A stretch of DNA of 64,000 nucleotides from a virus (lineage: Duplodnaviria > Heunggongvirae > Uroviricota > Caudoviricetes). The stretch's first letter is position 1, and the number at the start of each line of letters is the position of its first letter. This document shows, in pieces, positions 1 to 64,000 of the stretch. A program made the position numbers and the translations under genes. The notes below the pieces were generated by a model, which worked only from the letters and a program-made list of their open reading frames with translations, searched no databases and was not told where the DNA came from. The stretch is from IMG/VR virus record IMGVR_UViG_638275541_000001. One strand, 5' to 3'.

Positions 1-5914: not shown

Positions 5915-6022
5915 ATGAGTAATAACTCCATCGCAAAAAAGTTTAGAGCGTCATACCTAAACAGACGTAAAAACAAAGTTTGTGAAAAACTGTATGGTGT
6001 TCTCGTAGGTAAGCAGGATTAG
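5915..6022 (+). CDS. small basic ORF (35 aa) inside the tRNA cluster
   Basis: ATG preceded by GAGGAGAG; MSNNSIAKKFRASYLNRRKNKVCEKLYGVLVGKQD; stop overlaps start of tRNA-Arg; below the ORF-track length cutoff. Confidence 0.3.
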   Translation: MSNNSIAKKFRASYLNRRKNKVCEKLYGVLVGKQD

Positions 6023-6088
6023 TTCAAATGGATAGAGCAACAGTCTACGAAGCTGTTAATAGGGGTTCGAATCCCTTATCCTGCGCCA
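6013..6088 (+). tRNA. tRNA-Arg (anticodon ACG)
   Basis: acceptor GCAGGAT/ATCCTGC, D-arm GTTCAAATGGATAGAGC, anticodon stem ACAGT/GCTGT with loop CTACGAA, T-arm AGGGGTTCGAATCCCTT, GCCA. Confidence 0.75.
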
Positions 6089-6106
6089 ATTTAAAGAGGC
6101 TATTTA

Positions 6107-6664
6107 ATGAGATATTTGAAGTATGCTTCATGGATTTTCTTAGCTTTACTAGACCCAATTGCAGCAATCCTAGCAGTTATCTTAGCACCTTTCGTAGTTC
6201 CATTCTACAGTGAGAAGAAAGGACATCTACCTTTTGGATTCAGATGGATGGAGACCTATGACAACCCAATTGATGGTGATGAAGGTCACGTTAAAAGATG
6301 GGCTAAGATTAGAAAGATTGGTAAGCTGGGTGTCTACATGCAGAGAGTCGGATGGCTCTGGAGAAACAAAGCTTATAACTTATCTTACCATGTATTAGGA
6401 AGAGATGTAAAAGATGTTACTAAGTGGAAAGGTAATATCAACGTAAGTTCTGACCCTGAAGATAATCAGACAGGTTATCTCCTAATGTGGAACAACAATG
6501 CTTGGGGATTATTCGCTTTTATTCCGTCAATTAAAATCTTTGGTAAACAGTTTTACTGGAGAATTTATGTTGGATGGAAACTAAAAAGTGTTGTCCCAAA
6601 AGAAAGAGCATTCTCAAGGGAAAGAGTTATGTTGGCATTCTTTATTCATCCACTGAGAAAGTAA
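6107..6664 (+). CDS. hypothetical membrane protein
   Basis: 185 aa; N-terminal hydrophobic segment WIFLALLDPIAAILAVILAPFVVPF; RBS AAAGAGG; sits between tRNA genes. Confidence 0.55.
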   Translation: MRYLKYASWIFLALLDPIAAILAVILAPFVVPFYSEKKGHLPFGFRWMETYDNPIDGDEGHVKRWAKIRKIGKLGVYMQRVGWLWRNKAYNLSYHVLGRDVKDVTKWKGNINVSSDPEDNQTGYLLMWNNNAWGLFAFIPSIKIFGKQFYWRIYVGWKLKSVVPKERAFSRERVMLAFFIHPLRK

Positions 6665-6672
6665 AGATTTAA

Positions 6673-6748
6673 AGGGGATTAGTTTACAAGGTTAAAACCT
6701 CGGTCTTTGAAATCGAAGAAGTTGGTTCAATTCCAACATCCCCCGCCA
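6673..6748 (+). tRNA. tRNA-Gln (anticodon TTG)
   Basis: anticodon stem TCGGT/ATCGA with loop CTTTGAA, T-arm GTTGGTTCAATTCCAAC, weak 1:72 pair, GCCA. Confidence 0.65.
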
Positions 6749-6750
6749 AT

Positions 6751-6829
6751 GCTCCATTACTCCAATTGGCAGAGAGGCCAGACTTAAAATCTGTGTTATG
6801 TATCGGTTCGAATCCGATATGGAGTACCA
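6751..6829 (+). tRNA. tRNA with anticodon TAA (Leu by anticodon), short variable arm
   Basis: acceptor GCTCCAT/ATGGAGT, anticodon stem CAGA/TCTG with loop CTTAAAA, T-arm ATCGGTTCGAATCCGAT, discriminator A, CCA. Confidence 0.6.
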
Positions 6830-6834
6830 ATTTT

Positions 6835-6910
6835 AGCGGTATAGCATAACTGGCAATGCAGCAGTCTCTGAAGCTGTCCTATTAAGGTTCAAATCCTTAT
6901 GCCGCTGCCA
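6835..6910 (+). tRNA. tRNA-Gln (anticodon CTG)
   Basis: acceptor AGCGGTA/TGCCGCT, anticodon loop CTCTGAA, T-arm TAAGGTTCAAATCCTTA, GCCA. Confidence 0.65.
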
Positions 6911-6919
6911 CTTCTAAGG

Positions 6920-6937
6920 GTTCTTACGAGAGTCCTT
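6920..6937 (+). repeat. conserved 18-mer GTTCTTACGAGnnTCCTT (copy 2), just upstream of tRNA-His
   Basis: GTTCTTACGAGAGTCCTT; 16 of 18 identical to copy at 2308-2325. Confidence 0.5.
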
Positions 6938-6941
6938 AAAT

Positions 6942-7017
6942 GTGGCCTTATCATAAATGGTAATGACCCATGCTGTGAACATGGTCTATACGGGTTCAAA
7001 TCCCGTAGGTCACCCCA
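6942..7017 (+). tRNA. tRNA-His (anticodon GTG)
   Basis: acceptor GTGGCCT/AGGTCAC, anticodon stem CCATG/CATGG with loop CTGTGAA, T-arm ACGGGTTCAAATCCCGT, discriminator C, CCA. Confidence 0.75.
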
Positions 7018-7022
7018 ATTTA

Positions 7023-7099
7023 TAGTCCAAGTAGCTTATATGGTTAAAGCGCGTGTCTGAAAAACATGAGAAGAGGGTTCAAATCCCACTGGACTACCA
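7023..7099 (+). tRNA. tRNA-Phe (anticodon GAA)
   Basis: acceptor TAGTCCA/TGGACTA, anticodon stem CGTGT/ACATG with loop CTGAAAA, T-loop GGGTTCAAATCCC; exact 3' end ambiguous by 1-2 nt. Confidence 0.65.
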
Positions 7100-7115
7100 A
7101 TTTCAAAGGTGCTTA

Positions 7116-7850
7116 ATGAAAGAGATGACAGAACAAGGTAAGGAGATTTTTAATCTCTTAAAAACCGGTAAAGGGTTTTCTAACCCACTTATTACTGGTG
7201 CAGCAGTTCTCGGTGGAACCGTAGCTGCCTCTACATCACTTGTAAGCTCTATTAGCTCTGTAACAGACCCTACAATGAAGGAGAAGCTTGTTGCTGCTGG
7301 ACTCACAACAGCCCTCCTAAACAGCTTTACAACAAGCCTGACAAGCACTACAGCAACTACTAAGACCCTAACAGACTATGGTCAAAAGTCTATTGATGAG
7401 TTTTCATCACGTATGCAGGTAGCAAAGGGGTACTCCAATGTTATGGGTGCAGCAGGAGAACAAGTTGGTTGTACACCATTCAGTGGTATTATGGGTGTTG
7501 CTACAGAGTACGGTCAGCAAGCTATTGACACTATTAACAGCACACTAGACAGTGTTAACGGTGTGTTAAGTGACTTACAAGACGCTATTGATAAGGGTCT
7601 TGCTACTGTTTCTGATTTAGCTAACCAAGCTGTCAGTAAGATTAATGAAGGTATTTCAAAGATTACAGCTTATGCAGATGAAGTTGTGCAGATGATTGAA
7701 GAAGAAGCTGCCCTTATTGCAGAGTACCTTAAAACGAATATCAATGGGTTCTTAGCAGGTATCTTACCAGACTGGTTTGATGATGCTTATAAAACTGGTG
7801 TAATTGACACTATTGCAACACCAGAAATGAAGAGCGCATTACAGAAATAA
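7116..7850 (+). CDS. hypothetical Ser/Thr/Ala-rich protein
   Basis: start moved to ATG 63 nt inside the track ORF, whose 5' part overlaps tRNA-Phe; RBS AAAGGTG. Confidence 0.5.
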   Translation: MKEMTEQGKEIFNLLKTGKGFSNPLITGAAVLGGTVAASTSLVSSISSVTDPTMKEKLVAAGLTTALLNSFTTSLTSTTATTKTLTDYGQKSIDEFSSRMQVAKGYSNVMGAAGEQVGCTPFSGIMGVATEYGQQAIDTINSTLDSVNGVLSDLQDAIDKGLATVSDLANQAVSKINEGISKITAYADEVVQMIEEEAALIAEYLKTNINGFLAGILPDWFDDAYKTGVIDTIATPEMKSALQK

Positions 7851-7852
7851 AT

Positions 7853-7945
7853 GGAAGATTAACCCTAAAAGGTAAGGGAGCAGTTTGCTAAACTGCCAGT
7901 AGCTGAGAAATCGGTGTACCAGTTCAAGTCTGGTATCTTCCTCCA
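7853..7945 (+). tRNA. tRNA-Ser (anticodon GCT), class II
   Basis: acceptor GGAAGAT/ATCTTCC, anticodon stem GCAGT/ACTGC with loop TTGCTAA, long variable arm, T-arm ACCAGTTCAAGTCTGGT, CCA. Confidence 0.7.
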
Positions 7946-7949
7946 ATCT

Positions 7950-8025
7950 GAATCCGTGACAGAAATGGATATGTGCCTGTCTGCAAAACAGGTTTATAAG
8001 GGTTCAAGTCCCTTCGGATTCTCCA
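7950..8025 (+). tRNA. tRNA-Cys (anticodon GCA)
   Basis: acceptor GAATCCG/CGGATTC, anticodon stem CCTGT/ACAGG with loop CTGCAAA, T-arm AAGGGTTCAAGTCCCTT, CCA. Confidence 0.75.
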
Positions 8026-8061
8026 AGTTATTTTACTCTCTCTCAATTAAAATAATAATAA

Positions 8062-8121
8062 TGCCCTGCTATAAGTATTCTTCCTTTCGCTACCGAAGAG
8101 TATTTTTAGACAGGGCTTTTT
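8062..8121 (+). terminator. long hairpin with T-run at end of tRNA cluster
   Basis: GCCCTG ... CAGGGC enclosing an internally paired loop, followed by TTTTTT. Confidence 0.45.
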
Positions 8122-8186
8122 TACAGAGTTATACTTTATAGGAAGACTTATACAGTATGTCTCTGACGTACATTGTGGTTTCTCCT

Positions 8187-8210
8187 TGACGGTCTCCGTG
8201 CCGTCTTTTT
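8187..8210 (+). terminator. rho-independent terminator
   Basis: GACGG-TCTCCGTG-CCGTC followed by TTTTTT. Confidence 0.55.
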
Positions 8211-8247
8211 TAAGGGGAAACGAGATTTATTATTTGGAGAAAACATA

Positions 8248-8448
8248 ATGAGCGAGAACGTTTATAAAGAACTTTATGAAGCTAACAAGAAGTTAGAGTT
8301 TATGCAGAATACTATCATGGCAATTGCAGATAGACTGTCTGTAGCAACAGGTATTGATATTAAAGAAGCATCTATGGATGCACTTCTTGATGCTGTTGAT
8401 GCAAAGTTCGAAGTTAAGAAAGAAGAGACTGCTACAGACTCTGAATAA
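8248..8448 (+). CDS. small acidic hypothetical protein upstream of terminase
   Basis: 67 aa; RBS GGAGAAAA; start moved 75 nt inside track ORF. Confidence 0.45.
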   Translation: MSENVYKELYEANKKLEFMQNTIMAIADRLSVATGIDIKEASMDALLDAVDAKFEVKKEETATDSE

Positions 8449-8469
8449 TTCTATTTGCGGAGGCGCTTA

Positions 8470-10071
8470 ATGGACTTAAATGCTGTTAAGCAGAAGCGAG
8501 TGGAAGATGTTAGGAAAGTCCTAGCTGGAGAGTTGGGGCTTTCTGATGAAGTAAAAGAAATTATTAAATCATTCGGTAAAGACCCCTCTAAATTCCTTCC
8601 AACTCAAATTCTGACTTTATTAAGATACACACCAGACCAAGTTCGCCTTATCTTTAAATTGATGACTGATAAGAACTATGTAGCCCCTCAGCCGGGTTCT
8701 CAAGAGGTCTTTTTAAACACTAATGCTGACTTGGTACTCTATGGTGGTGCTGCTGGTGCTGGTAAGACTGCTGCATTGTTAATGGACTCCTTAAGATTTA
8801 TTGAAGACCCTAACTATAATGCTGTGTATTTCCGTCGAAATACAACACAGCTACAAGGTGGTTTATGGCCTGCTGCAAAGAAACTATTTGGTAAGTTTGG
8901 TGGGATTCCTCACGAGCAGAAAATGACTATCACATTCCCTTCTGGGGCAACTATCAAGTTTACCTATCTAGAACTTGAAAAGCACGCTGAAGGTCATCAG
9001 GGTATTGAATACTCAGCTATTTACTTTGACGAAGGTACACACTTCTCTGCTTCACAGATTTCATACCTACAAACCCGTCTACGTTCTGGTGCTGAAGGGG
9101 ATTCATACATGAAGATTTCCATGAACCCAGACAGAGACCATTTTATTTATGATTGGGTAGAGCCATTCTTAGATGAAGAAGGTTATCCAGACCCTGAAAA
9201 GTGTGGTCGTATTCGTTGGTATGTAATGAATGATGGTGTGATGGTTTCTGATTGGGAGAGAGACAAGATTCTTGAAATGTTCCCTCTTGAGATTCCTCAA
9301 ACATACACCTTCATCTCTGGTACGATTGATGATAACCCAATTCTTGACTTCTTAGAACCTAAGTACCGTGGTAAGTTGGAAAACAACACCCCTGTAAACG
9401 TTGCAAGACTTCGTTTCGGTAACTGGAAGGCTCGTGCAGAAGGTTCAAACTATTGGCAAAGACAATGGTGTGAAATTGTTGATTCACTCCCAGAGGATGT
9501 ATTTGATGTTAGAGCATGGGACTTAGCAGCAACTTTACCATCTGAAATTAACCCTAATCCAGACTGGACAGCAGGTGTTAAGATGGGTAAATCTAAAAAA
9601 GACGGTTGCTATTATATCATTGATGTAGTAAGATTTAGAGATAGACCCTCTGGAGTCGAAACACAAATTAATTTGACTGCTGAAAGTGACGGTAAGCGAA
9701 CTGGTATTTTTATCCCTCAAGACCCAGGCGCTGCTGGTAAATCCTACGCAACATCCCTCATCAGGAAACTTGCCGAGAAAGGCTATCGTGCAAGAGCTAA
9801 ACCAACAAATAAAGATAAAGTTACCCGATTCGCGGGGTTTTCTGCTGCTTCTGAAGCTGGACTTGTAAAAGTTTTGAGAGGTAGTTGGAACGAAGCTTAT
9901 TTCCAAGAGCTTGAAGGCTTTTGTGGTGATGGCAAAACTAAAGATGACCAAGTGGATGCTACCAGTGATGCTTTCAACAGTCTTAACGAAGTTAAATTAT
10001 TCAAGCCACCATCAATGGGTGCTCACACAGACTTAGTGAGAGGAAACCCATATGAGGGGCTTAGACGTTGA
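8470..10071 (+). CDS. terL: terminase large subunit
   Basis: Walker A LYGGAAGAGKT; RBS GGAGG 6 nt before ATG; size and position ahead of portal. Confidence 0.8.
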   Translation: MDLNAVKQKRVEDVRKVLAGELGLSDEVKEIIKSFGKDPSKFLPTQILTLLRYTPDQVRLIFKLMTDKNYVAPQPGSQEVFLNTNADLVLYGGAAGAGKTAALLMDSLRFIEDPNYNAVYFRRNTTQLQGGLWPAAKKLFGKFGGIPHEQKMTITFPSGATIKFTYLELEKHAEGHQGIEYSAIYFDEGTHFSASQISYLQTRLRSGAEGDSYMKISMNPDRDHFIYDWVEPFLDEEGYPDPEKCGRIRWYVMNDGVMVSDWERDKILEMFPLEIPQTYTFISGTIDDNPILDFLEPKYRGKLENNTPVNVARLRFGNWKARAEGSNYWQRQWCEIVDSLPEDVFDVRAWDLAATLPSEINPNPDWTAGVKMGKSKKDGCYYIIDVVRFRDRPSGVETQINLTAESDGKRTGIFIPQDPGAAGKSYATSLIRKLAEKGYRARAKPTNKDKVTRFAGFSAASEAGLVKVLRGSWNEAYFQELEGFCGDGKTKDDQVDATSDAFNSLNEVKLFKPPSMGAHTDLVRGNPYEGLRR

Positions 10072-10087
10072 TAGCTAGGTGAGAAGA

Positions 10088-11554
10088 ATGGCAGATATTA
10101 CAGAAACACAAGAAAGCTTACCACCATTTAGAATGGGTGAAGTAGGTTCTTTGGGTCTGAAGGTTAAGAATGGAAGAATCTATGAAGAACCTCGTCAGGC
10201 ACTAAGGTTCCCTGAAAGTATTAAAACTTTCCAATTAATGATGCGTGACCCTGCTGTAGCAGCATCTGTAAATATTATTAAGATGTTTGTCAGAAAAGTC
10301 AACTGGAGATTCGTACCTCCAAAGGGAAAAGAGCAAGACCCTAAAATGCTTGAAAGAGCAGACTTCTTTAATTCTTTAATGGATGACATGGAGCATGATT
10401 GGGCAGATTTTATTAACTCTGTAATGTCATTCTGCACTTATGGGTTCTGTGTTAACGAGAAAGTTTATAAGAAGCGACAGGGTAAAAAAGGAAAGTACCA
10501 GTCAAAATTTGATGATGGTTTAATCGGATGGGCTAAATTGCCAATCAGAAACCAGTCAACGCTTGATAAGTGGTACTTTGACGAAGACTTTAGAAGAGTT
10601 ACTGGTGTTAGACAGAATCTGAGAAATGTTTCACATATTGCTGGAGCAATTAATCTCGGAGAAAGACCACTGACAAGAAAACTTCCACGAGCTAAATTCA
10701 TGCTGTTTAAGTATGACGATGAATATGGAAACCCAGAAGGTCGTTCACCATTACTTAATGCTTATGTACCGTGGAAGTATAAAGTACAGATTGAAGAGTA
10801 TGAAGCTGTTGGTGTTTCAAGAGACTTGGTAGGTATGCCAAAGATTGGTTTACCACCAGACTATCTGGATGAAAATGCAGAACCTGAAAAGAAAGCTTTC
10901 GTACAATACTGCAAAACTGTTGTTAATGATATGATTGCTAATGACAGAGCAGGTTTAATCTGGCCTAGATATATTGACCCAGACACTAAAGAGGATATTT
11001 TTGAGTTCTCATTAGTCTCTAGACAGGGTGCTAAAGCATACGATACAGGTTCTATTATTGACAGATATTCCAAGCAGATTATGATGGCATTTATGTCAGA
11101 TGTTCTTGCTATGGGTCAGTCAAAATACGGTTCATTCTCTCTTGCAGATTCTAAGACAAGCTTACTAGCGATGTCGGTAGATATTCTGCTGAAGCAAATT
11201 AAGAACGTAATTAACCGTGATTTAGTTGCACAGACTTATGCTCTTAATATGTGGGATGATGAAGAACATGTACAAATCACATATGATGATATCGAAACTC
11301 CAGACCTTGAAGCAATTGGTTCTTATATTCAGAAGACTGTTGCAGTAGGTGCTTTGGAAGTTGACAAAGAGCTATCTAACAAGCTTAGAGAGCATATTGG
11401 TCTTCCTCCTGCTGATGAGTCTCAGCCAGTATCTGAAAAGCTTTCTCCAAATAGCCAAAGCCGCTCAGGAGATGGTTATAAGACCGCTGGAGAAGGTACT
11501 GCAAAGACACCTTCAGCGAAAGACCCAAGCACAGCAAATAAGGCAAATAAATAA
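10088..11554 (+). CDS. portal protein (putative)
   Basis: ~489 aa directly after terminase; call by gene order and size. Confidence 0.55.
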   Translation: MADITETQESLPPFRMGEVGSLGLKVKNGRIYEEPRQALRFPESIKTFQLMMRDPAVAASVNIIKMFVRKVNWRFVPPKGKEQDPKMLERADFFNSLMDDMEHDWADFINSVMSFCTYGFCVNEKVYKKRQGKKGKYQSKFDDGLIGWAKLPIRNQSTLDKWYFDEDFRRVTGVRQNLRNVSHIAGAINLGERPLTRKLPRAKFMLFKYDDEYGNPEGRSPLLNAYVPWKYKVQIEEYEAVGVSRDLVGMPKIGLPPDYLDENAEPEKKAFVQYCKTVVNDMIANDRAGLIWPRYIDPDTKEDIFEFSLVSRQGAKAYDTGSIIDRYSKQIMMAFMSDVLAMGQSKYGSFSLADSKTSLLAMSVDILLKQIKNVINRDLVAQTYALNMWDDEEHVQITYDDIETPDLEAIGSYIQKTVAVGALEVDKELSNKLREHIGLPPADESQPVSEKLSPNSQSRSGDGYKTAGEGTAKTPSAKDPSTANKANK

Positions 11555-12054
11555 TGGCTGAAGTTATCTCTATTTCAAATGCTACACGAGTGCATTCGTA
11601 TAGAGGTGTTCTTATCGTTACTGACAAATTATCTGTAGAGGCTGGCTCAAGGGTCAGCCTTTCAGGTTATGTAAGTGATGGTGGAACCTCTGACGTTTTC
11701 ACTATTTGTAGGTTACTTGATGCACCAATGAGTGGAAAACCGTTTATTTTAGGAAATTGTAGTGAAATTGTTAAAATTCCATTTGACAGTTCATGCCTTT
11801 TGGGTGTAAAGTTATATAACTGCGAGAATAAACGTATCAATGTTAATAGCATTGAAGCCGCTTTCATTACCCTCGACACTGCATTTCAATCTCCAATGAC
11901 AGTTAATAAAGAAACAAACAGACTTGAATACATTTTTTCACAAAATGATTACAAAGTACTTGTCAAAGGCAAAGTATATGATATGATTGTAAATGTGGTA
12001 GATGAATCTGGTAACCATTCAACAGTCCTTAAACAAAAAGTAAGGTTTAATTAA
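11554..12054 (+). CDS. hypothetical head-module protein
   Basis: 166-aa ORF, translationally coupled to portal gene. Confidence 0.45.
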   Translation: MAEVISISNATRVHSYRGVLIVTDKLSVEAGSRVSLSGYVSDGGTSDVFTICRLLDAPMSGKPFILGNCSEIVKIPFDSSCLLGVKLYNCENKRINVNSIEAAFITLDTAFQSPMTVNKETNRLEYIFSQNDYKVLVKGKVYDMIVNVVDESGNHSTVLKQKVRFN

Positions 12055-12386
12055 TGGGAACATTAACTATTGATGGTAAGAACAAAATCCTCGCCACGCT
12101 AACCCCAACGACTATTATTTTACACAATGTAGACCCAACGGCAGACCCTACAGCAAATAAGGTTACTCAGCCAGTGGCTATTTATTTTTCTGAACCGGAT
12201 AATGGCTTAATTGCCTCAGAAGACACAGTTAACATTACTGTCCCAGCTTCTGCAACGGTCTCACACTATAGCTTGTGGGATGCTAACGATAAATGCGTGG
12301 CAACTGGTGCTCTTAGCAAACCTCAATTCTTTGCTGAAGAAGGTATTTATGTTATCTCTTCAGTCTCTGTAGATTTAAACAAATAG
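12054..12386 (+). CDS. hypothetical head-module protein
   Basis: 110-aa ORF coupled to upstream gene. Confidence 0.45.
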   Translation: MGTLTIDGKNKILATLTPTTIILHNVDPTADPTANKVTQPVAIYFSEPDNGLIASEDTVNITVPASATVSHYSLWDANDKCVATGALSKPQFFAEEGIYVISSVSVDLNK

Positions 12387-12397
12387 GGTGAGTAAAA

Positions 12398-13744
12398 ATG
12401 AGTTCGAATATCTTCAGACTTGCTGATAGATTATTCAACCAACCTTTACTAGCCACTGAATCATTAGCTCACTCAGCAGCAACTTATGTGAATAACAGAT
12501 TGCTGGGTGATGTCCAAGCAGCAGTAAACTTTGATAAACCCAAAGGTGAAGCAAGAAGTCTTTTAAAAGTAAAAGATGACATTGCCATTATCCCTATTAT
12601 GGGTGGTTTAACCCATCGTATGACATTCATTGATGCAATGTGTACAGGTGGATTAAGCTCTTATGAGGGTTTACGTAGAGGCTTTGACGAAGCTTTAGCA
12701 GATGAGTCAATTAAGACTATTGTTCTGCACATCGATTCTGGTGGTGGTGAAGCTTCAGGTTGCTTTGAATTAGCACGTCACATTATGGCTTCAAGAGGCC
12801 AAAAGAAAATTATTGCTTATGTAGATGAGTTCGCTTGTTCCGCTGCATACGCTCTTGCATCTTCTGCTGAAGAAATTATTGCATCACCAGATGCAGATGT
12901 TGGTTCTATTGGTGTCATTATGGTTCATCAGGAATTAACTAAAGCATTTGAAAAGAATGGCGTGACAATTAACGTCATCAAAGCTGGTGAGTTTAAAGGT
13001 ATGGGTTCACCATTCCAAGCACTTTCAGAAGAAAGCAAAGAAAGACTTCAAAAGAGAATTAATGATACCTACGCAACCTTTACAGGTTTTGTAGCTGAAT
13101 CTCGTAATCTCTCTGAAGAAGCTGTAAAGAATACTGAGGCGAATGTTTATTCTGCTCAGGAAGCTCTTGAACTTGGTTTAATTAACTCAATCATGTCTCA
13201 AGATGATTTCTTAAATTACTTACAAGGTTCTGAAGAGGCTCCTGTAAGTTTAAACGTTAACAATTCAGGTGAAGAAATGACTGAACAAGAAAAGCAAGAA
13301 CTAGAAGCTTTGCGTCTTCAGGTTGCTCAAATGAAAGCTAAAGAACAGGAAGCTGCTTTGTCAGATTTGACTAATAAGATTTCTGCTTCTGCTGAAGCTT
13401 TTGGATTTGATGCAAAAGAAGCTGCAACGACTATTTTAGGTGCTGGTCTTGATAACCCTCTGAGTGTTCTGTTTATGAATGCTATGGAAGGTGCTAACCA
13501 GAAACTTAATGAAACTATCGCGTCCCATGCTTCTGCAATGGAAGAAAAAGAATCAGAAATTACCAAGCTGAAAGAAACTGCTGGTGCTGTTCTTGAACAT
13601 TCCAATGCTATGGAAGAAGTGGGTAATGACGGCGAAGCTGATTTGGTTGAAGAAGAAAAAGAACCAGCTAAGAATGCTTCCGAAGACACCGCTGAACAAC
13701 GCAAACTGGCTCTCCAGAATGCTCTAAAATCTCTTATCAAATAA
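12398..13744 (+). CDS. prohead protease (ClpP/S49-like) fused to scaffold-like C-terminal domain
   Basis: N-terminal peptidase-like region (LHIDSGGGEASGCFELARHI); C-terminal acidic coiled-coil region; sits between portal and capsid. Confidence 0.6.
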   Translation: MSSNIFRLADRLFNQPLLATESLAHSAATYVNNRLLGDVQAAVNFDKPKGEARSLLKVKDDIAIIPIMGGLTHRMTFIDAMCTGGLSSYEGLRRGFDEALADESIKTIVLHIDSGGGEASGCFELARHIMASRGQKKIIAYVDEFACSAAYALASSAEEIIASPDADVGSIGVIMVHQELTKAFEKNGVTINVIKAGEFKGMGSPFQALSEESKERLQKRINDTYATFTGFVAESRNLSEEAVKNTEANVYSAQEALELGLINSIMSQDDFLNYLQGSEEAPVSLNVNNSGEEMTEQEKQELEALRLQVAQMKAKEQEAALSDLTNKISASAEAFGFDAKEAATTILGAGLDNPLSVLFMNAMEGANQKLNETIASHASAMEEKESEITKLKETAGAVLEHSNAMEEVGNDGEADLVEEEKEPAKNASEDTAEQRKLALQNALKSLIK

Positions 13745-13755
13745 GGAACACAATA

Positions 13756-14133
13756 ATGGCATATCAAGGTTTTACTAAGTTAGGTAACAGAGAACCTCTG
13801 AATGATATCATTCTTTGGGAACAGGTTACACCAACAGGCCACTCTCGTAAAGAGTACACTCCAGTTGCTTCAACAGAATACCGTGTAGGTGAAGTTCTGA
13901 AAGCAGATGGTACTAAGGTACAAGCCGGAGAAGAAGCCCAAGCAGACTCTGTATGTATCGTTAATTTCTACGCAGACCTGCAACTGTCTTATCATGGTCA
14001 GTTGAAAGTAGTAGGTATCCACCGTGATGCAGAACTGAAAGACCTGCTAACTCTTGAATCAAGCGTTGATGCTACTGAAGTCAAGAAAGCTCTGGCTGCT
14101 AAAGGTATTGATTTCGTACCAACTGGCCTGTAA
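13756..14133 (+). CDS. head decoration protein (putative)
   Basis: 125-aa ORF immediately upstream of major capsid gene; call by position only. Confidence 0.35.
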   Translation: MAYQGFTKLGNREPLNDIILWEQVTPTGHSRKEYTPVASTEYRVGEVLKADGTKVQAGEEAQADSVCIVNFYADLQLSYHGQLKVVGIHRDAELKDLLTLESSVDATEVKKALAAKGIDFVPTGL

Positions 14134-14166
14134 TAACAATAATAAGACATTCTGGAGAATTTTACA

Positions 14167-15273
14167 ATGTTGACTAATTCTGAAAAAAGCAGATTTTTCC
14201 TTGCTGACCTGACTGGTGAAGTCCAGTCTATCCCAAATACTTATGGGTATATTTCCAACTTAGGTCTGTTCCGTTCAGCACCAATCACCCAAACTACTTT
14301 CCTTATGGACTTGACTGATTGGGATGTTAGTTTGCTTGATGCGGTAGACCGTGATAGCCGTAAAGCAGAGACTAGCGCACCTGAGCGTGTTCGTCAAATC
14401 AGCTTCCCAATGATGTACTTCAAAGAAGTTGAAAGCATTACTCCTGATGAGATTCAGGGTGTACGTCAGCCAGGAACTGCAAACGAACTGACTACTGAAG
14501 CGGTAGTACGTGCTAAGAAGCTGATGAAGATTCGTACCAAGTTTGATATTACTCGTGAGTTCCTGTTCATGCAAGCTCTGAAGGGTAAAGTTGTTGACGC
14601 TCGTGGTACTCTGTACGCTGACCTGTACAAGCAGTTCGACGTTGAGAAGAAGACTATTTACTTCGACCTTGACAACCCTAATGCTGACATCGACGCTTCT
14701 ATTGAAGAACTGCGTATGCACATGGAAGACGAAGCTAAGACTGGCACTGTAATCAACGGTGAAGAAATTCACGTAGTTGTTGACCGTGTATTCTTCAGCA
14801 AACTGACTAAGCATCCTAAGATTCGTGACGCTTATCTTGCACAGCAGACTCCACTGGCTTGGCAACAGATTACTGGTTCTCTGAGAACTGGTGGTGCTGA
14901 CGGCGTTCAGGCTCATATGAATACTTTCTACTACGGTGGTGTTAAGTTTGTCCAGTACAACGGTAAGTTCAAAGACAAGCGTGGTAAGGTTCACACTCTG
15001 GTGAGCATTGACAGTGTAGCAGACACTGTTGGTGTTGGTCATGCTTTCCCTAACGTAGCTATGCTGGGTGAAGCTAACAATATCTTCGAAGTGGCATATG
15101 GCCCATGTCCTAAGATGGGTTACGCAAATACACTTGGTCAGGAACTGTACGTATTTGAATACGAAAAAGACCGTGACGAAGGTATTGACTTCGAAGCTCA
15201 CTCTTACATGCTGCCATACTGCACTCGTCCTCAGTTGCTGGTAGATGTTCGCGCTGACGCTAAAGGTGGCTAA
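14167..15273 (+). CDS. major capsid protein (putative)
   Basis: 368 aa; position after protease/scaffold; RBS GGAG. Confidence 0.6.
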   Translation: MLTNSEKSRFFLADLTGEVQSIPNTYGYISNLGLFRSAPITQTTFLMDLTDWDVSLLDAVDRDSRKAETSAPERVRQISFPMMYFKEVESITPDEIQGVRQPGTANELTTEAVVRAKKLMKIRTKFDITREFLFMQALKGKVVDARGTLYADLYKQFDVEKKTIYFDLDNPNADIDASIEELRMHMEDEAKTGTVINGEEIHVVVDRVFFSKLTKHPKIRDAYLAQQTPLAWQQITGSLRTGGADGVQAHMNTFYYGGVKFVQYNGKFKDKRGKVHTLVSIDSVADTVGVGHAFPNVAMLGEANNIFEVAYGPCPKMGYANTLGQELYVFEYEKDRDEGIDFEAHSYMLPYCTRPQLLVDVRADAKGG

Positions 15274-15293
15274 TAAACTTAGGAGGGTTATGA

Positions 15294-15743
15294 ATGTGTT
15301 ATACAGGCGACCCAGCCAATAACCCTCTTGATAGAGTAAGAATCCTCTGCACAGACACTAATAATGATGAAATTCTTATTGAGCAGTCTGTGCTAGAGTG
15401 GTTCTATCTAGAATCTGGAAAGGATGAAAAGAAAGCAGCCATCAAAGCTCTTAAATATTTACTCTTTCAAGTAGCCAAGATGGGAGATGAGAAGGTTGGT
15501 GGTGTTTATTTACGTAACTCTTCCAGATTCAAATCTCTGAAAGCTGTTTATGACGACCTTGTTAAAAGCTCTGTTTCAGGACTACCCTATGCAGGTGGTA
15601 TTAATCAGTGTGATATTGACATGCGTCGTCAGAATCCTTGCTCTGTCAAGAAATACACAGAATATGGTGATGCTGCCAGATACGAAGGCAGAGATTACTG
15701 CAACCGTGTTAATGGCGTATTTATTATCGAGCGAGATGAATAA
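15294..15743 (+). CDS. hypothetical head-tail joining protein
   Basis: 149-aa ORF with RBS AGGAGGG. Confidence 0.45.
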   Translation: MCYTGDPANNPLDRVRILCTDTNNDEILIEQSVLEWFYLESGKDEKKAAIKALKYLLFQVAKMGDEKVGGVYLRNSSRFKSLKAVYDDLVKSSVSGLPYAGGINQCDIDMRRQNPCSVKKYTEYGDAARYEGRDYCNRVNGVFIIERDE

Positions 15744-16225
15744 TGGTTAAAAGGGTTATTCACCCCGCTAGAGCAAAATTAGTCGGGGCTATGAAGAACT
15801 TGCAAACGGCTAATGCTCAAGTTGGGTATTTTCAAGAACAAGGTCAACATAGCTCTGGTTTTTCTTATCCTGCTTTAATGTATTTACAAGAAGTTATTGG
15901 GGTTCCTTCAGCTTCTGGTAAAGTATATCGTAGGTTGTTTGAAATCACTATGATGCTAAACAAACAGACCTTGTTAGAGCAGACTAAGAAGAATCTATAT
16001 AAGCAACTTAGCAGTCTCAACACAGACCCTTCAAATACCTTAGAAGCATTTGCAAAGAATGCTCAAAAGGCAATTAAAAGAGGTTTTGGTAACTCTGCTA
16101 TACTCCCTCCTAACGCACCTTCCACAGTCAAGAAAAAAGGCTTTAATGCACCTCTTGTTGAGACAGGTGACTTAAGAGATAACCTTGCTTATAAAATTTC
16201 TACTAAGAAGGGTATTAAGAAATGA
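15743..16225 (+). CDS. hypothetical head-tail joining protein
   Basis: 160-aa ORF, start overlaps upstream stop. Confidence 0.45.
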   Translation: MVKRVIHPARAKLVGAMKNLQTANAQVGYFQEQGQHSSGFSYPALMYLQEVIGVPSASGKVYRRLFEITMMLNKQTLLEQTKKNLYKQLSSLNTDPSNTLEAFAKNAQKAIKRGFGNSAILPPNAPSTVKKKGFNAPLVETGDLRDNLAYKISTKKGIKK

Positions 16226-16623
16226 GACTCTTAAACAGACACAGCTTTGTAGTAAAGCGTAAAGTCTCTGAAGACGGTTATTACAATGATGATGGTGATT
16301 GGGTAGCTTCACAAGATATTGTAGAGGTTAACTGTAAAGGTAATATCCAGCCATATATCAAAGGTTCTGTAAAGAATGGTACACAGATTGCTTTACCGGA
16401 AGGTATCAGACTTACCGATACAAGAATCCTGTATACTACATATAAACTTAGAACTTCAGATGATGTAGAGTGGAATGAGTCTGATATTGTTATGATTGAT
16501 GGTCATGAGTATGAAGTATTTATGACTATGGATTGGTCACAGCAATTATCCCATACGTCCCATTATGAATATATCATTATTAGAAGGGATAAAATGAATG
16601 CAGTTAGAAACAGCAGAACTTGA
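16222..16623 (+). CDS. hypothetical head-tail joining protein
   Basis: 133-aa ORF, overlapping coupling. Confidence 0.45.
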   Translation: MRLLNRHSFVVKRKVSEDGYYNDDGDWVASQDIVEVNCKGNIQPYIKGSVKNGTQIALPEGIRLTDTRILYTTYKLRTSDDVEWNESDIVMIDGHEYEVFMTMDWSQQLSHTSHYEYIIIRRDKMNAVRNSRT

Positions 16624-17197
16624 AAAAGGTCTAGTTAGAACCTTAGTGGATGTTATTGGTCACAGATTAGCTCGTGATAAAAATAATAGGCCAAACGTAA
16701 TTAGAGCTTACCCTTCTGATAACTCAAATGACAAAGGTTTAAAACCTGACCAGCCATTTATCACTGTATATTGTCAAGATGCTGCAACACCTTATGGTTG
16801 GGTTCTTGATAAGTTTGTTGAGGATGATGTAGTTTGCTACAGAATTGCTTTTCAGATTCCAGTATTAATTACGGTGAATGGTAAAGGTGCTCACAGTATT
16901 ATGCTTGAGCTTAAACAACGATTAGAGATGAGTTCAGTCAGAGATTTAATCCTTGAAGAAACAGGGGCTACAGTATTAGACACTGGAGCTATCCCGAATG
17001 ACTATACTTATCTCAATACAGATTTCGAAAATTCTGCGCCTCTTGTTGTAACTCTTGTAAAAAACTCAGTCCTGAAGGATGAACGTGGAAGTATTATTGA
17101 GCGTGTCATTGTTGATGGTGAGTTGGTTTATGAAGAAGGACAAGAGCCACCAGAATATACTATCCATCTAGATGTAGACTCCAAAGGGGTAAAATAA
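16598..17197 (+). CDS. hypothetical tail completion protein
   Basis: 199-aa ORF preceding sheath gene. Confidence 0.4.
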   Translation: MQLETAELEKGLVRTLVDVIGHRLARDKNNRPNVIRAYPSDNSNDKGLKPDQPFITVYCQDAATPYGWVLDKFVEDDVVCYRIAFQIPVLITVNGKGAHSIMLELKQRLEMSSVRDLILEETGATVLDTGAIPNDYTYLNTDFENSAPLVVTLVKNSVLKDERGSIIERVIVDGELVYEEGQEPPEYTIHLDVDSKGVK

Positions 17198-18550
17198 ATG
17201 TGGAATCCAATTGTTAATGTAGATATTACATTGAACACCGCAGGAACTACAAGAGAAGGTTTTGGTTTGCCACTATTCTTAGCTTCAACAGATAACTTTG
17301 AAGAAAGAGTACGTGGTTACACTTCCTTAACTGAAGTTGCTGAAGATTTCGATGAGAATACTGCTGCATATAAGGCTGCTAAACAACTTTGGAGTCAGAC
17401 TCCTAAAGTAACTCAGCTTTATATTGGTAGACGTGCTATGCAGTACACTGTATCAATTCCTGATGCCGTTACCGAAAGTACAGACTACTCAATTACTGTA
17501 GCTGCTGGCGGTGGAATTTCTCAACCATACCAGTACACAGCACAAAGTTCAGACACTGCTGAGAACGTGTTACAACAGTTTAAAACACAGATTGAAGCTG
17601 ACCCAACAATCAAAGATAAGGTTTCTGTGAATGTAACTGGTAGTAATGGCTCTGCCACAATGATTATTGCCAAAGCTGGTGATAATGACTTTGTGAAAGT
17701 AACAACCACAGCACAGACTGTATATATTGCAAGTACAACTGCTGATACAGCATCAACTGCTCTGGCAGCTATCGAAGCTTACTCTACCGACTGGTATTTC
17801 ATTGCAGCAGAAGACAGAACTCAACAGTTTGTCTTAGCAATGGCTTCTGAGATTCAGGCTCGTAAGAAAATCTTCTTTACAGCTAACTCCGATGTAACAG
17901 CCCTACAAGGTACAGAATTAGCCAGTGCAAATGATGTTCCAGCACAGCTTGCTAAGAATATGTACACTCGTACAGTTTGCTTGTGGCATCACGCAGCAGC
18001 AGAAGATTACCCAGAGATGGCATACATTGCTTATGGTGCTCCATATGATGCAGGTTCAATTGCTTGGGGTAATGCTCAGCTAACTGGTGTAGCAGCTTCT
18101 CTACAACCATCTAATCAGAGACCTCTGACAAGTATTCAGAAGTCTGCTTTAGATGTACGTCACTGTAACTTTATTGACCTTGATGGTGGTGTTCCAGTGG
18201 TTCGTAGAGGGATTACTTCTGGTGGGGAATGGATTGATATCATCCGTGGTGTTGACTGGTTAGAATCAGACCTGAAAACTTCTCTGAGAGACTTGCTAAT
18301 TAATCAGAAGGGTGGTAAGATTACTTATGATGATACTGGTATTACCCGTATTCGTCAAGTCATTGAAACCTCTCTGCAAAGAGCAGTCAACAGAAACTTC
18401 CTGTCATCTTACACAGTTAATGTTCCTAAAGCCTCTCAAGTTGCTTTAGCAGACAAGAAAGCTCGTATCCTGAAAGACGTTACCTTCGCAGGTATCTTAG
18501 CAGGGGCTATCTTGGATGTTGACTTGAAAGGTACAGTGGCTTACGAATAA
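17198..18550 (+). CDS. tail sheath protein (putative)
   Basis: 450 aa; followed by small tube-size ORF, chaperone pair and tape measure, as in P2/Mu-like contractile tails. Confidence 0.55.
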   Translation: MWNPIVNVDITLNTAGTTREGFGLPLFLASTDNFEERVRGYTSLTEVAEDFDENTAAYKAAKQLWSQTPKVTQLYIGRRAMQYTVSIPDAVTESTDYSITVAAGGGISQPYQYTAQSSDTAENVLQQFKTQIEADPTIKDKVSVNVTGSNGSATMIIAKAGDNDFVKVTTTAQTVYIASTTADTASTALAAIEAYSTDWYFIAAEDRTQQFVLAMASEIQARKKIFFTANSDVTALQGTELASANDVPAQLAKNMYTRTVCLWHHAAAEDYPEMAYIAYGAPYDAGSIAWGNAQLTGVAASLQPSNQRPLTSIQKSALDVRHCNFIDLDGGVPVVRRGITSGGEWIDIIRGVDWLESDLKTSLRDLLINQKGGKITYDDTGITRIRQVIETSLQRAVNRNFLSSYTVNVPKASQVALADKKARILKDVTFAGILAGAILDVDLKGTVAYE

Positions 18551-18565
18551 TAGAGGTAAATTGGA

Positions 18566-19012
18566 ATGGCTATGTATCAGCAATATTCCCCTAAAGACGT
18601 TGTATGTAGCTGGAACGGCATTGCTATTGAAGGCTTTGCTCCAGACTCATTCTTGCGTCTACAGAGAACATCACCACTTGTGACACCAGTTGTTGGTGCA
18701 GGTGGTCAGGTTGCTCTGACAAGAAATGCAGACAAGACAGGTACTATTGAGATTGAGCTAATGCAGACTTCTCTCTCTAACCAGATGCTTTCTGCAATTC
18801 AAGCTAAACAAGACAATATGGAACTTGAAGTAGATATCTCTTCTAACTTCGTAATCTACGACCCATCAGGCTCTGTTCTGGCAACTGGTATTAATGCTTG
18901 GTTGCAGGAGTTACCACAGATTGAACTTGGTCGTGACCAGAACTCTAAAACTTGGATTTTTGGTTGTGAGAAGTTAGACTATACTTCTACAATTCCAGCG
19001 TCAAGTGTTTAA
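18566..19012 (+). CDS. tail tube protein (putative)
   Basis: 148 aa, directly after sheath gene. Confidence 0.5.
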   Translation: MAMYQQYSPKDVVCSWNGIAIEGFAPDSFLRLQRTSPLVTPVVGAGGQVALTRNADKTGTIEIELMQTSLSNQMLSAIQAKQDNMELEVDISSNFVIYDPSGSVLATGINAWLQELPQIELGRDQNSKTWIFGCEKLDYTSTIPASSV

Positions 19013-19024
19013 TAAATCCTATAA

Positions 19025-19056
19025 GGGGGAGACTTTAAAAGGTCTTCCCCTTTTTT
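19025..19056 (+). terminator. rho-independent terminator or attenuator after tube gene
   Basis: GGGGGAGAC...GTCTTCCCC hairpin followed by TTTTTT. Confidence 0.5.
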
Positions 19057-19085
19057 GTTTCTTTTAAAAGTATTAAGGAATCACA

Positions 19086-19484
19086 ATGAAAACAGAATCT
19101 AGAGTAATTAATGGGAAGAAAGTAAATATCGTTCTGCTTGGGGCAAGAGATGGTATTAAGATGTCTATGAAGTTGGGTAAAATTGTTGTCCCAACCTTTG
19201 CACAGATGCTATCAAGTCTGACTGACAAGGGTAAGAAGGAAGCTCCGATGGTTCCATTTAAAGAACTTGTTGAAGCTTGTTTTGACAGAATTGAAGAGAT
19301 TAACCTTGAAGAGATGGCAACCCTGTTATTTCAAGGGGCAACTGTTGATGACTTCCCACTTAATATTGATACGTACTTCCAAGCAAACTATGGTGAGTTC
19401 ATTGATTACTTAGCATTTGCGCTGGAGGCAAACTTCGGAAGTTTTTTCGAAGCAAGCATTTTCAAAAGCCTAACTTCTCAGTAA
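19086..19484 (+). CDS. tail assembly chaperone (G-like)
   Basis: 132 aa directly upstream of tape measure; slippery heptamer near 3' end. Confidence 0.55.
   Translation: MKTESRVINGKKVNIVLLGARDGIKMSMKLGKIVVPTFAQMLSSLTDKGKKEAPMVPFKELVEACFDRIEEINLEEMATLLFQGATVDDFPLNIDTYFQANYGEFIDYLAFALEANFGSFFEASIFKSLTSQ
19442..19448 (+). other. candidate -1 programmed frameshift site T-TTT-TTC
   Basis: zero-frame codons TTT TTC (Phe-Phe); the -1 frame from here runs with no stop into the 19487-19726 ORF. Confidence 0.5.
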
Positions 19485-19486
19485 AC

Positions 19487-19725
19487 ATGGGTAATACTCT
19501 ACAGACACCACTGACTGATGCTGCTGTAGAGGCAACCTATGAAGAAGCAGACGAGATGAAATTTGTGCTTGCTATTTATGGTATGGAAGGGTGTAAAGAA
19601 ACACTTGACCAACTCTTTGCTATGACATTCTCTGATTTATTATCATTGAGACAATTTCTTGAGATTCAGAGGTCGTATAAAGAGGAAATTGCTTACAACG
19701 AACTTAGAAGAGCAGGAAAAATGTA

Positions 19726-19726
<1 letters not shown>
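19487..19726 (+). CDS. tail assembly chaperone frameshift extension (GT-like)
   Basis: 79-aa ORF in the -1 frame relative to the upstream chaperone; ends at tape measure start. Confidence 0.5.
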
Positions 19727-27742
<8,016 letters not shown>

Positions 27743-27744
27743 TA

Positions 27745-28911
27745 ATGGCAGTAGGTGAAATTCAAATTAGTGCCTTGCCTCAAGCAGCCTTACCAATTGA
27801 CCTTAGTGATATCTTCCATCTTAAGCAGGGTATTGAGGATAAGAGATGTACTCTTGAGCAATTACTTGCTCCACACTCAAGCCTAAGAAATAACCCTCAC
27901 GGTGTTACTAAAACACAAATTGGTTTAGATAATGTTATCAATGCTCTTCAGTTAGTTGCTGCAAATAACTTATCAGATGTTGCTAATGTCACTGAGGCAA
28001 GAGCAAATCTACAGATTATGTCTTCAGAAGAGGTTAATAGCCTTGTTCAACAGCATATTAATGATAAAAGTAACCCACACAATACAACTAAGGCACAGGT
28101 TGGTTTGAGCAATGTCCAGAACTGGGTGACATCTAACCTTTATAATGAGGATGCAGATAAGTATGCTACAGCAAGAGCAGTAAATAACTTGTACAAGGCT
28201 GTTCAGGCTTCTTATCCAGTAGGTACTATCCATCTCTCTATGAATCCTGCAAACCCTTCTACATATTTAATTTGTGGGGGTACTTGGGAGTTAGTTTCAA
28301 GAGGAAGAGCACTTGTAGGTTATGATAGTGCTTCTAGGCCAGTTGGTAGTAACTTTGGCTCAAGTAGTATTAGCTTATCTAGTAACAACCTACCATCACA
28401 TAGCCATTCAATCTATCTAACTGGTGGTGGACATACTCATGGTGCTGCTATTACTATCGATGGCTTTGATTACGGCAATAAGAGCACAAACAGTTTCGAT
28501 TATGGAACAAAGACCACTAATAGCACTGGTGCTCACACCCACTCAGTGAGTGGTTCAACAAATACCACAGGTAATCACACACATACTGTAGGTGGTCGTT
28601 ACGGAGGTGACTCTATCGGTGGTAAACATCGTGTTCAGGTCTCAGGGACTGAACAGGTTTCCAGTGTAGCTGGTGACCACTCACACACTATTAGTGGTTC
28701 AACAAATACCACAGGTAATCACCAACACACTGTTGCAATTGGTGCTCACACACACACTGTTGCAATTGGTGCTCATACCCATAAAGGCACAGTAACTTTG
28801 CAGTCATCTGAACATACTCACTCAGGTACTACAGGTACTACAGGTTCTGGTCAAGCATTTAGCGTTGAACAACCATCCTTTGTGGTTTATGTATGGCAAA
28901 GAACCGCTTAA
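27745..28911 (+). CDS. tail fibre protein with C-terminal His-rich (HxH) module
   Basis: 388 aa; C-terminus GAHTHSVSGSTNTTGNHTHTVGG...GDHSHTISG...GAHTHTVAIGAHTHKG, resembling metal-binding HxH motifs of T-even fibre tips. Confidence 0.65.
   Translation: MAVGEIQISALPQAALPIDLSDIFHLKQGIEDKRCTLEQLLAPHSSLRNNPHGVTKTQIGLDNVINALQLVAANNLSDVANVTEARANLQIMSSEEVNSLVQQHINDKSNPHNTTKAQVGLSNVQNWVTSNLYNEDADKYATARAVNNLYKAVQASYPVGTIHLSMNPANPSTYLICGGTWELVSRGRALVGYDSASRPVGSNFGSSSISLSSNNLPSHSHSIYLTGGGHTHGAAITIDGFDYGNKSTNSFDYGTKTTNSTGAHTHSVSGSTNTTGNHTHTVGGRYGGDSIGGKHRVQVSGTEQVSSVAGDHSHTISGSTNTTGNHQHTVAIGAHTHTVAIGAHTHKGTVTLQSSEHTHSGTTGTTGSGQAFSVEQPSFVVYVWQRTA
28495..28690 (+). repeat. ~196-bp repeat shared with 30955-31150 (fibre C-terminal module)
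   Basis: near-identical DNA runs in both fibre genes, e.g. GGTGCTCACACCCACTCAGTGAGTGGTTC and GACTCTATCGGTGGTAAACATCGTGTTCA..GTCTCAGGGACTGAACAGGTTTCCAGTGTAGCTGGTGACCACTCACACACT. Confidence 0.7.
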
Positions 28912-28920
28912 AAATTCTTT

Positions 28921-28948
28921 TACAGGGGGCTGTACAGCCCTCTTTCTA
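28921..28948 (+). terminator. palindromic hairpin between fibre genes (weak terminator)
   Basis: GGGCTGTACAGCCC perfect palindrome followed by TCTTTCT. Confidence 0.3.
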
Positions 28949-28961
28949 GAGGACAAAAATA

Positions 28962-31310
28962 ATGGCAGATTACAAGTTGAGTGAATTAAACTCAATCGAT
29001 ACAATCCGTTCAGATGACCTTCTTCATGTCAGGGTTAAAAAGAGACCTGAAATGCTTGGTGATGAAGACCGTCGAATGACCTATCAAGATTTCTTAGCGT
29101 CTTTTAAGCTTGAAAGATTTGTTCAGATTGCTGGTAGCACTATGACTGGTGACTTAGGGATTGTTAAGTTACTTTATGGTGGTAAGGCAGTCTTTGACCC
29201 TACAGGCTCTTCTGAGATTACTATGGGGGATGTTTTAAAGACTTTTAAAATTAATGCAAATGGTCTTAAACTAACTATTGCAGATGCTTCAAGGTCTGCA
29301 ACTGTTTATCATACTCTTAATAAGCCAAGTCCTAATGAGCTTGGGATGAGAACTAATGAAGAGAATGATGCAAGATATGCAAGGCTTGCTGTCACAAACA
29401 CATTCTCTGGGACTCAGAACATTCAAGGTGATGTTAACTTACTTCGCCTTAGAAACCAAAATGCAAATAATGCACAATATATTGAAGGTGTAGACCTAGA
29501 TGGCTCGGCTAGATGGTTGGTTGGTATTAGTAAAAATGGTTCTGATGCAGTGCAGTTGTACAATAATAAATATGACTCAGCTTTGACTATTGCAAGTAAT
29601 ATCTCTGTTAATAAGTCTTTAGCAATCACTGGTCAAGTCCAACCTTCGGATTTCTCTAACTTAGATGCTAGATACTTTACTCAGACAGTTGCTAATCAGA
29701 GGTTTGCACAGTTAGCTGCTAATAATAATTTCACGGGCACTAACACGTTTAGTAGAAATCTAACCATCATTAGTGACAGTGCTGCTTTAAGGTTGAAAAA
29801 TGCAACATCTAGCTCACTATTCGTTCAGGGTGTTGACTCTCAGAATACTAACAGGTGGTATGTAGGGAACGGGGATAACACAGCCTCTGTGCTGCTACAC
29901 AACTATGTACACGGTTCAAATATCAGACTTGATAATGGTTATATCTCAGTCAACCAGAACTTCAGAATTACTGGTCAAGTCCAACCTTCGGATTTCTCTA
30001 ACATTGACTCTAGGTATATTCCGGCAGCAACATTAAGTACAATTGCAAGAACTAATGCACAAAATACTTTTAATGGTGCGCAAACAGTTGTTAGTGATGG
30101 CGAAGGTTTAGTTATTAAAAACTCTACTCAGAATAGGCCATTGTATATTCGTGGTAAGGACGCTGCCAATGTATCAAGATGGTGGTTAGGTGTTGGTGAC
30201 CCAAATTCTACTGATGTAGCCTTAAACAACAGCTTCTCTGGCACTCAGTTAATTTTAGGTAACTCATCTGCAAGTATCAATAAGACATTAACCCTAGCAG
30301 GGCAGATTCAACCTTCAGATTTCTCTAACTTAGATGCTAGATATTACACGCAATCTACCGCAAACTCTAGGTATATGCTTGCTTATTCTTCTGGCACTGG
30401 TACAGAGGTAGGTGATAGTGATGGCATTGCTTGGAATGCTAAAACTGGTCTGTATAATGTTACAGGTTATAGTGGAGGCTCAACACAGCTTGTTTTCCAA
30501 ATGTATCAGGGTGCAAGCTCTACTCCCTCTGCTCAATTAAAATTCAACTACAGGAATGGGGGTTTTTGGTATAGGTCATCAAGGGATGGTTTTGGTTTTG
30601 AAGAGGACTTCACACAAATTTATACAGAGAAGTATAAACCAACTCCTTCAGCTATTGGTGCATACACTAAAGCAGAGACTGACCAGAAGATTGCAGAAGC
30701 GATTAGTGACTCTACAGACCTGAATAAAATCTATCCAGTAGGGATTGTGACATGGTTTAACAGTAATGTTAACCCTAATACAGCACTCCCTGGGTTAACT
30801 TGGACGTATCTGAACAATGGTGTTGGTAGAACTATTAGAATTGCAGCAGCAAACGGTTCAGATGTTGCTACAACTGGTGGTTCAGATTCTGTAACGTTAT
30901 CTGTTGGTAACTTACCTTCACACACTCATAGCTTCTCTGCGACTACCTCTAGCTTTGACTACGGTACTAAAACCACTAATACTACTGGTGCTCACACCCA
31001 CTCAGTGAGTGGTTCTACTAACAACACTGGTGCTCATACACATACATTTGGTGGTCGTTATGGTGGTGACTCTATCGGTGGTAAACATCGTGTTCATGTC
31101 TCAGGGACTGAACAGGTTTCCAGTGTAGCTGGTGACCACTCACACACTGTATATGGTACTGCTGCCTCTAACGGAAACCATGCTCACACAGTTGGTATTG
31201 GTGCTCACAGTCATACAGTTAGTGGTAACACTGGTGGTACAGGTTCTGGTTCAGCATTTAGTGTAACTAACCAGTTCTATAAGCTGATGGCTTGGGTAAG
31301 AACTGCTTAA
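28962..31310 (+). CDS. long tail fibre protein with three internal tandem repeats and C-terminal HxH module
   Basis: 782 aa; three ~110-aa repeats each ending xTGQ(V/I)QPSDFSN(L/I)D(A/S)RY; C-terminus paralogous to upstream fibre gene. Confidence 0.7.
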   Translation: MADYKLSELNSIDTIRSDDLLHVRVKKRPEMLGDEDRRMTYQDFLASFKLERFVQIAGSTMTGDLGIVKLLYGGKAVFDPTGSSEITMGDVLKTFKINANGLKLTIADASRSATVYHTLNKPSPNELGMRTNEENDARYARLAVTNTFSGTQNIQGDVNLLRLRNQNANNAQYIEGVDLDGSARWLVGISKNGSDAVQLYNNKYDSALTIASNISVNKSLAITGQVQPSDFSNLDARYFTQTVANQRFAQLAANNNFTGTNTFSRNLTIISDSAALRLKNATSSSLFVQGVDSQNTNRWYVGNGDNTASVLLHNYVHGSNIRLDNGYISVNQNFRITGQVQPSDFSNIDSRYIPAATLSTIARTNAQNTFNGAQTVVSDGEGLVIKNSTQNRPLYIRGKDAANVSRWWLGVGDPNSTDVALNNSFSGTQLILGNSSASINKTLTLAGQIQPSDFSNLDARYYTQSTANSRYMLAYSSGTGTEVGDSDGIAWNAKTGLYNVTGYSGGSTQLVFQMYQGASSTPSAQLKFNYRNGGFWYRSSRDGFGFEEDFTQIYTEKYKPTPSAIGAYTKAETDQKIAEAISDSTDLNKIYPVGIVTWFNSNVNPNTALPGLTWTYLNNGVGRTIRIAAANGSDVATTGGSDSVTLSVGNLPSHTHSFSATTSSFDYGTKTTNTTGAHTHSVSGSTNNTGAHTHTFGGRYGGDSIGGKHRVHVSGTEQVSSVAGDHSHTVYGTAASNGNHAHTVGIGAHSHTVSGNTGGTGSGSAFSVTNQFYKLMAWVRTA
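29395..30350 (+). repeat. three tandem ~330-bp in-frame repeats inside the long fibre gene
   Basis: repeated ATCACTGGTCAAGTCCAACCTTCGGATTTCTCTAAC-type blocks at ~29630, ~29965 and ~30300. Confidence 0.6.
30955..31150 (+). repeat. second copy of the fibre C-terminal repeat
   Basis: see 28495-28690. Confidence 0.7.
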
Positions 31311-31389
31311 TCCCTTATTGACTGATTGTTAAGATGGTGTTAATATTCTTTATGGGTATTCTCACCATCTTGGCTGATGAGGTGATTAA

Positions 31390-31584
31390 ATGCCTACAAT
31401 CCTAGCAATTCTCCTAAAAAATCTAGGTAGCTTCTTCTGGAAACTCATTTTATCCCTTCTAAGTGAATACATGATTGAGAAAGTGTTCTTTAAGCTTGCA
31501 AGATACCTTGCGGGTAAGACAGACACACCTATTGATGATGAGTTCGTAGATAACTTAGAAAAAGCTTTTAAGGGGGAGAAATAA
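31390..31584 (+). CDS. small hydrophobic protein (possible lysis or membrane protein)
   Basis: 64 aa; N-terminus ILAILLKNLGSFFWKLILSLL. Confidence 0.35.
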   Translation: MPTILAILLKNLGSFFWKLILSLLSEYMIEKVFFKLARYLAGKTDTPIDDEFVDNLEKAFKGEK

Positions 31585-31950
31585 ATGAAGTGGCTAGAGG
31601 AAGCTTTTAAAAATAATATTGGTGCAATTGTTGTTGGTATTTTTAGTGTTATTGGGATGTATACCACGATGCAAGTTTCAAGTGGTAAGCAAGAAGTGTC
31701 TGTCACAACAAAGTTACAGCAGCTAGATAATTATTCCAAAAGTAACTATTCAGCTATTCGTGATTTACAGTCTGACATGAGACTGATTCAGCTAGGGATG
31801 GAGAACCAGAAAGTTCAGTTAGAGAATGTTAAGGGTGAAAACGCAAAACTTACCAAAACCCTTGATAAATTCTCTGACAGTGTAAATAATCTGGCTCAAT
31901 CAGTATCAGCCCTCCAAGCTATTACTGAGAAGAACACAAAAGAACACTGA
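31585..31950 (+). CDS. membrane-anchored coiled-coil protein (spanin-like or other)
   Basis: 121 aa; N-terminal TM IGAIVVGIFSVIGMY then heptad-like region. Confidence 0.35.
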   Translation: MKWLEEAFKNNIGAIVVGIFSVIGMYTTMQVSSGKQEVSVTTKLQQLDNYSKSNYSAIRDLQSDMRLIQLGMENQKVQLENVKGENAKLTKTLDKFSDSVNNLAQSVSALQAITEKNTKEH

Positions 31951-31963
31951 AAATAAAATTTTA

Positions 31964-31990
31964 AGGCTCCTTTTTACGGGAGCCTTTTTG
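31964..31990. terminator. bidirectional rho-independent terminator between convergent blocks
   Basis: AGGCTCC-TTTTTACG-GGAGCCT with T-run after and A-run before; sits between + strand lysis-like genes and - strand thyA. Confidence 0.6.
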
Positions 31991-31992
31991 TT

Positions 31993-32892
31993 TTACTTAC
32001 CTACTGACAAAGGTGCTTCAATCTTCCCTGCGTGTTTGTAGTTGTTAATACCACCAATAAAATCACTCGCAGTAAGGTGTTTTAGGTCACTTAGCGTGTT
32101 AAGTGGTAGACCAATCTCAAAAGTTGGTGCATGGAACTCTTCATTATTCATCAATTCATAAACCTGCTTCATATGGTTCTGATAAATCTGAGTATCCCCA
32201 AAGACACCTATCAAGTATCGTGGAGTGTACCCAGTCATCTTGCAAAGTACTTCCAGAATAAAACCATAAGATGCAATGTTAAACGGAAGTCCTAAAAAGG
32301 TGTCTACAGAACGCTGATACCATTGTAAGTCAACTTCACCTTCGTTAGTGATATAAATCTGAAACATAACATGACAAGGTGCTAAAGCCATTGAGTTAGC
32401 TGCAATATCTGCTGCATTCCAAGCATTGACAAGCATGTAACGGTCTGTGATATCACCTTTCATCTTCGTTACTAAGGTTTCTAACTGGTCTACAACACAA
32501 CCATTATGACCTTCAAAGTTTCTCCACTGAACTCCGTAGATTCTTCCACCTGCATCTTCTAACCAGTCTTGTTCAGAAGAATAATTAGAGCTTAACCAGC
32601 GTTTAAAATCATCTGACCAGATAGTCCAGCGTTCCCCATCATTTTCACCCCAAGTACGGTAACGGAGTTCACTAAGTTTATTCTCACCATTCAGGAACCA
32701 TAAAGCTTCCCCAATAACTTGCCGTGTAAACACCTGTTTAGATGTTAAGAGTGGAAAACCAGTACGCATATCAAAACGAAATTGTGGTGGAGCAAATGCA
32801 GAGATAACATCTCCAGTTCGTGTAGTACGTAGTTCACCAACGGATAAAACATGGTTCAGGATATTTTTGTAACTCAAATCAGCTTGTGACAT
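31993..32892 (-). CDS. thyA: thymidylate synthase
   Basis: 299 aa; ThyA active-site region ALAPCHVMFQ and motifs DTFLGLPFNIASY, GDTQIY. Confidence 0.85.
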   Translation of the reverse strand: MSQADLSYKNILNHVLSVGELRTTRTGDVISAFAPPQFRFDMRTGFPLLTSKQVFTRQVIGEALWFLNGENKLSELRYRTWGENDGERWTIWSDDFKRWLSSNYSSEQDWLEDAGGRIYGVQWRNFEGHNGCVVDQLETLVTKMKGDITDRYMLVNAWNAADIAANSMALAPCHVMFQIYITNEGEVDLQWYQRSVDTFLGLPFNIASYGFILEVLCKMTGYTPRYLIGVFGDTQIYQNHMKQVYELMNNEEFHAPTFEIGLPLNTLSDLKHLTASDFIGGINNYKHAGKIEAPLSVGK

Positions 32893-32893
32893 A

Positions 32894-33439
32894 TCAAAAG
32901 TGTCCTTTTACTTGTGGAACATAAATTTCAAAGGTTGCTTTACCATCTACTGATGGTTTTGACTGAATCTTAGCGAAAATTTGACGGTCATGCAACTTAT
33001 CAAAGAAATTCTCAAAAGGTAGATGCACAGTTGCCTCTTCAGTCACTTCATGAAAAACTGTATGGAACACTACATCAGCATACGGTAAAGCACTGACAAG
33101 AATACCTACACCACCAATTACGAAGACGTCTTCTTCAATATTACTATCAAGATACTTTAAAAATGCTCCAAAAGAATCTTGATGAGCCTTAGCAAACATA
33201 ACATCATCTTTGGTGAAGTCCATACCATAATAAGGCACAGAATTTGTTAAGATGAGGTTTGTACGTTCTGGTAAAGGTTTACTACCCAGAGTCTTAAAAG
33301 TTTCATTACCCATGACTACTAAGTTGTCTTTAGTGAGTCTCTTAAACTCTTGCATATCCTGTTTATGTTGAGGCCACGGCATACCAGTTGGAGTACCAAA
33401 CTCCCCATTTTCACCACTTGCAAAGATTAATTTAATCAT
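32894..33439 (-). CDS. folA: dihydrofolate reductase
   Basis: 181 aa; N-terminal IFASGENGEFG...MPW and VVMGNETFKTL DHFR signatures; adjacent to thyA. Confidence 0.75.
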   Translation of the reverse strand: MIKLIFASGENGEFGTPTGMPWPQHKQDMQEFKRLTKDNLVVMGNETFKTLGSKPLPERTNLILTNSVPYYGMDFTKDDVMFAKAHQDSFGAFLKYLDSNIEEDVFVIGGVGILVSALPYADVVFHTVFHEVTEEATVHLPFENFFDKLHDRQIFAKIQSKPSVDGKATFEIYVPQVKGHF

Positions 33440-33696
33440 TTTGTAAATCCTTTCTTAATGAACCAGTTGATAACATTCTTCACAGCTTTATTGCTATGGT
33501 AGATTAAGTGCGGTGTGGGTTGGTATGAACCATAAGCCCAGAATGATAGCTGCTCACCACAACCAACACATGTCGTACTCTCTTCAGCTATATGACCATT
33601 AACAATCATATGAACTTCACCTTGCAAGTCTGTACACCCACAATGTGGACATCGGATAGGTGTTCCATCAGACTCATAGCAGTGTTCAATTTTCAT
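33436..33696 (-). CDS. small zinc-ribbon protein
   Basis: 86 aa; CPHCGC...CVGCG four-Cys arrangement. Confidence 0.45.
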   Translation of the reverse strand: MKIEHCYESDGTPIRCPHCGCTDLQGEVHMIVNGHIAEESTTCVGCGEQLSFWAYGSYQPTPHLIYHSNKAVKNVINWFIKKGFTK

Positions 33697-34212
33697 TTAC
33701 TTAACCTCAAAAACTGGCTCAAGAACCAATATAAAGTCTACACAGTCATCTTCTTCATCCAGAATACCATCAAAGTTCTTAGGAACGAAGTCGAAGAGGC
33801 TCATAACAAAACAGTCAGAAGTGACCCTGATAGTCCCTCCCATGTTCTCTACAGTTAACACTGTACGACTTTCTTTTACCTCCCTCAGAAGATTACTCAC
33901 AAAGTCATCTAAGAAATACTTCATTAGTGACTTGAAACCTTTAGGGTAATCTGTACCAGAGTATGTTTCAATCTGTGGTACAAGCTTAACATTTATACTA
34001 GTCTTTGTTAAGAACGTTTTAGAGAACATACTATCAGGTAACTTACAAACAGTCTTTCCAGTACCTTCATGTTCAATCTCAACAAAACCAGCTTCGTCGC
34101 CACATGTGACTATTTTAAAAGATGCTTCATTCTCATGCTGCGAAGCCATAAACTTTTTAAGCATCACTTTAAGGAAATCTGCATGAGCATCTTGTAAGTA
34201 GATATCAATCAT
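33697..34212 (-). CDS. hypothetical protein
   Basis: 171-aa ORF in co-directional array. Confidence 0.4.
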   Translation of the reverse strand: MIDIYLQDAHADFLKVMLKKFMASQHENEASFKIVTCGDEAGFVEIEHEGTGKTVCKLPDSMFSKTFLTKTSINVKLVPQIETYSGTDYPKGFKSLMKYFLDDFVSNLLREVKESRTVLTVENMGGTIRVTSDCFVMSLFDFVPKNFDGILDEEDDCVDFILVLEPVFEVK

Positions 34213-34225
34213 AGTTAATCACCTA

Positions 34226-34585
34226 TTATGGGAACAGACACTTGATGTCATCGTTTTTAAAAACAAAACTTGTGTAGTTGTGACCATCAACATCCAGCCA
34301 AACAGCCTGAACATCTACACCATCAAGATTGTGGTAAAGCTCTTTGATGAAGTGGTCTTTCACAATCTGACTGCTAGTTGTTTCTAGCTTAATGTTTGAG
34401 ATTGCTGAACCTACAGCCATATAACCCATGACACGTTTCTTCTCAGTATGCTTAATCTTACCATCTTTGTAAGCCATAATGAGATTGGAAAGAATCTTCA
34501 CACCATAATACTTCTCAAGGTGAGTAGGTACGCCATAAAAACCTAATGCGAAGTTTTCAAAGTGGATAATGTTTTCACGTTTCAT
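34226..34585 (-). CDS. hypothetical protein
   Basis: 119-aa ORF. Confidence 0.4.
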   Translation of the reverse strand: MKRENIIHFENFALGFYGVPTHLEKYYGVKILSNLIMAYKDGKIKHTEKKRVMGYMAVGSAISNIKLETTSSQIVKDHFIKELYHNLDGVDVQAVWLDVDGHNYTSFVFKNDDIKCLFP

Positions 34586-34586
34586 A

Positions 34587-34916
34587 TTAATCTGCCAACC
34601 TTAAATTGAAATTAACACCAAATTTTTCACACACTCCCAACATATACTCAAGGGAAACATTCCCAGTGAGGTGGATTATGTTGGATACACGAGCCTGAGA
34701 GATACCGCAAATTTTAGCAACTTGTTCTTGAGAAAGACCTCTGGATTTAATCTCTCTCTTAAAACGATGTGCAACGAAGTCTCTCATTTCGTCTACATCC
34801 ATTGGACAAATATAACTCTCCATTTCAGCCTCTCTATCAGCCTCCCAATCATCTTGTGGGGCATAAGGGTCAAAAACATCATTCATCTTTCTTCTTCCGT
34901 TTGCGTGAAGTGTCAA
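34587..34916 (-). CDS. helix-turn-helix DNA-binding protein
   Basis: 109 aa; C-terminal LSQEQVAKICGISQARVSNI matches HTH pattern. Confidence 0.5.
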   Translation of the reverse strand: MTLHANGRRKMNDVFDPYAPQDDWEADREAEMESYICPMDVDEMRDFVAHRFKREIKSRGLSQEQVAKICGISQARVSNIIHLTGNVSLEYMLGVCEKFGVNFNLRLAD

Positions 34917-35091
34917 TCAATGAATCTATGTTTGTAGCCCTAACCTTTTCACGTTCATCGTTAAGATAATCATCAAGAACCTTTTCAATCTGTGAATCAT
35001 CTTGACAGATAACTGTAAAGACTGTAAAGCCGTCTGTATCATCAATTATCTTACCATAACCGCTTCTGGGATGTAACTTTTTAAGAGCCAT
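34879..35091 (-). CDS. hypothetical small protein
   Basis: 70 aa; basic C-terminus. Confidence 0.35.
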   Translation of the reverse strand: MALKKLHPRSGYGKIIDDTDGFTVFTVICQDDSQIEKVLDDYLNDEREKVRATNIDSLIDTSRKRKKKDE

Positions 35092-35092
35092 A

Positions 35093-35476
35093 TCAAATAC
35101 CTGTGCAGCTTCTGTTTTCTAAGAAATACTCAACACCATACATAGCTTTTTGCATCAAATCTTCTTTAAACTGGATACGATGGTTGAGCATAGCCTGTAC
35201 ATCAATATCATCATGGTGCTTCTCTTTAATATTTGCAGATTGCAGGAAATACTCTGCAAGAACGCGATACTGATAGTCAGTTACCTTATCAGTCATCTCT
35301 GTTAAAGACTCTTCAGAGATTGGTTTCAGTAGCTCACCATTAGCTAGAGCAACACCTTTAACAATCTGGCAAGTGTCTTCTGGAACACCTGATAAGTCCA
35401 CATTTGGAAGTTCTGTTGCATTGACTGGTAAATTCATTGCCATAACCATTGCAGCAGCTAATAAAATCTTTTTCAT
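35093..35476 (-). CDS. secreted/periplasmic protein with signal peptide
   Basis: 127 aa; N-terminus MKKILLAAAMVMAMNLPVNA; RBS GAGG; own promoter-like element upstream. Confidence 0.5.
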   Translation of the reverse strand: MKKILLAAAMVMAMNLPVNATELPNVDLSGVPEDTCQIVKGVALANGELLKPISEESLTEMTDKVTDYQYRVLAEYFLQSANIKEKHHDDIDVQAMLNHRIQFKEDLMQKAMYGVEYFLENRSCTGI

Positions 35477-35520
35477 AATGACCTCAAAGTTATATTAAAT
35501 TTTGTATTACATTGAGTATA

Positions 35521-35549
35521 AAAATAAGCTATAACACCTGACTTGTCAA
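35521..35549 (-). promoter_or_regulatory. sigma70-like promoter on minus strand for the secreted-protein gene
   Basis: minus-strand TTGACA-N17-TATTTT. Confidence 0.35.
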
Positions 35550-35758
35550 CAGATTTTATAGCTTATTTGGCAGATTTTTTATAAGGCTACTGCCATCCTT
35601 CCATACCAGACTACGCCATGCCAGACCAGACTTCACATCACCTTACCGTGCAATACATCGCTTAAAACCCTCTTAGAAGACTCTTAAGTGATGCTGGTGA
35701 GTACCCGTTGGTTCATGCTGCTCAGCATACTCACCAAATTTTCTATGTCAACAACTTT

Positions 35759-36859
35759 TTATTCGTAATCTCGAATAACTAGCCCAACAGGGAACTGTAA
35801 AGACCCCTTACGAGTCATCTTCTGGAACTGAACCGTCAAAGGTTTCCCGATAAACTCTTCAGGATGCTCAGCAAGATACTGTTTCTTCTCATGAGTAGTC
35901 TTCCATGAGACATCTACAAAGACGTTAGGAAGAGTCTCTACAACGAACTTACCATGACCACGTTTATCGGTCTTGACACCAGTCACTTTAAACTCTTCAG
36001 TGTGCATCTTCTTGTGCTTAATCAAGAAGTATGAACGGTGACAACACTCATAGAAGGAGTCTTCAGAGATTGAACGGTACATTGCACCTTCAAACTTAGC
36101 TTCAACCCACTTATCATGGGCTTCGTCAAACTCTTCCCAAGAATTTACACGGATAGTCTGTACAGGAACCACTCTACAGGTATCACCAAGCCCAACAATG
36201 GGTGAGTTATCAATAACTTCACGACGCTCAGGCCAAGATTTTGAATTGTCACAGATATCATACCAGTAGAATTTAAGAAGGTGACGGTCTGGATTGTCAG
36301 CATTCTTAATCATAGATACAATATCTTCTAAGTCCCAACCATGAGCATAAATCTCTCCATCAAAGTCTTCAACTTGTGGATGTAATTTAAGCAACAAAAG
36401 TAAATCTGGAATTAGTTCTGCTGGAACGTTGTAAACAGTATTCTCACGAGAATAAGCTGTGAAACCGACTGAATCAGCATCTCTTGAAATTCTACAACGG
36501 ACACCATCAAGTTTTGGTTGAGCATCAGCAGGGAACTTCAGATACTTTGCATGGCTAACCTTTGCAGCATCATGAGCAAGCTGTACACCTACCTTCTCAG
36601 TATTCTGTGCAGACTCTTTTGTGTAAGCGTAACCTTTACGGTCTACTTGTTTCTTGTACTTAGCAGAAACTTCAAAGAGAGCTTGCTGTTCAGCGTTACG
36701 CTCATTCTTTTTACCGATGTTCTTAGGCTCTGCTGTGTACTCTTCAAACATCATCTTGCCATTTTCTTTACCGTAGGTTGTGATAACTTTGTCACCTACA
36801 GCAACGCATGACCAGACGTTGAAGGAACCATCTTTATTTTGTTTGTATAGGATTGTCAT
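35759..36859 (-). CDS. ATP-dependent DNA ligase
   Basis: adenylation motif I KLDGVRC; start moved to second Met with RBS AGAGGT. Confidence 0.7.
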   Translation of the reverse strand: MTILYKQNKDGSFNVWSCVAVGDKVITTYGKENGKMMFEEYTAEPKNIGKKNERNAEQQALFEVSAKYKKQVDRKGYAYTKESAQNTEKVGVQLAHDAAKVSHAKYLKFPADAQPKLDGVRCRISRDADSVGFTAYSRENTVYNVPAELIPDLLLLLKLHPQVEDFDGEIYAHGWDLEDIVSMIKNADNPDRHLLKFYWYDICDNSKSWPERREVIDNSPIVGLGDTCRVVPVQTIRVNSWEEFDEAHDKWVEAKFEGAMYRSISEDSFYECCHRSYFLIKHKKMHTEEFKVTGVKTDKRGHGKFVVETLPNVFVDVSWKTTHEKKQYLAEHPEEFIGKPLTVQFQKMTRKGSLQFPVGLVIRDYE

Positions 36860-37052
36860 TTTTAACCTCTGAGTGATACCAAGTATTGCAAGCATTACAT
36901 GCGTAAAGCTCTAAGTCATTTTTATCTGGTTTATGGAAACAGTTTGACCCACAACGACACCGGAATAGCTTACCATCAACACGAAGAATGAATGTTTCAA
37001 GCTCACCATCTTCTGTAAGAACTGCGTTCTTAAATTTATCTTCTACAGTCAT
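36834..37052 (-). CDS. small zinc-finger protein
   Basis: 72 aa; CRCGSNCFH...CNACNTWYH. Confidence 0.4.
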   Translation of the reverse strand: MTVEDKFKNAVLTEDGELETFILRVDGKLFRCRCGSNCFHKPDKNDLELYACNACNTWYHSEVKNDNPIQTK

Positions 37053-37255
37053 TTTCTCTTACCACCAATCTCTACGTCGATAACTTGAACATCACCAGCA
37101 ACATCAAACTTATGAATGATGCTCTCAACAGTGTAAGTCCAACCATCAATGCGAACCAACTCACCTTCTCGTGGGACGATTGGATTACGTTGAGCTATGG
37201 TTGTAGTGGAGTGAACAACATCATAACGGTAGATATAGTTTACTAGGACTTCCAT
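37049..37255 (-). CDS. hypothetical protein
   Basis: start moved to Met34 (RBS GAGGT) to reduce overlap with upstream lipoprotein gene; full track ORF is 37049-37354. Confidence 0.35.
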   Translation of the reverse strand: MEVLVNYIYRYDVVHSTTTIAQRNPIVPREGELVRIDGWTYTVESIIHKFDVAGDVQVIDVEIGGKRK

Positions 37256-37265
37256 CGTGAAAACC

Positions 37266-37523
37266 TCACTCAATAACCGTAGTATGTGATTGACCATTTT
37301 TGCCGTAGCTATAAGATGTTGTTGTTTGAGAGTTTGGACATCTGACAACAACAATATCCCTACTTATAGCGTCACCATTGAGTTTGTAGATTTTGCAGTC
37401 TTGCATCTCTGGAGGGAGGCTATAAGAGGCGTCTTTGTTTTCATAAGATGGGTTACAGCCAGCCAGAAAAATTACTCCAAGTGCAACCATTGCTTTCACA
37501 CAACTCTTAACCTTATTGTTCAC
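37266..37523 (-). CDS. small lipoprotein
   Basis: 85 aa; MNNKVKSCVKAMVALGVIFLAGC with lipobox LAGC. Confidence 0.5.
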   Translation of the reverse strand: MNNKVKSCVKAMVALGVIFLAGCNPSYENKDASYSLPPEMQDCKIYKLNGDAISRDIVVVRCPNSQTTTSYSYGKNGQSHTTVIE

Positions 37524-37655
37524 GATAGTCTACCTCTCTGTATGTTTTTAAATAGTGAGTGATGAGTTCTGGTAATTCACTACGTTTAACGTTTGAACGA
37601 AGAAGTGTCCAGTCAAAACCTTTACCAACCCTTCCCCAGAGACTGTACATTTTCT

Positions 37656-37889
37656 TCATAGCAACTCCAGAATATCAATACGTTCACCTTTGAGTACTCC
37701 AGTACGGTCTCTTGCAATCTTACCATCAACAATAAGAATGTGCGCAGACTTTAAAGAGTCACCATTAAAACCTTTTACGAACTTACTAGGCATCACTACA
37801 ATGGACATCTCCTGAATCAACTCTGGAGTATAGCAATTGTCGTGAAGTTGCTGAATAACGTCTGAAAGTGTCATTTTTGATGTCTCCAA
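37656..37889 (-). CDS. hypothetical protein
   Basis: 77-aa ORF. Confidence 0.35.
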   Translation of the reverse strand: METSKMTLSDVIQQLHDNCYTPELIQEMSIVVMPSKFVKGFNGDSLKSAHILIVDGKIARDRTGVLKGERIDILELL

Positions 37890-38080
37890 TACTCAATGTC
37901 AATAAGTTCTTGTGCAATGCTTTTCAGATTACCTTTCAAGAAAACCTTCTCAGAACCTGAAAGAGATGAATTGTCAATTAACCTGTTCATCCTCTCAAAC
38001 AACTTCTGCTTACGGTTCTTGATAGTTTCCTTTGAAGCACCTTTCATCATTGCTGCATGGGTTCTTCCACGGTGGCTCAT
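37871..38080 (-). CDS. hypothetical basic protein
   Basis: 69-aa ORF. Confidence 0.35.
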   Translation of the reverse strand: MSHRGRTHAAMMKGASKETIKNRKQKLFERMNRLIDNSSLSGSEKVFLKGNLKSIAQELIDIEYWRHQK

Positions 38081-38131
38081 AAGCCCTCCTATACAAGATA
38101 TAGTATAAGGTACTCTTCCCTGAGCACCTTG

Positions 38132-38635
38132 TCAACTTAGTTTTGCAAACTCTCCGTGGAGTTTAATAGCAGCTTCACAGTAAGCTTTATGGGCTTCTTC
38201 AGGTGTGTCAAATAAACCAAGTGATGTCCTTTTACCTCTGCATGTTATAGCTGCCCTCCACTTATTGCAGTCTTTAAAGTAATGTACACCCTTGTAACCT
38301 GATTTGTTAGTCGTCTGCTTTATTCTATTTTGAGCATTTCCGTATTTATCAGTCTCCCTAAGATTAGAAATGTGATTATTACTTCTGTTACCATCAATGT
38401 GGTCTATCATCTTAGTGGGTTTGTAACCATGTTCAAACCACCAAACGAGGTGATGAATTTTTATTACGACATCTTTGAATTTAAGTACTTTGTAACCGTA
38501 AGCATCAGCACCTCCTGCAATCTGCCCAGCTTTAGCTTGTCTATTCCTGTCATACTTGTTGTAGAAGACCCCTTTGTCGGGGTCGTAAATAAAATTATCC
38601 TTGTAATCTTGAAGTGTTAGTGTACGGCGTACCAT
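38132..38635 (-). CDS. HNH homing endonuclease with AP2-type DNA-binding domain
   Basis: HLVWWFEHG...IDHIDGNRSNNHISNLR then SGYKGVHY...KWRAAI...LGLFDTPEEAHKAY; paralogous to 48209-48709 and 61059-61550. Confidence 0.7.
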   Translation of the reverse strand: MVRRTLTLQDYKDNFIYDPDKGVFYNKYDRNRQAKAGQIAGGADAYGYKVLKFKDVVIKIHHLVWWFEHGYKPTKMIDHIDGNRSNNHISNLRETDKYGNAQNRIKQTTNKSGYKGVHYFKDCNKWRAAITCRGKRTSLGLFDTPEEAHKAYCEAAIKLHGEFAKLS

Positions 38636-41316
38636 GTCTTACCTACCTTACCAGTACCTGTAACAAGCGTCTTACTCTTTAATCCAAGATTTTTTGATGC
38701 TTGACCATACATTCTATCAATAATCTCTTTAACATCAGGTACATCTTTGGTTGGAACCTCTAAAGAGACCTCATCGTGGTAACTACAGACCCACCTAGCA
38801 CCAATAGCAGGCTTCCTACCATTTAGAACTGTAAGCTTGCGCTCTGTTAACTCTCTGTTAGCCAAGTTAATACCCTCATTCTGCACCTGAGCCTCACTGC
38901 CCATAAGTGTGTAATTCAATAACTTATGTGGAGATTTACACCATAACCACGCTCCAGCAACTTTGATATAACCACCTTTGGCAATTGCAGAAGTTTTTCC
39001 GAAAACCTCTTCAAGTGCTTTCTTAGTTGCTTTGAAGTCTTCCTCTAGTCTATCAAGCAGCTTTTTAATCTTAGGTAGACGCACAAAGTAAGTTTGTTTA
39101 GTTAATGCACCTTCTTCCGTAGATGATGCCTTGATAGTTTTTGCAAACTTCTCGTCTCCGGCTCCAAATAACAGGGCGTAGATGCCATTCTTAGCCTTCT
39201 TACGGCCTTTTGTAATCTCGTGAAGAAGTTCCTCATCCTGTGTCTCCCTACAACGAACAATATCTTCTTCCTTGTTCAGACCGAAGTAAATACTGTTCAG
39301 TGTATGCGCATCAGTCCCTGTGTAGACTTCATAGAGGTCATTTTCAGCATCATAACGCAGATACTTGTCAGTTTCTGGGTTAAGATACTTGTCAAGATGC
39401 TTACAGTAGTATCTACCATCATCTTGCTTAGTGAACTCTACTGACTCTTTACCCTCAGTTACCGCTTTAGTAAAGTCTTCATCACCCATAAAGTTACAAA
39501 GAAGAACTAGCTGGGCTGAGTTTTGGTCTACGGAGATGATATCTGTACCTTCCTCACAAATCCACACTGCCCTCATTGGCTCCCCATAGACAGCAGCACC
39601 AGACGGTACGTTTACAATACCATATTGTGTCATACGTCCAGTTGAAGTACCAAATACCATTGCACCAGCACTAAGGCGACCATCAGGACGAATCTGGTTC
39701 AACCAACCTTTTTCATCATCCTTTGAGTTCTCAATAGTTCTGCGTCGGTGCATCAAAGTGTAGTATTTAGCAATCTTCTGTCCAAGTTCACCTTCAATCG
39801 TATCATAAGATGACTCAGTAAGCTTTGGTGAAGTACGGATTAAGCAAGGTTCAAGCAAATCTGTGTATTTCTTCACAGACCAGTTATGCTCAATGTACTG
39901 GACACCTTCATGTTCAACATAACTCAAACCACACCGCTCAACCATTTCCTGCCACTTAGGATGTTTTGTAATCATCTTTTTATTGTCTTTGAAACGACAA
40001 ACTTTGACAGGGCGACCATCTGAGTCTTTCTTGTAGTTCCAGTCATCTGGAATCCAACCAACTGATTTCAAGTAGTCTTTAACAACTGCTACCTGAGTCA
40101 TACGAGAAACTTCAAACTCAATTGGTGTATATGGTGCATCAATCAAACCTGTGTAGCGACTTGACTCAAGTTCAAAGTGGTTAACAACGTGGCTGTTATA
40201 GTACTTCACAGTTTTGACTGTTTTTACTGGTTTCCAGTCTTTGCATTTCTTACCAATCTTTGCGTTCAACTCATTGCAAATTGCACGAGCATCCTTCATT
40301 GCTACAAAACCTTCCTTGTACTCTTCACCAGTTACAGTGTTGGTTGGTGTATAGCAATTTCTCTTTTCAATGTTAAAAATCTTTGTAGTTGGCTTACCAA
40401 ATGGCTTGATTTCATAAGTTTGCATCTCACCGTTACGTACCTGCTGACGATACTTTGTTTTAGGGTACTTGGTAATTCTCTTCAGTCCATCTGCATGACC
40501 AAATGTTTCAACATACTCATTCCAAGCTTTTGCAAACTCTTCTCCAGTGACTTTACCTTTGGTCTTAATAGTTGGAGGTAGATGTGGTTCAACCTCTGAA
40601 GCAAGCTCATTAGTCAACTTGTCAAGTTCCTTTACATGGAACTCCATAAGCTCCTTATCAGCTTTCCAACCATTGATAGCTTGTTGACTCATCCAGAAAG
40701 ATGTTTCTTTAGCTCGCATGTAGGTTTCATAAGTGTCTATGCCACACTTCTTAAGCTTGAGATACTCATTATCAAGTGCCCGTTTAGCTTTGGCGTTAAT
40801 ACGGATATCTTCTACAACACGAGTGAAGATTTCTGCATTCCACACACCCCAATGCTCAATCTCTGGCTTACGAACACCAACACGAGCACCCCATGCAGCC
40901 AAGCCATGAGCACCTTTATAACCCTTTGGGGTTGGTCTATCCATCCACTGAACACGAGACTGGATAAGAGAGTCCTGAAAGAAATTACTCCACGGTTTAC
41001 ACTTTGGATTATCAAAGTTCCATAAATCAGGTGCAATGTGATTGAAAACCCACCAGTCATAACCGAGACCATTATGGATGCAAAGACGTTTTGCCTTTAA
41101 CGCAAATTCAACACCTTCACGTAAACCACCTTTGATGTACTTAGTGTACTTGTGACCGAGGATAGGCTCATCTGTAAAGACCCATACAGGTGGCTCTTCA
41201 TCGTCAGATTTATAGTCTGCAAAGGCCATTACGTGAACTTTAGTGAACTCAAGGAGTAAACCATCAGTTTCTGTATCACCAACCAAATGTAAGTTTTTAA
41301 AATCTACGTTTTCCAT
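38617..41316 (-). CDS. DNA polymerase, family A, with 3'-5' exonuclease domain
   Basis: Exo I DTETDGL; motif B-like KKAKNGIYALLFGAG; motif C YHDE; start moved to Met11 with RBS AGGGAG. Confidence 0.8.
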   Translation of the reverse strand: MENVDFKNLHLVGDTETDGLLLEFTKVHVMAFADYKSDDEEPPVWVFTDEPILGHKYTKYIKGGLREGVEFALKAKRLCIHNGLGYDWWVFNHIAPDLWNFDNPKCKPWSNFFQDSLIQSRVQWMDRPTPKGYKGAHGLAAWGARVGVRKPEIEHWGVWNAEIFTRVVEDIRINAKAKRALDNEYLKLKKCGIDTYETYMRAKETSFWMSQQAINGWKADKELMEFHVKELDKLTNELASEVEPHLPPTIKTKGKVTGEEFAKAWNEYVETFGHADGLKRITKYPKTKYRQQVRNGEMQTYEIKPFGKPTTKIFNIEKRNCYTPTNTVTGEEYKEGFVAMKDARAICNELNAKIGKKCKDWKPVKTVKTVKYYNSHVVNHFELESSRYTGLIDAPYTPIEFEVSRMTQVAVVKDYLKSVGWIPDDWNYKKDSDGRPVKVCRFKDNKKMITKHPKWQEMVERCGLSYVEHEGVQYIEHNWSVKKYTDLLEPCLIRTSPKLTESSYDTIEGELGQKIAKYYTLMHRRRTIENSKDDEKGWLNQIRPDGRLSAGAMVFGTSTGRMTQYGIVNVPSGAAVYGEPMRAVWICEEGTDIISVDQNSAQLVLLCNFMGDEDFTKAVTEGKESVEFTKQDDGRYYCKHLDKYLNPETDKYLRYDAENDLYEVYTGTDAHTLNSIYFGLNKEEDIVRCRETQDEELLHEITKGRKKAKNGIYALLFGAGDEKFAKTIKASSTEEGALTKQTYFVRLPKIKKLLDRLEEDFKATKKALEEVFGKTSAIAKGGYIKVAGAWLWCKSPHKLLNYTLMGSEAQVQNEGINLANRELTERKLTVLNGRKPAIGARWVCSYHDEVSLEVPTKDVPDVKEIIDRMYGQASKNLGLKSKTLVTGTGKVGKTWYAVH

Positions 41317-41376
41317 TTTTACTCCCTCTAAAATCATTAACCTCATACATTACTGCAAAAAATTATAAAAAGCAAG

Positions 41377-41406
41377 TTGACAATGCACTTGACAAGGTGT
41401 TAATCT
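41377..41406 (+). promoter_or_regulatory. sigma70-like promoter for the + strand replication/nucleotide block
   Basis: TTGACA-N18-TAATCT in the divergent intergenic region 41317-41573. Confidence 0.35.
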
Positions 41407-41573
41407 TTGCGAAGTGGGTTTTTACTTAAAAGGTTACTTAACAGTTTAACTATACAGATACTTTAAAACTCTTAAAAGATTATTTAATAGCTTTTAAAAA
41501 GCTTTAAAGTATAACGTATAGAATACGTTAAGATAAAAGATTAAAACTTAATAGTTACTTAAAAGAGGCTTAC

Positions 41574-41996
41574 ATGCAGAAAATGTTTGTTCACCCAGAC
41601 ATAGCTGACTTTGTTAGAGCTTTGCAGAAGTTGGAAGAACTTGACATTGCTGCTCAACGGGAATATGCTCACCATCACAGGAGAATGGTTGATATACAAC
41701 ATGAAATAGAGTTATCTGAAAACTATGAAGATGACTTAAAATGCTCTGTATTTGAGCATATGAAAGATGTTGCTACAGCGAGACGTAAAGCTAAAGACAC
41801 AGTTGCTTTACTAGATTCTCTTAAAAAGAGGTTGCAAAGTGGTACAGACCTGTGTAATCTAGCGTCACTGATTAACGATGTTGAAACTTCTTGGGATAGG
41901 CACTATTATCCACGTTCTGAAAAGACACTTGACTTTTCTTCATCCGAAAACTTAAAATGTTCTAGAAAGAAACTTAACCAACTGAGAGAGAAATAA
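41574..41996 (+). CDS. hypothetical protein
   Basis: 140-aa ORF, first gene after divergent region. Confidence 0.45.
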   Translation: MQKMFVHPDIADFVRALQKLEELDIAAQREYAHHHRRMVDIQHEIELSENYEDDLKCSVFEHMKDVATARRKAKDTVALLDSLKKRLQSGTDLCNLASLINDVETSWDRHYYPRSEKTLDFSSSENLKCSRKKLNQLREK

Positions 41997-41997
41997 T

Positions 41998-42798
41998 ATG
42001 AATATCGATGTAGAAAAGATGCTTGAAGAAAAAGGTATTGACGAAGCATTTTTAATCAATGCCGTAGAGAGCATGGCTATGATTCTTCGTGGTAACAACT
42101 ACACAGAACAGTTTATGCCTGCAAGCTATAACTTGCCTGAAGACAAGTCTGATAACGGTGCTTTTGCAGAACAGGTTAACATGATGTTGACAGACACTAC
42201 ACTTGCTCTAGCATCTATTGCTGTTGGTGTTGATGCACTTGCTGAGTTTATTTTTTATGAAATGCAAAAGAATGACTATATCAGGATGTCAGACGAAGAT
42301 AAGGAACTGTTACTGACTAAGGATACTGATTTCCTTATTGACATGCTTATCTCATCAACAAGTGTTGTTATGGCTGCGCTTGAGAAGCGTATGGAAGAAA
42401 AGCTGTCACGATATGAAAAGCTTGATTGGGGCGTAGAAGAATTAAGCCCACGAATCAAAGAGATTATCCAGCAAACTAAAAAGTCTTTGGAAGAAGCTGT
42501 TGAAAATGACTCTGTAGCTGATATAGAGCCACTTCAGGTGAAAGTTGCGCTAATGATTCCAGCTATCTCTACGATGATGAATATCGTTGCACTAATCCAA
42601 CTTTCACAGATGATGGGTATGAGTATTGAGTTCATTGAGGAGATGACTGGCGGTGTCAGTATGCAAGCAATCAATGATGTTTTGGTGAACATTGGTGCTT
42701 CAATCATTGAAGAGAAACTACGCATTAACTTCGGTGATGATTTTGTGAAGCAACTCTCAGCTATGGCTGAAAAAGAGTCTGCTGAGCAACTACACTAA
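41998..42798 (+). CDS. hypothetical protein
   Basis: 266-aa ORF. Confidence 0.45.
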   Translation: MNIDVEKMLEEKGIDEAFLINAVESMAMILRGNNYTEQFMPASYNLPEDKSDNGAFAEQVNMMLTDTTLALASIAVGVDALAEFIFYEMQKNDYIRMSDEDKELLLTKDTDFLIDMLISSTSVVMAALEKRMEEKLSRYEKLDWGVEELSPRIKEIIQQTKKSLEEAVENDSVADIEPLQVKVALMIPAISTMMNIVALIQLSQMMGMSIEFIEEMTGGVSMQAINDVLVNIGASIIEEKLRINFGDDFVKQLSAMAEKESAEQLH

Positions 42799-42816
42799 GT
42801 CTTTATAAATCTTACA

Positions 42817-42840
42817 AGCCTCCTTAGTTGGGGGCTTTTT
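42817..42840 (+). terminator. rho-independent terminator
   Basis: AGCCTCC...GGGGGCT hairpin followed by TTTTT. Confidence 0.5.
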
Positions 42841-42859
42841 AGTAATTAATGGGGGTAAA

Positions 42860-43603
42860 ATGAGTAATATTATCGCATTTACTGGAAAGGCACGTTCTGG
42901 AAAAGACACCTCATGTTCTATTGTGAAGAACATCTTAGAGGATGAGTACGGCTACAATGTTGAAGTAATGGCCTTTGCAGACAACCTTAAACTATCTGCA
43001 TCAAAGATATTTGACTTGACTTGGAATGACCTGTACGGTGAAACTAAAGAGACTCCACAGGTTTTTGACTTATCATATCCTGAACTGATGTTTAAAGTTA
43101 CGGAAGCTATGGAGTTCACCTTCAGAGATGAACGTTACCATATGGACTTCAAGCTTATGTCAGAGTTAACCGGACGATTAATCATGGAGCTTAAGAAGGT
43201 TGCTAAACCGACTCTATTGACACGTTTGGGGTTTAGCAAAAAGTATAAATTCTCATCAAGACAAATTCAACAGATTTGGGGTACTGAAGTTGTCCGTAAA
43301 GTAATGGGCGACAAGTTCTGGTCTAAAGACCTTGAAAAAAGAATGGTTAGATTCTATGAAATGTGCTCACTTAGAAATCAATATGGTTTTGTCTTAATCA
43401 GTGATTTAAGATTTGACTCTGAAGCTGAATGGCTGAGTAGATTTGCACACCAAACTATTGAAGTAAAAAGAGACAATGTGGACAAAGTTTCATCACATGT
43501 TTCAGAAAATGGGATTTCTACAAAATATGAGCGTGACATTATTCATAATAATGGTACTCTTGCAGACCTTGAGAACAAGCTAAGAGCCACCATTAAAGTT
43601 TAA
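42860..43603 (+). CDS. deoxynucleoside monophosphate kinase-like P-loop kinase
   Basis: N-terminal IIAFTGKARSGKDT resembling T4 dNMP kinase P-loop. Confidence 0.55.
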   Translation: MSNIIAFTGKARSGKDTSCSIVKNILEDEYGYNVEVMAFADNLKLSASKIFDLTWNDLYGETKETPQVFDLSYPELMFKVTEAMEFTFRDERYHMDFKLMSELTGRLIMELKKVAKPTLLTRLGFSKKYKFSSRQIQQIWGTEVVRKVMGDKFWSKDLEKRMVRFYEMCSLRNQYGFVLISDLRFDSEAEWLSRFAHQTIEVKRDNVDKVSSHVSENGISTKYERDIIHNNGTLADLENKLRATIKV

Positions 43604-43611
43604 AAGAGAGA

Positions 43612-43812
43612 ATGAAGATGAGAGTAAAAGACAATTTTAAAGTTATTGACCACCGTTTAGTGGAACTCTCATCTCTTTCCAATGAGGTAATGATTGAACG
43701 TCTTAAGAGAGTTGAATCACGAAGGAAAGAGATTGCAGATGAAATTCATGAACTGGACAAGATTGAAAATGGATTGAAGGCAGAACTACAACGAAGAGGT
43801 GCTAATGTCTAA
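43612..43812 (+). CDS. hypothetical coiled-coil protein
   Basis: 66-aa ORF. Confidence 0.35.
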   Translation: MKMRVKDNFKVIDHRLVELSSLSNEVMIERLKRVESRRKEIADEIHELDKIENGLKAELQRRGANV

Positions 43813-45790
43813 AGGTCGTAAATTGAAAGAGGCTGGTCAGTTTATTGGTCATTGTGCATGTCCACGTTGTGGTTCATCAGATGCTGGTTCAATCTATCAT
43901 CATGACGATGATTCTTATTCGATGACTTGCTTTAGTTGTAACAAAGGTTTCCCAGAGTGGGATTTTGATAAAGGACAAATCGTGAGCACTTATTCTACTG
44001 GTTCAGACAATAAAAACCGTACTTTCCGTGGAATGGATTTAGAAGATGTCAAAGAAAACCTAGAAGCAATGGACTTGAAAGATAGGAAGATTCCTGCAAA
44101 AGTCCTTGAACGCTTAGGTATCAAGGTTGACATTGACAGTGACGGTGAAATTGATGCACACTTCTATCCAACTTACAAACGTAATGAAGATGGTAAGCTA
44201 GAACATGTTGGCTACCGTGTTCGTCACCGTTACCCAGAAGACCATCCAAAAGAACACCTACGAGGTAAGCTAAAAGACTTTTCAGGTGGTGTTGGAGACA
44301 TTAAAGGTGAACTGGCAATGTTCGGTTCATGGATTGCTCCAGAAGGTGGTAACCGTCTATTCATCTGGGAAGGTGAGATGGAATGTGCGACAGCAATCTA
44401 TATGACTTCTCTTGCGATTAAGGACAAGTCTCGTCGTAAGAATTACTGTCACGTATCTGTTCCATCAGGTGCAAACATTAAGTCTATCAAAGACAACTAT
44501 CAGTACATTACATCATTTGATGAAATTTACTTGTGCTTTGATAACGATGAAGCAGGTGCTAAAGCCACTAAAGAGGCTGCTGGCATTCTCCCTATTGAGA
44601 AGGTTCGTTTATTCCAGTATCCAGAGGGTGTAAAAGACCTTAACGAATGGTGGACAAAGTTCTATAAAGAGAAAGATACAGTTCTGGAAGGATTTAAGCA
44701 GCGTATCTACAATGCACCCCGTTACTGCCCTGCTGGTATCAAGAACTTCGCAGATGGTTTTGAGGCAATGAAGAACCGTGGTCAGATTCCATTGATTCCT
44801 TTCCCAGAATCTTTCGGAGATTTGAACAGGCTGACTTATGGCGGTTACGGTTTAGGTGAGATTACAACTCTGGCAGCACCATCTTCAGTGGGTAAATCTG
44901 CATACACTCGTGAAATGATTTACACTGCTTGGAAGGATACCGATTACAATATTGGTGTAATTCCTGTTGAAGATACCTATGAAGAGTTGATGGAGATGCT
45001 CTGTGCAATCCACCTGAGCAAGCAGATTTCTGAGATTCCTTATGACGAACGTGATTGGGATGAATTGAAGGGAGCGCACGCAGAACTATCTAAAGGTCGT
45101 CGTATCCACATCGTAGACCATCAAGGGGCAATTGACCAAGATAACTTACTGGAGTTTGTTGACTATCTTGTTAATAGCTTAGACTGTAAGATTATTATTC
45201 TTGACCCTATTACGTTGGCTCTGTCACGTTCAGATACGGATGAAGAGGAAGTTTTGTCTGAGCTATTGCGTCGTTGCAAACGCTACCAGTATGCACAAGT
45301 GAACGTCTGTCACGTTCGTAAGAGTGCAGGTGGTCAGAAGGCTAACTCTGAAGGTGGGGATATCTCTGAAGAGGATATTAAAGGCTCTGGTGCGTATTTC
45401 CAGATTTCTATGAACAACATTCTGTTAATGCGTAACAAGGTTGACCCAGACCCTGTTAAGAAAAACTTGACAAAAATCAAGCTAACTAAATGTCGTCGTC
45501 ACGGTAAGTCAACGGGTATTGCTGGTCATACTTGGTACAATCCAGATACAGGACGCCTCATCAAAGCATCTGGTTGCGGAGTTGACATTGATGGTGCAGC
45601 AGAAAATATTCGCCAACAGTTTGGTATTGGTGAAGCTGAAGACCATTACGATGACTCTTTGCCACATTATGAGGATGAAGTGTTTGACCGTGAGACTGGT
45701 GAAGTCTATACTGAAGAGCAGCGTCAAAGCTCAACGATTCCACCTGTATTAAGTGAGGATGCAGATGACTGCCCATTCGAAACTGAGTGA
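43805..45790 (+). CDS. DNA primase-helicase (zinc finger, TOPRIM, DnaB-like)
   Basis: CPRCGS...CFSCNKG zinc ribbon; TOPRIM-like IWEGEMECATA and LCFDNDEAG; Walker A LAAPSSVGKSAYT. Confidence 0.75.
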   Translation: MSKGRKLKEAGQFIGHCACPRCGSSDAGSIYHHDDDSYSMTCFSCNKGFPEWDFDKGQIVSTYSTGSDNKNRTFRGMDLEDVKENLEAMDLKDRKIPAKVLERLGIKVDIDSDGEIDAHFYPTYKRNEDGKLEHVGYRVRHRYPEDHPKEHLRGKLKDFSGGVGDIKGELAMFGSWIAPEGGNRLFIWEGEMECATAIYMTSLAIKDKSRRKNYCHVSVPSGANIKSIKDNYQYITSFDEIYLCFDNDEAGAKATKEAAGILPIEKVRLFQYPEGVKDLNEWWTKFYKEKDTVLEGFKQRIYNAPRYCPAGIKNFADGFEAMKNRGQIPLIPFPESFGDLNRLTYGGYGLGEITTLAAPSSVGKSAYTREMIYTAWKDTDYNIGVIPVEDTYEELMEMLCAIHLSKQISEIPYDERDWDELKGAHAELSKGRRIHIVDHQGAIDQDNLLEFVDYLVNSLDCKIIILDPITLALSRSDTDEEEVLSELLRRCKRYQYAQVNVCHVRKSAGGQKANSEGGDISEEDIKGSGAYFQISMNNILLMRNKVDPDPVKKNLTKIKLTKCRRHGKSTGIAGHTWYNPDTGRLIKASGCGVDIDGAAENIRQQFGIGEAEDHYDDSLPHYEDEVFDRETGEVYTEEQRQSSTIPPVLSEDADDCPFETE

Positions 45791-45860
45791 TAGTTATAAA
45801 AGAGAGGGGTTCACACCCTTCTTTGAAGAAAAAAGTTTAAATAAATTTCAGGAAGAGTGT

Positions 45861-45889
45861 TTGACAAAGATTGATAGGTTCTATAGAAT
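45861..45889 (+). promoter_or_regulatory. sigma70-like promoter (TTGACA-N17-TAGAAT)
   Basis: consensus-like hexamers upstream of small ORF 46043-46192. Confidence 0.4.
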
Positions 45890-46042
45890 GCTCCTCATGA
45901 AATGCGATGGAGAGGTTGAGATAAAAGAAGATTTTCACCAGAGCATGATTACAGTCATCATTGCGCTGCCTCAGCATAATATTAGTTGGCTGTTTATAAT
46001 TAAAGAAAATGTGTTTGAATATCAAGTATATCGGAGAATATC

Positions 46043-46192
46043 ATGAAACACTCTAAAGCATTTGAAAAAGTTTTTGGGGATTCCTTAAAAGCCACTGCTG
46101 GAAAACCAGCAAAATACTATGAAGAGAAACGTGTAAGAACTGGAAAAACTGCACGTAAAGCAGCTTCTAAAGATAAGCACAACTTCCAGTAA
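46043..46192 (+). CDS. small basic ORF (49 aa)
   Basis: ATG with RBS GGAGAA; Lys/Arg-rich; below ORF-track cutoff. Confidence 0.3.
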   Translation: MKHSKAFEKVFGDSLKATAGKPAKYYEEKRVRTGKTARKAASKDKHNFQ

Positions 46193-46199
46193 TTAGTAT

Positions 46200-46237
46200 T
46201 TGACAATAGAGTATCAACAAATTAGAATTGATACTCT
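46200..46237 (+). promoter_or_regulatory. sigma70-like promoter with 9-bp-arm palindrome over the -10 region
   Basis: TTGACA-N17-TAGAAT (46200-46228); palindrome GAGTATCAA...TTGATACTC (46210-46237). Confidence 0.5.
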
Positions 46238-46264
46238 TCATAAATTGAGATAGAGGTTTAAATA

Positions 46265-47122
46265 ATGTCTAAAGTTGTTAAAATGAAAGCTCCGGTAGAG
46301 AAGTACAACGGTACTGAACGTCAAACTCTGCGTTACCTGCTGAAAGATGTCTGGTTTTATTACCTGAACACTTCACCACGTCCGGGTAAAGGTAAATCTA
46401 TTGACAAGAAATTCCCAGGAAAAGATTGTAACTACAGCGTATCAATTCTGGCAGAAGACGGTAACAAACTGTTTAAAGAGTTTACTAAGTCTAAGAAAAA
46501 TCCAGAAGGCTGGGATAAAGTCACTACTGAAGCAGTTGATGCAGACGACTTCGAAGAGAAGTTTGGTTGTAAGCCACCTTTTGAAGCAGACACTTACTAC
46601 ATCTTGAAAGTAAGTCGTGCAGCAGCTTATAAAGATGGTGCTGTATGGACAGCTAAACAGTCATTCCCTGTAATGCTGATTGAAGAAGTAAATGGTAAGC
46701 GTGTAGCTGTTAAGCAGCCGATGAAGAAAATCAAAGCTCAAGCATCTGATAAACATGAAGATGACAAGAACTATGACGTAATTCATCCAGATATCGCAGT
46801 TGGTAACGGTTCTTTTGGTAGTGTGATTCTTTCTACTCACTTCTACACTTTTGAGAACAATGTTTTGACAAAACCTATTCAGGAACAGTTTATCATTGAT
46901 ACTCTTGTACCTTACACTGGCGGTAACGGTGCTAATGGTGAACCTGAACTTGATGAAGATGAACTGGCTATGCTTGGTCTTGATGGTGTTGAAGATAACG
47001 GTGAAATCACTGAAGAAGACGCAACAGACCATAAACCTTCGAACGCTTCTGATGATGGTGATGATGAAGATTTGCCAGACCCAGATGACGAAGAAGATGA
47101 AGACTTCGATACAGAAGACTAA
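46265..47122 (+). CDS. single-stranded DNA-binding protein (putative, acidic C-terminal tail)
   Basis: 285 aa; extremely acidic C-terminus DDGDDEDLPDPDDEEDEDFDTED as in T7 gp2.5/T4 gp32-type SSBs; strong promoter and RBS. Confidence 0.45.
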   Translation: MSKVVKMKAPVEKYNGTERQTLRYLLKDVWFYYLNTSPRPGKGKSIDKKFPGKDCNYSVSILAEDGNKLFKEFTKSKKNPEGWDKVTTEAVDADDFEEKFGCKPPFEADTYYILKVSRAAAYKDGAVWTAKQSFPVMLIEEVNGKRVAVKQPMKKIKAQASDKHEDDKNYDVIHPDIAVGNGSFGSVILSTHFYTFENNVLTKPIQEQFIIDTLVPYTGGNGANGEPELDEDELAMLGLDGVEDNGEITEEDATDHKPSNASDDGDDEDLPDPDDEEDEDFDTED

Positions 47123-47141
47123 TCTCTAAAAGTTACTTTAA

Positions 47142-47170
47142 AGCCCTGTACTTAGTATGGGGCTTTTTCA
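47142..47170 (+). terminator. rho-independent terminator
   Basis: AGCCCTG...GGGGCT hairpin followed by TTTTT. Confidence 0.5.
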
Positions 47171-47184
47171 TATGGAGAGCCATA

Positions 47185-48231
47185 ATGGAGAAGTACACAT
47201 TAACAAAACTTCCCGATTCAGTTACACATGTTTTTATTGACTCTGATAGTATTGCCTATAAAGGTGCTTGTGTAGTTGAGAAAGCAAAATATAAATATGT
47301 CAATAAACTCACAGCAGAAGAATCTGATTCGTTTGATAATGCAAAAGATGCTGCAAGATGGTTAGCAGACCAGAGAATCCTTGTGGAAGAGCTTGGCCTG
47401 ACATTTGATGAAGATGAATGGGAAAGACAGACTTGGAAAGAAGCTAAGAGTGAAAAAGAAGCTATCATGGCTACTCAACAGGTGCTTCAGGAATGGCTTA
47501 AGATTGTTGGTAAAGAAAGAACTTGGGTAGGTTATTTAACAGAGAAAGGTGTGCATAAACATAAAGACATTAAAGGTCTTGAGCACCAATATCAAGGGAA
47601 CCGTAAAGATGCTGTCACACCAACACACTTAGTTGCTTGTCGTGAGTATCTTCTGTCAAGACCAGAGTTCAAATTGATTCTTGATGGGTTTGAAGCTGAC
47701 TCTATCGTAATTGCTAAAGCTGAAAAGATGGGTAAAAAGGCTGCCTTAATGAGTATTGATAAAGACCTTCGCCAAGCTGAAGGCACTTACTGCATTGATA
47801 TGACCTATGAAAAATCACCTTTAATTTTTATTGCTGATAACAATGTTGGTGAAATATGGGATTGCCCAATAAAATCAACACCAAAAGCTAAGAAGACAGT
47901 TGGGGTAGGTTTTAAATTTCTTTGCTATCAAGCCGTGGCTGGTGATAATGCGGATAATTATTTTGGTTTAAAGGGTGTTGGCAAGGTTACTATAATGAAA
48001 GCCCTTGAGGGTAAAACCACTTACAAAGAGTGTCTTGATGCAATTTATGAGCTTTATGCTAAGAAAGAGTCGTACACTTATGTCTCGTGGGATGGTCAAA
48101 CAATTACCAGAACACCCTTAGAGTTAATGCAGCAACACTTTTTCTTAGCTTATCAGGAAAGAAATAAGAAAGACGATTTCACTTTTGATAAGTATGGGTG
48201 GACACCAAATGTTAACTCAACAAACTCTTAA
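47185..48231 (+). CDS. 5'-3' exonuclease / flap endonuclease (RNase H-like)
   Basis: H3TH-type motif AGDNADNYFGLKGVGKVTIMKAL; acidic N-terminal region. Confidence 0.65.
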   Translation: MEKYTLTKLPDSVTHVFIDSDSIAYKGACVVEKAKYKYVNKLTAEESDSFDNAKDAARWLADQRILVEELGLTFDEDEWERQTWKEAKSEKEAIMATQQVLQEWLKIVGKERTWVGYLTEKGVHKHKDIKGLEHQYQGNRKDAVTPTHLVACREYLLSRPEFKLILDGFEADSIVIAKAEKMGKKAALMSIDKDLRQAEGTYCIDMTYEKSPLIFIADNNVGEIWDCPIKSTPKAKKTVGVGFKFLCYQAVAGDNADNYFGLKGVGKVTIMKALEGKTTYKECLDAIYELYAKKESYTYVSWDGQTITRTPLELMQQHFFLAYQERNKKDDFTFDKYGWTPNVNSTNS

Positions 48232-48709
48232 AGAGCACCTGCACTATGACCCCGAAACAGGGGTCTTTACTTGGTTAGTTGATAGAAAAGGTAAGGCCAA
48301 AGCTGGCTCAGTAGCAGGTTTTAAACACCATAGCGGTTATATCTATATAAAACTCTTCGGAAAAAGATATGCAGCACACAGGCTGGCATTCTTGTATATG
48401 AAAGGATACCTCCCAAAATTTGTTGACCACAAGAATTGTATCAGATACGACAACTGGTTCGACAATTTGAGAGAGTGTAGCAGGTCAGACAACAACTGTA
48501 ATGCAGTCAAAAGAAGAGATAATAAGTCTGGTGTGAAGGGTGTATATTACCACAAGCAAAGAGGTAGATGGGCTGCACAAGTTAAGCATAATAAAGTTTG
48601 CTACCATCTAGGTCTATTTGACTCTGTTGCTGAGGCTGAAGAAGTTGTCAAAAAGAAAAGAGAAGAACTTCATAGAGAGTTTACAAATCACGGAGAAGCT
48701 CATGAATGA
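48209..48709 (+). CDS. HNH homing endonuclease with AP2 domain
   Basis: AHRLAFLYMKGY...VDHKNCIRYDNWFDNL then SGVKGVYYH...RWAAQV...LGLFDSVAEAEE; start moved to ATG 24 nt inside track ORF. Confidence 0.7.
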   Translation: MLTQQTLKEHLHYDPETGVFTWLVDRKGKAKAGSVAGFKHHSGYIYIKLFGKRYAAHRLAFLYMKGYLPKFVDHKNCIRYDNWFDNLRECSRSDNNCNAVKRRDNKSGVKGVYYHKQRGRWAAQVKHNKVCYHLGLFDSVAEAEEVVKKKREELHREFTNHGEAHE

Positions 48710-49206
48710 TTAAAGTTAAAGGTTTTGGGAGTTGTCCAACTTATGGACATTGGATTTCACTATGTGGTGAAGTTGACCCAGCAAAGCACTTTGGTTTTGT
48801 CTACCTAGTGTACTGCAAAAAGACTGGACAGTACTATTTGGGTAAAAAACAGCTTAACAGTGTGACCAAAAGAAAAGTTGCTGGTAAGACTCGGAAGAAG
48901 ATAGTCACTAAGGAAAGTGATTGGATGACTTATGAGACTTCTTCTGATTATATTAAAAAAGATATTGAAAGCTTTGGAAAGGAATCTTTTGACTTTTACA
49001 TTATCCAAACCTACTACACAAAAGGTGGCCTAGTTTATGGTGAAGCAAACCTTCAACATAAGTTCGATGTAATGACAAAAAGGATTGACTCGAAGCTCAG
49101 ACTCTTCTACAATGCCAATATTGCAGCAATTAAGTTTATTACTAAAGAAACTTATGAAGATGCTGAAAAAAGAATCCATAAGGTAATGAAAGCAAATCGT
49201 GCTTGA
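48706..49206 (+). CDS. GIY-YIG-type homing endonuclease (putative)
   Basis: N-terminal FVYLVYCKKTGQYYLGKK resembles the GIY...YIG motif. Confidence 0.45.
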   Translation: MIKVKGFGSCPTYGHWISLCGEVDPAKHFGFVYLVYCKKTGQYYLGKKQLNSVTKRKVAGKTRKKIVTKESDWMTYETSSDYIKKDIESFGKESFDFYIIQTYYTKGGLVYGEANLQHKFDVMTKRIDSKLRLFYNANIAAIKFITKETYEDAEKRIHKVMKANRA

Positions 49207-49227
49207 TAACTATTGAGAGAGAATAAA

Positions 49228-49476
49228 ATGTTTAACAAAAGTAAAGCTGTAAGTCATGTAGCAAAAGTTGACAGCAAGATTGAAGAACTTGAGCGCATCC
49301 TTGCAAATGCTAGAGAGTCAATAATTAAAGAAGTTGAAGCTGTTGAATCTCAAATGCAGCACCTAATGCTTAAACGTCAAGAGCTACGTGAGCATCTAGA
49401 ATATATTGAAACACGAGAGCTAAAGGTTAACAAATATTTTAAGGAGTCCGAATGTTTAACTCAAGAGAATCAGTAA
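49228..49476 (+). CDS. hypothetical coiled-coil protein
   Basis: start moved to ATG 15 nt inside track ORF; RBS GAGAGAGA. Confidence 0.4.
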   Translation: MFNKSKAVSHVAKVDSKIEELERILANARESIIKEVEAVESQMQHLMLKRQELREHLEYIETRELKVNKYFKESECLTQENQ

Positions 49477-50207
49477 AAAACTGGAACCTTCGTTGTGGAA
49501 ACACTCAAAAGCAACCTTACAGTGATGAGTATTGGGAATCTTTAAAATCTCAATCTCTGTGTATGCTTGAAGAAGCAAAAGAGCTTGTAAAAGCAATTGA
49601 AGAGAAAGACCCCATTGAGACGCTGGATGCTCAGGCAGATTTACAATATGTTCTTGACGGCTTGATTTACCTGTCACAACATGACCATAACGGTGCTATG
49701 AAAGCTGTTTGTCATAATAATGACCTGAAGTACACAGATGATTATGAAGAAGCTTTAAAACGTCTTGCAGACATTGAAAAGCGTACTGGTCAAGAGTGTA
49801 TTATCAGAATGTCAGTAGTTGATGGTAAAGAGTGGTATGCGATTGTTCGTGAAGCCGATGGGAAGATTATGAAGCAATCAAATCTCCCTAAAGTACAGCT
49901 TGGTGAATACATTGTAGAGCTTGAAAGCCAAGAACTTTTTGTGGTAGTATCTGAGACATGCGTTATCTGCAAAGGTATTGTAGGTAGCTTAAAGGATTTG
50001 GGTGTAGATGGTTTTGTAGAAGTTAATCCAATCACCTCTAAAGCAGATAAAGACTTCTGTAAAGAGAATGGACTATGGATTGCAGATATTGTCTACTATG
50101 ATGGTGAGCAGTTCCATGTAACCTCATACCCGAAACTGAATTATGATGCTAATAACCTGAAGTGCTGGTTAAAAGGGGTTGGTTATAATGGATTCACAGA
50201 ACATTAA
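49452..50207 (+). CDS. hypothetical protein with possible MazG-like N-terminal domain
   Basis: RBS AAGGAG; N-terminal EEAKELVKAIEEKDPIETLDAQADLQYVLDG resembles all-alpha NTP pyrophosphohydrolase pattern; weak. Confidence 0.4.
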   Translation: MFNSRESVKNWNLRCGNTQKQPYSDEYWESLKSQSLCMLEEAKELVKAIEEKDPIETLDAQADLQYVLDGLIYLSQHDHNGAMKAVCHNNDLKYTDDYEEALKRLADIEKRTGQECIIRMSVVDGKEWYAIVREADGKIMKQSNLPKVQLGEYIVELESQELFVVVSETCVICKGIVGSLKDLGVDGFVEVNPITSKADKDFCKENGLWIADIVYYDGEQFHVTSYPKLNYDANNLKCWLKGVGYNGFTEH

Positions 50208-50511
50208 TAAAGAGGGTGTGGCTCAGAAGAGCCACTTCTCAAACTACAATATTTCTATGACGGTGTTTATGAATGACCCGTTACTAGAAAAATATGGTGA
50301 GACTCCAGATACACTTCTGGACAATGAACAAGTTTTAAAAGCAGTCCTGTACAAATACGGGATTGATATTGAGAAAGAGTATTCCTTTGAAATCTGCCAA
50401 CACAGGAATACTTTCGGTAAAGTTGTGATGGCTCCACTCTTTATGGGTGTAGAAAGGACTGACTATGGTTGGTTGTATCTAAAAAGAAACTTGGAGAAAT
50501 ACCGTGTCTAA
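50179..50511 (+). CDS. hypothetical protein
   Basis: 110-aa ORF, non-ATG start in track; true start uncertain. Confidence 0.35.
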   Translation: MVIMDSQNINKEGVAQKSHFSNYNISMTVFMNDPLLEKYGETPDTLLDNEQVLKAVLYKYGIDIEKEYSFEICQHRNTFGKVVMAPLFMGVERTDYGWLYLKRNLEKYRV

Positions 50512-50842
50512 AGCAAAAAAGCTATCTTATGATGACATTATCTCAGGTGCTAAATTAGGTGTTGATAGTATCGGACAAGATGTTAAGCACGGGGACACAG
50601 TTATGTACTGTGATGACCGAAGAGGCAGAAGTGCAATCTTGTTTGGAAGAATTGTTTGCAAGATGCGAGGTAATTACGTTGTTGCAGACATGGATGTGAA
50701 CGTTACACAAAAACTTGAAACACTTATGGATGATAATACACCATCATGGTTCTCCCTGAATTGTATGCACACTTCTTCAGTCACAAGAGTAAGTGATAAG
50801 TTTTACGATATGTGGCAGAATGAGCAAATTTTCAAGATTTAA
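50504..50842 (+). CDS. hypothetical protein
   Basis: 112-aa ORF, GTG start in track. Confidence 0.35.
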   Translation: MSKAKKLSYDDIISGAKLGVDSIGQDVKHGDTVMYCDDRRGRSAILFGRIVCKMRGNYVVADMDVNVTQKLETLMDDNTPSWFSLNCMHTSSVTRVSDKFYDMWQNEQIFKI

Positions 50843-50847
50843 ACTAG

Positions 50848-50870
50848 GGAGCCTCTTCGGAGGCTCTTTT
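50848..50870 (+). terminator. rho-independent terminator
   Basis: GGAGCCTC-TTCG-GAGGCTC followed by TTTT. Confidence 0.6.
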
Positions 50871-50888
50871 CATCTGTAGGACTCAAAA

Positions 50889-53123
50889 ATGATTAAGACA
50901 ATTAAAAAATCAAACGGTACAGTAGTAAGCTTTGACCCAGAAAGACTGAATAAGTGGGCATCATGGGCAGATAAGCGTGGAATTATCTGGTCAGAAGTCA
51001 CTATGGAAGCAATGAAACGTGTCTATGAGGGTTGCACTACAAAAGAGATGCACCAAGCCATGATTGATGTTTGTGTTGATAAACAAACTCAAGAGTACTC
51101 AGATATGGCTGGACGACTGCTTCTGGGTATTATCTACAAAGAAGCCTTTGGAGGCTTTACTAAGGTTCCTACACTAGTTACCTTCGTTAAAAATATGGAG
51201 AGAGCAGGACTTTGGGAGAAGATGGACTATTCACAGGAAGAGCTTGAATACCTGCAAGGTTACATCGTACACTCAAAAGATATCTCTTACGGTTATGCAG
51301 TCTTGAAACAGTTCAGAGACAAGTATGGTATCCGTGATATTAAAACGGGAAGACTTTTTGAGTCACCACAATTTATGTTTATGGGTATGGCTATGAAAGC
51401 CTTTGAGAAGCAACCAAAGCACCGTAGACTGCAAGATGTTATCAAGCTGTACACTTACCTATCTGACCTGAAGATTAACGCTCCTACGCCTTATTTAAAC
51501 GGTTTAAGAGCAACTAAATCAGGTTATGCGTCATGCTGTTTGATTAAGGCAAATGATACTGCTGAGTCTCTCGGTATTGCTGCAAAGGTTGCTTATGATA
51601 TGACCACAAAGCAAGCTGGTATTGGTATGCTGATGGAGACACGCACTATTGGTGATGGTATCCGTCAAAATACGATTGAGCACATGGGTAAACTGCCTTA
51701 TTACAAGCTTGTACGTTCATCTGTAGAGGCAAACAAACAGAAGAGCCGTGGTGGTTCAGCTAATAACTTCTACACTGCTCTAGACCCGCAGATTGAAGAT
51801 TTACTGCGTTTGAAGCACCCTACAACGGTTCCTTCTAAACGTATTAATGAGATGGACTACTCATTCGGCACAAACGATTATTTCTGGCAGTGTGTTCAGT
51901 ATGATACAGATTGGTTGCTATTCTCTTACAAAGATGCACCAAAACTCTATGACATGTTCTACACAGCATCTGCTGATGAGTTTGCTATGGCAGTTGGTCA
52001 CGCAGTACATTCAGGAGTTAAGCACAGACGAGTAAAGGCTCGTGAAATTGCTAAGCTGTTTATTCAACAGCGTTATGCTACAGGTCGTGTGTATCCATTC
52101 TTCACAAATAATGCGAACACACATACACCATTTAAAGAACCATTGAAGATGTCAAATCTTTGTATGGAAATTGTATTGCCAGTGTATGGTTTTGAGAAAG
52201 AGACAGACCTTTACAGAGACGATGCTGTGAAAGAGGATGGTGAGGTGGCTCTTTGCTTCCTAGCTAGTTTGGTTGCAGGGAGAATTTCAGAAGATGAATA
52301 CGCTGACGTTGCTTATTATGCTCTTGCAATGGTTGACTCCGTTATTGACCTTATGGATTATCCGTATCCGTCGATGCGCAACCATGTTCAGAAGCGTCGT
52401 TCTGTTGGGATTGGCCTTACAAATGTGGCTCATTACCTTGCGAAGAACTACGTGAACTACTCTTCACGAGCAGGTAAAACAAAACTTCATGAACTGGCAG
52501 AGATGCACTCTTACTATCTGCATGAAGCCTCTCTGAGACTTGCTAAAGAACGTGGCGTGCCAGAGTACATGAAGTTCACTAAGTATCCTGAAGGCTGGGT
52601 TCCTCCAAAGACAGCTAACAAGAAGATTGATGAAAAGCATGATGCAAAACTAAGATATGATTGGGATGACTTAGCACAACGTATCAAAGAAAATGGTGGA
52701 ATCCGAAACTCTGTATTAGAAGCTTACATGCCTAATGAGAGTTCTTCACTAGCAACTAATACGACAAATGGCTTGTACCCAATTCGTGACTTTATTTTAA
52801 CTAAAAAGTCTGCAACTGGTAACGTACTGTTTATTGTTCCAGATTATGAAGAGTTGAAGTATGTCTATGAAATTGCTTGGGATATCGACACCTTTGATAT
52901 GATTGATTGTTATGCAATTGTTCAAAAGTTCACTGGTCAAGCTATCTCTTCAGACTTCTATGTTGACTATGCAAAGTCTAAGAAGGTATCATTGGCTCAA
53001 GCTCTGAAGTACATGATTTATGCCAACTCGGTAGGTATGAAAACCATGTACTACCTTAACAGTCGCATTGGTGTAGGTAAATCTGCACTGCAAGATGCTT
53101 ATTGCGAGGGTTGTGGTGTTTAG
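50889..53123 (+). CDS. nrdA: ribonucleotide reductase class Ia large subunit
   Basis: 744 aa; N-terminal ATP-cone-like region; catalytic-site region NLCMEIVLP; followed by nrdB. Confidence 0.8.
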   Translation: MIKTIKKSNGTVVSFDPERLNKWASWADKRGIIWSEVTMEAMKRVYEGCTTKEMHQAMIDVCVDKQTQEYSDMAGRLLLGIIYKEAFGGFTKVPTLVTFVKNMERAGLWEKMDYSQEELEYLQGYIVHSKDISYGYAVLKQFRDKYGIRDIKTGRLFESPQFMFMGMAMKAFEKQPKHRRLQDVIKLYTYLSDLKINAPTPYLNGLRATKSGYASCCLIKANDTAESLGIAAKVAYDMTTKQAGIGMLMETRTIGDGIRQNTIEHMGKLPYYKLVRSSVEANKQKSRGGSANNFYTALDPQIEDLLRLKHPTTVPSKRINEMDYSFGTNDYFWQCVQYDTDWLLFSYKDAPKLYDMFYTASADEFAMAVGHAVHSGVKHRRVKAREIAKLFIQQRYATGRVYPFFTNNANTHTPFKEPLKMSNLCMEIVLPVYGFEKETDLYRDDAVKEDGEVALCFLASLVAGRISEDEYADVAYYALAMVDSVIDLMDYPYPSMRNHVQKRRSVGIGLTNVAHYLAKNYVNYSSRAGKTKLHELAEMHSYYLHEASLRLAKERGVPEYMKFTKYPEGWVPPKTANKKIDEKHDAKLRYDWDDLAQRIKENGGIRNSVLEAYMPNESSSLATNTTNGLYPIRDFILTKKSATGNVLFIVPDYEELKYVYEIAWDIDTFDMIDCYAIVQKFTGQAISSDFYVDYAKSKKVSLAQALKYMIYANSVGMKTMYYLNSRIGVGKSALQDAYCEGCGV

Positions 53124-53178
53124 TTTTAACAACTATGAGGGTCGTAAAAGACCCTCTAAAAATAACTTTGGAGAGACT

Positions 53179-53436
53179 ATGAAAGACTTAATAGAAAAAC
53201 ATGAGCGACCAATATACTTGCTCTACAAACCCCGCAAAACATTGTACTACGTGAGTAGCACAGGTATCATGATAAAGCAGAATGATGACTTATGGGTCAC
53301 TGGAGCCTCTTACATCTCCACAGTAGATGGTAAAATCTATGCAAGACCTTATGAGATGTTTAACAAAGAAAATTGGGAAGTTTTAGACAGAAAACAAGCC
53401 TCAGAAATGATAAAGAAAGGAGAAATCACGCTATGA
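53179..53436 (+). CDS. small hypothetical protein between nrdA and nrdB
   Basis: 85 aa from ATG with RBS GGAGAG; track ORF begins earlier inside nrdA. Confidence 0.35.
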   Translation: MKDLIEKHERPIYLLYKPRKTLYYVSSTGIMIKQNDDLWVTGASYISTVDGKIYARPYEMFNKENWEVLDRKQASEMIKKGEITL

Positions 53437-54506
53437 TTAACCAGCACCCAATCTTTTTAGGTGGTGAGAGAAAAACTTTTGACTCACTTAATAAACACTA
53501 CCCAAAAATCTTTGAGCTTTATAAACAACAAAAAGCGCAAGATTGGTCAGAAGATGAGTTCCCTTTTGAACAATCACGTCTTGATTTTGAGAGTGTCCCA
53601 GCATCAATGTCAGGTGTAATGCTTGAGATTCTTAAGTGGCAATGGGAAGCAGACACTCAAGTTGCTAAGAGCTTGGCATTTGCCTTTGCACCCTTTATCT
53701 CTGATGACATCTATGCAACTGCGATTATGAAGCAGTCTGAGATTGAAAACCTACACGCTCTTACTTACTCAGAGATTGTAAGACAATGTATTAAAAACCC
53801 TGAAACAATCTTAGATGAGATTAACCAGAATGTTGCTGTGCAAGACCGATTAAAAACTGTGAATCGTGTTCTTGAAGAGTTACTGGATGAAGGTATAAAC
53901 TACCGACTGAGTTATGTTCGTGACTCACTTCTGGACAAAGACCCTTTACACTTCCATAAAGTGATTCTGAAAGGGCTATTTGCAGTGACTGCACTTGAAG
54001 GTATATCTTTTATGGCATCCTTTGCATGTACCTTTGCACTTGATGCTCAAGATAAATTTCAGGGTATTGCTCAAGCTGTCCAGAAAATTATGCTTGACGA
54101 AATCCTTCACACTAAAATTGATATTGAAGTTTTAAAAGAAACTTTAAGAGATGATGAGTGGCAGAAAGCTTTTCAACAAATTCTTCCAGAGATTAAAGTA
54201 ATCTTAGATGAAGTAGTTGAAAGTGAAGAGAAATGGTCGTATTATATCTTCTCCGAAGGACGTGCTGTAGTTGGCTTAAATACAAAGCTTCTTCATGAGT
54301 GGGTTTACTATAATGCTGCCCCACTGTATGATATGTTTGGCATTCCCAGAGATTTTGTAGCTCCTAAAGAACCACCTTTGAAGTACATGATTAAGAAGAT
54401 GGAAATTGATAAAGAGCAGAATGCTAATCAGGAGCAACAGAACGGTGCGTACCTATTGAATACTGTTGTAGATGATTTGAATAGTGGATTTTTAGAGGTT
54501 CCTTAA
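53433..54506 (+). CDS. nrdB: ribonucleotide reductase class Ia small subunit
   Basis: ferritin-like iron-ligand regions (ALEGISFMASFA, MLDEILHTKI); RBS AAGGAGAAA; start moved to Met21. Confidence 0.75.
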   Translation: MINQHPIFLGGERKTFDSLNKHYPKIFELYKQQKAQDWSEDEFPFEQSRLDFESVPASMSGVMLEILKWQWEADTQVAKSLAFAFAPFISDDIYATAIMKQSEIENLHALTYSEIVRQCIKNPETILDEINQNVAVQDRLKTVNRVLEELLDEGINYRLSYVRDSLLDKDPLHFHKVILKGLFAVTALEGISFMASFACTFALDAQDKFQGIAQAVQKIMLDEILHTKIDIEVLKETLRDDEWQKAFQQILPEIKVILDEVVESEEKWSYYIFSEGRAVVGLNTKLLHEWVYYNAAPLYDMFGIPRDFVAPKEPPLKYMIKKMEIDKEQNANQEQQNGAYLLNTVVDDLNSGFLEVP

Positions 54507-54748
54507 TGACTTATGTAATTTACTCCAAAACTGGATGCCCTCAATGTGAGACTGCAAAGAATTTTGCAAAAGCTCGTGGTATTGAACATGTTGTGAGAAT
54601 GTTAGGACAGGACTATGAGCTATCAGACCTGATGGATATTGCACAGATGCCAGTTCGTCAGATGCCATTCATCATGAAAACTGATGGGCAAAACCTAAAA
54701 CCTGTTGGAACGCTACAGAATTTTATGGCAGAGGTGAATAATGCTTAA
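54506..54748 (+). CDS. glutaredoxin/NrdH-like redoxin
   Basis: 80 aa; active-site CPQC near N-terminus. Confidence 0.65.
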   Translation: MTYVIYSKTGCPQCETAKNFAKARGIEHVVRMLGQDYELSDLMDIAQMPVRQMPFIMKTDGQNLKPVGTLQNFMAEVNNA

Positions 54749-54947
54749 ACGCCTTTGGGAAGGTTTGGTTGTTGATGCACCAGCTATTGTGATTGGTATG
54801 CTTATTGTTAACCTATTTACTGACTTTGAACAAGGTTCATTGTTTGGAGCTATGTTACTATGGGTTATCTTTGAAATATTAGAGATACAGTTAGGTATAA
54901 CTGAAAAACTAAGAGAACTCTTTTCGAAGTTTTCTAAAAAGATTTAA
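54741..54947 (+). CDS. small membrane protein
   Basis: 68 aa; two hydrophobic segments. Confidence 0.4.
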   Translation: MLKRLWEGLVVDAPAIVIGMLIVNLFTDFEQGSLFGAMLLWVIFEILEIQLGITEKLRELFSKFSKKI

Positions 54948-54952
54948 AATGA

Positions 54953-54976
54953 AAGGGTCTCTTCGGAGACCTTTTT
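54953..54976 (+). terminator. rho-independent terminator
   Basis: GGGTCTC-TTCG-GAGACC followed by TTTTT. Confidence 0.6.
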
Positions 54977-54995
54977 AGCATGTAAAGGGGCAATA

Positions 54996-57140
54996 ATGAA
55001 CAAAGTACAGATTATTAAAAAGAACGGCTCACTTGAAGAACCTGATATCAAAAAAGTTTTAGCAGCAGTCACAAAGTCAGCTAACAGAGTTGGTTATAAA
55101 GAGCTTCCACCAGATGTTACTCAAGCTCTTGAGTCAGCATTTATGAGGATTCTGGTAAAGTCCACTAAGCAGAATAATTTACTCATTTCAGTAAATGATA
55201 TTCACAGTATTGTTGAGGGTGCTTTGGCAGAAGTCAATCACGAGATTTATGAGTCTTACTCAACATATAGAAATTACCGTAAAGAAGTTGCTCAGAATTG
55301 GGATGAACTCTACCAGAAGACCAAAGATACACTCTTCTTAGGTGACCGAGAAAACGCTAATTTTGACAGCAGTTTAATTTCTACAAAAGGTTCAATTATT
55401 CGTGGTTATCTGACTAAAGAAATCTTTAAACAGTACCATTTAACACCAGAGGAACTTGAAGCCATTGAAAAAGGGTTTATCTATATCCATGATTTAAGAG
55501 ACCTAATTTTTGGTGGTATCAACTGTTGCCTGTTTGACATTGGTAAAGTACTGAAAGGTGGCTTTGAAATGTCTGGCATCGAATATTGTGAACCAAAGTC
55601 TGTGCTGTCGGCCTTACAGGTTATTGGTGACGTAGTTCTTTCAGCAACTGCACAGCAATTTGGTGGTTTTACTTTAGCAGAGATTGATAAGGTACTCGTA
55701 CCGTATGCTAAGAAATCTCTACGCTATCATGCTGAGAAAGCAGCCTCTTATGGTATTCCTAAAGAACATTACCACAATTATGTCATGGAGCAGCTACAGA
55801 TTGAACTGACTCAAGGTTTCCAGTCACTTGAAATGAAACTAAACACTGTACCTTGTAGTCGTGGGGATTTTGCATTCACAACTTTGACATTCGGGTTACT
55901 TGACTCAGATATGTCCAATGAAGATAACAGACTGCAATACATGATTGCGAGTACTCTCCTAGATGTTCGTATGAATGGACAAGGTAAGAGCAAGAAGCCT
56001 GTTGTATTTCCTAAACTGGTTTATATTTATGACCAGAAGAGACACGATGAGAATATCTGTCAAGGACACCTGTACAGTAAAGCTATTGAGTGTTGCTCTA
56101 AAGCTATGTATCCAGATTTCTTAAGTGTATCTGGACATGGTGCTGTAGCAGAGGTTTTTGAGCGTTCTGGCAAGGTAATTTCCCCGATGGGTTGCAGAGC
56201 TTTCTTATCTCCATATTTTAACGAGAATGGGGAAGAGTTCTACGTTGGTCGTGCTAACATTGGTGCTGTATCTTTGAACTTACCAATGATTTACCAGTAT
56301 TCTAAAGAGAATGGCTTAGATTTCTGGAAAGAGCTTGATAAGTACCTAGAGATGATTCGCAGCTTCCACAAGAAGCGTTACGAAATGATTGCTAATATGC
56401 CAGCAAGTTCTAACCCTCTTGCATTCACACAAGGTGGTCTGTACAAAGGCAATAAGAAACCTACTGACAAGGTTGGCTGGGATATCGTGAAGTCCTTCAC
56501 AGCTTCTTTTGGGGTTACTGCGCTTGATGAGCTAGCTGTTCTTGCTGAAGGTAAACGACTTCATGAAGTTGGAAGCTGTAGTTTTGCATATGATGTTCTG
56601 GAATATATCAACATGAAGACTGAAGAGTTTAAAAATGAAGATGGCTTCTTATATGCAGTCTATGGCACTCCAGCAGAATCACTTTGTGGAACTCAGCTAA
56701 AACAGTTCAGAGATATGTTTGGCGTTATCAAAGGCGTTTCTGACAAGGAATACTTTACAAACAGCTTCCATATGAATGTTGCAGCAGACATTACACCATT
56801 TGAGAAGCAGGACTTAGAAGAACCCTTCTTCCATATCTGTAGAGGCGGCAGAATCCAGTATGTAAGAGTGGCTAATCCAGAAAACTTATCAGCACTTAAG
56901 GGTTGTATTACAAGAGGGATGTTGAAAGGTTTCTATCAAGGTCTTAACTTTGACTTAGCAATCTGTGAACACTGTGGTAACAGACCAAAGGCTGATGTTG
57001 AAGAATGTGAGGTTTGCCATTCACATGATATCTCTGTGATTAACAGGGTGTGCGGATATCTGGGATGGACTAAGATTAAAGGCGAATCCCGAATGAATGA
57101 TGCAAAAATCGCTGAGATTCGTGACAGAATTTCTATGTAA
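54996..57140 (+). CDS. nrdD: anaerobic ribonucleotide reductase (class III)
   Basis: 714 aa; C-terminal Cys cluster CEHCG...CEVCH and glycyl-radical-type NRVCGYLGW. Confidence 0.8.
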   Translation: MNKVQIIKKNGSLEEPDIKKVLAAVTKSANRVGYKELPPDVTQALESAFMRILVKSTKQNNLLISVNDIHSIVEGALAEVNHEIYESYSTYRNYRKEVAQNWDELYQKTKDTLFLGDRENANFDSSLISTKGSIIRGYLTKEIFKQYHLTPEELEAIEKGFIYIHDLRDLIFGGINCCLFDIGKVLKGGFEMSGIEYCEPKSVLSALQVIGDVVLSATAQQFGGFTLAEIDKVLVPYAKKSLRYHAEKAASYGIPKEHYHNYVMEQLQIELTQGFQSLEMKLNTVPCSRGDFAFTTLTFGLLDSDMSNEDNRLQYMIASTLLDVRMNGQGKSKKPVVFPKLVYIYDQKRHDENICQGHLYSKAIECCSKAMYPDFLSVSGHGAVAEVFERSGKVISPMGCRAFLSPYFNENGEEFYVGRANIGAVSLNLPMIYQYSKENGLDFWKELDKYLEMIRSFHKKRYEMIANMPASSNPLAFTQGGLYKGNKKPTDKVGWDIVKSFTASFGVTALDELAVLAEGKRLHEVGSCSFAYDVLEYINMKTEEFKNEDGFLYAVYGTPAESLCGTQLKQFRDMFGVIKGVSDKEYFTNSFHMNVAADITPFEKQDLEEPFFHICRGGRIQYVRVANPENLSALKGCITRGMLKGFYQGLNFDLAICEHCGNRPKADVEECEVCHSHDISVINRVCGYLGWTKIKGESRMNDAKIAEIRDRISM

Positions 57141-57149
57141 AACTTGACA

Positions 57150-57188
57150 AGGTGATGTGGGTCTTGATAGGCTTGCATCACCTTTTTA
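57150..57188 (+). terminator. rho-independent terminator after nrdD
   Basis: AGGTGATG...CATCACCT hairpin followed by TTTTT. Confidence 0.55.
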
Positions 57189-57294
57189 TGTGGATGTTAG
57201 ATATGGCAGATAGTATTATTGGGTTGTTCATCGGTTCTGTCTTACTAGGGTTCTTTTTAGGACTCTCTTATTGTGAATTGAGAGATAATTTAAA

Positions 57295-57495
57295 ATGTTT
57301 AAAATACCAAAAACGATGATATACATACTTCACATTCTAATCTTCTTCTTTGGGGTTAGTGTTATGGTATGGGGCTTTTCAGACCCACAATGGAGTTTCT
57401 CATATCATGGTCAGATGGACTTATGGTCATGCTTCAAACCATTTTTAGGGTTAGCTATAGCATTCAGTGCATTACCAACTAAGGTGAAATTATGA
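57295..57495 (+). CDS. small membrane protein
   Basis: 66 aa; hydrophobic N-terminus. Confidence 0.35.
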   Translation: MFKIPKTMIYILHILIFFFGVSVMVWGFSDPQWSFSYHGQMDLWSCFKPFLGLAIAFSALPTKVKL

Positions 57496-57887
57496 TTAAG
57501 TTAAGCCAAAAACAATTAGAGTGGATTAAAGATTACGCCTCAGAGTGTGGCTCTTGCGAAAAGAATCACGTAAGATACTCAACATTCCATACGACCTTCA
57601 CACTGTATATCGGTGAAAATGTTCTAAGTGATTCTGTAGAAGATGGTGTAGCATTGCCTAATGAATTACTTGATAAACTAGCTGTAGTCTCTGGAACTTG
57701 GTCTGAGGAAGATGGTCACGAGCTATCTGACGATGTTGTCTTCTACACCCTTGAAAACATCATGAACCCAGAGTACATTATGCTAATGACTTGCGCACAA
57801 GATTGTGTACCATTACAAAACTTCATTAAAGAGCACTGTGAAGAATTTATTACTAAACAGGTTCCCTGTCAGGTGGTGTTTGAATGA
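57492..57887 (+). CDS. hypothetical protein
   Basis: 131-aa ORF between nrdD and nrdG. Confidence 0.4.
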   Translation: MIKLSQKQLEWIKDYASECGSCEKNHVRYSTFHTTFTLYIGENVLSDSVEDGVALPNELLDKLAVVSGTWSEEDGHELSDDVVFYTLENIMNPEYIMLMTCAQDCVPLQNFIKEHCEEFITKQVPCQVVFE

Positions 57888-57946
57888 GTAAAACAATTCG
57901 AAGAAAAGGTTTAAAGAACGTTCATATGTATTGGTGAGGTAACTAG

Positions 57947-58432
57947 ATGAATTACATGGAGATTAGACCATTTGATACAGCTAATGGTGAAGGGGTTCGT
58001 GTAAGCCTCTTCGTAGCTGGTTGTAAGCATCACTGTGAAGGCTGCTTTAACAGGGAGTCTTGGAAGTTTAATGCTGGTAAAGAGTTTACTTATGCAAACC
58101 TTTACGGGATTCTAAGACTTTTGGAAGATGATTCTTTAAGTGGATTATCTATTCTTGGTGGAGAACCACTAGATGACCGTAACGTTGAAGAGGTCACAAA
58201 GATTTGCCAGAAGGTAAAGTCTATCTACCCAGAAAAATCTATCTGGCTCTGGACAGGTTTTCAGTTACACGAAAAAATTCACCTAGATGTGATGAAATAT
58301 GTTGACGTGGTGATTGATGGTAAGTATGATTCATCTAAACCAACAGTTAAACCATATCGTGGTTCTGATAACCAAAACCTCTGGAGAAAAGAGTATGGGT
58401 GGCAAGGTGATTGTCAGTGGAGAGCCGAGTAA
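57947..58432 (+). CDS. nrdG: anaerobic RNR activating enzyme (radical SAM)
   Basis: 161 aa; CKHHCEGCFN matches CxxxCxxC radical-SAM cluster motif. Confidence 0.75.
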   Translation: MNYMEIRPFDTANGEGVRVSLFVAGCKHHCEGCFNRESWKFNAGKEFTYANLYGILRLLEDDSLSGLSILGGEPLDDRNVEEVTKICQKVKSIYPEKSIWLWTGFQLHEKIHLDVMKYVDVVIDGKYDSSKPTVKPYRGSDNQNLWRKEYGWQGDCQWRAE

Positions 58433-58469
58433 GTCTCGTCGTAGAGTAGGTTACGGAAAAGGTGAGATA

Positions 58470-58772
58470 ATGGTTCTTTCTTTTAACAGTGCTTTATTAG
58501 GTACTTACAAAGTTAAGACCGAACTCCTTGATGAATGGAGAAAGTATACAAACTCACTTTTCGGTAATGTTGGAATGGAAGCCTTAGCAGAGATTGAGAA
58601 GGCTGGAACATTTGAAGTTGTCGGTAAAGGTCACTACACAATGTTCTACAAAACAAATTTAAACGTTGGTGACAGTATTGTTGGTGTCACTGAAGAAGAA
58701 CTTAAAACATTTTGTGAAAAGATTGAGAGAGATACGAAATGGGACTCTGGAACAGTTTTAAATCAAAAGTAA
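58470..58772 (+). CDS. hypothetical protein
   Basis: start moved to ATG with RBS AGGTG downstream of nrdG stop; track ORF 58314-58772 overlaps nrdG in another frame. Confidence 0.4.
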   Translation: MVLSFNSALLGTYKVKTELLDEWRKYTNSLFGNVGMEALAEIEKAGTFEVVGKGHYTMFYKTNLNVGDSIVGVTEEELKTFCEKIERDTKWDSGTVLNQK

Positions 58773-58996
58773 AAGCAGCACTAGCTTCATTAGGTATGCT
58801 CACTGGTGTTGATGTGACTCATCTTATGCAGAACTTTAAGATGGATGAGAAGCTGGCTAATGAGATTATGAAAAGTATCTATGTAGGCCGTGGTAAAGGT
58901 GGTAAGAAACAAGCCCACCGTCCGTCTGGTGCAGCAGCTATTAAACGAGCAGCTAAGAAAGCTCGTAACCGTAAACGTAATAAGAAGGCTAAATAA
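58739..58996 (+). CDS. small protein with highly basic C-terminal tail
   Basis: 85 aa; C-terminus GRGKGGKKQAHRPSGAAAIKRAAKKARNRKRNKKAK. Confidence 0.4.
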   Translation: MGLWNSFKSKVKAALASLGMLTGVDVTHLMQNFKMDEKLANEIMKSIYVGRGKGGKKQAHRPSGAAAIKRAAKKARNRKRNKKAK

Positions 58997-58998
58997 TC

Positions 58999-59319
58999 AT
59001 GAGCAAAGTTTATAACACTCGCAAATTACAGATTTTCGTACTGTGCCAGTTTATGGCTAAAGAATATAACTTCTACTATTGTGGTACAGGTTTTATTAGT
59101 GATGATGATGGTTCATATCTACCATTTAAAGAAGCTGTGAAGCTCTTTAATGAAGAGAAAAACTCTAAGAAAGATATTGAAAAGGTTAAGCTAACCTACA
59201 GCAAGAAAGATAAGAAGATTATCTGCCTAGATAACTTTGTAAAAGTTACTGGAGAAGCAAAAGAGTTTATGGATGAGAGTGAGATTTCATTCACAAGCAT
59301 CTTGAAAGTAGCTCAGTAA
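58999..59319 (+). CDS. hypothetical protein
   Basis: 106-aa ORF. Confidence 0.4.
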   Translation: MSKVYNTRKLQIFVLCQFMAKEYNFYYCGTGFISDDDGSYLPFKEAVKLFNEEKNSKKDIEKVKLTYSKKDKKIICLDNFVKVTGEAKEFMDESEISFTSILKVAQ

Positions 59320-59331
59320 ACAGATACTATA

Positions 59332-59357
59332 AGGGAACTGTAAAGGTTCCCTTTTTA
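59332..59357 (+). terminator. rho-independent terminator
   Basis: AGGGAAC...GTTCCCT hairpin followed by TTTTT. Confidence 0.6.
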
Positions 59358-59370
59358 TTTTGGAGATAAA

Positions 59371-59886
59371 ATGTATCTGTCAAACCTGAAACGTTCGGCT
59401 GCAATGTCAGTCCTAAGACTCAGCTTTGAGGAACGTCAAGAGTTCATTGACTCCCACCAATACGACCCTTCTAACTCGAATCACATGGTTCTTTGGAATC
59501 GTGATAACTTCCGTGAAAGAGCACTTGTCCGTTATTACCCACACTACACAATAGATAACCTGTATGAATGGTGTGTTGTGAAGAACACTATTGCAACACT
59601 GAACAATCTTTGCAGGTATACAGGTAAGCAAGCATTTACATTAGGCCACCACAAACCTGTTACAAAGGGTGGTGAGCATCACTGTGCAAACTGGTTTATC
59701 CAGACTAGACTTGATAACCAGAGGCAAGGGGATAGACTTTTAAGTACCCCTAAGATGACCTACGAAGAGCAAGAGAAATATATCAAAAATAATATGCCAG
59801 ATGTGCTTGACAACAACTATACAGATTTGGCAATATCTCTCCTGTTGAAGTTCGAGACAGTTTATAGGGCAACTTATAATGGCTAA
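59371..59886 (+). CDS. HNH endonuclease
   Basis: 171 aa; LGHHKPVTKGGEHHCANWFIQTRLDNQRQG matches HNH core. Confidence 0.6.
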   Translation: MYLSNLKRSAAMSVLRLSFEERQEFIDSHQYDPSNSNHMVLWNRDNFRERALVRYYPHYTIDNLYEWCVVKNTIATLNNLCRYTGKQAFTLGHHKPVTKGGEHHCANWFIQTRLDNQRQGDRLLSTPKMTYEEQEKYIKNNMPDVLDNNYTDLAISLLLKFETVYRATYNG

Positions 59887-60157
59887 AGAGAAGTGGGAGA
59901 TTTTACCATTAGTCAGTGAAGGCGGTAATGGTTGTGAAATGTACATGATACGTGGTCATGTTCCAGAACCAATTGCACTTGAGATGGTAAACAACTTTAC
60001 AGATGGCTCTTACAAAGACTTAGGGGAGCCAACTATAAAGCAGCAATGGGTAAAGCCTGTACCAGACAGCACAGGTAACTGTAGTGTACTTTATCACGTT
60101 GTAGACCCTGCAAAATGCAAATCTGCAATGGCAGTAACAAACGTAACTTTTGATTGA
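59879..60157 (+). CDS. hypothetical protein
   Basis: 92-aa ORF. Confidence 0.35.
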   Translation: MAKEKWEILPLVSEGGNGCEMYMIRGHVPEPIALEMVNNFTDGSYKDLGEPTIKQQWVKPVPDSTGNCSVLYHVVDPAKCKSAMAVTNVTFD

Positions 60158-60168
60158 GAGAGAAAACT

Positions 60169-61050
60169 ATGAAAACTGTTATTGAAGCCGTCGTCACCGC
60201 ACAAGAGAAATTCTTCCACACAGAAAAATTTAATATCATTCAATTCCCATCTGGAGAAATTGGTGGAAACTTCTCTGAAGATTTTGTTAAGTTTACTGAG
60301 CGTAATGCTGGTAAGATTGATAATGTTATAATTACTGTACAGGGATATGACAAAGATACACTGTTTGCATTAGCTTTGGCTAAGGATGCCGTTGACAGTC
60401 TTGTTCCCCAGAAATCAGCGATGAAAACCGTTGTTTTCGGGTTCTTACCAAATGCTCGATATGACCGCCACATGTTCAAAGGTGATGCAGCAGCACTGAA
60501 AGTCTTTGCCAACCTAGTTAATGCAATGGGCTTTGATGCAGTATGTGCTCTTGACCCTCACAGCAATGTTGCAGAAAACTTATTTAAGTGCTTTCAGAGC
60601 ATGAAGCAAAAAGATGTGGCAGTCCACTATGCAAATGACCCTCTGATTGATTACTTAGTAGCCCCAGATGCAGGTGCTTCTAAGAAGATTGCAGAGACTG
60701 CTAAAGAGGTGGATAAACCATACATCACAATGTCTAAAGTGCGCAACCTTAAGACTGGTGAAATTACTGGTATGCGAATCCTTGATGATGTTGATTTGAC
60801 AGATAAAACCGTCATGATTCTGGATGATATCTGTGATGGTGGTCGAACCTTCGTAGAAGCAGCAAAACATCTTCGTGAAGCAGGTGCAAAACGTGTGGAA
60901 CTTTATGTAACACATGGTATCTTCTCTAAAGATGTTGAAAACCTTCTTGACAATGGTATCGACCATATTTACACTACAAACTCTTTAGGCGAAGCTAAAG
61001 ACCGTGGCTTAACACATTACAGTCAAGTTACTGTAGCAAATTTGGATTAG
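60169..61050 (+). CDS. ribose-phosphate pyrophosphokinase-like enzyme (PRPS family; candidate ADP-ribose pyrophosphokinase of an NAD+ reconstitution pathway)
   Basis: ~293 aa from ATG with RBS GAGAGAG; phosphoribosyltransferase-type fold signatures (VAPDAGASKK, MILDDICDGGRTF); paired with NAMPT-like gene downstream. Confidence 0.6.
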   Translation: MKTVIEAVVTAQEKFFHTEKFNIIQFPSGEIGGNFSEDFVKFTERNAGKIDNVIITVQGYDKDTLFALALAKDAVDSLVPQKSAMKTVVFGFLPNARYDRHMFKGDAAALKVFANLVNAMGFDAVCALDPHSNVAENLFKCFQSMKQKDVAVHYANDPLIDYLVAPDAGASKKIAETAKEVDKPYITMSKVRNLKTGEITGMRILDDVDLTDKTVMILDDICDGGRTFVEAAKHLREAGAKRVELYVTHGIFSKDVENLLDNGIDHIYTTNSLGEAKDRGLTHYSQVTVANLD

Positions 61051-61058
61051 GTATTAAA

Positions 61059-61550
61059 ATGGATAAGGGTTACTTCGAAAAATACCTAATATACGAACCA
61101 GAGACAGGTTTACTAATTTGGAAAGTAACCCTTTGCAATACCGCTATTGCTGGTAATGTTGCTGGCACAAGGTCTAAGAAGGGTTATATCCAAGTTCAGA
61201 TAAATAAGAAGAGGTACTATGCGCATAATATCGCATGGATTCTATCTGGAGGTGATATACCAAGTGGATATGAGATAGACCACATAGACCTTGACAAAAC
61301 AAATAATAGGCTGGAAAACTTAAGACTGAGTACAAAGTCACAAAACCAAAGGAATAGAGGTCTACAAAAGAACAATAAAACTGGCGTGAAGGGCGTAAGT
61401 GTGTGTCCACAGACAGGTCTTTATAAGGCAAGGGTGATGCTTTATCATAAAGAATACTTTTGCGGAAGATTTAAAACGCTAGAAGAAGCTAAAGAAGCTG
61501 TAATTAGAAAACGAATAGAACTTCATGGTAAGTTTGCAAGACATAACTAA
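61059..61550 (+). CDS. HNH homing endonuclease with AP2 domain, inserted between the two NAD-related genes
   Basis: YAHNIAWILSGG...IDHIDLDKTNNRLENLR then TGVKGVSV...LYKARV...FKTLEEAKEA. Confidence 0.7.
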   Translation: MDKGYFEKYLIYEPETGLLIWKVTLCNTAIAGNVAGTRSKKGYIQVQINKKRYYAHNIAWILSGGDIPSGYEIDHIDLDKTNNRLENLRLSTKSQNQRNRGLQKNNKTGVKGVSVCPQTGLYKARVMLYHKEYFCGRFKTLEEAKEAVIRKRIELHGKFARHN

Positions 61551-61567
61551 TAGAGAGAGGCATTAAT

Positions 61568-63349
61568 ATGAGTAAATCACTTTACGCAGTACCAGCAGGT
61601 CTTAATGCAGATGCTTACAAGTCATCACATATATATCAGTATCCAGATGCTACACAGTATCTTATGTTAAACCTGACACCACGTAGTGATAAATGGTTTA
61701 ACAGCCCCTTAGCAATTGATGGTGTAGTGGCTTTTGGTATTCAACGTTTTGTTAAAGATTACTTGATAGACCACTGGAACGCCACTTTCTTTGAACGTGA
61801 TAAAAAAGAAGCAGTTGACGAAATCTTAGAAGTCATGAATGGTGTTCTGGGTAAAGATGCTATCGGTAGAGAGCATTGGGAAGCACTTCACGATTTAGGC
61901 TATCTACCAGTTGAAGTATACGCTGTAGAAGAAGGTACAGTTGTTCCTATGCGTGTTCCAATGATTGTCTTCCAGAACACTGTTTCAGGTTTCCATTGGG
62001 TAGCAGGTTATCTGGAAGATGCTTTCTCTGCTGAGATTTGGAAGGCTTGCACCATTGCAACTATTGCATTGCACTACAAACGCATCTGTAAGAAGTGGGC
62101 TGACCTTACTTGCGACAATGACTTACATTTACCTTATCAGTGCCATGACTTTGCTATGCGTGGTATGTCCGGCTTTACCGATGACGCATTTAATGCTGTA
62201 GGTCACTTAACCAGCTTTAAAGGGACTGATAGCTTCCCTGCTGTATACACAGCTAAACGTATCTATGGACAGGCTTACCCAATCTCTGATATTGGCAGTT
62301 CTGTACCAGCCACTGAACACTCTGTGATGTGTGCAAACATTGCTTGGGAAGGTGGTAACGAGTTGGTTGAAGAAGAAAGACGATTTAAAGGTGAGTTGCA
62401 AACCTTCCGTCGTTTCTTAACAGAAACTTACCCAACTGGTATTGCAAGTATTGTTTCAGATACTTATAACTTCTGGAGAACTGTGTCAGAAATCCTACCA
62501 GCACTTCGTAAAGAAATTATGGAACGTGATGGTAGGCTGGTAATTCGCCCTGACTCTGGAGACCCTGTACATATTGTCACAGGTTATAAAGCAATCCACT
62601 TAGAGTGTGCTAAAAAGGCTTACTACGAGCACCTAAGCAAGCTAGAGGCAAGTGATACAATGCTGAACTCTGTCCTGAACATGAAGCTTGAAAACATTAG
62701 TTACGGTATTGCTGGATGGCTACTGTCAGAAGGCTACGAGATGGTTGTTGACAGAGAAGACTTTGAAGTTGCTGATACAGTGATGTTGAAAAATGCTTAT
62801 ATGGTTGGTTCTGCAAACGTTGTAACACGTCCTGTAGCTGAAATTGATGGAGCTATTAAGACACTGTACAACATCTTTGGGGGAACTATTAACTCTAAAG
62901 GATTTAAGGTACTTGATGAGCATATCGGCCTTATCTATGGTGACTCTATCACACTGGAACGTGCAAACGAAATCCTGAAGCGTCTGTATGAAATGGGTTT
63001 TGCAAGTTCTAACGTAGTGTTTGGTGTAGGCTCTTACACTTACCAGTACATGACTCGTGACACCTTTGCATTTGCTGTCAAAGCAACTCTTGCAAGCATT
63101 GGTGGTAAAGAGATTATGCTTGCAAAAGACCCTAAAACAGATAGTGGTGTTAAGAAGTCTGCCTTTGGTGGTGTAGCACCTATGTGGGACGGTGATAAGC
63201 TGAAAGCTGTAGATGGATATGGATTCCAGAGTTTTGCAGATGTACTTGACCACCCAGCCTGTGCTTTACGTTTAGTCTTTAGTGACTCTGAGCAGTTCGG
63301 TTACACAACTCTTGGTGATATTCGAAATAATATTGACAAGCAGCTTTAA
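61568..63349 (+). CDS. nicotinamide phosphoribosyltransferase-like enzyme (NAMPT family; candidate nicotinamide ADP-ribose transferase)
   Basis: 593 aa; NAMPT/NadV-like regions (GTDSFPAVYTA, PATEHSVMCA, IRPDSGDPV, LIYGDSITLE). Confidence 0.65.
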   Translation: MSKSLYAVPAGLNADAYKSSHIYQYPDATQYLMLNLTPRSDKWFNSPLAIDGVVAFGIQRFVKDYLIDHWNATFFERDKKEAVDEILEVMNGVLGKDAIGREHWEALHDLGYLPVEVYAVEEGTVVPMRVPMIVFQNTVSGFHWVAGYLEDAFSAEIWKACTIATIALHYKRICKKWADLTCDNDLHLPYQCHDFAMRGMSGFTDDAFNAVGHLTSFKGTDSFPAVYTAKRIYGQAYPISDIGSSVPATEHSVMCANIAWEGGNELVEEERRFKGELQTFRRFLTETYPTGIASIVSDTYNFWRTVSEILPALRKEIMERDGRLVIRPDSGDPVHIVTGYKAIHLECAKKAYYEHLSKLEASDTMLNSVLNMKLENISYGIAGWLLSEGYEMVVDREDFEVADTVMLKNAYMVGSANVVTRPVAEIDGAIKTLYNIFGGTINSKGFKVLDEHIGLIYGDSITLERANEILKRLYEMGFASSNVVFGVGSYTYQYMTRDTFAFAVKATLASIGGKEIMLAKDPKTDSGVKKSAFGGVAPMWDGDKLKAVDGYGFQSFADVLDHPACALRLVFSDSEQFGYTTLGDIRNNIDKQL

Positions 63350-63363
63350 AAGTATATGATAAG

Positions 63364-63387
63364 AGGCTCCTACGGGAGCCTTTTTTA
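63364..63387 (+). terminator. rho-independent terminator
   Basis: AGGCTCC-TACG-GGAGCCT followed by TTTTTT. Confidence 0.65.
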
Positions 63388-63403
63388 ATTTCTGGAGAAA
63401 ACT

Positions 63404-63739
63404 ATGAAAATCAAAGAGATGAACATCAACGTTGTCTTGGAAGAACGTTGGGAAAACATTAAGAAACCTGAAAATGGTCATAAATTCCTTAACAAAATTT
63501 TAGTAGCAGCTAAAGAAGAACTGACGGGTAAGGTTGCAGCAGCAATCACAATAAAAGTCTGTGTAAAAGGTCTTCCAGACAACCACCAATTTGCACTTGA
63601 CGAGTTTAAAGAAAGCTTCTACAATCCAAACAAACAGATACTTGAAAGTAACTTTGCAGTGTCTACAAGTATCGTCCATGACAGAAGCTTTATCCTTTAC
63701 AAAAACATGAGAGGTGAGTCATGCAAGCATATTGGATAG
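63404..63739 (+). CDS. hypothetical protein
   Basis: 111-aa ORF with RBS-like GGAGAAAA. Confidence 0.4.
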   Translation: MKIKEMNINVVLEERWENIKKPENGHKFLNKILVAAKEELTGKVAAAITIKVCVKGLPDNHQFALDEFKESFYNPNKQILESNFAVSTSIVHDRSFILYKNMRGESCKHIG

Positions 63740-63897
63740 AAATTTTACTGTCACTTGGTAGTGTAGCAGTGTTTGTCTACCTTCTTTGCAAGTACTATGC
63801 AGAGCACAAGAAGTGTGACTACTGTAACGGAGAAGGGTACACAAGAGCAGGCTGTTGCCCTATGTGTGGTGGTTCTGGTAAAATGTTTAATAAGTAA
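63721..63897 (+). CDS. small membrane-anchored zinc-ribbon protein (58 aa)
   Basis: hydrophobic N-terminus IEILLSLGSVAVFVYLL then CDYC...CPMCG; overlaps upstream stop; below track cutoff. Confidence 0.35.
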   Translation: MQAYWIEILLSLGSVAVFVYLLCKYYAEHKKCDYCNGEGYTRAGCCPMCGGSGKMFNK

Positions 63898-63925
63898 TTT
63901 AACAGTAAACTAAGAGGAAAGTATT

Positions 63926-64000
63926 ATGCGCATGGTAAACGACCACGCAGAAGTGATTAAGAGTTCAACTTCTTTGGAGACATCTCAAGCACAGATTACA
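63926..64000 (+). CDS. 5' end of an ORF running off the window
   Basis: ATG preceded by AAGAGGAAAG; frame open to window end. Confidence 0.3.
   Translation, partial: MRMVNDHAEVIKSSTSLETSQAQIT

What the first reader, a model, noticed from the sequence alone, without database searches (positions are those of the whole stretch)
28495..31150. Two tail-fibre genes share a His-rich HxH C-terminal module
A ~196-bp segment at 28495-28690 recurs at 30955-31150 with high identity, so both fibre proteins end in nearly the same G-x-H-x-H-rich module. From established knowledge, HxH repeats coordinate metal ions in T-even fibre tips, and duplicated tip modules are substrates for recombination that reshuffles host range. 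Two fibres with a common tip but different shafts is unusual.
Basis: partly seen in the sequence, partly recalled or inferred. Interest (0 to 1): 0.45.

Follow-up and report, generated by a model that had tools for sequence, protein, structure and literature searches.

The report
Felix O1 fibres share one tip
The short and long tail fibres of Salmonella phage Felix O1 carry nearly the same T4-gp37-like receptor-binding tip, kept alike by repeated gene conversion; the repeat and the fibre architecture were already published, so this is a known feature with some new evolutionary detail.

Summary
The repeat is real. Window 28492-28698 recurs in frame at 30951-31157 (207 nt, 87% identity).

The window is Salmonella phage Felix O1 (99.7% to FO1a). 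The genes are its short fibre (27745-28911, 388 aa) and long fibre (28962-31310, 782 aa).

Both C-termini are homologous to the solved T4 gp37 receptor-binding tip (2XGF), which has a collar, an HxH needle and a head.

The shared 69 codons are not the end of the polypeptide. They encode two descending His boxes, the head at the hairpin turn, and the first ascending His box. That is the distal end of the folded fibre.

Across 29 Felixounavirus loci both tips are hypervariable. Only Salmonella-infecting members carry the same head on both fibres.

In 16 such genomes, short-fibre versus long-fibre synonymous divergence runs from 0.04 to 1.2. Exact tracts of 51-189 nt differ in their left ends and share a right end. 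This indicates recurrent gene conversion on top of purifying selection.

The same head cassette occurs in gp37 of T4-like Salmonella phages and, more distantly, in P2-like ones.

There is no sign of a cleaved chaperone domain.

Whichard 2010 reported the repeats. Papers from 2015 and 2025 described the gp37-like tips. The finding is already known. The clade restriction and the gene conversion are modest additions.

The parts
27745..28911 (+). ORF A, the short tail fibre (388 aa). It is Felix O1 gene 76, FO1a gp75, and the orthologue of Bas63 STF gp26.
   Evidence: ORF list. PHROG 2097, E 1e-137. FO1a annotation. Bas63 architecture.
28204..28428 (+). ORF A collar domain (about aa 154-228), ending in the first His box (H219-S-H221).
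   Evidence: Pfam Gp10_C over aa 154-270, E 4e-17. Aligns to the T4 gp10 C-terminal domain and the gp37 collar.
28492..28698 (+). Shared repeat, copy 1 (codons 250-318 of ORF A): SFDYGTKTTN, two descending His boxes (H264/H266, H278/H280), the head, and the first ascending His box (H312/H314).
   Evidence: the repeat finder family D1. Translation. HxH positions.
28585..28665 (+). ORF A head-domain equivalent (aa 281-307, TVGGRYGGDSIGGKHRVQVSGTEQVSS). This is the hairpin turn and the presumed receptor contact.
   Evidence: It aligns with T4 gp37 Y932-N959 in 2XGF. The T4 numbering was checked against published head mutants G938, T939, V941, G943, A955. It is the hypervariable column block across the genus.
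28666..28911 (+). ORF A ascending needle arm (His boxes at 312, 326, 335, 344, 357) and the C-terminal strand that returns toward the collar. It is specific to the short fibre.
   Evidence: HxH positions. Alignment to 2XGF up to aa 359. Conserved among all short-fibre orthologues.
28962..31310 (+). ORF B, the long tail fibre (782 aa). It is Felix O1 gene 77, FO1a gp76, and the orthologue of Bas63 LTF gp27.
   Evidence: ORF list. PHROG 4277, full-length match with E reported as 0. Virion protein of 82.4 kDa.
29409..30383 (+). ORF B shaft: three gp37_trimer (PF20744) repeats, visible in the DNA as three 79-nt direct repeats at 29596, 29938 and 30265. The start coordinate is approximate.
   Evidence: Pfam PF20744, 3 stretches, E 5e-91. 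Repeat family D2.
30387..30716 (+). ORF B gp37_C domain (PF12604, aa 476-585), similar to the phage Mu fibre protein S.
   Evidence: Pfam, E 1e-33. 8JU3, E 2e-22.
30723..30950 (+). ORF B collar domain and first His box (H654-T-H656).
   Evidence: Pfam Gp10_C over aa 588-694 at 24.4 bits, below the 27-bit curated cut-off. BLASTP alignment to the ORF A collar.
30951..31157 (+). Shared repeat, copy 2 (codons 664-732 of ORF B): descending His boxes H678/H680 and H692/H694, the head (aa 695-721, nt 31044-31124), and ascending His box H726/H728.
   Evidence: the repeat finder family D1. Translation. HxH positions. Aligns to 2XGF.
31158..31310 (+). ORF B ascending arm (His boxes at 740 and 749) and C-terminal strand. 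It is specific to the long fibre and nearly invariant across the genus.
   Evidence: Alignment of 29 loci.

Best explanation
The two genes encode the short (ORF A) and long (ORF B) tail fibres of Felix O1. Each ends in a T4-gp37-type receptor-binding tip.

In that fold, a collar domain is followed by a polypeptide that runs down a trimeric needle as G-x-H-x-H 'His boxes'. In T4 each box, contributed by all three chains, binds one Fe2+. The chain then turns in a small head domain that touches the receptor, runs back up the needle through more His boxes, and finishes near the collar.

The 207-nt repeat encodes the lower descending arm, the head, and the first ascending His box. That is the physically distal end of both fibres, although it sits in the middle of the C-terminal sequence.

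In the Salmonella-infecting clade both fibres therefore present almost the same head, and presumably bind the same LPS-core receptor. Two forces keep the copies alike. One is purifying selection on the protein. The other is recurrent gene conversion between the two direct repeats. The tracts stop at a fixed right boundary just after the first ascending His box, where the fibre-specific sequence begins.

The head with its flanking His boxes behaves as an exchangeable cassette. It also moves between Felixounavirus, T4-like and P2-like phages.

Shown here: the repeat, homology to 2XGF, the motif layout, clade restriction, conversion tracts, and presence of the cassette in other phage families.

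Inferred: trimer and hairpin topology in Felix O1 itself, Fe binding, and that both heads bind the same receptor.
For: - Identity of the window: 99.7% to FO1a, annotation.
- Homology to the T4 gp37 tip 2XGF: ORF A aa 146-359, E 2e-25; ORF B aa 648-761, E 5e-13. My T4 residue mapping agrees with the published head mutants and the iron-binding H929/H931.
- HxH motifs: 9 in ORF A (4 descending, 5 ascending) and 6 in ORF B (3 + 3).
- Bas63 cryo-EM shows that the STF and LTF of this genus both have a collar, HxH needle and head, with the chain doubling back at the head.
- In 29 Felixounavirus loci the collar and C-terminal tails are conserved within each fibre. The head block is hypervariable in both fibres.
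- Within-genome ORF A versus ORF B identity in the module is 77-88% in the Felix O1 clade only, and 37-56% elsewhere. The flanks are about 50% and 60% identical in all genomes.
- The Felix O1-type module is confined to Salmonella phages: 69 records by blastn, 84 by tblastn.
- Gene conversion. Difference maps show zero-difference tracts that include lineage-specific synonymous changes. Longest exact ORF A/ORF B matches are 189 nt (BPS17L1), 141 (Seyj1-1), 113 (UAB_Phi87 and UAB_69) and 51 (Felix O1). In these four lineages, the ones I checked, the tracts end at ORF A nt about 945-947. The run-length permutation test is significant in 13 of 16 genomes, and dS runs from 0.04 to 1.2 while dN stays at or below 0.15. 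Permuting the genome pairing gives P = 0.0027.
- Cassette exchange. gp37 of the Tequatrovirus Lv5cm and of PTE-Eco15 carry the head at 95% aa and 83-84% nt identity to long-fibre alleles, within T4-like flanks. The P2-like phage SEN5 has it at about 60% aa. Conversely, E. coli Felixounavirus long fibres carry a T4-type head at 84-88% aa identity.
Against: - No structure or metal analysis exists for Felix O1 itself. The single-sequence AlphaFold2 model was useless (pLDDT 37).
- Which fibre binds what has not been measured. The Felix O1 receptor is known only as LPS.
- In several genomes (NBSal004, AN17P8, IMGVR_024527) no conversion tract is detectable and dS is high. Conversion is therefore sporadic, and selection alone keeps those copies alike.
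- The permutation tests treat related genomes as independent.
- ORF A was detected only weakly in the virion proteome (9% coverage).
Confidence: 0.85

Rival explanations
1. The shared C-terminal modules are intramolecular chaperone domains that are cleaved off after trimerisation and play no part in receptor binding.
For: Many phage fibres and spikes do end in such domains (established knowledge). ORF A was poorly covered in the virion proteome (9% coverage).
Against: Pfam finds only Phage_fiber and Gp10_C in the last 139 aa of ORF A and 119 aa of ORF B at E<=1, and no Peptidase_S74. The region is homologous to the mature, uncleaved T4 gp37 tip 2XGF. The long fibre from virions runs at 82.4 kDa against 84.0 kDa predicted. 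The shared piece is not C-terminal.
Confidence: 0.02
2. The two copies are alike only because both are under selection to bind the same receptor, after a single ancient duplication. There is no ongoing recombination between them.
For: In many genomes dS between the copies is 0.7-1.2 while dN is about 0.07. That shows strong purifying selection without recent exchange.
Against: Selection on protein cannot remove synonymous differences. BPS17L1, Seyj1-1, UAB_Phi87/UAB_69 and Felix O1 have exact nucleotide tracts of 189, 141, 113 and 51 nt. These carry lineage-specific synonymous variants and have different left ends. Run-length tests give P<0.001 for these genomes. The short-fibre gene of BPS17W1 carries a long-fibre-type descending arm.
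Confidence: 0.08
3. The apparent ORF A/ORF B identity tracts and the single fused fibre genes are artefacts of short-read assembly across a repeat, not biology.
For: Several deposited records start or end inside this repeat: SUT_S720, SUT_S820, SUT_S920 and pSJ21. The fused gene of vB_Si_35FD contains an odd 32-aa internal duplication. Meda was a SPAdes assembly of MiSeq reads.
Against: The repeat is present at 87% identity in the window and in independent Felix O1 sequences, including the 2010 genome. At 87% identity the two copies are easy to tell apart. Tracts with different boundaries recur in genomes from different laboratories. UAB_Phi87 and UAB_69 agree with each other. This rival can explain Meda and 35FD, but not the window's repeat.
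Confidence: 0.05

Closest known systems
T4 gp37 receptor-binding tip (PDB 2XGF; Bartual et al. 2010)
   Same: Collar, HxH needle and head are alignable residue by residue (E 2e-25 for ORF A, 5e-13 for ORF B). The His boxes lie on both arms. A glycine-rich apex is present (T4 NGTGVGG, Felix O1 GGDSIGG). The C-terminal strand follows the last His box.
   Different: Felix O1 has this tip on two separate baseplate fibres rather than on one four-protein long fibre. There are 9 and 6 His boxes against 7 in T4. The head sequence is unrelated in detail (about 50% identity over the arms plus head). No gp38-type chaperone gene lies next to the fibre genes in the FO1a annotation.
Bas63 (Felixounavirus) STF gp26 and LTF gp27, cryo-EM 2025 (PMC12609058); also VpaE1 gp74/gp75 (PMC4690856)
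   Same: Orthologous gene pair with the same synteny and the same lengths. Both fibres end in gp37-like tips with HxH motifs, and the tips are the most variable parts.
   Different: In the E. coli-infecting members the two fibres carry different heads (module nucleotide identity 37-50%). Felix O1 and its Salmonella relatives carry the same head on both. Neither paper's retrieved passages mention this.
His-box-mediated rearrangement of T-even adhesins (Tetart et al. 1996, J Mol Biol 258:726, listed as a reference; content recalled from memory)
   Same: Conserved G-x-H-x-H coding motifs bracket the specificity segment. The boundaries of the exchanged or converted segments lie at or next to them.
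   Different: Here the partners are two paralogous fibre genes in one genome, giving concerted evolution. The T-even cases are tandem duplications or exchanges between phages.
gp37 of Tequatrovirus Salmonella phage Lv5cm and E. coli phage PTE-Eco15; tail fibre of P2-like Salmonella phage SEN5
   Same: They carry the Felix O1-type head cassette (TNNTGAHTHTVGGRYGGDSIGGKQRVQVSGT.QVSS.AG.H.H). Identity to Felixounavirus long-fibre alleles is 95% aa and 83-84% nt for the T4-like phages, and about 60% aa for SEN5.
   Different: Everything outside the cassette is T4-like or P2-like. Those phages also encode separate fibre-assembly proteins (gp38-type or P2 G-type) downstream.

Membership tests
T4 gp37-type receptor-binding tip (collar-needle-head) | Significant sequence homology to the solved tip across collar, needle and head | tested here: met
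   phmmer against PDB: ORF A aa 146-359 to 2XGF residues 18-227, E 2e-25. ORF B aa 648-761 to 2XGF residues 101-218, E 5e-13.
T4 gp37-type receptor-binding tip (collar-needle-head) | Several HxH motifs on both sides of a short non-HxH head segment | tested here: met
   ORF A: 219, 230, 264, 278 | head 281-307 | 312, 326, 335, 344, 357. ORF B: 654, 678, 692 | head 695-721 | 726, 740, 749. Pfam Phage_fiber repeat hits.
T4 gp37-type receptor-binding tip (collar-needle-head) | Chain reverses at the head, giving a six-stranded trimeric needle with the C-terminus back at the collar | tested here: inconclusive
   The single-sequence AlphaFold2 model had pLDDT 37 and is uninformative. The topology is inferred from the 2XGF alignment and from the cryo-EM of the Bas63 orthologues.
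T4 gp37-type receptor-binding tip (collar-needle-head) | Octahedral Fe2+ coordination by the HxH histidines of three chains | not testable with these tools
   Known for T4: seven Fe sites, including H929/H931. The aligned Felix O1 residues are H278/H280 in ORF A and H692/H694 in ORF B.
Felixounavirus STF/LTF pair | Adjacent genes downstream of the baseplate wedge genes, of about 390 and 780-870 aa, with conserved N-termini and variable tips | tested here: met
   Same order and sizes in loci L002-L030 and L080-L095. Baseplate_J lies upstream. PHROG 2097 and 4277.
Intramolecular chaperone (Peptidase_S74) C-terminal domain | An S74 domain at the C-terminus with autoproteolytic release | tested here: not met
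   No S74 hit at E<=1 and none in the full-length scan. The virion long fibre is 82.4 kDa against 84.0 kDa predicted.
T4 gp12-type short tail fibre | Homology to gp12 | tested here: not met
   ORF A hits only gp37 and gp10 chains in the PDB at E<=0.01, and not gp12.
Concerted evolution by gene conversion between paralogous segments | Tracts with no synonymous differences between paralogues of one genome, flanked by diverged sequence, with tract limits that differ among lineages | tested here: met
   Difference maps. Exact tracts of 51-189 nt with different left ends. dS from 0.04 to 1.2 and run tests significant at P<0.05 in 13 of 16 genomes. Pairing permutation P = 0.0027.

The most novel reading that the evidence does not exclude
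In Felix O1-type Salmonella phages the short and long fibres use one and the same LPS-core-binding head. This would be a portable cassette bracketed by His boxes, kept in step on both fibres by gene conversion, and traded with T4-like and P2-like Salmonella phages.

The short fibre's copy would be the indispensable one. Three observations point that way: some natural members have replaced the long-fibre head (BPS17W1 group), some have a frameshifted long-fibre gene (Si3, and the EC6-sized contig L009), and two records have lost it altogether by recombination between the two repeats (Meda, vB_Si_35FD).

This would give a molecular explanation for Felix O1's near-universal Salmonella host range. 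It would also identify a minimal transplantable Salmonella-specificity element.
Probability: 0.3. Interest if true: 0.55.

Novelty: already known. Interest (0 to 1): 0.33.

Why it matters
Felix O1 is the classic diagnostic and biocontrol phage for Salmonella, yet how it recognises its host has remained elusive.

Placing the shared repeat on the head domain of both fibres gives a concrete candidate for the Salmonella-specific receptor-binding element. That candidate is about 27 aa, flanked by His boxes.

The repeat also makes the locus unstable. Conversion and possibly deletion occur there, and assemblies break there.

The same cassette circulates among three myovirus lineages. This is useful for host-range engineering and for annotating such genomes. 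It does not change any concept, because the fold, the two-fibre layout and the repeat were already described.

Tried and rejected
1. AlphaFold2 on ORF A aa 140-388 without an alignment gave pLDDT 37 and pTM 0.16. It was unusable, so no fold search was run.

2. The Bartual 2010 paper and the Hyman and van Raaij 2018 review are not held in the library. Domain limits were reconstructed from the 2XGF alignment instead. They were checked against residue numbers in PMC5221442 and PMC6957217.

3. A search for 'His boxes' found nothing. The link to Tetart 1996 rests on memory.

4. The intramolecular-chaperone reading was rejected.

5. I considered whether Meda and vB_Si_35FD prove repeat-mediated deletion of the long-fibre gene. 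This was not accepted as proven. Both are short-read assemblies. The 35FD gene has an implausible internal duplication. Other records break inside the repeat.

6. The Bas63 gene-essentiality preprint (PMC11482910) gave no usable statement on the fibre genes.

7. A regex-based extraction failed once and was redone.
Full report
**Observation.** The repeat finder on 26000-34000 returns one outstanding direct repeat: 28492-28698 and 30951-31157, 207 nt, 87% identical, 2459 nt apart. All other two-copy families there are 41 nt or shorter. The copies lie in two adjacent plus-strand ORFs, 27745-28911 (388 aa, ORF A) and 28962-31310 (782 aa, ORF B). Both copies begin on a codon boundary, at codon 250 and codon 664. 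The translations and BLASTP show near-identity over these 69 residues. The whole alignable C-terminal region is only 48% identical, with two 20-21-aa indels. Its wording that the proteins 'end' in the module is not accurate: 70 and 50 further residues follow.

**What the locus is.** The 5-kb region is 99.7% identical to Salmonella phage FO1a, a Felix O1 isolate, and 261 phage records match it. In FO1a the genes are gp75 and gp76, both annotated 'tail fiber protein'. They follow baseplate genes and precede two small ORFs and thymidylate synthase.
- Pfam finds Gp10_C and Phage_fiber in ORF A.
- In ORF B it finds three gp37_trimer repeats, gp37_C, a weak Gp10_C and Phage_fiber.
- PHROGs assigns ORF A to tail-fibre family 2097 and ORF B to 4277.
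- The Felix O1 genome paper already lists 51-bp and 32-bp repeats shared by genes 76 and 77. It notes the resulting amino-acid similarity and the similarity of both C-termini to T4 gp37. It reports the gene-77 protein as an 82.4-kDa virion band against 84.0 kDa predicted (PMC3185647).

**Structure by homology.** phmmer against all PDB chains aligns ORF A aa 146-359 with the T4 gp37 receptor-binding tip 2XGF (E 2e-25). It aligns ORF B aa 648-761 with the same chain (E 5e-13). ORF B aa 472-578 matches the Mu fibre protein S.

2XGF chain position i corresponds to gp37 residue 784+i. With this numbering the published T4 head-domain mutants G938, T939, V941, G943, A955, Y949 and Y953, and the iron ligands H929/H931, fall on the right letters. 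The T4 head (Y932-N959) aligns with ORF A aa 281-307 (TVGGRYGGDSIGGKHRVQVSGTEQVSS) and with ORF B aa 695-721.

ORF A has nine HxH motifs, four before and five after the head. ORF B has six, three and three.

The cryo-EM study of the Felixounavirus Bas63 shows a 430-Å short fibre and a 630-Å long fibre. Each has a gp37-like collar, HxH needle and head, with the chain doubling back at the head (PMC12609058). VpaE1 gp74 and gp75 were likewise reported as gp37-like (PMC4690856).

The shared repeat therefore encodes the last two descending His boxes, the head, and the first ascending His box. This is the distal end of the folded fibre. My single-sequence AlphaFold2 run was uninformative (pLDDT 37). 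The topology in Felix O1 itself is therefore inferred, not shown.

**Not a cleaved chaperone.** The C-terminal 139 aa of ORF A and 119 aa of ORF B hit only Phage_fiber and Gp10_C at E<=1. The region is homologous to a mature tip. The virion long fibre is essentially full-length.

**Comparison across the genus.** Twenty-nine Felixounavirus loci from IMG/VR all have the ORF A/ORF B pair. In an alignment of the C-terminal regions, the collar and the last 60 or so residues are conserved within each fibre type. The block between the His boxes is hypervariable in both.
- Within-genome ORF A versus ORF B nucleotide identity in the module is 77-88% in Felix O1 and its four closest relatives.
- It is 37-56% in every other genome.
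- Collar identity (about 50%) and tail identity (about 60%) are the same everywhere.
- The Felix O1-type module is found by blastn in 69 records at 80% coverage or more. Those listed are Salmonella Felixounaviruses, including a few records named otherwise.
- By tblastn the 37-aa tip is found in 84 records, 78 of them named Salmonella phages.
- The roughly 120 E. coli members lack it.
- Some Salmonella members (BPS17W1, BPS15S6, D1-2) keep it on the short fibre but carry a different, shorter head on the long fibre.

**Gene conversion.** I added 14 GenBank genomes and compared a gap-free 192-nt segment in 16 genomes that have the Felix O1-type tip in both genes.
- Difference maps show long zero-difference tracts of differing extent: nearly the whole segment in BPS17L1, 138 nt in Seyj1-1, 108 nt in UAB_Phi87 and UAB_69, and the last 47 nt in Felix O1. 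Other genomes differ throughout.
- The tracts include synonymous variants peculiar to each lineage.
- Longest exact matches are 189, 141, 113 and 51 nt. Each ends at ORF A nt about 945-947, just after the first ascending His box.
- A run-length permutation test within the segment is significant in 13 of 16 genomes, with P<=0.0007 in eight.
- Nei-Gojobori dS between the two copies ranges from 0.04 to about 1.2, while dN stays between 0 and 0.15.
- Within-genome pairs are more alike than shuffled pairs (P = 0.0027).

I read this as sporadic, recurrent conversion superimposed on strong purifying selection for the same protein tip on both fibres. The tests ignore phylogenetic non-independence and should be taken as indicative.

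**Exchange with other phages.** The tip peptide also hits gp37 of the Tequatrovirus Salmonella phage Lv5cm, of E. coli phage PTE-Eco15 and of GRNsp7. It hits the fibres of the P2-like Salmonella phages SEN5, SEN1 and RE2010 as well.
- In Lv5cm and PTE-Eco15 the similarity is 95% aa and 83-84% nt to long-fibre alleles. It is confined to TNNTGAHTHT...G.H.H, meaning one His box on either side of the head. The flanks are T4-like and a gp38-type gene follows.
- SEN5 is about 60% identical.
- Conversely, two E. coli Felixounavirus long fibres (L007, L012) carry a T4-type arm and head at 84-88% identity to gp37 899-999.

The head plus flanking His boxes thus behaves as an exchangeable cassette. This fits what I recall of Tetart et al. 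1996 on His-box-bounded rearrangements in T4 gp37. That paper appears only as a reference, and I could not read it.

**Possible deletions.** The Meda record has a single 368-aa fibre gene. It is made of the short-fibre N-terminus, collar, descending arm and head, joined to the long-fibre ascending arm and tail. No long-fibre gene is present. vB_Si_35FD has a similar 400-aa fusion with a 32-aa internal duplication. The Meda tip matches that of BPS17L1, whose two copies share 189 identical nt.

These could be real deletions by recombination between the repeats. They could equally be assembly collapses. Both are short-read assemblies, and several other records begin or end inside the repeat. I leave this open.

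**Verdict.** The finding is real, and most of its interpretation is right. It describes a published feature of a well-known phage.
- mapping the repeat onto the head domain;
- the restriction to the Salmonella clade;
- the evidence for recurrent conversion with a fixed right boundary;
- the presence of the same cassette in T4-like and P2-like Salmonella phages.

Noticed in passing
L090 2854-3960 (Salmonella phage Meda, MH586731) and L096 2055-3257 (vB_Si_35FD, MZ327261): Each record has a single fused fibre gene: the short-fibre N-terminus through the head, joined to the long-fibre ascending arm and C-terminus. The roughly 2.4-kb long-fibre gene is absent. The 35FD version has a 32-aa internal duplication. 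This is either deletion by recombination between the two repeats or a repeat-induced assembly collapse.
   Followed up: partly
Records SUT_S720 (L087, ends inside the long-fibre copy of the repeat), SUT_S820 and SUT_S920 (start at the repeat), pSJ21 (L088, record origin inside the short-fibre gene): Several deposited Felixounavirus genomes begin or end within this repeat. This suggests it breaks short-read assemblies.
   Followed up: no
L002 about 8560-8630 (84,419-bp contig, the size of phage Si3) and L009 about 8830-8850 (86,231-bp contig, the size of phage EC6): The long-fibre gene is interrupted by a frameshift, at ...TLTLA|GQIQPSDF in L002 and at YRNGG|FWYRS in L009. No short-fibre gene was seen interrupted in about 45 genomes. 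These may be sequencing errors, or a hint that the long fibre is dispensable.
   Followed up: partly
Identity to T4 gp37 899-999 is 84-88%.
   Followed up: partly
window 28526-28589 and 28670-28733: Within the short-fibre gene, the descending arm (GAHTHSVSGSTNTTGNHTHTV) and the ascending arm (GDHSHTISGSTNTTGNHQHTV) are themselves 83%-identical 64-nt direct repeats that bracket the head-coding segment. The long-fibre ascending arm has diverged.
   Followed up: no
window 29596-29674, 29938-30016, 30265-30343: Three 79-nt direct repeats (70-78% identity, period about 330-340 nt) mark the three gp37_trimer (PF20744) shaft repeats of the long fibre. Each ends in ..GQ[VI]QPSDFSN[LI]D[AS]RY.
   Followed up: no
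GU169904.1, 'Staphylococcus phage SA1' (147 kb), 82258-87247: A record labelled as a Staphylococcus phage contains a Felix O1-like fibre locus, covering 90% of the query at 91% identity. It is probably a chimeric or mislabelled record.
   Followed up: no
L021, L091, L093 (BPS17W1, BPS15S6, D1-2), C-terminus of the long-fibre gene: These Salmonella Felixounaviruses keep the Felix O1-type head on the short fibre. On the long fibre they have a shorter, unrelated head (HTHQFGGYINSFYGDSSHTSFQPGGGAW). The short-fibre gene of BPS17W1 nevertheless carries a long-fibre-type descending arm.
   Followed up: partly

What the first reader, a model, noticed from the sequence alone, without database searches (positions are those of the whole stretch)
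35093..35476. Secreted protein with its own promoter between the nucleotide-metabolism genes and ligase
A 127-aa ORF starts with a classical cleavable signal peptide and has a separate promoter-like element and 280-nt upstream leader. Exported early proteins in virulent phages are uncommon and are candidates for periplasmic or envelope-targeted factors.
Basis: partly seen in the sequence, partly recalled or inferred. Interest (0 to 1): 0.4.

Follow-up and report, generated by a model that had tools for sequence, protein, structure and literature searches.

The report
Exported phage protein beside orphan guide-RNA
The ORF is a real, conserved Felix O1 gene for a small protein that is almost certainly exported to the host periplasm and has its own promoter, but its "280-nt leader" is really a leftover guide-RNA gene of the recently described VIPR phage-versus-phage system, stranded without its protein partner.

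Summary
The window is Salmonella phage Felix O1. The 127-aa ORF (35093..35476, minus strand) is FO1a gp86, Felix O1 ORF 87, PHROG 4332, function unknown.

Confirmed:
- All 29 family sequences collected carry an MKK + hydrophobic + AxA signal peptide and two invariant cysteines.
- The mature part models confidently (pLDDT 95) as a three-helix bundle with no informative structural relative.
- A sigma-70 promoter (TTGACA-17-TATTTT, 35549..35521) sits about 45 nt upstream of the ATG. In every relative examined a consensus promoter sits inside an inverted repeat whose arms covary.

Corrected:
- The 282-nt ligase-to-gp86 spacer is not a leader. It holds a second promoter, a hairpin, 11 YNNGG repeats and a structured tail.
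- That is the anatomy of a vrRNA of the VIPR system (2026 preprints, model phage SUSP1).
- Felix O1 has neither vipr nor vap, so this vrRNA is an orphan.
- About half of the related phage records are in the same vipr-less state.
- gp86 is independent of VIPR. It peaks in the middle of infection, not early, and is dispensable in two published knock-down or knock-out screens.

Best reading: a Sec-exported, disulfide-locked periplasmic accessory binder. Its function is unproven. The protein is ordinary to moderately interesting. The orphan vrRNA is the more novel point.

The parts
35093..35476 (-). gp86 coding sequence (127 aa including the signal peptide; stop codon at 35093-35095). Equals FO1a gp86, Felix O1 ORF 87 (Felix01p159), PHROG 4332.
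35417..35476 (-). Signal peptide, residues 1-20: MKKILLAAAMVMAMNLPVNA. Predicted SPase I cleavage after Ala20.
   Evidence: anatomy; conserved in all homologues
35096..35416 (-). Mature protein, 107 aa, acidic (19 D/E against 10 K/R). Modelled as a three-helix bundle. Invariant Cys36 and Cys124 (precursor numbering), probably forming a disulfide.
35482..35485 (-). Shine-Dalgarno GAGG, 5 nt before the ATG.
35521..35549 (-). Promoter P2: TTGACA (35549-35544), 17-nt spacer, TATTTT (35526-35521). This is the proximal promoter of the gp86-gp85-HTH block.
35522..35568 (.). Inverted repeat (13 + 5 bp) enclosing the -35 of P2. As RNA it is a -17.8 kcal/mol hairpin followed by UUUUUAUACU. It may terminate or insulate read-through from upstream.
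   Evidence: covarying arms in L162
35565..35600 (-). vrRNA 3' tail. Hairpin TGGCAG (35595-35590) / CTGCCA (35573-35568). Possible pseudoknot AAGG (35600-35597) / CCTT (35586-35583).
   Evidence: covarying TGGTAG/CTACCA version; the paper describes a tail with a pseudoknot; the hairpin alone is not significant on energy
35601..35655 (-). Eleven YNNGG repeats: TATTG CACGG TAAGG TGATG TGAAG TCTGG TCTGG CATGG CGTAG TCTGG TATGG. This is the variable guide region of a vrRNA-like unit. It is the only such array in the Felix O1 genome.
35656..35694 (-). Hairpin H1 preceding the repeats (-16.3 kcal/mol, z -4.6). Relatives have two covarying versions with G.U pairs. The homologous element is annotated as a rho-independent terminator in phage ASO1A.
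35724..35751 (-). Promoter P1: TTGACA (35751-35746), 16-nt spacer, TATGCT (35729-35724), immediately after the ligase stop. It is homologous to the sole gp86 promoter of cassette-less relatives. Here it probably drives the vrRNA unit.
35695..35736 (.). 9-bp inverted repeat TGGTGAGTA/TACTCACCA flanking the -10 of P1. The arms covary in relatives.
34879..35091 (-). gp85 (70 aa, PHROG 4473). It starts 1 nt after the gp86 stop, so the two are probably translationally coupled.
34587..34886 (-). gp84, a Cro/C1-type HTH regulator, overlapping gp85 by 8 nt. It is the third gene of the same block.
35759..36859 (-). ATP-dependent DNA ligase, the upstream neighbour. The interval between it and gp86 is the VIPR insertion hot spot.

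Best explanation
gp86 is a genuine, transcribed accessory gene of Felix O1-like phages.

Expression. It is the first gene of a tightly packed block (gp86, gp85, HTH regulator, and on to DHFR and thymidylate synthase). A host sigma-70 promoter (P2) about 45 nt upstream can express the block. P2 is embedded in a hairpin that could terminate or insulate transcription arriving from the ligase side.

Export and fold (inferred). The precursor is exported by the Sec pathway and cleaved after Ala20. The 107-aa acidic mature protein folds in the periplasm into a three-helix bundle. The bundle is locked by a Cys36-Cys124 disulfide between helix 1 and the C-terminal tail.

Function (inferred). The protein is dispensable in laboratory hosts. 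It is one of the two most diverged genes of its block between genera. I therefore read it as a periplasmic binder or inhibitor used in envelope-level conflict. Superinfection exclusion or neutralising a host periplasmic factor are the likeliest roles. The logic resembles T4 Spackle, but gp86 is not related to Spackle.

The spacer. The 282 nt upstream are not its leader. They hold promoter P1 plus a solitary vrRNA-like unit (hairpin, 11 YNNGG repeats, structured tail). This unit is left at the site where relatives carry a complete VIPR system: vrRNA, vipr, vap, then more vrRNAs.

Shown: gene, conservation, signal-peptide anatomy, promoters, vrRNA anatomy, absence of vipr and vap.
Inferred: export, cleavage site, disulfide, periplasmic binding role, terminator function of the hairpin.
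For: Identity and conservation.

Signal peptide: one -3/-1 site and no other hydrophobic segment. Every family member has an MKK-hydrophobic-AxA N-terminus despite unrelated signal-peptide sequences, and exactly two invariant Cys in the mature part. P0013 joins a Felix O1-type signal peptide to a Moogle-type mature domain, which shows the two parts are modular.

Structure: pLDDT 95.3, pTM 0.85, helices at 11-25, 35-67 and 73-101.

Divergence between genera: gp86 is 30-35% identical. Ligase is 89-97%, the HTH regulator 65-77%, gp83 63-71% and gp85 51-62%.

Transcription: RT-PCR shows ORF 87 maximal at 25 min.

Dispensability: SUSP1 agp037 'Not Fit'. Bas63 gene 37 scored about -0.4 to +0.36, while structural genes score about -1 to -3.

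Promoter. Hairpin energy.

Spacer is a VIPR remnant. The YNNGG array is unique in the genome and absent from shuffles. Relatives have 87 such arrays at the same site. Nine array-adjacent ORFs, found only through the DNA pattern, all match PHROG 4652. Their profile hits PDB 36pp 'SUSP1 Vipr protein' at E 2.5e-58. The published description of vrRNAs as 9-16 YNNGG repeats plus a structured tail flanking vipr and vap in SUSP1 matches. There is no vipr or vap anywhere in Felix O1.

gp86 is independent of VIPR: orthologues exist with no arrays at all.
Against: - No experimental localisation exists and no dedicated signal-peptide predictor was available.
- The disulfide is inferred from invariance only. 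Model coordinates were not inspected.
- Fold searches gave only generic helical-bundle matches, so nothing ties the protein to any binding partner.
- No virion peptidoglycan hydrolase domain was seen in the two tail proteins that gave Pfam hits; a third tail ORF gave no hit. A Spackle-type target is therefore not evident.
- Within Felixounavirus the protein is 94-100% conserved. That fits a stable housekeeping-like role as well as an arms race.
- The Bas63 score near 0, rather than +1, could mean a mild fitness contribution or polar effects on genes 36-34.
- The P2 hairpin has an AU-rich stem and was not flagged by the terminator scan.
Confidence: 0.65

Rival explanations
1. gp86 is specifically a Spackle-like superinfection-exclusion factor. 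It would inhibit a peptidoglycan-degrading or membrane-penetrating component of the tail tip of incoming Felix O1-like phages in the periplasm.
For: It shares a design with T4 Spackle as described in PMC7677548: a cleaved periplasmic signal, a small acidic alpha-helical bundle, and one disulfide near the two ends of the mature chain. gp86 matches these points. It has diverged strongly between genera. It is dispensable in single-phage laboratory screens, as expected for an exclusion factor.
Against: There is no sequence or fold similarity to Spackle. Of the three tail proteins scanned, the tape measure gave only TMP_3, the next protein only Dit-like, and the third gave no hit. Superinfection exclusion has not been reported for Felix O1 in the papers read. 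gp86 is a middle gene, not an immediate-early one.
Confidence: 0.15
2. gp86 is a lysis-timing or envelope-maintenance factor acting on the phage's own lysis proteins. This would resemble an antiholin periplasmic domain, or act as a periplasmic chaperone or protector.
For: It is a small helical periplasmic protein. It is expressed mid-infection. Felix O1 carries rIIA and rIIB.
Against: It is not linked to the lysin (gp35) or to the spanin genes. It has no fold match to any lysis regulator. Knock-down produced no phenotype.
Confidence: 0.1
3. The N-terminal hydrophobic segment is not a cleaved signal. The protein would be membrane-anchored or cytoplasmic.
For: No experimental data exist and no trained predictor was run. 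The h-region is Met/Ala-rich.
Against: The h-region is only 11 residues in Felix O1, too short to span a membrane. A helix-breaking Pro lies at -4. V-x-A lies at -3/-1. The same n-h-c layout with AxA recurs in every homologue, and a cysteine pair is conserved in the mature part.
Confidence: 0.08
4. The 282-nt spacer is a cis-regulatory leader of gp86. The YNNGG tract would be a protein-binding or structural control element for gp86 expression.
For: The whole spacer folds better than shuffles (z -3.2). P1 could give a 240-nt 5' UTR. The last array, tail and P2 are 84-96% identical across genera.
Against: gp86 orthologues in CHB7, Maleficent, ESh22, L034, L037, L039 and L162 have no such tract, only a promoter 50-80 nt upstream. 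The same tract type flanks vipr genes in unrelated phages. It is experimentally a guide RNA in SUSP1. P2 lies downstream of it.
Confidence: 0.07
5. gp86 is a third, unrecognised component of the VIPR system.
For: It lies immediately downstream of the last vrRNA in SUSP1, Felix O1 and most relatives.
Against: It is present in many phages with no vrRNA, vipr or vap. It was not seen next to the arrays in the 14 multi-array loci whose flanking ORFs were listed, apart from one Felixounavirus locus. The published loci contain only vipr and vap. A periplasmic protein cannot act on DNA targeting.
Confidence: 0.02

Closest known systems
T4 Spackle (gp61.3), the periplasmic inhibitor of the gp5 tail lysozyme
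   Same: Both are small proteins of a virulent myovirus with a cleaved N-terminal export signal. Both have an acidic, compact, all-helical mature domain. Both have one cysteine pair joining the N- and C-terminal regions. Both are dispensable for single infections.
   Different: There is no detectable sequence or structural relationship. The gp86 mature domain is 107 aa with three long helices, whereas Spackle is 75 aa with five short helices. gp86 is a middle gene, not an early one. No tail lysozyme target is evident in Felix O1. This is an analogy only.
VIPR system of phage SUSP1 (Vipr RAMP protein + Vap + vrRNAs; bioRxiv 10.64898/2026.04.26.720920 and .720927)
   Same: The spacer upstream of gp86 lies at the homologous site (ligase, then VIPR, then the gp86 orthologue). 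It has the vrRNA anatomy of YNNGG repeats (11, within the published 9-16) plus a structured 3' tail. It is 84% identical at nucleotide level to the last SUSP1 vrRNA region.
   Different: Felix O1 has no vipr and no vap gene anywhere, and only one vrRNA unit against four in SUSP1. No exact 1-nt-skip target was found in IMG/VR or in GTDB species genomes. The papers do not describe vipr-less vrRNAs.
Solitary CRISPR repeat units / RNA anti-CRISPRs of phages (recalled from memory, not tested)
   Same: Both are a guide-RNA-like element carried by a phage without the cognate effector genes.
   Different: This is a different RNA class. No evidence here shows that the Felix O1 unit is expressed or binds any Vipr.
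T5 Llp and Cor-type phage lipoproteins (receptor-blocking exclusion factors)
   Same: These too are envelope-targeted accessory proteins of virulent phages. Felix O1 has a candidate of this kind 1.8 kb upstream (37266..37523).
   Different: gp86 has no lipobox cysteine and is predicted to be soluble.

Membership tests
Sec-type (SPase I) cleavable signal peptide | Positively charged n-region | tested here: met
   MKK at residues 1-3 in all 29 sequences
Sec-type (SPase I) cleavable signal peptide | Hydrophobic h-region of about 7-15 residues, too short for a transmembrane helix | tested here: met
   ILLAAAMVMAM, 11 residues, mean Kyte-Doolittle 2.65
Sec-type (SPase I) cleavable signal peptide | Small, uncharged residues at -3 and -1 (AxA-like) after a polar c-region | tested here: met
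   NLPVNA|TEL is the only candidate site. Homologues have ASA, AAA, AVA, AYA or VKA.
Sec-type (SPase I) cleavable signal peptide | Actual export and cleavage | not testable with these tools
   Needs a PhoA fusion, fractionation or N-terminal mass spectrometry
Bacterial lipoprotein (SPase II) | Lipobox [LVI][ASTVI][GAS]C at the cleavage site | tested here: not met
   No Cys before residue 36 in the Felix O1 protein
T4 Spackle family | Sequence homology to gp61.3 | tested here: not met
   phmmer against all PDB chain sequences (the set that would include Spackle, whose crystal structure is published): no hit at E <= 10
T4 Spackle family | Spackle fold (flat bundle of five short helices) | tested here: not met
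T4 Spackle family | Binds and inhibits a tail lysozyme | not testable with these tools
   No lysozyme domain was found in the tail proteins scanned. A binding assay is needed.
VIPR system (for the 282-nt spacer) | vrRNA variable region of 9-16 tandem YNNGG units with conserved GGY and hypervariable NN | tested here: met
   11 units at 35655..35601. Y is present in 11 of 11 units, the second G in 11 of 11 and the first G in 7 of 11. This is comparable to SUSP1's own last vrRNA.
VIPR system (for the 282-nt spacer) | Conserved structured 3' tail of about 40 nt (hairpin and pseudoknot) | tested here: inconclusive
   The hairpin TGGCAG/CTGCCA and the possible AAGG/CCTT pairing covary with the TGGTAG/CTACCA and GTGG/CCAC versions. 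The hairpin alone is not significant on energy (z -0.6). No formal covariation count was run.
VIPR system (for the 282-nt spacer) | Adjacent vipr (RAMP) gene | tested here: not met
   tblastn of Vipr against the window plus FO1a 1-45000: best E 0.41. 118 phage records have a Vipr at least 90% identical to the query, against 257 with gp86.
VIPR system (for the 282-nt spacer) | Adjacent vap gene | tested here: not met
   tblastn of the PHROG 5926 protein: best E 1.9
VIPR system (for the 282-nt spacer) | Expression as an RNA of about 100 nt that co-purifies with Vipr | not testable with these tools
   Needs sRNA-seq of Felix O1 infection and a pull-down with Vipr supplied in trans
VIPR system (for the 282-nt spacer) | Natural target obeying the 1-nt skip rule | tested here: not met
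   ACNAANGANGANCTNCTNATNGTNCTNAT: 0 exact matches in IMG/VR and in GTDB species genomes. Mismatch-tolerant and strain-level searches were not possible.

The most novel reading that the evidence does not exclude
The solitary vrRNA kept by Felix O1, and by roughly half of its relatives that lack vipr and vap, is not a decaying relic but a functional RNA. It could load onto Vipr supplied in trans by a co-infecting relative, satellite or prophage, and so borrow an effector. Alternatively it could act as a decoy that soaks up a competitor's Vipr, an RNA 'anti-VIPR' analogous to RNA anti-CRISPRs. The evidence does not exclude this. The GG integrity of the arrays is the same in vipr-less and vipr-bearing loci (0.72 against 0.76). 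The tail and the flanking promoter are nearly invariant across three genera.
Probability: 0.15. Interest if true: 0.75.

Novelty: new member of a known kind. Interest (0 to 1): 0.45.

Why it matters
Felix O1 is a reference Salmonella phage used for typing and biocontrol, and gp86 is conserved in all of its relatives found here. A defined periplasmic accessory protein is a concrete candidate for superinfection exclusion or envelope manipulation. That would affect how Felix O1-type phages behave in cocktails.

The reinterpretation of the 'leader' may matter more. It places a VIPR guide RNA in a classical phage that lacks the effector, and shows that this vipr-less state is common. That makes testable whether vrRNAs can work in trans or act as decoys. 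It also marks the ligase-to-gp86 interval as a hot spot for gain and loss of VIPR.

For annotation, short ORFs called across these arrays may be spurious. One candidate, not checked, is bas63_0038, which lies in the homologous interval of Bas63.

Tried and rejected
Function of gp86 by homology:
- Pfam, NCBIfam, PADLOC and PDB sequence searches gave nothing above noise.
- An exhaustive HMMER search of 1.84 billion representatives found only 4 family members.
- The afdb50 library was unavailable.

Tail-lysozyme target: of three tail ORFs scanned, two gave only TMP_3 and Dit-like domains and one gave nothing.

RNA families: Rfam found nothing for the spacer or for a five-array relative. A weak L2-leader hit at 34888..34945 is below threshold and lies inside coding sequence, so I treat it as chance.

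Readings of the (GGTNN)n tract considered before the link to Vipr was found:
- binding site for a TRAP-like ring protein;
- G-rich R-loop replication origin;
- array of T7-type primase sites;
- antisense Rho-utilisation site;
- two-tetrad G-quadruplex;
- RecA- or Chi-like recombination hot spot.
All were dropped once array-adjacent genes proved to be Vipr and the preprints were read.

Second copy of the spacer inside the genome: none.

Decay of the orphan array relative to vipr-linked arrays: no difference.

Target of the orphan vrRNA: no exact match.

Promoter scan statistics alone do not exceed chance. The case for the promoters rests on conservation.
Full report
**Source and identity**

The window is Salmonella phage Felix O1. 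A 3.5-kb stretch around the finding is 100% identical to phage FO1a (JF461087), and 258 Ounavirinae records match it.

The ORF lies on the minus strand at 35093..35476. It is FO1a gp86. In the original Felix O1 numbering it is ORF 87, because there the ligase is Gp88. A published supplement maps the SUSP1 orthologue agp037 to Felix01p159.

It matches PHROG 4332 (unknown function) over its full length, E 3e-67. Pfam, NCBIfam, PADLOC and PDB sequence searches give nothing meaningful.

**Is it a real gene?**

Yes, on several counts.
- tblastn finds it in 257 phage records: 213 at 90% identity or more, all Felixounavirus-like, and 43 at under 60% (30-37% in those listed) in Suspvirus and Mooglevirus.
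- An exhaustive HMMER scan of 1.84 billion cluster representatives finds only four representatives, so the family is narrow.
- Gene order is conserved: ligase or a variable insert, then gp86, gp85, the HTH regulator, gp83 and on to DHFR and thymidylate synthase.
- The same order holds in a more distant metagenomic phage carrying the 32%-identical P0029.
- gp85 starts 1 nt after the gp86 stop, and the HTH gene overlaps gp85, so the block looks translationally coupled.
- Whichard et al. detected an ORF 87 transcript by RT-PCR and list it with the genes maximal at 25 min. That is middle class, not early (PMC3185647).

**Signal peptide**

- The N-terminus has MKK, then an 11-residue hydrophobic core (mean Kyte-Doolittle 2.65), then NLPVNA with V at -3 and A at -1.
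- VNA|TEL is the only site that satisfies the -3/-1 rule.
- There is no lipobox and no other hydrophobic stretch. The mature part is acidic.
- All 29 family sequences collected share this layout, although the signal sequences belong to unrelated types...NLPVNA...SFGASA...SFSAAA...FNAYA.
- The mature part has exactly two invariant cysteines, Cys36 and Cys124.
- P0013, from Shigella phage vB_SflM_004, joins a Felix O1-type signal peptide to a Moogle-type mature domain. This shows the two modules are exchangeable.

Export, the cleavage site and the disulfide remain inferences. No trained predictor and no experiment were available.

**Structure**

With a 22-sequence alignment, AlphaFold2 gives pLDDT 95.3 and pTM 0.85 for the mature protein. 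The model has a 10-residue N-terminal coil and three helices at 11-25, 35-67 and 73-101.

**Evolutionary behaviour**

Between genera gp86 is 30-35% identical. By comparison, ligase is 89-97%, the HTH regulator 65-77%, gp83 63-71%, gp85 51-62% and DHFR 64-73%. Only gp82 is comparably diverged, at 32-41%.

Within Felixounavirus gp86 is 94-100% conserved.

**Published phenotypes**

- In the CRISPRi-ART screen of SUSP1 the orthologue agp037 was 'Not Fit' (PMC11879866).
- In PhageMaP of Bas63 (bas63_0037) gene 37 scored between about -0.4 and +0.36. This held in the two laboratory-host sheets and two defence-strain sheets that I read.
- In the same data, structural and replication genes scored about -1 to -3 and clearly dispensable genes about +1.
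- Downstream genes 36-34 scored about -1, so polar effects may colour the value for gene 37.

The gene is not essential under laboratory conditions.

**Promoters**

The scan finds TTGACA-17-TATTTT at 35549..35521 (P2) and TTGACA-16-TATGCT at 35751..35724 (P1). The number of promoter-like sites in the region is at chance, 11 against 9.5, so the argument rests on conservation.

- P2 and about 110 nt around it are essentially invariant in 24 distinct upstream sequences.
- The site is annotated as a promoter in phage ASO1A.
- Relatives without the spacer cassette (ESh22, CHB7, L034, L037, L039) have TTGACA-17-TATACT 50-80 nt upstream of the ATG.
- The distant L162 phage has the P2 type, AAAATCTGTTGACA...TATTTTTATAC.

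In every case the promoter sits inside an inverted repeat whose arms differ in sequence but remain complementary:
- AAATAAGCTATAA / TTATAGCTTATTT (Felix O1 P2)
- AGGCTGTAAAA / TTTTATGGCCT (L162)
- ACATAGCAAGT / ACTTGCTATGT (L037)
- CCTGACGGGT / ACCCGTCAGG (L034)
- CCGGTAGTT / AACTACCGG (CHB7)
- TGGTGAGTA / TACTCACCA (Felix O1 P1)

As RNA, the P2 hairpin has an energy of -17.8 kcal/mol (z -4.0) and is followed by UUUUUAUACU. I read it as an overlapping terminator and promoter that insulates the gp86 block. This is an inference.

P2 leaves a leader of about 35-40 nt, not 280 nt.

**What the 282-nt spacer is**

The ligase-to-gp86 interval is hyperplastic. It ranges from 85 to 2135 bp in 29 IMG/VR loci.

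Aligning the last 230 nt shows three parts: a hairpin in two covarying versions, a tract of variable length with a strict 5-nt period, and then the invariant block containing P2.

In Felix O1 the periodic tract is at 35655..35601, 11 YNNGG units. It is the only such tract in the whole genome and never appears in shuffles.

Relatives carry 1-5 such tracts at this site. I counted 87 tracts, 73 of them unique, with 10-20 detected units each. Position frequencies are G 0.76, G 0.90, T 0.85, then N N.

An exact scan of IMG/VR for (GGTNN)6GGT hit at least 120 contigs of unrelated phages. Many have up to 13 tandem tracts separated by short conserved spacers.

In those contigs the tracts abut a gene of about 190-210 aa. 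All nine such proteins tested match PHROG 4652. Their profile hits PDB entry 36pp, 'SUSP1 Vipr protein', at E 2.5e-58.

Two 2026 preprints describe exactly this as the VIPR system (10.64898/2026.04.26.720920 and .720927):
- a RAMP-like Vipr protein and an accessory Vap;
- vrRNAs made of 9-16 YNNGG repeats plus a structured 3' tail;
- the NN dinucleotides read double-stranded DNA with one base skipped per unit;
- the complex silences competing phages and satellites.

In SUSP1 the locus runs ligase, vrRNA1, vipr (agp039), vap (agp038), vrRNA2-4, then agp037, the gp86 orthologue.

**Felix O1 has an orphan vrRNA**

- tblastn with Vipr and Vap finds nothing in the window or in FO1a 1-45000, which together cover the genome.
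- The spacer therefore holds P1 plus one vrRNA-like unit without its effector.
- In the phage collection, 118 records have a Vipr at least 90% identical to the query. By comparison, 257 carry gp86, and 229 match the Felix O1 spacer at least in part.
- The vipr-less state is therefore common. Only 17 Salmonella-phage records match Vipr, against 74 that carry gp86.
- In the IMG/VR sample, 9 of 27 intervals are too short to hold vipr yet keep 1-2 arrays.
- The fraction of intact GG is 0.72 in the vipr-less intervals and 0.76 in the vipr-bearing ones. SUSP1's own last vrRNA is as degenerate as Felix O1's.
- There is thus no clear sign of decay.
- The 1-nt-skip target pattern has no exact match in IMG/VR or in GTDB species genomes.
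- The preprints do not mention Felix O1 or orphan vrRNAs.
- Rfam has no family for these RNAs.

**Relationship between gp86 and VIPR**

There is none beyond adjacency. gp86 orthologues occur with no arrays at all. gp86 was not seen next to the arrays in the loci from unrelated phages whose flanking ORFs I listed. VIPR appears to have inserted between an ancestral P1-type promoter and gp86.

**Mechanism and verdict**

The best-supported account is this. gp86 is a Sec-exported periplasmic protein, a three-helix bundle locked by a disulfide. It is expressed from its own insulated promoter as the first gene of a conserved middle-phase block. It is dispensable in the laboratory and diverges fast between genera.

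That profile fits a binder used in envelope-level conflict. The logic is that of T4 Spackle, but gp86 fails the sequence and fold tests for that family. No lysozyme target was seen.

The protein is a modestly interesting uncharacterised accessory factor. The correction of the 'leader' into an orphan VIPR guide RNA is the more noteworthy result. It falls within a kind already described in 2026.

Noticed in passing
window 35565..35694 (minus strand); also L010-L039: Solitary vrRNA-like unit (hairpin, 11 YNNGG repeats, structured tail) of the VIPR system in a phage that has neither vipr nor vap. About half of the related phage records are vipr-less but keep 1-2 such units, with no obvious decay of the GGY motifs.
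   Followed up: yes
window 37266..37523 (minus strand): An 85-aa ORF, MNNKVKSCVKAMVALGVIFLAGC|NPSY..., with a canonical lipobox (LAGC) and Asn at +2. It is a predicted lipoprotein on the same strand of the same co-oriented gene block. It matches PHROG 902, is 75-78% identical across genera, and is noted as 'membrane lipoprotein' in phage Maleficent. FO1a annotates a shorter start (gp90). It is a candidate Llp/Cor-type exclusion factor.
   Followed up: partly
window 35522..35568 and 35695..35736; L004 2360..2430; L162 3915..3975; L034, L037, L039: Every promoter in front of gp86 orthologues is embedded in an inverted repeat whose arms covary (six different arm sequences). In one type the left arm lies between -35 and -10. 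In the other it lies upstream of -35. Only read-through RNA, or DNA, could form the hairpin. It may be a combined terminator and promoter insulator.
   Followed up: partly
ligase-to-gp86 interval, window 35477..35758; L010-L039: The interval ranges from 85 to 2135 bp among relatives. SUSP1 carries partly duplicated copies of the spacer on both sides of vipr and vap. This suggests gain and loss of the VIPR cassette by recombination between vrRNA units.
   Followed up: partly
P0013 (Shigella phage vB_SflM_004): A mosaic gp86 homologue: a Felix O1-type signal peptide (MKKILLASAMVMAMNLPVKA) fused to a Mooglevirus-type mature domain. This implies recombination at the boundary between signal peptide and mature domain.
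   Followed up: no
window 33697..34212 (minus strand, gp82): gp82 (171 aa, no Pfam hit) is the only other gene of the block as diverged between genera as gp86 (32-41% identity). It is a second fast-evolving accessory gene.
   Followed up: no
L041 (Bas63 MZ501086) 27654..27800: The annotated 48-aa ORF bas63_0038 lies in the 590-nt ligase-to-gp37 interval, where relatives have vrRNA arrays. It may be a spurious call across an array.
   Followed up: no
IMG/VR loci L050, L051, L061, L093, L139 and others: Unrelated phage contigs carry up to 13 tandem YNNGG arrays with different short conserved spacers (for example AAGGAATGGTTTAATGAATTTAATTT, or AAGGCTAATGGGT). In most of the loci inspected the arrays lie on the same strand as, and next to, a Vipr (PHROG 4652) gene. 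They illustrate the diversity of array architectures.
   Followed up: partly
window 35759..36895 against the annotation 35759..36859: The longest ligase ORF (378 aa) starts 12 codons upstream of the annotated FO1a start (366 aa), and the 72-aa ORF upstream overlaps it. The true start is unresolved.
   Followed up: no
window 38132..38635 (minus strand): An HNH homing-endonuclease gene is wedged directly downstream of the DNA polymerase gene and overlaps its end. Other relatives have insertions elsewhere in this block (multi-piece matches).
   Followed up: no

Follow-up and report, generated by a model that had tools for sequence, protein, structure and literature searches.

gp90 of Salmonella phage FO1a, a predicted lipoprotein of the widespread phage family DUF4884, with a tentative role in protecting the infected cell's envelope

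Over a 3-kb stretch around gp90 the sequence matches Salmonella phage FO1a (Felixounavirus felixO1) at 100% identity and about 250 other Felix O1-like phages at 85-95%; the stretch lies within a window of 64 kb, by which we mean the whole stretch of phage DNA that was analysed. The leftward run of genes in FO1a consists of the DNA polymerase gene (gp95), an HNH endonuclease gene, gp93, gp92, gp91, gp90, gp89, gp88 and the DNA ligase gene, all tightly packed, with the dihydrofolate reductase and thymidylate synthase genes farther along. The FO1a record annotates gp90 as "hypothetical"; its start overlaps the end of the upstream gene gp91, stop codon included, by 11 nt. The features of the locus are as follows.

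37513-37659, minus strand: gp91, a basic protein of 48 aa that belongs to PHROG 2381 and lacks a signal peptide; the beginning of gp90 covers the gp91 stop codon.
37533-37537, minus strand: Shine-Dalgarno-like AGAGG, 9 nt upstream of the gp90 GTG, read from the sequence; the Mushroom record also marks a ribosome binding site there.
37266-37523, minus strand: gp90 precursor ORF, 85 aa, GTG start at 37523-37521, stop codon at 37266-37268; DUF4884 / PHROG 902 member.
37458-37523, minus strand: predicted signal peptide, residues 1-22, with n-region MNNKVKSCVK (three Lys), h-region AMVALGVIF and then L-A-G; it varies among relatives, with the lipobox kept.
37455-37466, minus strand: lipobox L20-A21-G22-C23, Cys23 being the predicted lipidated residue 1 of the mature protein, with Asn at +2.
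37269-37457, minus strand: predicted mature domain, 63 aa, a linker of about 10 residues and then a small five-strand beta domain, as indicated by conservation, AlphaFold2 and dN/dS.

The translation from the GTG is MNNKVKSCVKAMVALGVIFLAGC/NPSYENKDASYSLPPEMQDCKIYKLNGDAISRDIVVVRCPNSQTTTSYSYGKNGQSHTTVIE, where the slash marks the predicted cleavage point and the mature part begins NPSYE. The choice of start codon matters here: FO1a GenBank takes an internal ATG, giving 74 aa, whereas the Mushroom record takes the GTG, giving 85 aa. The internal start strips the charged n-region from the signal peptide, and this choice likely hides the lipoprotein from automated predictors. Since the Felixounavirus relatives begin with ATG at MWK or MLK, immediately ahead of the hydrophobic core, a gp90 start at or before Val9 is sensible; the lipobox is retained whichever candidate start is taken.

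A charged n-region, a hydrophobic h-region and a lipobox of the form [LVI][ASTVI][GAS]C mark substrates of signal peptidase II, and gp90 has all three. With a simple lipobox filter, gp90 is the sole passing ORF in the window; shuffled windows yield 0.33 passing ORFs each on average, so that the lipobox pattern by itself is not significant. What argues that the lipoprotein ORF is real is its conservation across the family. In an alignment of 251 family representatives the lipobox Cys is present in 250, every sequence has G, A or S at position -1, and 238 have L, I, M or V at position -3; the Pfam model of the lipid-attachment site, LPAM_1, is matched by 34 of 120 members; and the mature part compared with that of phage Bas63 gives a dN/dS of 0.063 at a dS of 0.77. 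The signal peptides of Felixounavirus relatives differ (MWKAVIVLGVIFLAGC, MLKLLTLVMTILLVGC), and the mature sequence behind them is the same. As judged from these comparisons, gp90 is a genuine lipoprotein ORF under strong purifying selection, and the 250 of 251 lipobox Cys and the low dN/dS uphold an earlier note on this DNA that had described an 85-aa ORF with a lipoprotein signal and the lipobox LAGC.

The residue at +2 of a mature lipoprotein governs its sorting: Asn leads to the outer membrane, and Asp keeps the protein in the inner membrane. The Felixounaviruses have Asn here, and across the family the commonest residues are Asp (63 of 251), Glu (55), Thr (35) and Ser (34); the carriers of Asp include phages of E. 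coli, Yersinia and Pectobacterium and, by name, the enterobacterial phages PBECO4, fHe-Yen9-04 and POP17. By the +2 rule, gp90 is predicted to reside in the outer membrane, and the Asp homologues of the same or related hosts in the inner membrane. Because roughly 25% of the members carry Asp, the site of action would not be uniform across the family.

AlphaFold2, given 120 sequences, models the mature domain as a small five-strand beta domain with a mean pLDDT of 73, and three motifs run through it: Y-x-L-P-x-E/G-L/M-x-D-C-K-[IV]-Y, V-V-R-C-P-N-S-x-T-x-T, and G-K. Conserved residues, with their counts among the 251 representatives, are Cys43 (251), Cys62 (250), Pro37 (247), Pro63 (239) and Lys75 (237), followed by Thr67 (229), Gly74 (227), Asp42 (225) and Arg61 (222). 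The model puts Cys43 and Cys62 at the ends of two paired strands, residues 22-26 and 35-39 in mature numbering, from which we infer that the two Cys probably form a periplasmic disulfide that closes the hairpin.

The protein belongs to a family that is already catalogued. Residues 2-83 align with positions 2-87 of the 118-position profile of PHROG 902 (function unknown) at E = 2.9e-18, and tables precomputed for a collection of 5.8 billion proteins place PF16225, named DUF4884 in the records, on all listed homologues except the truncated P0012 and P0112; among those that bear it is P0001, 96% identical to gp90. A local Pfam-A hmmscan matched PF16225 to neither gp90 nor any of 120 members, so the Pfam membership of gp90 is taken from the precomputed tables; the PF16225 model is probably missing from the local copy. 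Throughout DUF4884 / PHROG 902 the members agree in size, in the lipobox and in the two conserved Cys.

The family is widely spread. By tblastn it occurs in 590 phage records, the carriers being Felixounaviruses, T5-like Vibrio phages of about 114 kb, Acinetobacter Saclayvirus, Vequintavirinae (4MG, POP17, ABPH49) and jumbo phages (fHe-Yen9-04, PBECO4, G17, pEa_SNUABM_12). An HMM search of 1.84 billion representatives returned at least 1,280 clusters (50% identity) at E <= 0.001, 759 of them at E <= 1e-10; the best 150 of these clusters are all 75-154 aa long, and the longer members, searched for domain fusions, have low-complexity or repeat tails only. The T1-like phage Henu8 also encodes an 86-aa "DUF4884 domain-containing protein" (PMC12210894). 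The motif V[VL][RY]CPN[SA][QTN]T[THQ] found no relative in 185,579 species-representative bacterial genomes, and this pattern is narrow, so that absence from bacterial genomes counts as weak evidence. A literature search for functional data on gp90 or DUF4884 found none, DUF4884 appearing in just two papers, as a bare annotation; the main text of the PhageMaP study of Bas63 makes no mention of gene 42, and two further essentiality studies have no Felixounavirus in their scope; and scans with NCBIfam, PADLOC and the local Pfam-A gave no informative family for gp90 or the family members. gp90 is an ordinary, uncharacterised member of a large catalogued family of phage lipoproteins, of which the earlier note was unaware.

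The surroundings of the gene point to the replication phase. No terminator-like site was found on the minus strand from the polymerase to the ligase genes, and Whichard et al. regard genes 96-80 as a single transcription unit; by RT-PCR, ORFs 87-90, 93 and 96 reach their peak at 25 min, a timing that they class as 'middle', in an ORF numbering that may differ from that of FO1a (PMC3185647). The description of this region as an "early-gene block" is accordingly right in that the genes are non-late and form a replication unit, and approximate in that the neighbouring ORFs reach their peak as middle genes. Homologues of gp90 in other phages lie among small early or replication genes in every annotated case. 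The nearby gene gp88 (36834-37052, minus strand, 72 aa), whose four Cys are arranged as in a zinc ribbon, is absent from ESCO56.

A 412-bp block at 37259-37670, exactly gp90 plus gp91, is missing from phages ESCO56 and fBSPA4. Further, gp90 copies at 60% identity or more number about 196 records versus 263 for the genus spanin, a shortfall that apparently concerns mainly Salmonella phages (55 versus 73 records), the name-based gp90 counts including phages outside the genus. Because the block is absent in these two phages and the records are fewer than for the spanin, gp90 is, as far as comparison of genomes goes, an accessory gene and dispensable. About 20 nt remain in ESCO56 and fBSPA4 between the matches that flank the missing block, which behaves as one insertion or deletion. 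ESCO56 also has an extra gp92 paralogue, 40% identical to gp92, and in the metagenomic variant P0006 the first gp91 residues are fused to the lipoprotein.

Comparison of 18 diverse loci by blastp (E <= 1e-4) shows the lipoprotein to be the only gene family that they share widely, and in this sense gp90 is a stand-alone gene. A hydrophobic neighbour stands upstream in only 4-5 of the 18, and such neighbours are mutually dissimilar. In 4MG (4735-4980 of locus L007), ABPH49 (2651-2998 of L011) and fHe-Yen9-04 (2786-2986 of L008) the upstream gene encodes a small protein with 1-2 transmembrane helices; these three proteins are unlike each other, and may be chance neighbours or non-homologous partners.

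The neighbours bear on the proposal, one of the options in the earlier note, that this lipoprotein is an outer-membrane spanin. No hydrophobic segment was found in gp91 (48 aa) or gp89 (68 aa), in agreement with the remark made there that no inner-membrane spanin partner is obvious. The spanins of the genus are encoded elsewhere: Mushroom has an annotated overlapped i-spanin/o-spanin pair beside the polynucleotide kinase and rIIB genes (PMC4392139), and FO1a has its pair at record positions 5406-5916, namely gp6 (115 aa, N-terminal TMD) and gp7 (89 aa, lipobox MSGC). A search of the window for gp6/gp7 found the pair absent, since it lies outside. The Felix-type o-spanin turns up in 263 Felix-like phage records, and the spanin survey of Kongari et al. 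(2018) places Felix01 and FO1a among the overlapped two-component spanins (PMC6139136). With gp7, gp90 shares similarity over just 15 columns at the lipobox. Of the marks of an o-spanin, gp90 thus carries the lipoprotein signal; it has no cognate i-spanin, a protein with an N-terminal TMD and a coiled-coil domain in the periplasm, adjacent, embedded or overlapping, and it is not the spanin of its lineage. We rejected gp90 as the spanin, and with FO1a having its own pair the option of the earlier note is effectively excluded.

In predicted fold, too, gp90 departs from the o-spanins, which are proline-rich and extended, unlike its modelled beta domain. It does resemble lambda Rz1, T4 PseT.3 and Felix O1 gp7 in being a small lipoprotein with periplasmic cysteines, and this likeness, together with the small membrane proteins just upstream in 4MG, ABPH49 and fHe-Yen9-04, is what could be said for gp90 as a lysis protein of some kind, whether as a second o-spanin or as some other lipoprotein that helps to disrupt the outer membrane or to time lysis. 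We consider such a role highly improbable: a complete overlapped pair is already present, Felix O1 and most other loci lack a TMD protein placed beside, within or across the gene, and the membrane-protein neighbours elsewhere have nothing in common. The gene is also transcribed with the replication genes, a long way from the holin and endolysin, and is out of any lysis context; its conserved Cys pair looks intramolecular, and some Felixounaviruses keep their spanins but do without gp90.

The other comparison to be made is with the exclusion lipoproteins Llp of T5 and Cor of T1/phi80. The lipoprotein Llp is small and periplasmic, carries a Cys11-Cys58 disulfide, is encoded beside the receptor-binding protein gene and acts on FhuA (PMC9586334). 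Exclusion by receptor masking of this type was the reading that the earlier note preferred; for gp90 it would mean binding to the periplasmic face of the phage's own receptor and allosteric closure of the phage-binding site. The general anatomy is shared: about 60 mature residues facing the periplasm, one intramolecular Cys pair (conserved in the gp90 family), synthesis before the late genes, and a virulent phage as carrier (PMC9586334); Asn at +2 of gp90, moreover, predicts sorting to the outer membrane, as this reading needs.

The sequences speak against it. A full-length hhalign of the family against Llp reaches a probability of 88%, the signal coming from the signal peptide and lipobox; between mature domains the family profile scores 13.4 against Llp, within the range of 60 shuffled controls (95th percentile 13.9), and profile against profile the probability is 0.3%. 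None of the Llp relatives checked for PF16225 carries it, and kinship with Llp was rejected. Searches of PDB sequences with the family profile, at E up to 10, gave signal-peptide matches to BamD and FlgP only, and fold searches returned no phage lipoprotein, from libraries that may hold no Llp chain. The Cys spacing is 19 residues in gp90 versus 47 in Llp. The sequence comparison was made with Llp.

Location and receptor differ as well. gp90 sits between the DNA polymerase and ligase genes and not beside a receptor-binding protein gene, the tail-fibre genes of Mushroom being more than 7 kb off, past thymidylate synthase; Felix O1 targets the LPS core and not a protein receptor (PMC8594841), whereas Llp and Cor act on FhuA. 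Similarity to Llp, adjacency to a receptor-binding gene and, from the literature, a TonB-dependent transporter as receptor are thus all lacking for gp90. A periplasmic lipoprotein cannot directly mask LPS, the receptor of this phage. The same conserved protein is found in phages with unrelated receptor-binding proteins and receptors, and the quarter or so of members with Asp at +2 argues against an obligate outer-membrane location. Masking in the classical Llp/Cor form is therefore unsupported, and we regard it as improbable.

Putting the sequence features together, we suggest the following course for gp90. The precursor would be exported by Sec, Cys23 would be lipidated, and signal peptidase II would cut before it; given the Asn at +2, gp90 would by default be sent in Salmonella to the outer membrane and sit in its inner leaflet, where the mature part of 63 residues would face the periplasm and fold as a small beta domain stapled by the presumed Cys43-Cys62 disulfide. 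Since the surface of this domain is very conserved yet the family occurs in unrelated virulent phages, which infect Escherichia, Salmonella, Yersinia, Erwinia, Pectobacterium, Vibrio and Acinetobacter, we infer that the domain may bind, on the side of the periplasm, an envelope component that is conserved among Gram-negative bacteria. gp90 would be made in the replication phase, would be dispensable for growth in single infection, and would protect the envelope of the infected cell, through receptor-independent exclusion at the level of entry or through protection from lysis from without.

This protective or exclusion role, independent of receptor masking, is a tentative proposal that we hold at clearly less than even confidence; a broader role in envelope modification or exclusion is our most plausible guess. 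Exclusion is in either case an analogy with Llp, Cor, Imm and Sp and not a result. The functional model that we favour is T4 Imm and Sp (spackle), which resemble the proposed gp90 in giving exclusion or protection from a location in the envelope, early, in a virulent myovirus and without receptor masking. Neither is a lipoprotein, unlike gp90: Imm sits in the inner membrane, and Sp is secreted into the periplasm. No Pfam family of the Imm or Sp kind is among the matches listed for the family members. The plasmid entry-exclusion proteins TrbK and EexN, which block incoming DNA, are small lipoproteins like gp90; the NCBIfam matches of some members to TrbK, EexN and LptM are weak, below the curated cut-offs and confined to the signal peptide and lipobox. 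No structural analogue that would point to the gp90 target emerged, the PDB sequence hits being signal-peptide matches and PADLOC and NCBIfam giving nothing meaningful. It is possible, though doubtful, that DUF4884 represents a new and widespread class of virulent-phage effectors that work in the periplasm on a single conserved envelope machine of Gram-negative bacteria and give receptor-independent protection; that its mechanism, generic superinfection exclusion or envelope stabilisation, is distinct from masking by Llp and Cor and from T4 Imm and Sp is a similarly speculative suggestion.

The same anatomy fits the main rival, a periplasmic effector of host takeover or anti-defence that has nothing to do with superinfection and that binds and inhibits or re-tunes a conserved host envelope enzyme or stress/defence sensor, a reading that we think possible but would not bet on. 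As candidate targets, each offered with as much reserve, we name a peptidoglycan hydrolase, a protease, a factor of LPS or OMP assembly, or an abortive-infection system linked to the envelope; the effect, equally conjectural, would be an envelope that stays intact and productive up to programmed lysis. The occurrence of the family in phages with unrelated receptors, the invariable placement of annotated homologues among accessory genes on the early or replication side, and the accessory nature of gp90, which counter-defence genes usually share, all speak for such an effector. In addition, Bas63 gene 40, taken as the homologue of the neighbouring gp88 from conserved gene order and equal size and not from sequence comparison, is reported to trigger the Hhe defence system (PMC11482910), and the block is therefore suggested to interact with host immunity. 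Against it, the search with PADLOC gave no defence-related match.

Felix O1-like phages are used in Salmonella diagnostics, biocontrol and therapy, and an accessory protein acting on the envelope could cause cross-exclusion within a phage cocktail or alter the surface of the infected cell. Finding the target of DUF4884 would annotate hundreds of phage genomes at once, and might expose a conserved vulnerability in the Gram-negative envelope. For now, gp90 is an ordinary hypothetical gene for which the label "lipoprotein" is correct, and which would not surprise a specialist.

Some other genes were noticed along the way. The leftward unit of gp90 encodes a second exported, probably periplasmic, protein 1.8 kb downstream: gp86 (35093-35476, minus strand, 127 aa, PHROG 4332), with a Sec-type signal peptide, MKKILLAAAMVMAMNLPVNA/TELP, and two Cys. 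In PBECO4, the second gene downstream from that of the DUF4884 protein encodes another, unrelated predicted lipoprotein (gp346, 3620-3895 of locus L009, 91 aa, …FLTAC/NDD). An HNH/AP2 homing endonuclease gene at 38132-38635 on the minus strand directly follows the DNA polymerase gene, and it is at the place of this endonuclease that the polymerase gene of Mushroom is split into two pieces.

What the first reader, a model, noticed from the sequence alone, without database searches (positions are those of the whole stretch)
60169..63349. PRPS-like plus NAMPT-like gene pair, split by a homing endonuclease: candidate NAD+ reconstitution counter-defence module
A ribose-phosphate pyrophosphokinase homolog and a nicotinamide phosphoribosyltransferase homolog sit together between two terminators (59332-59357 and 63364-63387), separated only by an HNH-AP2 endonuclease gene. 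From established knowledge, such pairs in virulent phages were long annotated as NAD salvage, and recent work reported a two-enzyme pathway (ADP-ribose pyrophosphokinase plus nicotinamide ADP-ribose transferase, from the same two families) that rebuilds NAD+ from ADP-ribose and nicotinamide to defeat NAD-depleting immunity. From sequence alone I cannot tell PRPP/NMN chemistry from ADPR-PP/NAD+ chemistry; that is inference. No NMN adenylyltransferase was seen in the window, which mildly favours the direct reconstitution route.
Basis: partly seen in the sequence, partly recalled or inferred. Interest (0 to 1): 0.8.

Follow-up and report, generated by a model that had tools for sequence, protein, structure and literature searches.

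The report
Felix O1 phage NAD+ rebuilding genes

Summary
There are three tightly packed + strand ORFs: a Prs-like gene (60169-61050, 293 aa), a free-standing HNH endonuclease gene (61059-61550, 163 aa) and a Nampt-like gene (61568-63349, 593 aa). The window is Salmonella phage Felix O1.

The two enzymes are 95% and 98% identical to gp79 and gp80 of phage Bas63, the pair in which NARP1 was discovered. Osterman et al. list Felix O1's own proteins in their supplementary Adps and Namat tables. The published Namat signature motif, the selectivity loop, the catalytic residues and the Adps catalytic lysine are all present. I found no NMN adenylyltransferase in the window or in the other 22 kb of the genome.

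The HNH gene sits in the spacer between the two genes and interrupts neither. Only 60 of the 259 phage records that match the locus carry it, and Bas63 does not.

Extras:
- The terminator-bounded unit has five genes, including the ortholog of a reported anti-retron gene.
- Phage FO1a is an otherwise identical natural deletion mutant of this locus.
- This lineage's Namat has an undescribed ~85-residue inserted domain.
- A Macro-domain gene about 7 kb past the window's end resembles the phosphatase of extended NARP1 operons.

Novelty: already known.

The parts
59331..59353 (+). Terminator-like hairpin plus U-run that closes the upstream unit and marks the 5' boundary of the five-gene unit
   Evidence: Found (9-bp stem, then TTTATTTT). 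Folds at -12.4 kcal/mol, z -2.1. Conserved in Bas63 at L005:14809-14831.
59371..59886 (+). ORF171, ortholog of Bas63 gp77. A nuclease-like protein with an HNH-type motif (GHHKPVTKGGEHHCANW...DNQRQG). Bas63 gp77 is reported to counter retron Ec67.
   Evidence: 91% identical to bas63_0077. Matches phrog_3500 (E 5e-93) and weakly an HNH phrog (E 8e-6). The PhageMaP preprint reports a 10-fold plating drop on Ec67 for the gp77 deletion, restored by complementation.
59879..60157 (+). ORF92, ortholog of Bas63 gp78, function unknown. It overlaps ORF171 by 8 nt and ends 11 nt before the Adps ATG.
   Evidence: 100% identical to bas63_0078. Homologs fall in 13 clusters; the longest contigs that carry them are at most about 85 kb. 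AF2 model pLDDT 68. No significant fold match.
60169..61050 (+). adps: ADP-ribose pyrophosphokinase (ADPR-PP synthetase), a Prs-family enzyme
   Evidence: 95% identical to Bas63 gp79. Identical to Felix O1 AF320576_00140 in the published Adps table. K190 aligns with the SPbetaL1 catalytic K162. Fails every NCBIfam Prs equivalog cut-off.
61059..61550 (+). Free-standing HNH_3 (plus weak AP2-like) homing endonuclease gene in the adps-namat spacer
   Evidence: HNH_3 E 9e-20. phrog_99 E 3e-68. Present in only 60 records, against 259 that match the wider locus query 59300-63450. Absent from Bas63, which has a 45-nt spacer with a hairpin instead. Two paralogs elsewhere in the window.
61568..63349 (+). 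namat: nicotinamide ADP-ribose transferase, a Nampt-family enzyme. Contains a lineage-specific inserted domain of about 85 residues (aa ~340-427, window ~62585-62848).
   Evidence: 98% identical to Bas63 gp80. Helix motif GSYTYQYMTRD at aa 488-498, loop SDKW at aa 40-43, catalytic residues conserved. Best PDB sequence hit is SPbetaL1 Namat 9W5W at E 2.5e-128, against 6e-41 for the best-scoring mammalian Nampt. AF2 pLDDT 93 and Foldseek top hit 9w5x at TM 0.95.
63361..63384 (+). Terminator-like hairpin plus U-run 12 nt after the namat stop codon
   Evidence: Found (10-bp stem, 5 GC pairs). Folds at -16.6 kcal/mol, z -4.15, with 0 of 200 shuffles as stable. Conserved in Bas63 at L005:18366-18389.

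Best explanation
This is the NARP1 (NAD+ reconstitution pathway 1) locus of Salmonella phage Felix O1.

**Mechanism.** When an NADase-type defence (SIR2, TIR or SEFIR effectors) cleaves NAD+ into ADP-ribose and nicotinamide, Adps (60169-61050) uses ATP to pyrophosphorylate the ADPR ribose, giving ADPR-PP. Namat (61568-63349) then replaces the pyrophosphate with nicotinamide. This regenerates NAD+ directly, without NMN or an NMN adenylyltransferase.

**The gene between them.** It is a selfish free-standing HNH homing endonuclease that occupies the spacer. It is most likely co-transcribed and irrelevant to the chemistry.

**Shown and inferred.**
- Shown here: gene structure, near-identity to the Bas63 proteins, motif conservation, fold, sporadic HNH distribution and absence of NMNAT.
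- Shown in the literature for orthologs or homologs: the chemistry and the anti-defence phenotype.
- Inferred: that the Felix O1 proteins behave the same way, and that the HNH insertion does not impair expression.
For: **Identity of the phage.** The window is Felix O1. Its first 25 kb are 99.9% identical to FO1a, species Felixounavirus felixO1. The regions flanking the locus are 100% identical to FO1a.

**Orthology.**
- Adps is 279/293 and Namat 579/593 identical to Bas63 gp79 and gp80, same lengths, no gaps.
- Osterman et al. show that Bas63 genes 79-80 are needed to resist SIR2-HerA, to restore NAD+ and to make ADPR-PP (m/z 720.010). This does not depend on host pncC or nadR.
- PhageMaP independently reports a 10^4-10^6-fold plating drop for either single deletion on Sir2-HerA cells.
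- The Felix O1 proteins are listed in the Adps and Namat supplementary tables, and the Adps string is identical.

**Namat residues and fold.**
- The Namat signature is present (GSYTYQYMTRD), as is the Bas63-type loop (K42, W43).
- D15, Y17, F195, R198, D221, H251, R327, D329 and G458-D459 are conserved.
- phmmer E-values: 2.5e-128 to SPbetaL1 Namat, 6e-106 to H. ducreyi NadV, and 6e-41 to the best-scoring mammalian Nampt.
- Foldseek ranks Namat 9w5x/9w5w first, TM 0.95.

**Adps.**
- It keeps the catalytic lysine (K190, equivalent to K162).
- It scores higher to SPbetaL1 Adps (83.6 bits) than to any solved Prs (64.6 bits or less).
- It fails all Prs equivalog cut-offs, for example 113 bits against 296.

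**No NMNAT.** No PF01467 family was found in 81 window ORFs or in the 20 largest ORFs of the remaining 22 kb of FO1a.
Against: - No assay exists for the Felix O1 proteins themselves.
- The Bas63 enzymes did not purify, so in vitro chemistry comes from SPbetaL1 homologs. The Adps homolog is only 28.6% identical to the window's.
- SPbetaL1 Namat can also make NMN from PRPP in vitro when ADPR-PP is absent, so some classical activity is not excluded.
- The HNH gene replaces the spacer hairpin seen in Bas63, and a weak terminator-like site lies inside it at 61217-61238. Equal expression of namat is therefore assumed, not shown.
- Generic annotation models still call the two proteins Prs subfamily and nicotinate PRTase.
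Confidence: 0.93

Rival explanations
1. Classical NAD+ salvage, as the genes have long been annotated. The Prs-like enzyme makes PRPP from ribose-5-phosphate, the Nampt-like enzyme makes NMN from PRPP and nicotinamide, and a host enzyme (NadR or PncC route) finishes NAD+.
For: - Pfam, PHROG and NCBIfam name the proteins Prs and Nampt/NAPRTase.
- Nearly all GenBank relatives are annotated this way.
- SPbetaL1 Namat does convert PRPP plus nicotinamide to NMN in vitro when ADPR-PP is absent.
Against: - The 95-98% identical Bas63 pair still defeats SIR2-HerA in a host lacking pncC and nadR, and produces ADPR-PP in vivo.
- One search's text says SPbetaL1 Adps gave no product with 'PRPP and ATP', while its Fig. 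2D legend gives ribose-5-phosphate as the substrate tested alongside ADPR. The authors conclude it is not Prs.
- With both donors present, Namat made only NAD+.
- The window Adps fails every Prs equivalog threshold.
- The adenine-clamp motif specific to Namat is present.
Confidence: 0.03
2. The locus is a decaying or expression-impaired NARP1. The HNH insertion uncouples adps from namat, so the pathway works poorly in Felix O1 and is being lost.
For: - The HNH gene replaces the native 45-nt spacer.
- A weak terminator-like hairpin lies inside the HNH gene.
- The region is demonstrably dispensable. FO1a has lost 2,647 bp of it, and a metagenomic relative lacks about 3.6 kb.
Against: - Both enzyme ORFs are intact and full length, with all catalytic and specificity residues and their own GAGAGAG ribosome-binding sites.
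- The gaps are only 8 and 17 nt.
- 60 related genomes keep the same three-gene arrangement at 89-99% identity, which argues that the arrangement is tolerated.
- The protein sequences are under evident purifying selection (98% identity to Bas63).
Confidence: 0.03
3. Dual use. NARP1 chemistry operates under NADase attack, while Namat also boosts NMN and NAD+ from host PRPP during ordinary infection. This is a metabolic auxiliary role rather than purely counter-defence, and it can hold alongside the best explanation.
For: - Residual NMN-forming activity of Namat in vitro, about half that of human Nampt.
- PhageMaP reports milder fitness effects of g79 and g80 deletions on retron Ec86 and hhe hosts, which are not classical NADase systems.
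Against: - ADPR-PP and its product were seen only when the defence system was present.
- The authors argue that NARP1 builds no NAD+ unless depletion has occurred.
- Host NMN-to-NAD+ enzymes were not needed for the Bas63 phenotype.
Confidence: 0.1

Closest known systems
NARP1 of Escherichia phage Bas63 (JohannRWettstein), genes 79-80 (Osterman et al., bioRxiv 10.1101/2024.02.11.579819)
   Same: - Same genus (Felixounavirus).
- Same gene order and flanking genes: nrdG, three small ORFs, gp77, gp78, adps, namat.
- Same protein lengths (293 and 593 aa), 95% and 98% identity.
- Same flanking terminator-like hairpins.
   Different: - Bas63 has a 45-nt adps-namat spacer with a small GC hairpin. Felix O1 has a 163-codon HNH endonuclease gene there instead.
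- There are 14 substitutions in each protein. All residues checked are identical in the two phages.
NARP1 of Bacillus phage SPbetaL1 (enzymology; Namat crystal structures 9W5W and 9W5X, PMC12774641)
   Same: - Same two-enzyme logic.
- Namat core, catalytic residues and the GSXΦXΦXΦTRD helix motif are shared.
- The predicted fold superposes at TM 0.95.
- The Adps catalytic lysine is conserved.
   Different: - Adps is only 28.6% identical. Namat is about 38% identical.
- The selectivity loop uses Lys-Trp (K42, W43) instead of Arg40, and is 4 residues longer.
- The Felix O1 Namat carries an extra insertion of about 85 residues (aa ~340-427) and one of about 15 residues (aa ~259-273). The crystallised protein has neither.
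NARP1-AP (Adps, Macro-domain phosphatase Adpp, Namat), e.g. Vibrio phage Gary; the same arrangement is seen in Vibrio phage River4
   Same: - Three genes in a row with adps first and namat last.
- Felix O1-type genomes also encode a Macro-domain protein (FO1a gp13, Bas63 gp95). It is homologous to the River4 middle gene: 30% identity, E 5e-16.
   Different: - In Felix O1 the middle gene is an HNH endonuclease, not a Macro-domain phosphatase.
- The Macro gene lies about 7 kb past the window's end (about 8 kb downstream of namat). That is outside the 'within two genes' criterion used to define NARP1-AP.
- It also has an extra C-terminal half of about 100 residues.
NARP2 / classical phage NAD+ salvage (Vibrio phage KVP40 Nampt plus bifunctional Nmnat)
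   Same: A Nampt-family enzyme encoded by a virulent phage that raises NAD+ under NADase defence.
   Different: NARP2 needs an Nmnat and uses PRPP. Here no Nmnat exists, an Adps partner is present, and the Namat clamp motif is present.
Free-standing phage homing endonucleases of the HNH_3/AP2 type (like the intergenic seg and mob genes of T4; that comparison is from general knowledge)
   Same: - Small intact HNH_3 ORF in an intergenic spacer between conserved genes.
- Patchy presence among near-identical genomes: 60 records carry it, against 259 matching the locus.
- Paralogs elsewhere in the same genome.
   Different: No cleavage site or homing has been demonstrated. The AP2-like DNA-binding part scores below the Pfam threshold in this copy.

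Membership tests
NARP1 (Adps + Namat) | Adps: a Prs-family protein that belongs to the phage Adps clade rather than to canonical Prs | tested here: met
   - 95% identical to Bas63 gp79.
- Identical to the Felix O1 entry in the published Adps table.
- Scores 83.6 bits to SPbetaL1 Adps and 138 bits to a Pseudomonas phage Adps, against 64.6 bits or less to any solved Prs.
- Fails all NCBIfam Prs equivalog cut-offs.
- No tree was built here.
NARP1 (Adps + Namat) | Adps catalytic lysine (SPbetaL1 K162, whose mutation abolishes NAD+ synthesis) | tested here: met
   K190 aligns with K162 in a MAFFT alignment with four listed Adps proteins.
NARP1 (Adps + Namat) | Namat selectivity-clamp helix motif GSXΦ1XΦ2XΦ3TRD with aromatic X residues | tested here: met
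   GSYTYQYMTRD at aa 488-498. X = Y, Y, Y; Φ1 = T; Φ2 = Q; Φ3 = M, where the consensus is usually N or V. Identical in Bas63.
NARP1 (Adps + Namat) | Namat selectivity-clamp loop with Arg/Lys/Tyr at the third position, and a stacking residue at that position or the next | tested here: met
   S40-D41-K42-W43, identical to Bas63. For Bas63 the paper states that the fourth residue does the stacking.
NARP1 (Adps + Namat) | Conserved Nampt-like catalytic core (SPbetaL1 D13, Y15, F189, R192, D215, catalytic His, R306, D308) | tested here: met
   D15, Y17, F195, R198, D221, H251, R327 and D329. Most are invariant in a 29-sequence alignment.
NARP1 (Adps + Namat) | adps and namat in immediate genomic vicinity | tested here: met
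   They are 517 bp apart on the same strand, with one HNH gene between them. The published table flags the Felix O1 Namat as 'Adps-associated'.
NARP1 (Adps + Namat) | Enzymatic activities: ADPR + ATP to ADPR-PP, then ADPR-PP + nicotinamide to NAD+ | not testable with these tools
   Shown in vivo for the Bas63 orthologs and in vitro for the SPbetaL1 homologs. Inferred here by orthology.
NARP1 (Adps + Namat) | Counter-defence phenotype against NAD+-depleting systems | not testable with these tools
   Shown for Bas63 deletions. FO1a is a ready-made deletion comparator for Felix O1.
Canonical Prs/Nampt salvage or NARP2 | A bona fide ribose-phosphate diphosphokinase (equivalog-level match) | tested here: not met
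   It passes only the broad TIGR01251 subfamily model (139 bits against a 113-bit cut-off). All equivalog models fail by a wide margin, for example 113 against 296 and 79 against 438.
Canonical Prs/Nampt salvage or NARP2 | A partner NMN adenylyltransferase (PF01467-type Nmnat, NadR or NadM) in the genome | tested here: not met
   None among 81 window ORFs of at least 70 aa. None among the 20 largest ORFs of the remaining 22 kb in FO1a. ORFs under 100 aa outside the window were not scanned.
NARP1-AP (with Adpp) and RyDEP-extended NARP1 | A Macro-domain phosphatase or RyR-domain glycosidase within the NARP1 operon | tested here: not met
   No Macro or RyR family in the window. The gene in the middle is an HNH endonuclease. 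A Macro-domain homolog exists, but about 7 kb past the window's end.
Free-standing HNH homing endonuclease | Intact HNH nuclease domain | tested here: met
   HNH_3 E 8.7e-20 over profile positions 1-46 of 46. phrog_99 E 3e-68.
Free-standing HNH homing endonuclease | Sporadic presence or absence at one site among closely related genomes | tested here: met
   60 records carry it, against 259 that match the locus. Bas63 lacks it.
Free-standing HNH homing endonuclease | Site-specific cleavage of the endonuclease-free allele, and homing | not testable with these tools
   No data.

The most novel reading that the evidence does not exclude
Felix O1-type phages may run an extended NARP1 whose extra parts have gone unnoticed.

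1. **A distal Macro-domain protein.** FO1a gp13 (Bas63 gp95), about 7 kb past the window's end, is homologous to the Macro gene that sits between adps and namat in Vibrio phage River4. It could act in trans as an Adpp-like enzyme, turning ADPR-1''-phosphate or other ADPR derivatives into ADPR for Adps. That would widen the range of defences the phage can evade. The published survey counted Macro genes only within two genes of NARP1.
2. **The Namat insertion.** The confidently folded insertion of about 85 residues, placed right after the RPDSGDP substrate-binding strand, could be a lineage-specific lid, a regulatory module or a module that contacts Adps.
3. **ORF92 (gp78).** This perfectly conserved ORF is packed tightly against adps and could be another accessory or counter-defence factor.
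Probability: 0.2. Interest if true: 0.45.

Novelty: already known. Interest (0 to 1): 0.15.

Why it matters
It matters little as a discovery. NARP1 was described in 2024 from a phage of the same genus, and Felix O1's own proteins are in that paper's tables.

The practical value is in three places:

- **Annotation.** More than 200 related GenBank records still call these genes ribose-phosphate pyrophosphokinase and nicotinamide or nicotinate phosphoribosyltransferase, and current NCBIfam models cannot tell them apart.
- **A natural isogenic pair.** Felix O1 is a classic Salmonella typing and biocontrol phage. It comes with a natural deletion partner (Felix O1 against FO1a) for testing how much NAD+ reconstitution contributes to host range on Salmonella carrying NADase defences.
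- **A natural test case.** The HNH-containing and HNH-free alleles show whether a selfish gene inside a two-step pathway operon affects its function.

Tried and rejected
- **ORF92 (gp78) as a widespread NARP1 accessory.** The homolog search gave only 13 clusters, on contigs of at most about 85 kb, with no Pfam hit and no informative name. The AF2 model was mediocre (pLDDT 68). Foldseek against the PDB gave nothing below E 0.008 and no TM above 0.45. No conclusion.
- **ORF92 and the 111-aa ORF downstream of namat as paralogs flanking a cassette.** I suspected this from the chimeric protein P0013. BLASTP gave E 1.6, so I rejected it. P0013 is a deletion fusion instead.
- **ORF171 against solved structures.** No hit even at E 10. 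The PhageMaP preprint calls Bas63 gp77 a GIY-YIG protein. I see an HNH-type motif and a weak HNH PHROG hit instead, and leave this open.
- **Promoter scan.** The hits do not exceed the shuffled expectation (16 found against 13.6 ± 3.9), so I draw no promoter conclusions.
- **Terminator scan as a statistic.** It is also not enriched (3 found against 3.7). The two boundary hairpins are accepted on stability and on conservation in Bas63.
- **Bas63 accession.** Two wrong guesses (MZ501111, MZ501085) and two stepping-stone look-ups (MZ501080, MZ501084) came before MZ501086.
- **A solved or published Adps structure.** None found in the PDB copy or in the paper library.
- **Contacts of the Namat insertion with the active site.** They could not be measured because model coordinates are not exposed to scripts.

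Full report
**1. What is in the sequence**

- A Prs-like gene, 60169-61050, 293 aa from its ATG. The mechanical ORF call starts at a TTG at 60154, but the ATG follows a GAGAGAG ribosome-binding site.
- An HNH gene, 61059-61550, 163 aa.
- A Nampt-like gene, 61568-63349, 593 aa.

Pfam supports all three. The first has Pribosyltran and Pribosyl_synth. The second has HNH_3 at E 9e-20, with AP2 only weak (E 0.004, below threshold). The third has NAPRTase at E 5.5e-35 plus NAMPT_N.

Hairpin-plus-U-run sites lie at 59331-59353 and 63361-63384. They are more stable than shuffled sequence, with z-scores of -2.1 and -4.2. Both are conserved in Bas63.

Two details of the observation need correcting. The endonuclease gene separates the two enzyme genes without interrupting either. 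The terminator-bounded unit also contains two further upstream ORFs, 59371-59886 and 59879-60157.

**2. Where the window comes from**

The locus matches 259 phage records, almost all Felixounavirus, at 90-97% identity. The first 25 kb of the window are 99.9% identical to Salmonella phage FO1a, species Felixounavirus felixO1. The flanks of the locus are 100% identical to FO1a. The Adps protein is letter-for-letter the Felix O1 protein AF320576_00140 printed in a published supplement. The window is therefore Felix O1.

**3. What the gene pair is**

Osterman et al. discovered NARP1 in genes 79-80 of the Felixounavirus Bas63. Deleting the operon made the phage sensitive to SIR2-HerA and deepened the NAD+ depletion. 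The phenotype did not need the host genes pncC or nadR. ADPR-PP appeared only in cells infected by wild-type phage and carrying the defence system.

I fetched Bas63 (MZ501086). Genes 79 and 80 have exactly the lengths of the window genes. Their products are 95% (279/293) and 98% (579/593) identical to the window proteins, with no gaps.

The neighbours are also conserved: nrdG, three small ORFs, gp77 (91% identical) and gp78 (100% identical).

The paper's supplementary tables list Felix O1's Adps, and list its Namat as 'Adps-associated'. An independent knockout screen of Bas63 reports a 10^4-10^6-fold loss of plating on Sir2-HerA cells for either single deletion, rescued by complementation.

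**4. Telling ADPR-PP/NAD+ chemistry from PRPP/NMN chemistry**

A 2026 structural paper defines what makes a Namat different from a Nampt: a selectivity clamp. It consists of a helix motif, GSXΦXΦXΦTRD, with aromatic X residues that stack on the adenine, and a variable β1-β2 loop that supplies one more stacking residue.

*Namat*
- The window protein has GSYTYQYMTRD at residues 488-498 and S40-D41-K42-W43 in the loop. The loop is identical to Bas63, for which the paper says the fourth residue stacks.
- All catalytic-core residues map: D15, Y17, F195, R198, D221, H251, R327, D329 and G458-D459.
- By sequence, the SPbetaL1 Namat structures 9W5W/9W5X are the best PDB match (E 2.5e-128). H. ducreyi NadV follows (6e-106), then Xanthomonas Nampt (3e-51), and the best-scoring mammalian Nampt (6e-41).
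- An AlphaFold2 model (pLDDT 93, pTM 0.91) ranks the same Namat structures first by Foldseek, at TM 0.95.

*Adps*
- The lysine whose mutation kills SPbetaL1 Adps (K162) aligns with K190.
- The protein scores better to validated or listed Adps proteins (83.6-138 bits) than to any solved Prs (64.6 bits or less).
- It passes only the broad Prs subfamily model in NCBIfam and misses every equivalog cut-off by a wide margin.
- One visible difference lies in the loop that binds the ribose 5-phosphate in Prs (a role known from Prs structures). Prs has DD-x-x-(D/S)-T-(G/C)-G-T (alignments). The window has DDICDGGRT, and the Bacillus phage Adps proteins have DDLSS(F/Y)GGT. I note this without interpreting it.

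**5. Absence of an NMN adenylyltransferase**

A Pfam scan of 81 non-overlapping window ORFs of at least 70 aa found no CTP_transf_like, Nudix, Macro or RyR family. The third batch reached the 25-family display limit.

The 22 kb of the genome outside the window, read from FO1a, has no such family among its 20 largest ORFs. This fits NARP1 and rules out NARP2.

**6. The endonuclease**

The HNH gene is present in only 60 phage records, while 259 match the wider locus query. Bas63 is among those without it. Bas63 instead has a 45-nt spacer with a small GC hairpin of -11.5 kcal/mol. The only element shared by the two spacers is the GAGAGAG ribosome-binding site in front of namat.

The window holds two paralogs, 34-38% identical, at 48185-48709 (+) and 38132-38635 (-). 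The gaps to the flanking genes are 8 and 17 nt.

An intact nuclease domain, an intergenic position, patchy distribution and paralogs in the same genome together fit a free-standing homing endonuclease. Homing itself is inferred. In NARP1-AP operons, such as the one in Vibrio phage River4, the position between adps and namat holds a functional third enzyme, a Macro-domain protein. Here it holds a selfish gene.

**7. Things found along the way**

(a) *FO1a is a natural deletion mutant.* It lacks 2,647 bp (window 59692-62338) between two copies of the 9-mer TGTGCAAAC. The deletion fuses ORF171 codons 1-107 in frame to Namat codon 258 onwards. It removes ORF92, adps, the HNH gene and the N-terminal 257 residues of Namat. 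This explains the odd FO1a entry in the published Namat table, which begins with the ORF171 sequence.

(b) *A second, independent loss.* A more distant metagenomic relative lacks about 3.6 kb (window ~59983-63588). This creates an 80-aa fusion of the ORF92 N-terminus with the C-terminus of the 111-aa ORF that follows namat. The locus is therefore dispensable, as expected for an accessory counter-defence function.

(c) *ORF171 is the ortholog of Bas63 gp77.* Bas63 gp77 is reported to counter retron Ec67. The terminator-bounded unit thus looks like a small counter-defence cluster.

(d) *The Namat of this lineage carries an inserted domain.* It spans about 85 residues (aa ~340-427), is predicted with pLDDT 93-96, and lies directly after the RPDSGDP strand. 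A second insertion of about 15 residues lies at aa ~259-273. Long-form homologs of 582-610 aa, down to about 46% identity, share the domain, among them proteins of named Shigella, Yersinia and Pectobacterium phages. It is absent from SPbetaL1 Namat, from 496-aa enterobacterial chromosomal homologs and from Nampt. The Namat structure paper does not mention it.

(e) *A distal Macro-domain gene.* Outside the window, FO1a gp13 (97% identical to Bas63 gp95, annotated 'putative phosphatase') has a Macro domain (PF01661, E 1e-7). It aligns over the whole of River4 gp177, the Macro gene inside a NARP1-AP-type operon, at 30% identity and E 5e-16. The survey that defined NARP1-AP looked only within two genes of NARP1, so whether this distal gene feeds NARP1 is untested.

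**8. Verdict**

The system is already known, and these very proteins have already been catalogued.

What remains inferred is that the Felix O1 proteins have the same activities as their Bas63 and SPbetaL1 counterparts, and that the HNH insertion is functionally neutral.

Interest is low. The residual novelty lies in the side observations: the Namat insertion domain, the distal Macro gene, gp78 and the natural deletion variants. None of these changes the classification.

Noticed in passing
window 59683-62338 (compare L006, FO1a JF461087): Phage FO1a is 100% identical to the window on both sides. It lacks 2,647 bp between two TGTGCAAAC direct repeats (59683-59691 and 62330-62338). The deletion fuses ORF171 (aa 1-107) in frame to Namat (aa 258-593) and removes ORF92, adps and the HNH gene. 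FO1a is thus a natural isogenic NARP1 deletion of Felix O1.
   Followed up: yes
L007:5493-6407 compared with window ~59983-63588: A metagenomic Felixounavirus-like contig, about 74% DNA identity to the window here, has no adps, HNH gene or namat. It encodes an 80-aa chimera (P0013) of the ORF92 N-terminus and the C-terminus of the 111-aa ORF downstream of namat. This is a second independent absence of NARP1. Whether it is a deletion or the ancestral state was not resolved.
   Followed up: partly
window 59371-59886 (+): ORF171 is 91% identical to Bas63 gp77. A knockout screen reports that gp77 counters retron Ec67 and calls it a GIY-YIG protein. The sequence instead shows an HNH-like motif (GHHKPVTKGGEHHCANW...DNQRQG), and only a weak HNH PHROG hit was found. 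It lies in the same terminator-bounded unit as NARP1.
   Followed up: partly
window 59879-60157 (+): ORF92 is 100% identical to Bas63 gp78, while its neighbours are 91-98% identical. It is packed between gp77 and adps, with an 8-nt overlap upstream and an 11-nt gap downstream. Its homologs form only 13 clusters. It has no domain hit and no convincing fold match.
   Followed up: yes
window ~62585-62848 (Namat aa ~340-427) and ~62342-62386 (aa ~259-273): Two insertions relative to the crystallised SPbetaL1 Namat and to Nampt. The larger is a confidently predicted α/β domain (pLDDT 93-96) directly after the RPDSGDP strand. Long-form homologs of 582-610 aa, down to about 46% identity, share it. 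The Namat structure paper does not mention it. Function unknown.
   Followed up: partly
outside the window: L009:7205-7990 (FO1a gp13), equivalent to L005:26178-26963 (bas63_0095): A 261-aa Macro-domain protein (PF01661, E 1e-7) annotated 'phosphatase', about 7 kb past the window's end. Its best PDB sequence hits are OARD1/TARG1-type macrodomains. Its Macro domain is homologous (30% identity, E 5e-16) to the gene between adps and namat in Vibrio phage River4, a NARP1-AP-type operon. It is a possible Adpp-like helper acting in trans. Untested.
   Followed up: partly
window 48185-48709 (+) and 38132-38635 (-): Two more HNH_3/AP2 endonuclease genes, 38% and 34% identical to the one in the NARP1 spacer. 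One ORF among those scanned between 42860 and 63739 also hits a SegE-type GIY-YIG family. The genome carries several homing endonuclease genes.
   Followed up: partly
L005:16528-16572 (Bas63 adps-namat spacer): The HNH-free allele has a GC hairpin (GGGGCUUGAAAGCCCC, -11.5 kcal/mol, z -2.5) followed by AUUUUG. In Felix O1 the HNH gene takes its place. It might be an attenuator, an RNA-stability element or the homing target.
   Followed up: no
protein P0078 (843 aa, metagenomic Namat homolog): A Namat homolog with a large insertion inside the active-site motif RPD|SGD. The insertion begins with Cys and looks like an intein. It is another mobile element targeting this gene family.
   Followed up: no
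proteins P0082-P0133: 496-aa chromosomal homologs in Klebsiella, Cronobacter, Kosakonia, Phytobacter, Kluyvera and Erwinia are 47-49% identical to the phage Namat core and carry the GS(Y/F)TYQYNTRD motif. This agrees with the published report of bacterial NARP1 homologs.
   Followed up: no
window 63333-63360 and 59302-59330: Promoter-like hexamer pairs (TTGACA-16-TATGAT, 11 of 12 matches; TTGAAA-17-TACTAT, 9 of 12) sit immediately upstream of each boundary hairpin. Both are conserved in Bas63. The promoter-then-hairpin arrangement is unexplained.
   Followed up: no
window 60169-63349 (PHROG hits): phrog_12872, a 547-position family labelled nicotinamide phosphoribosyl transferase, matches Adps over its N-terminal part and Namat over its C-terminal part. 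This suggests that fused Adps-Namat proteins exist in some phages.
   Followed up: no

What the first reader, a model, noticed from the sequence alone, without database searches (positions are those of the whole stretch)
61059..61550. Family of three paralogous HNH-AP2 homing endonucleases at replication and metabolic genes
Genes at 38132-38635 (-), 48209-48709 (+) and 61059-61550 (+) share the same HNH and AP2 blocks. One abuts the DNA polymerase 3' end, one overlaps the flap endonuclease 3' end, and one sits between the PRPS-like and NAMPT-like genes. With the GIY-YIG candidate (48706-49206), the HNH at 59371-59886 and three HNH genes in the tRNA cluster, about 8 free-standing endonuclease genes occur in 64 kb.
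Basis: partly seen in the sequence, partly recalled or inferred. Interest (0 to 1): 0.4.

Follow-up and report, generated by a model that had tools for sequence, protein, structure and literature searches.

The report
Three mobile HNH-AP2 endonuclease genes
The window is phage Felix O1, and the three small genes are real paralogous selfish "homing" nuclease genes that are present in some relatives and cleanly absent from others; this kind of element, and its presence in Felix O1, is already known.

Summary
ORFs 38132-38635(-), 48209-48709(+) and 61059-61550(+) are full-length paralogs (33-38% identity, BLASTP E 1e-25 to 5e-33). Each has an I-HmuI-like HNH_3 nuclease domain with its catalytic residues intact, followed by a C-terminal AP2 DNA-binding domain. 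A profile scan finds exactly three in the window.

The window matches Salmonella phage FO1a, a Felix O1 isolate, at 100% in the three regions tested. All three genes are patchily distributed among about 250 relatives:
- The PRPS|NAMPT site is occupied in 60 of 249 records, with clean empty sites elsewhere.
- The site after the 5'-3' exonuclease gene carries the window's allele, one of two diverged HNH-AP2 alleles, or nothing.
- The site after DNA polymerase carries the window's allele in about 15 of 252 records, and several other HNH-AP2 lineages or nothing elsewhere.

Occupancy at the three sites assorts independently. In phiSUSP1 and Moogle, from other genera, the PRPS|NAMPT gene is 91-95% identical in DNA to the window's and drags along a 100%-identical tract of about 60 nt of NAMPT, while the rest of NAMPT is about 72% identical. 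That is a homing co-conversion signature.

dN/dS is 0.04-0.32, so the proteins are under constraint. Nuclease activity and target sites are inferred, not shown. The count of "about 8" is really 7 supported plus 1 doubtful. The kind and the Felix O1 case are published, so this is ordinary.

The parts
61059..61550 (+). g3: a 163-aa HNH-AP2 free-standing homing endonuclease gene, equal to Felix O1 NP_945017. HNH_3 covers aa 53-98 (nt 61215-61352) and AP2 covers aa 108-157 (nt 61380-61529).
   Evidence: Domains: Pfam and PHROG matches. Structure: the AF2 model matches I-HmuI and an AP2 domain. Distribution: occupied in 60 of 249 records. The gap between the flanking genes is bimodal, 44-48 bp or 514-518 bp.
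61568..61637 (+). The first 60-70 nt of the NAMPT-like gene. This is the co-conversion tract that travels with g3, and it contains the HEG-linked substitutions: codon 2 is AGT rather than ACT, and codon 6 is TAC rather than TAT.
   Evidence: This tract is 100% identical to the window in phiSUSP1 and Moogle, whereas the rest of NAMPT is about 72% identical.
61048..61058 (+). Left junction of g3. The PRPS stop codon is TAG in all 8 occupied alleles, and TGA or TAA in all 21 empty alleles displayed. In empty alleles a 44-48-bp spacer with a terminator-like hairpin, GGGGCTTAAAAGCCCC followed by a T-run, sits at this position.
48209..48709 (+). g2: a 166-aa HNH-AP2 homing endonuclease gene. It overlaps the exonuclease gene by 23 nt and the GIY-YIG gene by 4 nt.
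   Evidence: Relatives carry this allele (91-100% aa), one of two other allele classes (about 56% and about 52% aa), or an empty site in which the GIY-YIG gene directly follows a 346-aa exonuclease.
47680..48208 (+). The 3' part of the 5'-3' exonuclease gene. Nucleotide identity to relatives that lack the window-type allele falls here from about 97% to 73-77%, forming a divergence valley next to g2.
   Evidence: The C-terminal tail differs between alleles: WTPNVNSTNS* in the window-type tail and WEPCMNED* in empty alleles.
38132..38635 (-). g1: a 167-aa HNH-AP2 homing endonuclease gene. Its start lies 19 nt inside the 3' end of the DNA polymerase gene.
   Evidence: This allele is found in about 15 of 252 records. 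At least five other HNH-AP2 lineages (37-48% aa) or nothing occupy the same site in relatives.
38617..39500 (-). The 3' part of the DNA polymerase gene, about 900 nt, inherited together with the g1-type allele. Identity to genomes without g1-type falls from about 97% to 50-56% towards the stop codon.
   Evidence: Identity of the C-terminal 110 aa is bimodal: 16 records at 95% or more, 288 records at 80% or less.
48706..49206 (+). A GIY-YIG (SegE-like) endonuclease gene directly downstream of g2. It is present at this position in all 28 IMG/VR relatives examined.
   Evidence: Pfam PF19835 at E 4.1e-27. It is often annotated 'NAD synthetase' in GenBank.
2866..3360 (+). HNH endonuclease gene (phrog_2255) inside the tRNA cluster.
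   Evidence: Only 2 of 269 records cover at least 80% of the query 2700-6700.
3848..4240 (+). HNH endonuclease gene (phrog_2255) inside the tRNA cluster.
5158..5571 (+). HNH / endonuclease VII-like gene (phrog_2255; weak Pfam HNH match) inside the tRNA cluster.
59371..59886 (+). A doubtful eighth endonuclease: a 171-aa protein of phrog_3500 (unknown function) with an HNH-like motif. It is present at the same place in every relative inspected.

Best explanation
The three genes are free-standing homing endonuclease genes (HEGs) of the widespread phage HNH-AP2 family, sitting in phage Felix O1.

Protein. Each encodes a two-domain enzyme of about 165 aa. An N-terminal I-HmuI-type HNH (beta-beta-alpha-metal) nuclease domain is followed by a C-terminal AP2 DNA-binding domain that supplies sequence specificity.

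Inferred mechanism. When Felix O1 co-infects a cell with a relative that lacks the gene, or carries a different allele, the enzyme binds the cognate 'empty' allele next to the insertion point. It then nicks or cuts that DNA; I-HmuI-type enzymes are nickases. The break is repaired by recombination using the HEG-carrying genome as template. This copies the HEG plus a stretch of neighbouring sequence (co-conversion). The carrier's own site escapes cutting because the insertion and linked substitutions have altered it.

Inferred direction of the break at each site:
- g3: the break is placed at the intergenic region or the NAMPT 5' end, because the co-converted tract runs about 60-70 nt into NAMPT and not into PRPS.
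- g1: the break is placed in the 3' end of the DNA polymerase gene.
- g2: the break is placed in the 3' end of the 5'-3' exonuclease gene.

Expression. None of the three genes has an obvious promoter of its own. g1 and g2 overlap the upstream gene, and g3 replaces a terminator-like hairpin. They are probably expressed by read-through and translational coupling.

Shown here: paralogy, domain content, conserved catalytic residues, purifying selection, presence/absence polymorphism with precise junctions, independent assortment, horizontal transfer with a co-conversion tract, and HEG-linked divergence of the flanks.

Inferred, not shown: enzymatic activity, nick versus double-strand cut, the exact recognition and cleavage sites, and current as opposed to past mobility.
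For: Family and fold:
- HNH_3 plus AP2 in all three and phrog_99.
- A profile of 13 alleles hits I-HmuI 1U3E at E 1.6e-7, with D74, H75, N87, N96 and N99 aligned. It also hits the AP2 domains of WRI1 (4.6e-9), TEM1 (4.7e-5) and AtERF1 (8e-3).
- The AF2 model of g3 (pLDDT 79.6) has I-HmuI as its best PDB match (E 4.2e-4, prob 1.00), followed by the TEM1 AP2 domain (prob 1.00, rmsd 1.1 A).

Mobility of g3:
- 60 of 249 records are occupied. The remaining listed records that span both flanks lack about 473 bp and match in two clean pieces.
- In 31 fetched loci the gap is 44-48 bp in 24 loci and 514-518 bp in 7.
- All 8 occupied alleles share the PRPS stop TAG, NAMPT codon 2 AGT and codon 6 TAC. 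Among the 21 empty alleles displayed, the stop is TGA or TAA, codon 2 is ACT or TCT, and codon 6 is TAT with one exception.
- phiSUSP1 and Moogle have the HEG at 94.7% and 91.1% nt identity. NAMPT nt 1-60 is 100% identical, the rest of NAMPT is about 72%, and the PRPS 3' end is 73%.
- Between the window and phiSUSP1, dS is 0.20 for the HEG and 1.28 for NAMPT.

Mobility of g2: alleles at 91-100%, about 56% and about 52% aa identity, or an empty site, all occur at one position. A divergence valley runs from about 47680 to about 48980.

Mobility of g1: about 15 of 252 records carry this allele. The polymerase 3' end is 94-100% identical in g1-type genomes and falls to 50-56% in the others, recovering immediately downstream of the HEG. 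Polymerase C-terminal identity is bimodal.

Independent assortment of the three sites in 28 genomes.

dN/dS is 0.04-0.32.

Literature:
- The Felix O1 genome paper reports six HNH homing-endonuclease-like genes (PMC3185647).
- HNH-AP2 is a recognised HEG family that often lies next to DNA polymerase genes, with cognate HEGs at the same locations in related phages (PMC10448857).
Against: - No cleavage assay or cross exists for these proteins, so activity and target sites are inference.
- The AP2 score is below Pfam's gathering cut-off for g2 and g3 taken singly.
- Linkage between the HEG allele and its flank is imperfect at site 2. L053 is empty but has a window-like exonuclease 3' end, and L038 has the 56%-type HEG with a different flank. 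Ordinary recombination therefore also shuffles this region.
- The polymerase 3' divergence zone also contains the insertion site of a group I intron found in some relatives. Not all of that mosaicism can be credited to g1.
- The sequences compared are related to each other, so counts of alleles are not independent events.
Confidence: 0.85

Rival explanations
1. The genes are passive accessory cargo. They are exchanged among Felix O1-like phages by ordinary homologous recombination at conserved flanks, and their own nuclease makes no break. The HNH-AP2 protein would then be inactive or irrelevant to the transfer.
For: Felix O1-like genomes are mosaic in many places that have no endonuclease gene. 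Examples are the 5' part of PRPS (81-96% aa, unrelated to g3 occupancy) and window 37300-37600. Linkage between HEG and flank is imperfect at site 2.
Against: - Divergence valleys are centred on the HEG insertion points and graded towards them.
- A short, one-sided tract of 100% identity accompanies g3 across genera.
- Catalytic residues are invariant in 13 alleles.
- dN/dS is 0.04-0.32, so the protein itself is under selection.
Confidence: 0.07
2. The genes are ancestral and have been lost repeatedly by deletion. The patchy distribution would then reflect decay, not gain.
For: Signs of decay exist. The g2 homolog in Si3 (L034) has a 1-nt deletion near its 5' end, and the GIY-YIG gene of EC6 (L057) is frameshifted. 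Either could also be a sequencing error.
Against: - Empty g3 sites hold a different, conserved 44-48-bp spacer with a terminator-like hairpin, not a deletion scar.
- The g3 gene is far more similar between genera than its flanks are (dS 0.20 against 1.28).
- Several unrelated allele lineages occupy sites 1 and 2.
Confidence: 0.04
3. The proteins have been domesticated for a phage function, with the AP2 domain used for sequence-specific binding. Possible roles are a transcription regulator, a nickase for replication or recombination, or an AP2-based silencer of host defence like the CapR-AP2 'CasPR' anti-CRISPRs.
For: AP2 domains act as DNA-binding repressors in phage anti-CRISPR proteins (bioRxiv 10.64898/2026.02.23.707548). 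Purifying selection is seen.
Against: - A needed function would not be absent from most close relatives.
- The HNH active site is intact.
- CasPRs have a different architecture (CapR plus AP2, without HNH) and occur in Bacillota prophages.
Confidence: 0.04

Closest known systems
HNH-AP2 homing endonuclease family (Magnani, Sjolander & Hake 2004, Plant Cell; called 'IPA-HNH' HEGs in Barth et al. 2023, PMC10448857)
   Same: Both have an N-terminal HNH domain followed by a C-terminal AP2 DNA-binding domain. Both are free-standing phage genes that lie next to essential replication or nucleotide-metabolism genes. In Barth et al., 29% of such genes lie next to DNA polymerase genes, and cognate HEGs sit at the same locations in related phages.
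   Different: Nothing essential differs. The ICP1 representatives have HNH domains too diverged for the Pfam HNH_3 model, whereas the Felix O1 genes hit HNH_3 directly.
I-HmuI (PDB 1U3E), the intron-encoded HNH nicking homing endonuclease in the DNA polymerase gene of Bacillus phage SPO1
   Same: The HNH_3 nuclease domain is shared, with aligned D74, H75, N87, N96 and N99. It is the best sequence-profile and fold match. The size is similar (174 aa) and the target is also a phage DNA polymerase gene.
   Different: I-HmuI lies inside a group I intron, and its C-terminal DNA-binding part is not an AP2 domain. Here the genes are free-standing, lying after or between genes. That I-HmuI nicks only one strand is taken from my own knowledge of the published work, not tested here.
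Free-standing HEGs of phage T4 (SegA-G of the GIY-YIG class, MobA-E of the HNH class); 'intronless homing' with marker exclusion and co-conversion (SegF, SegG)
   Same: These are also intergenic HEGs. They cut the HEG-less allele at a distance from the insertion site and drag flanking markers along. The neighbouring gene 48706-49206 is itself SegE-like.
   Different: The DNA-binding module differs (AP2 here). No crosses or cleavage maps exist for the Felix O1 genes.
The 'six copies of HNH endonucleases' reported in the Felix O1 genome paper (Whichard et al. 2010, PMC3185647) and the GenBank annotations 'HNH endonuclease' in FO1a JF461087 and NP_945017
   Same: These are the same genes in the same phage.
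   Different: The paper does not mention the AP2 domain, paralogy, empty sites or co-conversion tracts. Those were worked out here.

Membership tests
HNH (beta-beta-alpha-metal) nucleases, HNH_3 / I-HmuI type | Significant match to the HNH_3 model | tested here: met
   PF13392 at 70.5, 45.0 and 44.8 bits against a gathering score of 24.8. The family profile hits I-HmuI 1U3E at E 1.6e-7.
HNH (beta-beta-alpha-metal) nucleases, HNH_3 / I-HmuI type | Catalytic and metal-binding residues retained (Asp-His pair, Asn of the NLR turn, C-terminal Asn) | tested here: met
   D74, H75, N87 and N99 are invariant in 13 alleles. N96 is present in all three window genes, but is Ser in three alleles from other phages. 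The positions coincide with I-HmuI D74, H75, N87, N96 and N99 in the HMMER alignment.
HNH (beta-beta-alpha-metal) nucleases, HNH_3 / I-HmuI type | Beta-beta-alpha fold | tested here: met
   The AF2 model has pLDDT 79.6 and the elements E71-75, E88-92 and H93-104. The top Foldseek hit in the PDB is I-HmuI, at E 4.2e-4 and prob 1.00. The alignment behind the model was only 3 sequences deep.
HNH (beta-beta-alpha-metal) nucleases, HNH_3 / I-HmuI type | Metal-dependent DNA nicking or cleavage | not testable with these tools
   This needs purified protein and a substrate.
AP2 DNA-binding domain | Match to the AP2 model and fold (three-stranded sheet packed on a helix) | tested here: met
   - PF00847 scores 41.3 bits for g1, above the 33.3-bit cut-off. 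g2 (31.2 bits) and g3 (17.8 bits) are below it on their own.
- The family profile hits the AP2 domains of WRI1 (4.6e-9), TEM1 (4.7e-5), ERF096 (1e-3) and AtERF1 (8e-3).
- The model has E113-115, E122-128, E131-138 and H141-160.
- It matches the TEM1 AP2 domain at prob 1.00 and rmsd 1.1 A over 40 columns.
Free-standing homing endonuclease gene (mobile) | Presence/absence polymorphism at a fixed site among close relatives, with precise junctions | tested here: met
Free-standing homing endonuclease gene (mobile) | Evolutionary history discordant with the flanks (horizontal transfer) and co-conversion of flanking sequence | tested here: met
   - g3: 91-95% nt identity across genera against about 72% for the flank, with a 60-nt tract at 100%. 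dS is 0.20 against 1.28.
- g1 and g2: graded divergence valleys next to the insertion points.
Free-standing homing endonuclease gene (mobile) | The enzyme cleaves the HEG-less allele, and the HEG is inherited above the input ratio in crosses | not testable with these tools
   This requires in vitro cleavage assays and mixed infections.
Intron- or intein-encoded endonuclease | Location inside a self-splicing intron or in frame inside a host protein | tested here: not met
   All three lie after or between complete genes. Empty alleles show the uninterrupted neighbouring genes. The Felix O1 paper reached the same conclusion. A group I intron does occur in the polymerase gene of some relatives, but not in the window.

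The most novel reading that the evidence does not exclude
The site after the DNA polymerase gene may be a contested landing pad.

At least six diverged HNH-AP2 lineages (37-48% aa identity) replace one another there. All of them keep a nearly identical final 75-80 nt, encoding ...TPEEAHKAYCEAAIKLHGEFAKLS.

The Felix O1 lineage of the HEG has carried with it a foreign C-terminal segment of the essential DNA polymerase. That segment is only 68-74% identical in aa to other Felixounavirus and falls to 50-56% nt identity near the stop codon.

On this reading, competition between HEGs is actively diversifying a replication enzyme and acts as an interference weapon between co-infecting Felix O1-like phages.
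Probability: 0.3. Interest if true: 0.35.

Novelty: already known. Interest (0 to 1): 0.15.

Why it matters
The finding matters little on its own. Felix O1's HNH endonuclease genes were reported in 2010, the HNH-AP2 architecture has been a recognised HEG family since 2004, and the association of such genes with polymerase genes and recombination boundaries was described in 2023.

It has practical value in three ways:
- These genes and their co-converted flanks (the polymerase 3' end, the exonuclease 3' end and the NAMPT 5' end) should be excluded from phylogenies of Felix O1-like phages.
- They explain much of the gene-content variation among therapeutic and biocontrol Felixounavirus isolates.
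- The clean occupied and empty allele pairs defined here give ready substrates for anyone who wants to map an HNH-AP2 target site.

Tried and rejected
- Single-sequence phmmer of g3 against PDB sequences gave only noise (E about 0.7). A 13-allele profile was needed to reach I-HmuI and the AP2 structures.
- Pfam alone does not recognise two of the three tRNA-cluster HNH genes or the ORF at 59371-59886. PHROGs was needed.
- I first read the conserved element downstream of g1 (TTGACA...TATACT) as a sigma-70 promoter. The hexamers are 22 nt apart and the consensus scan does not report it, so I dropped that reading. What remains is that the HEG stop codon TGA lies inside the TTGACA hexamer of a conserved intergenic element.
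- Rfam at gathering threshold found the group I intron only in the ORF-less case (L091), not in the ORF-containing insertions (L086, L089). The intron status of the latter is therefore inferred from position only.
- The intron or intein reading for the three genes was considered and rejected (see the membership test).
- The CasPR-like repressor reading was considered and rejected on architecture and distribution.
- I did not run the large protein-database searches (search for homologous proteins, the search of protein representatives), because the phage tblastn already showed that the family is very large and well annotated.

Full report
**What the window is.** Three regions of the window (2700-6700, 37630-39140 and 47700-49710) are 100% identical to Salmonella phage FO1a, JF461087, a Felix O1 isolate. 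The rest matches about 250 Felixounavirus and other Ounavirinae records at 80-97%. The 25-tRNA cluster, the family A DNA polymerase, the 5'-3' exonuclease, PRPS and NAMPT fit the published Felix O1 genome. An annotation note in a relative identifies the gene between PRPS and NAMPT as Felix O1 NP_945017, 'putative HNH endonuclease'.

**Observation check.**
- The three ORFs are present as stated.
- All have Pfam HNH_3 above threshold, plus an AP2 match. The AP2 match is above threshold only for the gene at 38132-38635.
- All belong to phrog_99.
- They align over their full length at 34-38% identity, with BLASTP E-values of 5e-33, 1e-25 and 6e-29.
- A profile of the family finds exactly these three in the six-frame translation of the window.
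- g1 (38132-38635, minus strand) begins 19 nt inside the polymerase gene.
- g2 (48209-48709) begins 23 nt inside the exonuclease gene and ends 4 nt inside the GIY-YIG gene.
- g3 (61059-61550) lies 8 nt after PRPS and 17 nt before NAMPT.

**The wider count.**
- The GIY-YIG gene is a clear SegE-type match.
- The three ORFs in the tRNA cluster are HNH / endonuclease VII-like by PHROGs.
- The ORF at 59371-59886 is doubtful. It has no Pfam hit and only a weak PHROG hit. An HNH-like motif is visible by eye.
- That gives 7 supported genes plus 1 doubtful.

**Family membership.** A profile of 13 alleles, made of the three window genes and ten from relatives (alignment A3), matches I-HmuI (1U3E) at E 1.6e-7. 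The alignment places the invariant D74, H75, N87 and N99 and the near-invariant N96 opposite the same-numbered I-HmuI residues. The same profile matches the AP2 domains of WRI1 (4.6e-9), TEM1, ERF096 and AtERF1. An AlphaFold2 model of g3 (pLDDT 79.6, from a shallow alignment) has I-HmuI as its top PDB match and the TEM1 AP2 domain at rmsd 1.1 A. The genes are not in introns or inteins, because their neighbours are complete genes and empty alleles show them uninterrupted.

**Are they at identical positions in all relatives? No.**

*Site 3 (g3).*
- 60 of 249 matching phage records cover the gene. The remaining listed records that span both flanks match in two pieces with about 473 bp missing.
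- In 31 fetched loci the distance from the PRPS stop to the NAMPT start is either 44-48 bp (24 loci) or 514-518 bp (7 loci). Nothing lies in between.
- Empty sites carry a conserved spacer with a hairpin, GGGGCTTAAAAGCCCC, followed by a T-run and a GAGAGAG ribosome-binding site. Occupied sites have the gene instead of the hairpin.
- Three substitutions are strictly or almost strictly linked to occupancy. The PRPS stop is TAG in 8 of 8 occupied alleles, against TGA or TAA in all 21 empty alleles displayed. NAMPT codon 2 is AGT against ACT or TCT. Codon 6 is TAC against TAT, with one exception. These sequences are related to one another, so the counts are not independent events.

*Site 2 (g2).*
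- The site holds the window's allele (91-100% aa), one of two other HNH-AP2 allele classes (about 56% and about 52% aa), or nothing.
- In the empty case the exonuclease is 346 aa and ends WEPCMNED*, and the GIY-YIG gene follows directly.

*Site 1 (g1).*
- Only about 15 of 252 records carry the window's allele.
- At least five other HNH-AP2 lineages (37-48% aa) or nothing occupy the same spot, immediately after the polymerase stop.

Occupancy at the three sites assorts independently among 28 metagenomic and isolate genomes. The 4-kb stretch of the tRNA cluster that carries the other three HNH genes is covered at 80% or more in only 2 of 269 records, so those genes are sporadic too. By contrast, the GIY-YIG gene is present at the same place in all 28 genomes, and 59371-59886 is present in every relative inspected. 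Mobility is not shown for those two.

**Evidence for transfer by homing rather than loss.**
- phiSUSP1 and Moogle belong to other genera. Their g3 is 94.7% and 91.1% identical in DNA to the window's.
- The first 60 nt of their NAMPT are 100% identical to the window. The rest of NAMPT is about 72% identical, and the PRPS 3' end is 73%.
- HEG-less loci with closely similar flanks (L023, L030) have the native sequence throughout.
- Synonymous divergence between the window and phiSUSP1 is 0.20 for the HEG and 1.28 for NAMPT. Within the genus the relation is reversed: dS is 0.40 for the HEG against 0.07 for NAMPT in the comparison with Si3. The HEG therefore has its own history.
- The one-sided tract of about 60-70 nt argues that the break, or the resection, lies on the NAMPT side.
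- At site 1, nucleotide identity between the window and genomes without the g1-type allele is 95-100% over the first 1,800 nt of the polymerase gene. From about window 39500 it declines to 50-56% in the last 300 nt, then returns to 84-97% right after the HEG. Genomes with the g1-type allele stay at 94-100% throughout.
- The C-terminal 110 aa of the polymerase are bimodal across 304 records: 16 at 95% or more, and 288 at 80% or less.
- At site 2 a similar valley, down to 73-77%, spans about 550 nt of the exonuclease 3' end and about 250 nt of the GIY-YIG 5' end.

**Are the proteins functional?** dN/dS between alleles is 0.04-0.32 and the catalytic residues are conserved. The proteins are therefore under purifying selection. 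Possible decay is seen only in relatives: a 1-nt deletion in the Si3 g2 homolog and a frameshifted GIY-YIG gene in EC6. Either could be a sequencing error.

**Most likely mechanism.** See the best explanation. In short, these are classic intronless homing elements. The AP2 domain binds the HEG-less allele, the I-HmuI-type HNH domain nicks or cuts it, recombinational repair copies the HEG from the HEG-carrying genome, and neighbouring sequence is co-converted. The carrier is protected by the changes at its own site. Expression is probably by read-through and translational coupling, because g1 and g2 overlap the upstream gene and g3 replaces a terminator-like hairpin. The scans show no convincing promoter of their own. 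Enzymatic activity, the choice between nick and cut, and the recognition sequences are inferred.

**Complications.**
- Some relatives carry a group I intron, with or without an endonuclease VII/HNH ORF, in the polymerase gene at the position equivalent to window ~39175. That position is inside the divergence zone, so two mobile elements may shape the polymerase 3' end.
- Linkage between HEG allele and flank is imperfect at site 2.

**Comparison with what is known.**
- A comparative Felixounavirus study repeats this and notes variable numbers of these genes (PMC8300805).
- The HNH-AP2 architecture is a recognised HEG family (Magnani et al. 2004, as cited in PMC10448857).
- Barth et al. 2023 showed that such genes lie next to DNA polymerase genes (29%), that related phages have cognate HEGs in the same locations, and that nuclease genes mark boundaries of genetic exchange.
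- tblastn with g3 finds relatives in 3,061 of 50,697 phage records, including T7 gene 3.8 and Xanthomonas phages Xp10 and Xop411.

**Verdict.** The specific empty-site junctions, co-conversion tracts and allele series were worked out here; I did not find them in the papers I searched. The element is nonetheless an already known kind in an already described phage. Interest is low, at 0.15.

Noticed in passing
window ~39174/39175 (minus strand, DNA polymerase aa ~724); L091:3284-3567; L086:2200-3000: In some relatives the DNA polymerase gene is interrupted at this codon. One case is a 268-bp ORF-less group I intron (Rfam RF00028, 62 bits, L091). Five others (L086-L090, including Si3 and VpaE1) have an insertion of about 800 bp carrying a 160-aa ORF with an endonuclease VII/HNH motif (VVDHDHKTGKVRGMLCHNCN). 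The window (Felix O1) has the uninterrupted allele.
   Followed up: partly
window 38132-38210 (3' end of g1) and L063-L091 equivalents: All HNH-AP2 alleles at the site after the polymerase gene share nearly identical final 75-80 nt and 24 aa (TPEEAHKAYCEAAIKLHGEFAKLS), even though they are only 37-48% identical overall. Their stop codon TGA lies inside the TTGACA hexamer of a conserved intergenic element that is also present at empty sites. This suggests repeated allele replacement using the shared 3' end as a homology arm.
   Followed up: partly
window 48706-49206: The SegE-type GIY-YIG endonuclease gene is conserved at the same place in all 28 relatives examined (84-98% aa), so it looks fixed rather than mobile. 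Many GenBank records, and phrog_447, label it 'NAD synthetase', which appears to be a propagated misannotation.
   Followed up: partly
window 60154-61050: The PRPS-like protein of the window is 94-96% identical to only three relatives (all without g3) and 78-84% identical to the rest, although its last 500 nt are above 90% identical to nearly all of them. The 5' part of the gene is therefore mosaic, independently of the endonuclease gene.
   Followed up: no
window 48248-48265: A perfect 6-bp hairpin, GACCCCGAAACAGGGGTC, followed by a T-run lies inside the g2 coding sequence. It encodes the conserved N-terminal motif DPETGV, and the matching stretch GACCCCGAAACAGG is visible in nearly all site-2 alleles displayed. 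It may be a coincidence of the motif or a regulatory structure.
   Followed up: no
window 59371-59886: A 171-aa protein of unknown-function family phrog_3500 has an HNH-like motif (LGHHKPVTKGGEHHCANWFIQTRLDNQRQG) that Pfam misses. It is present at the same place in every relative inspected, so it may be a fixed HNH-fold protein rather than a mobile endonuclease.
   Followed up: partly
window 57947-58432: An anaerobic ribonucleotide reductase activase-like radical SAM protein (Fer4_12, E 7e-43) lies a short distance upstream of the PRPS/NAMPT block.
   Followed up: no
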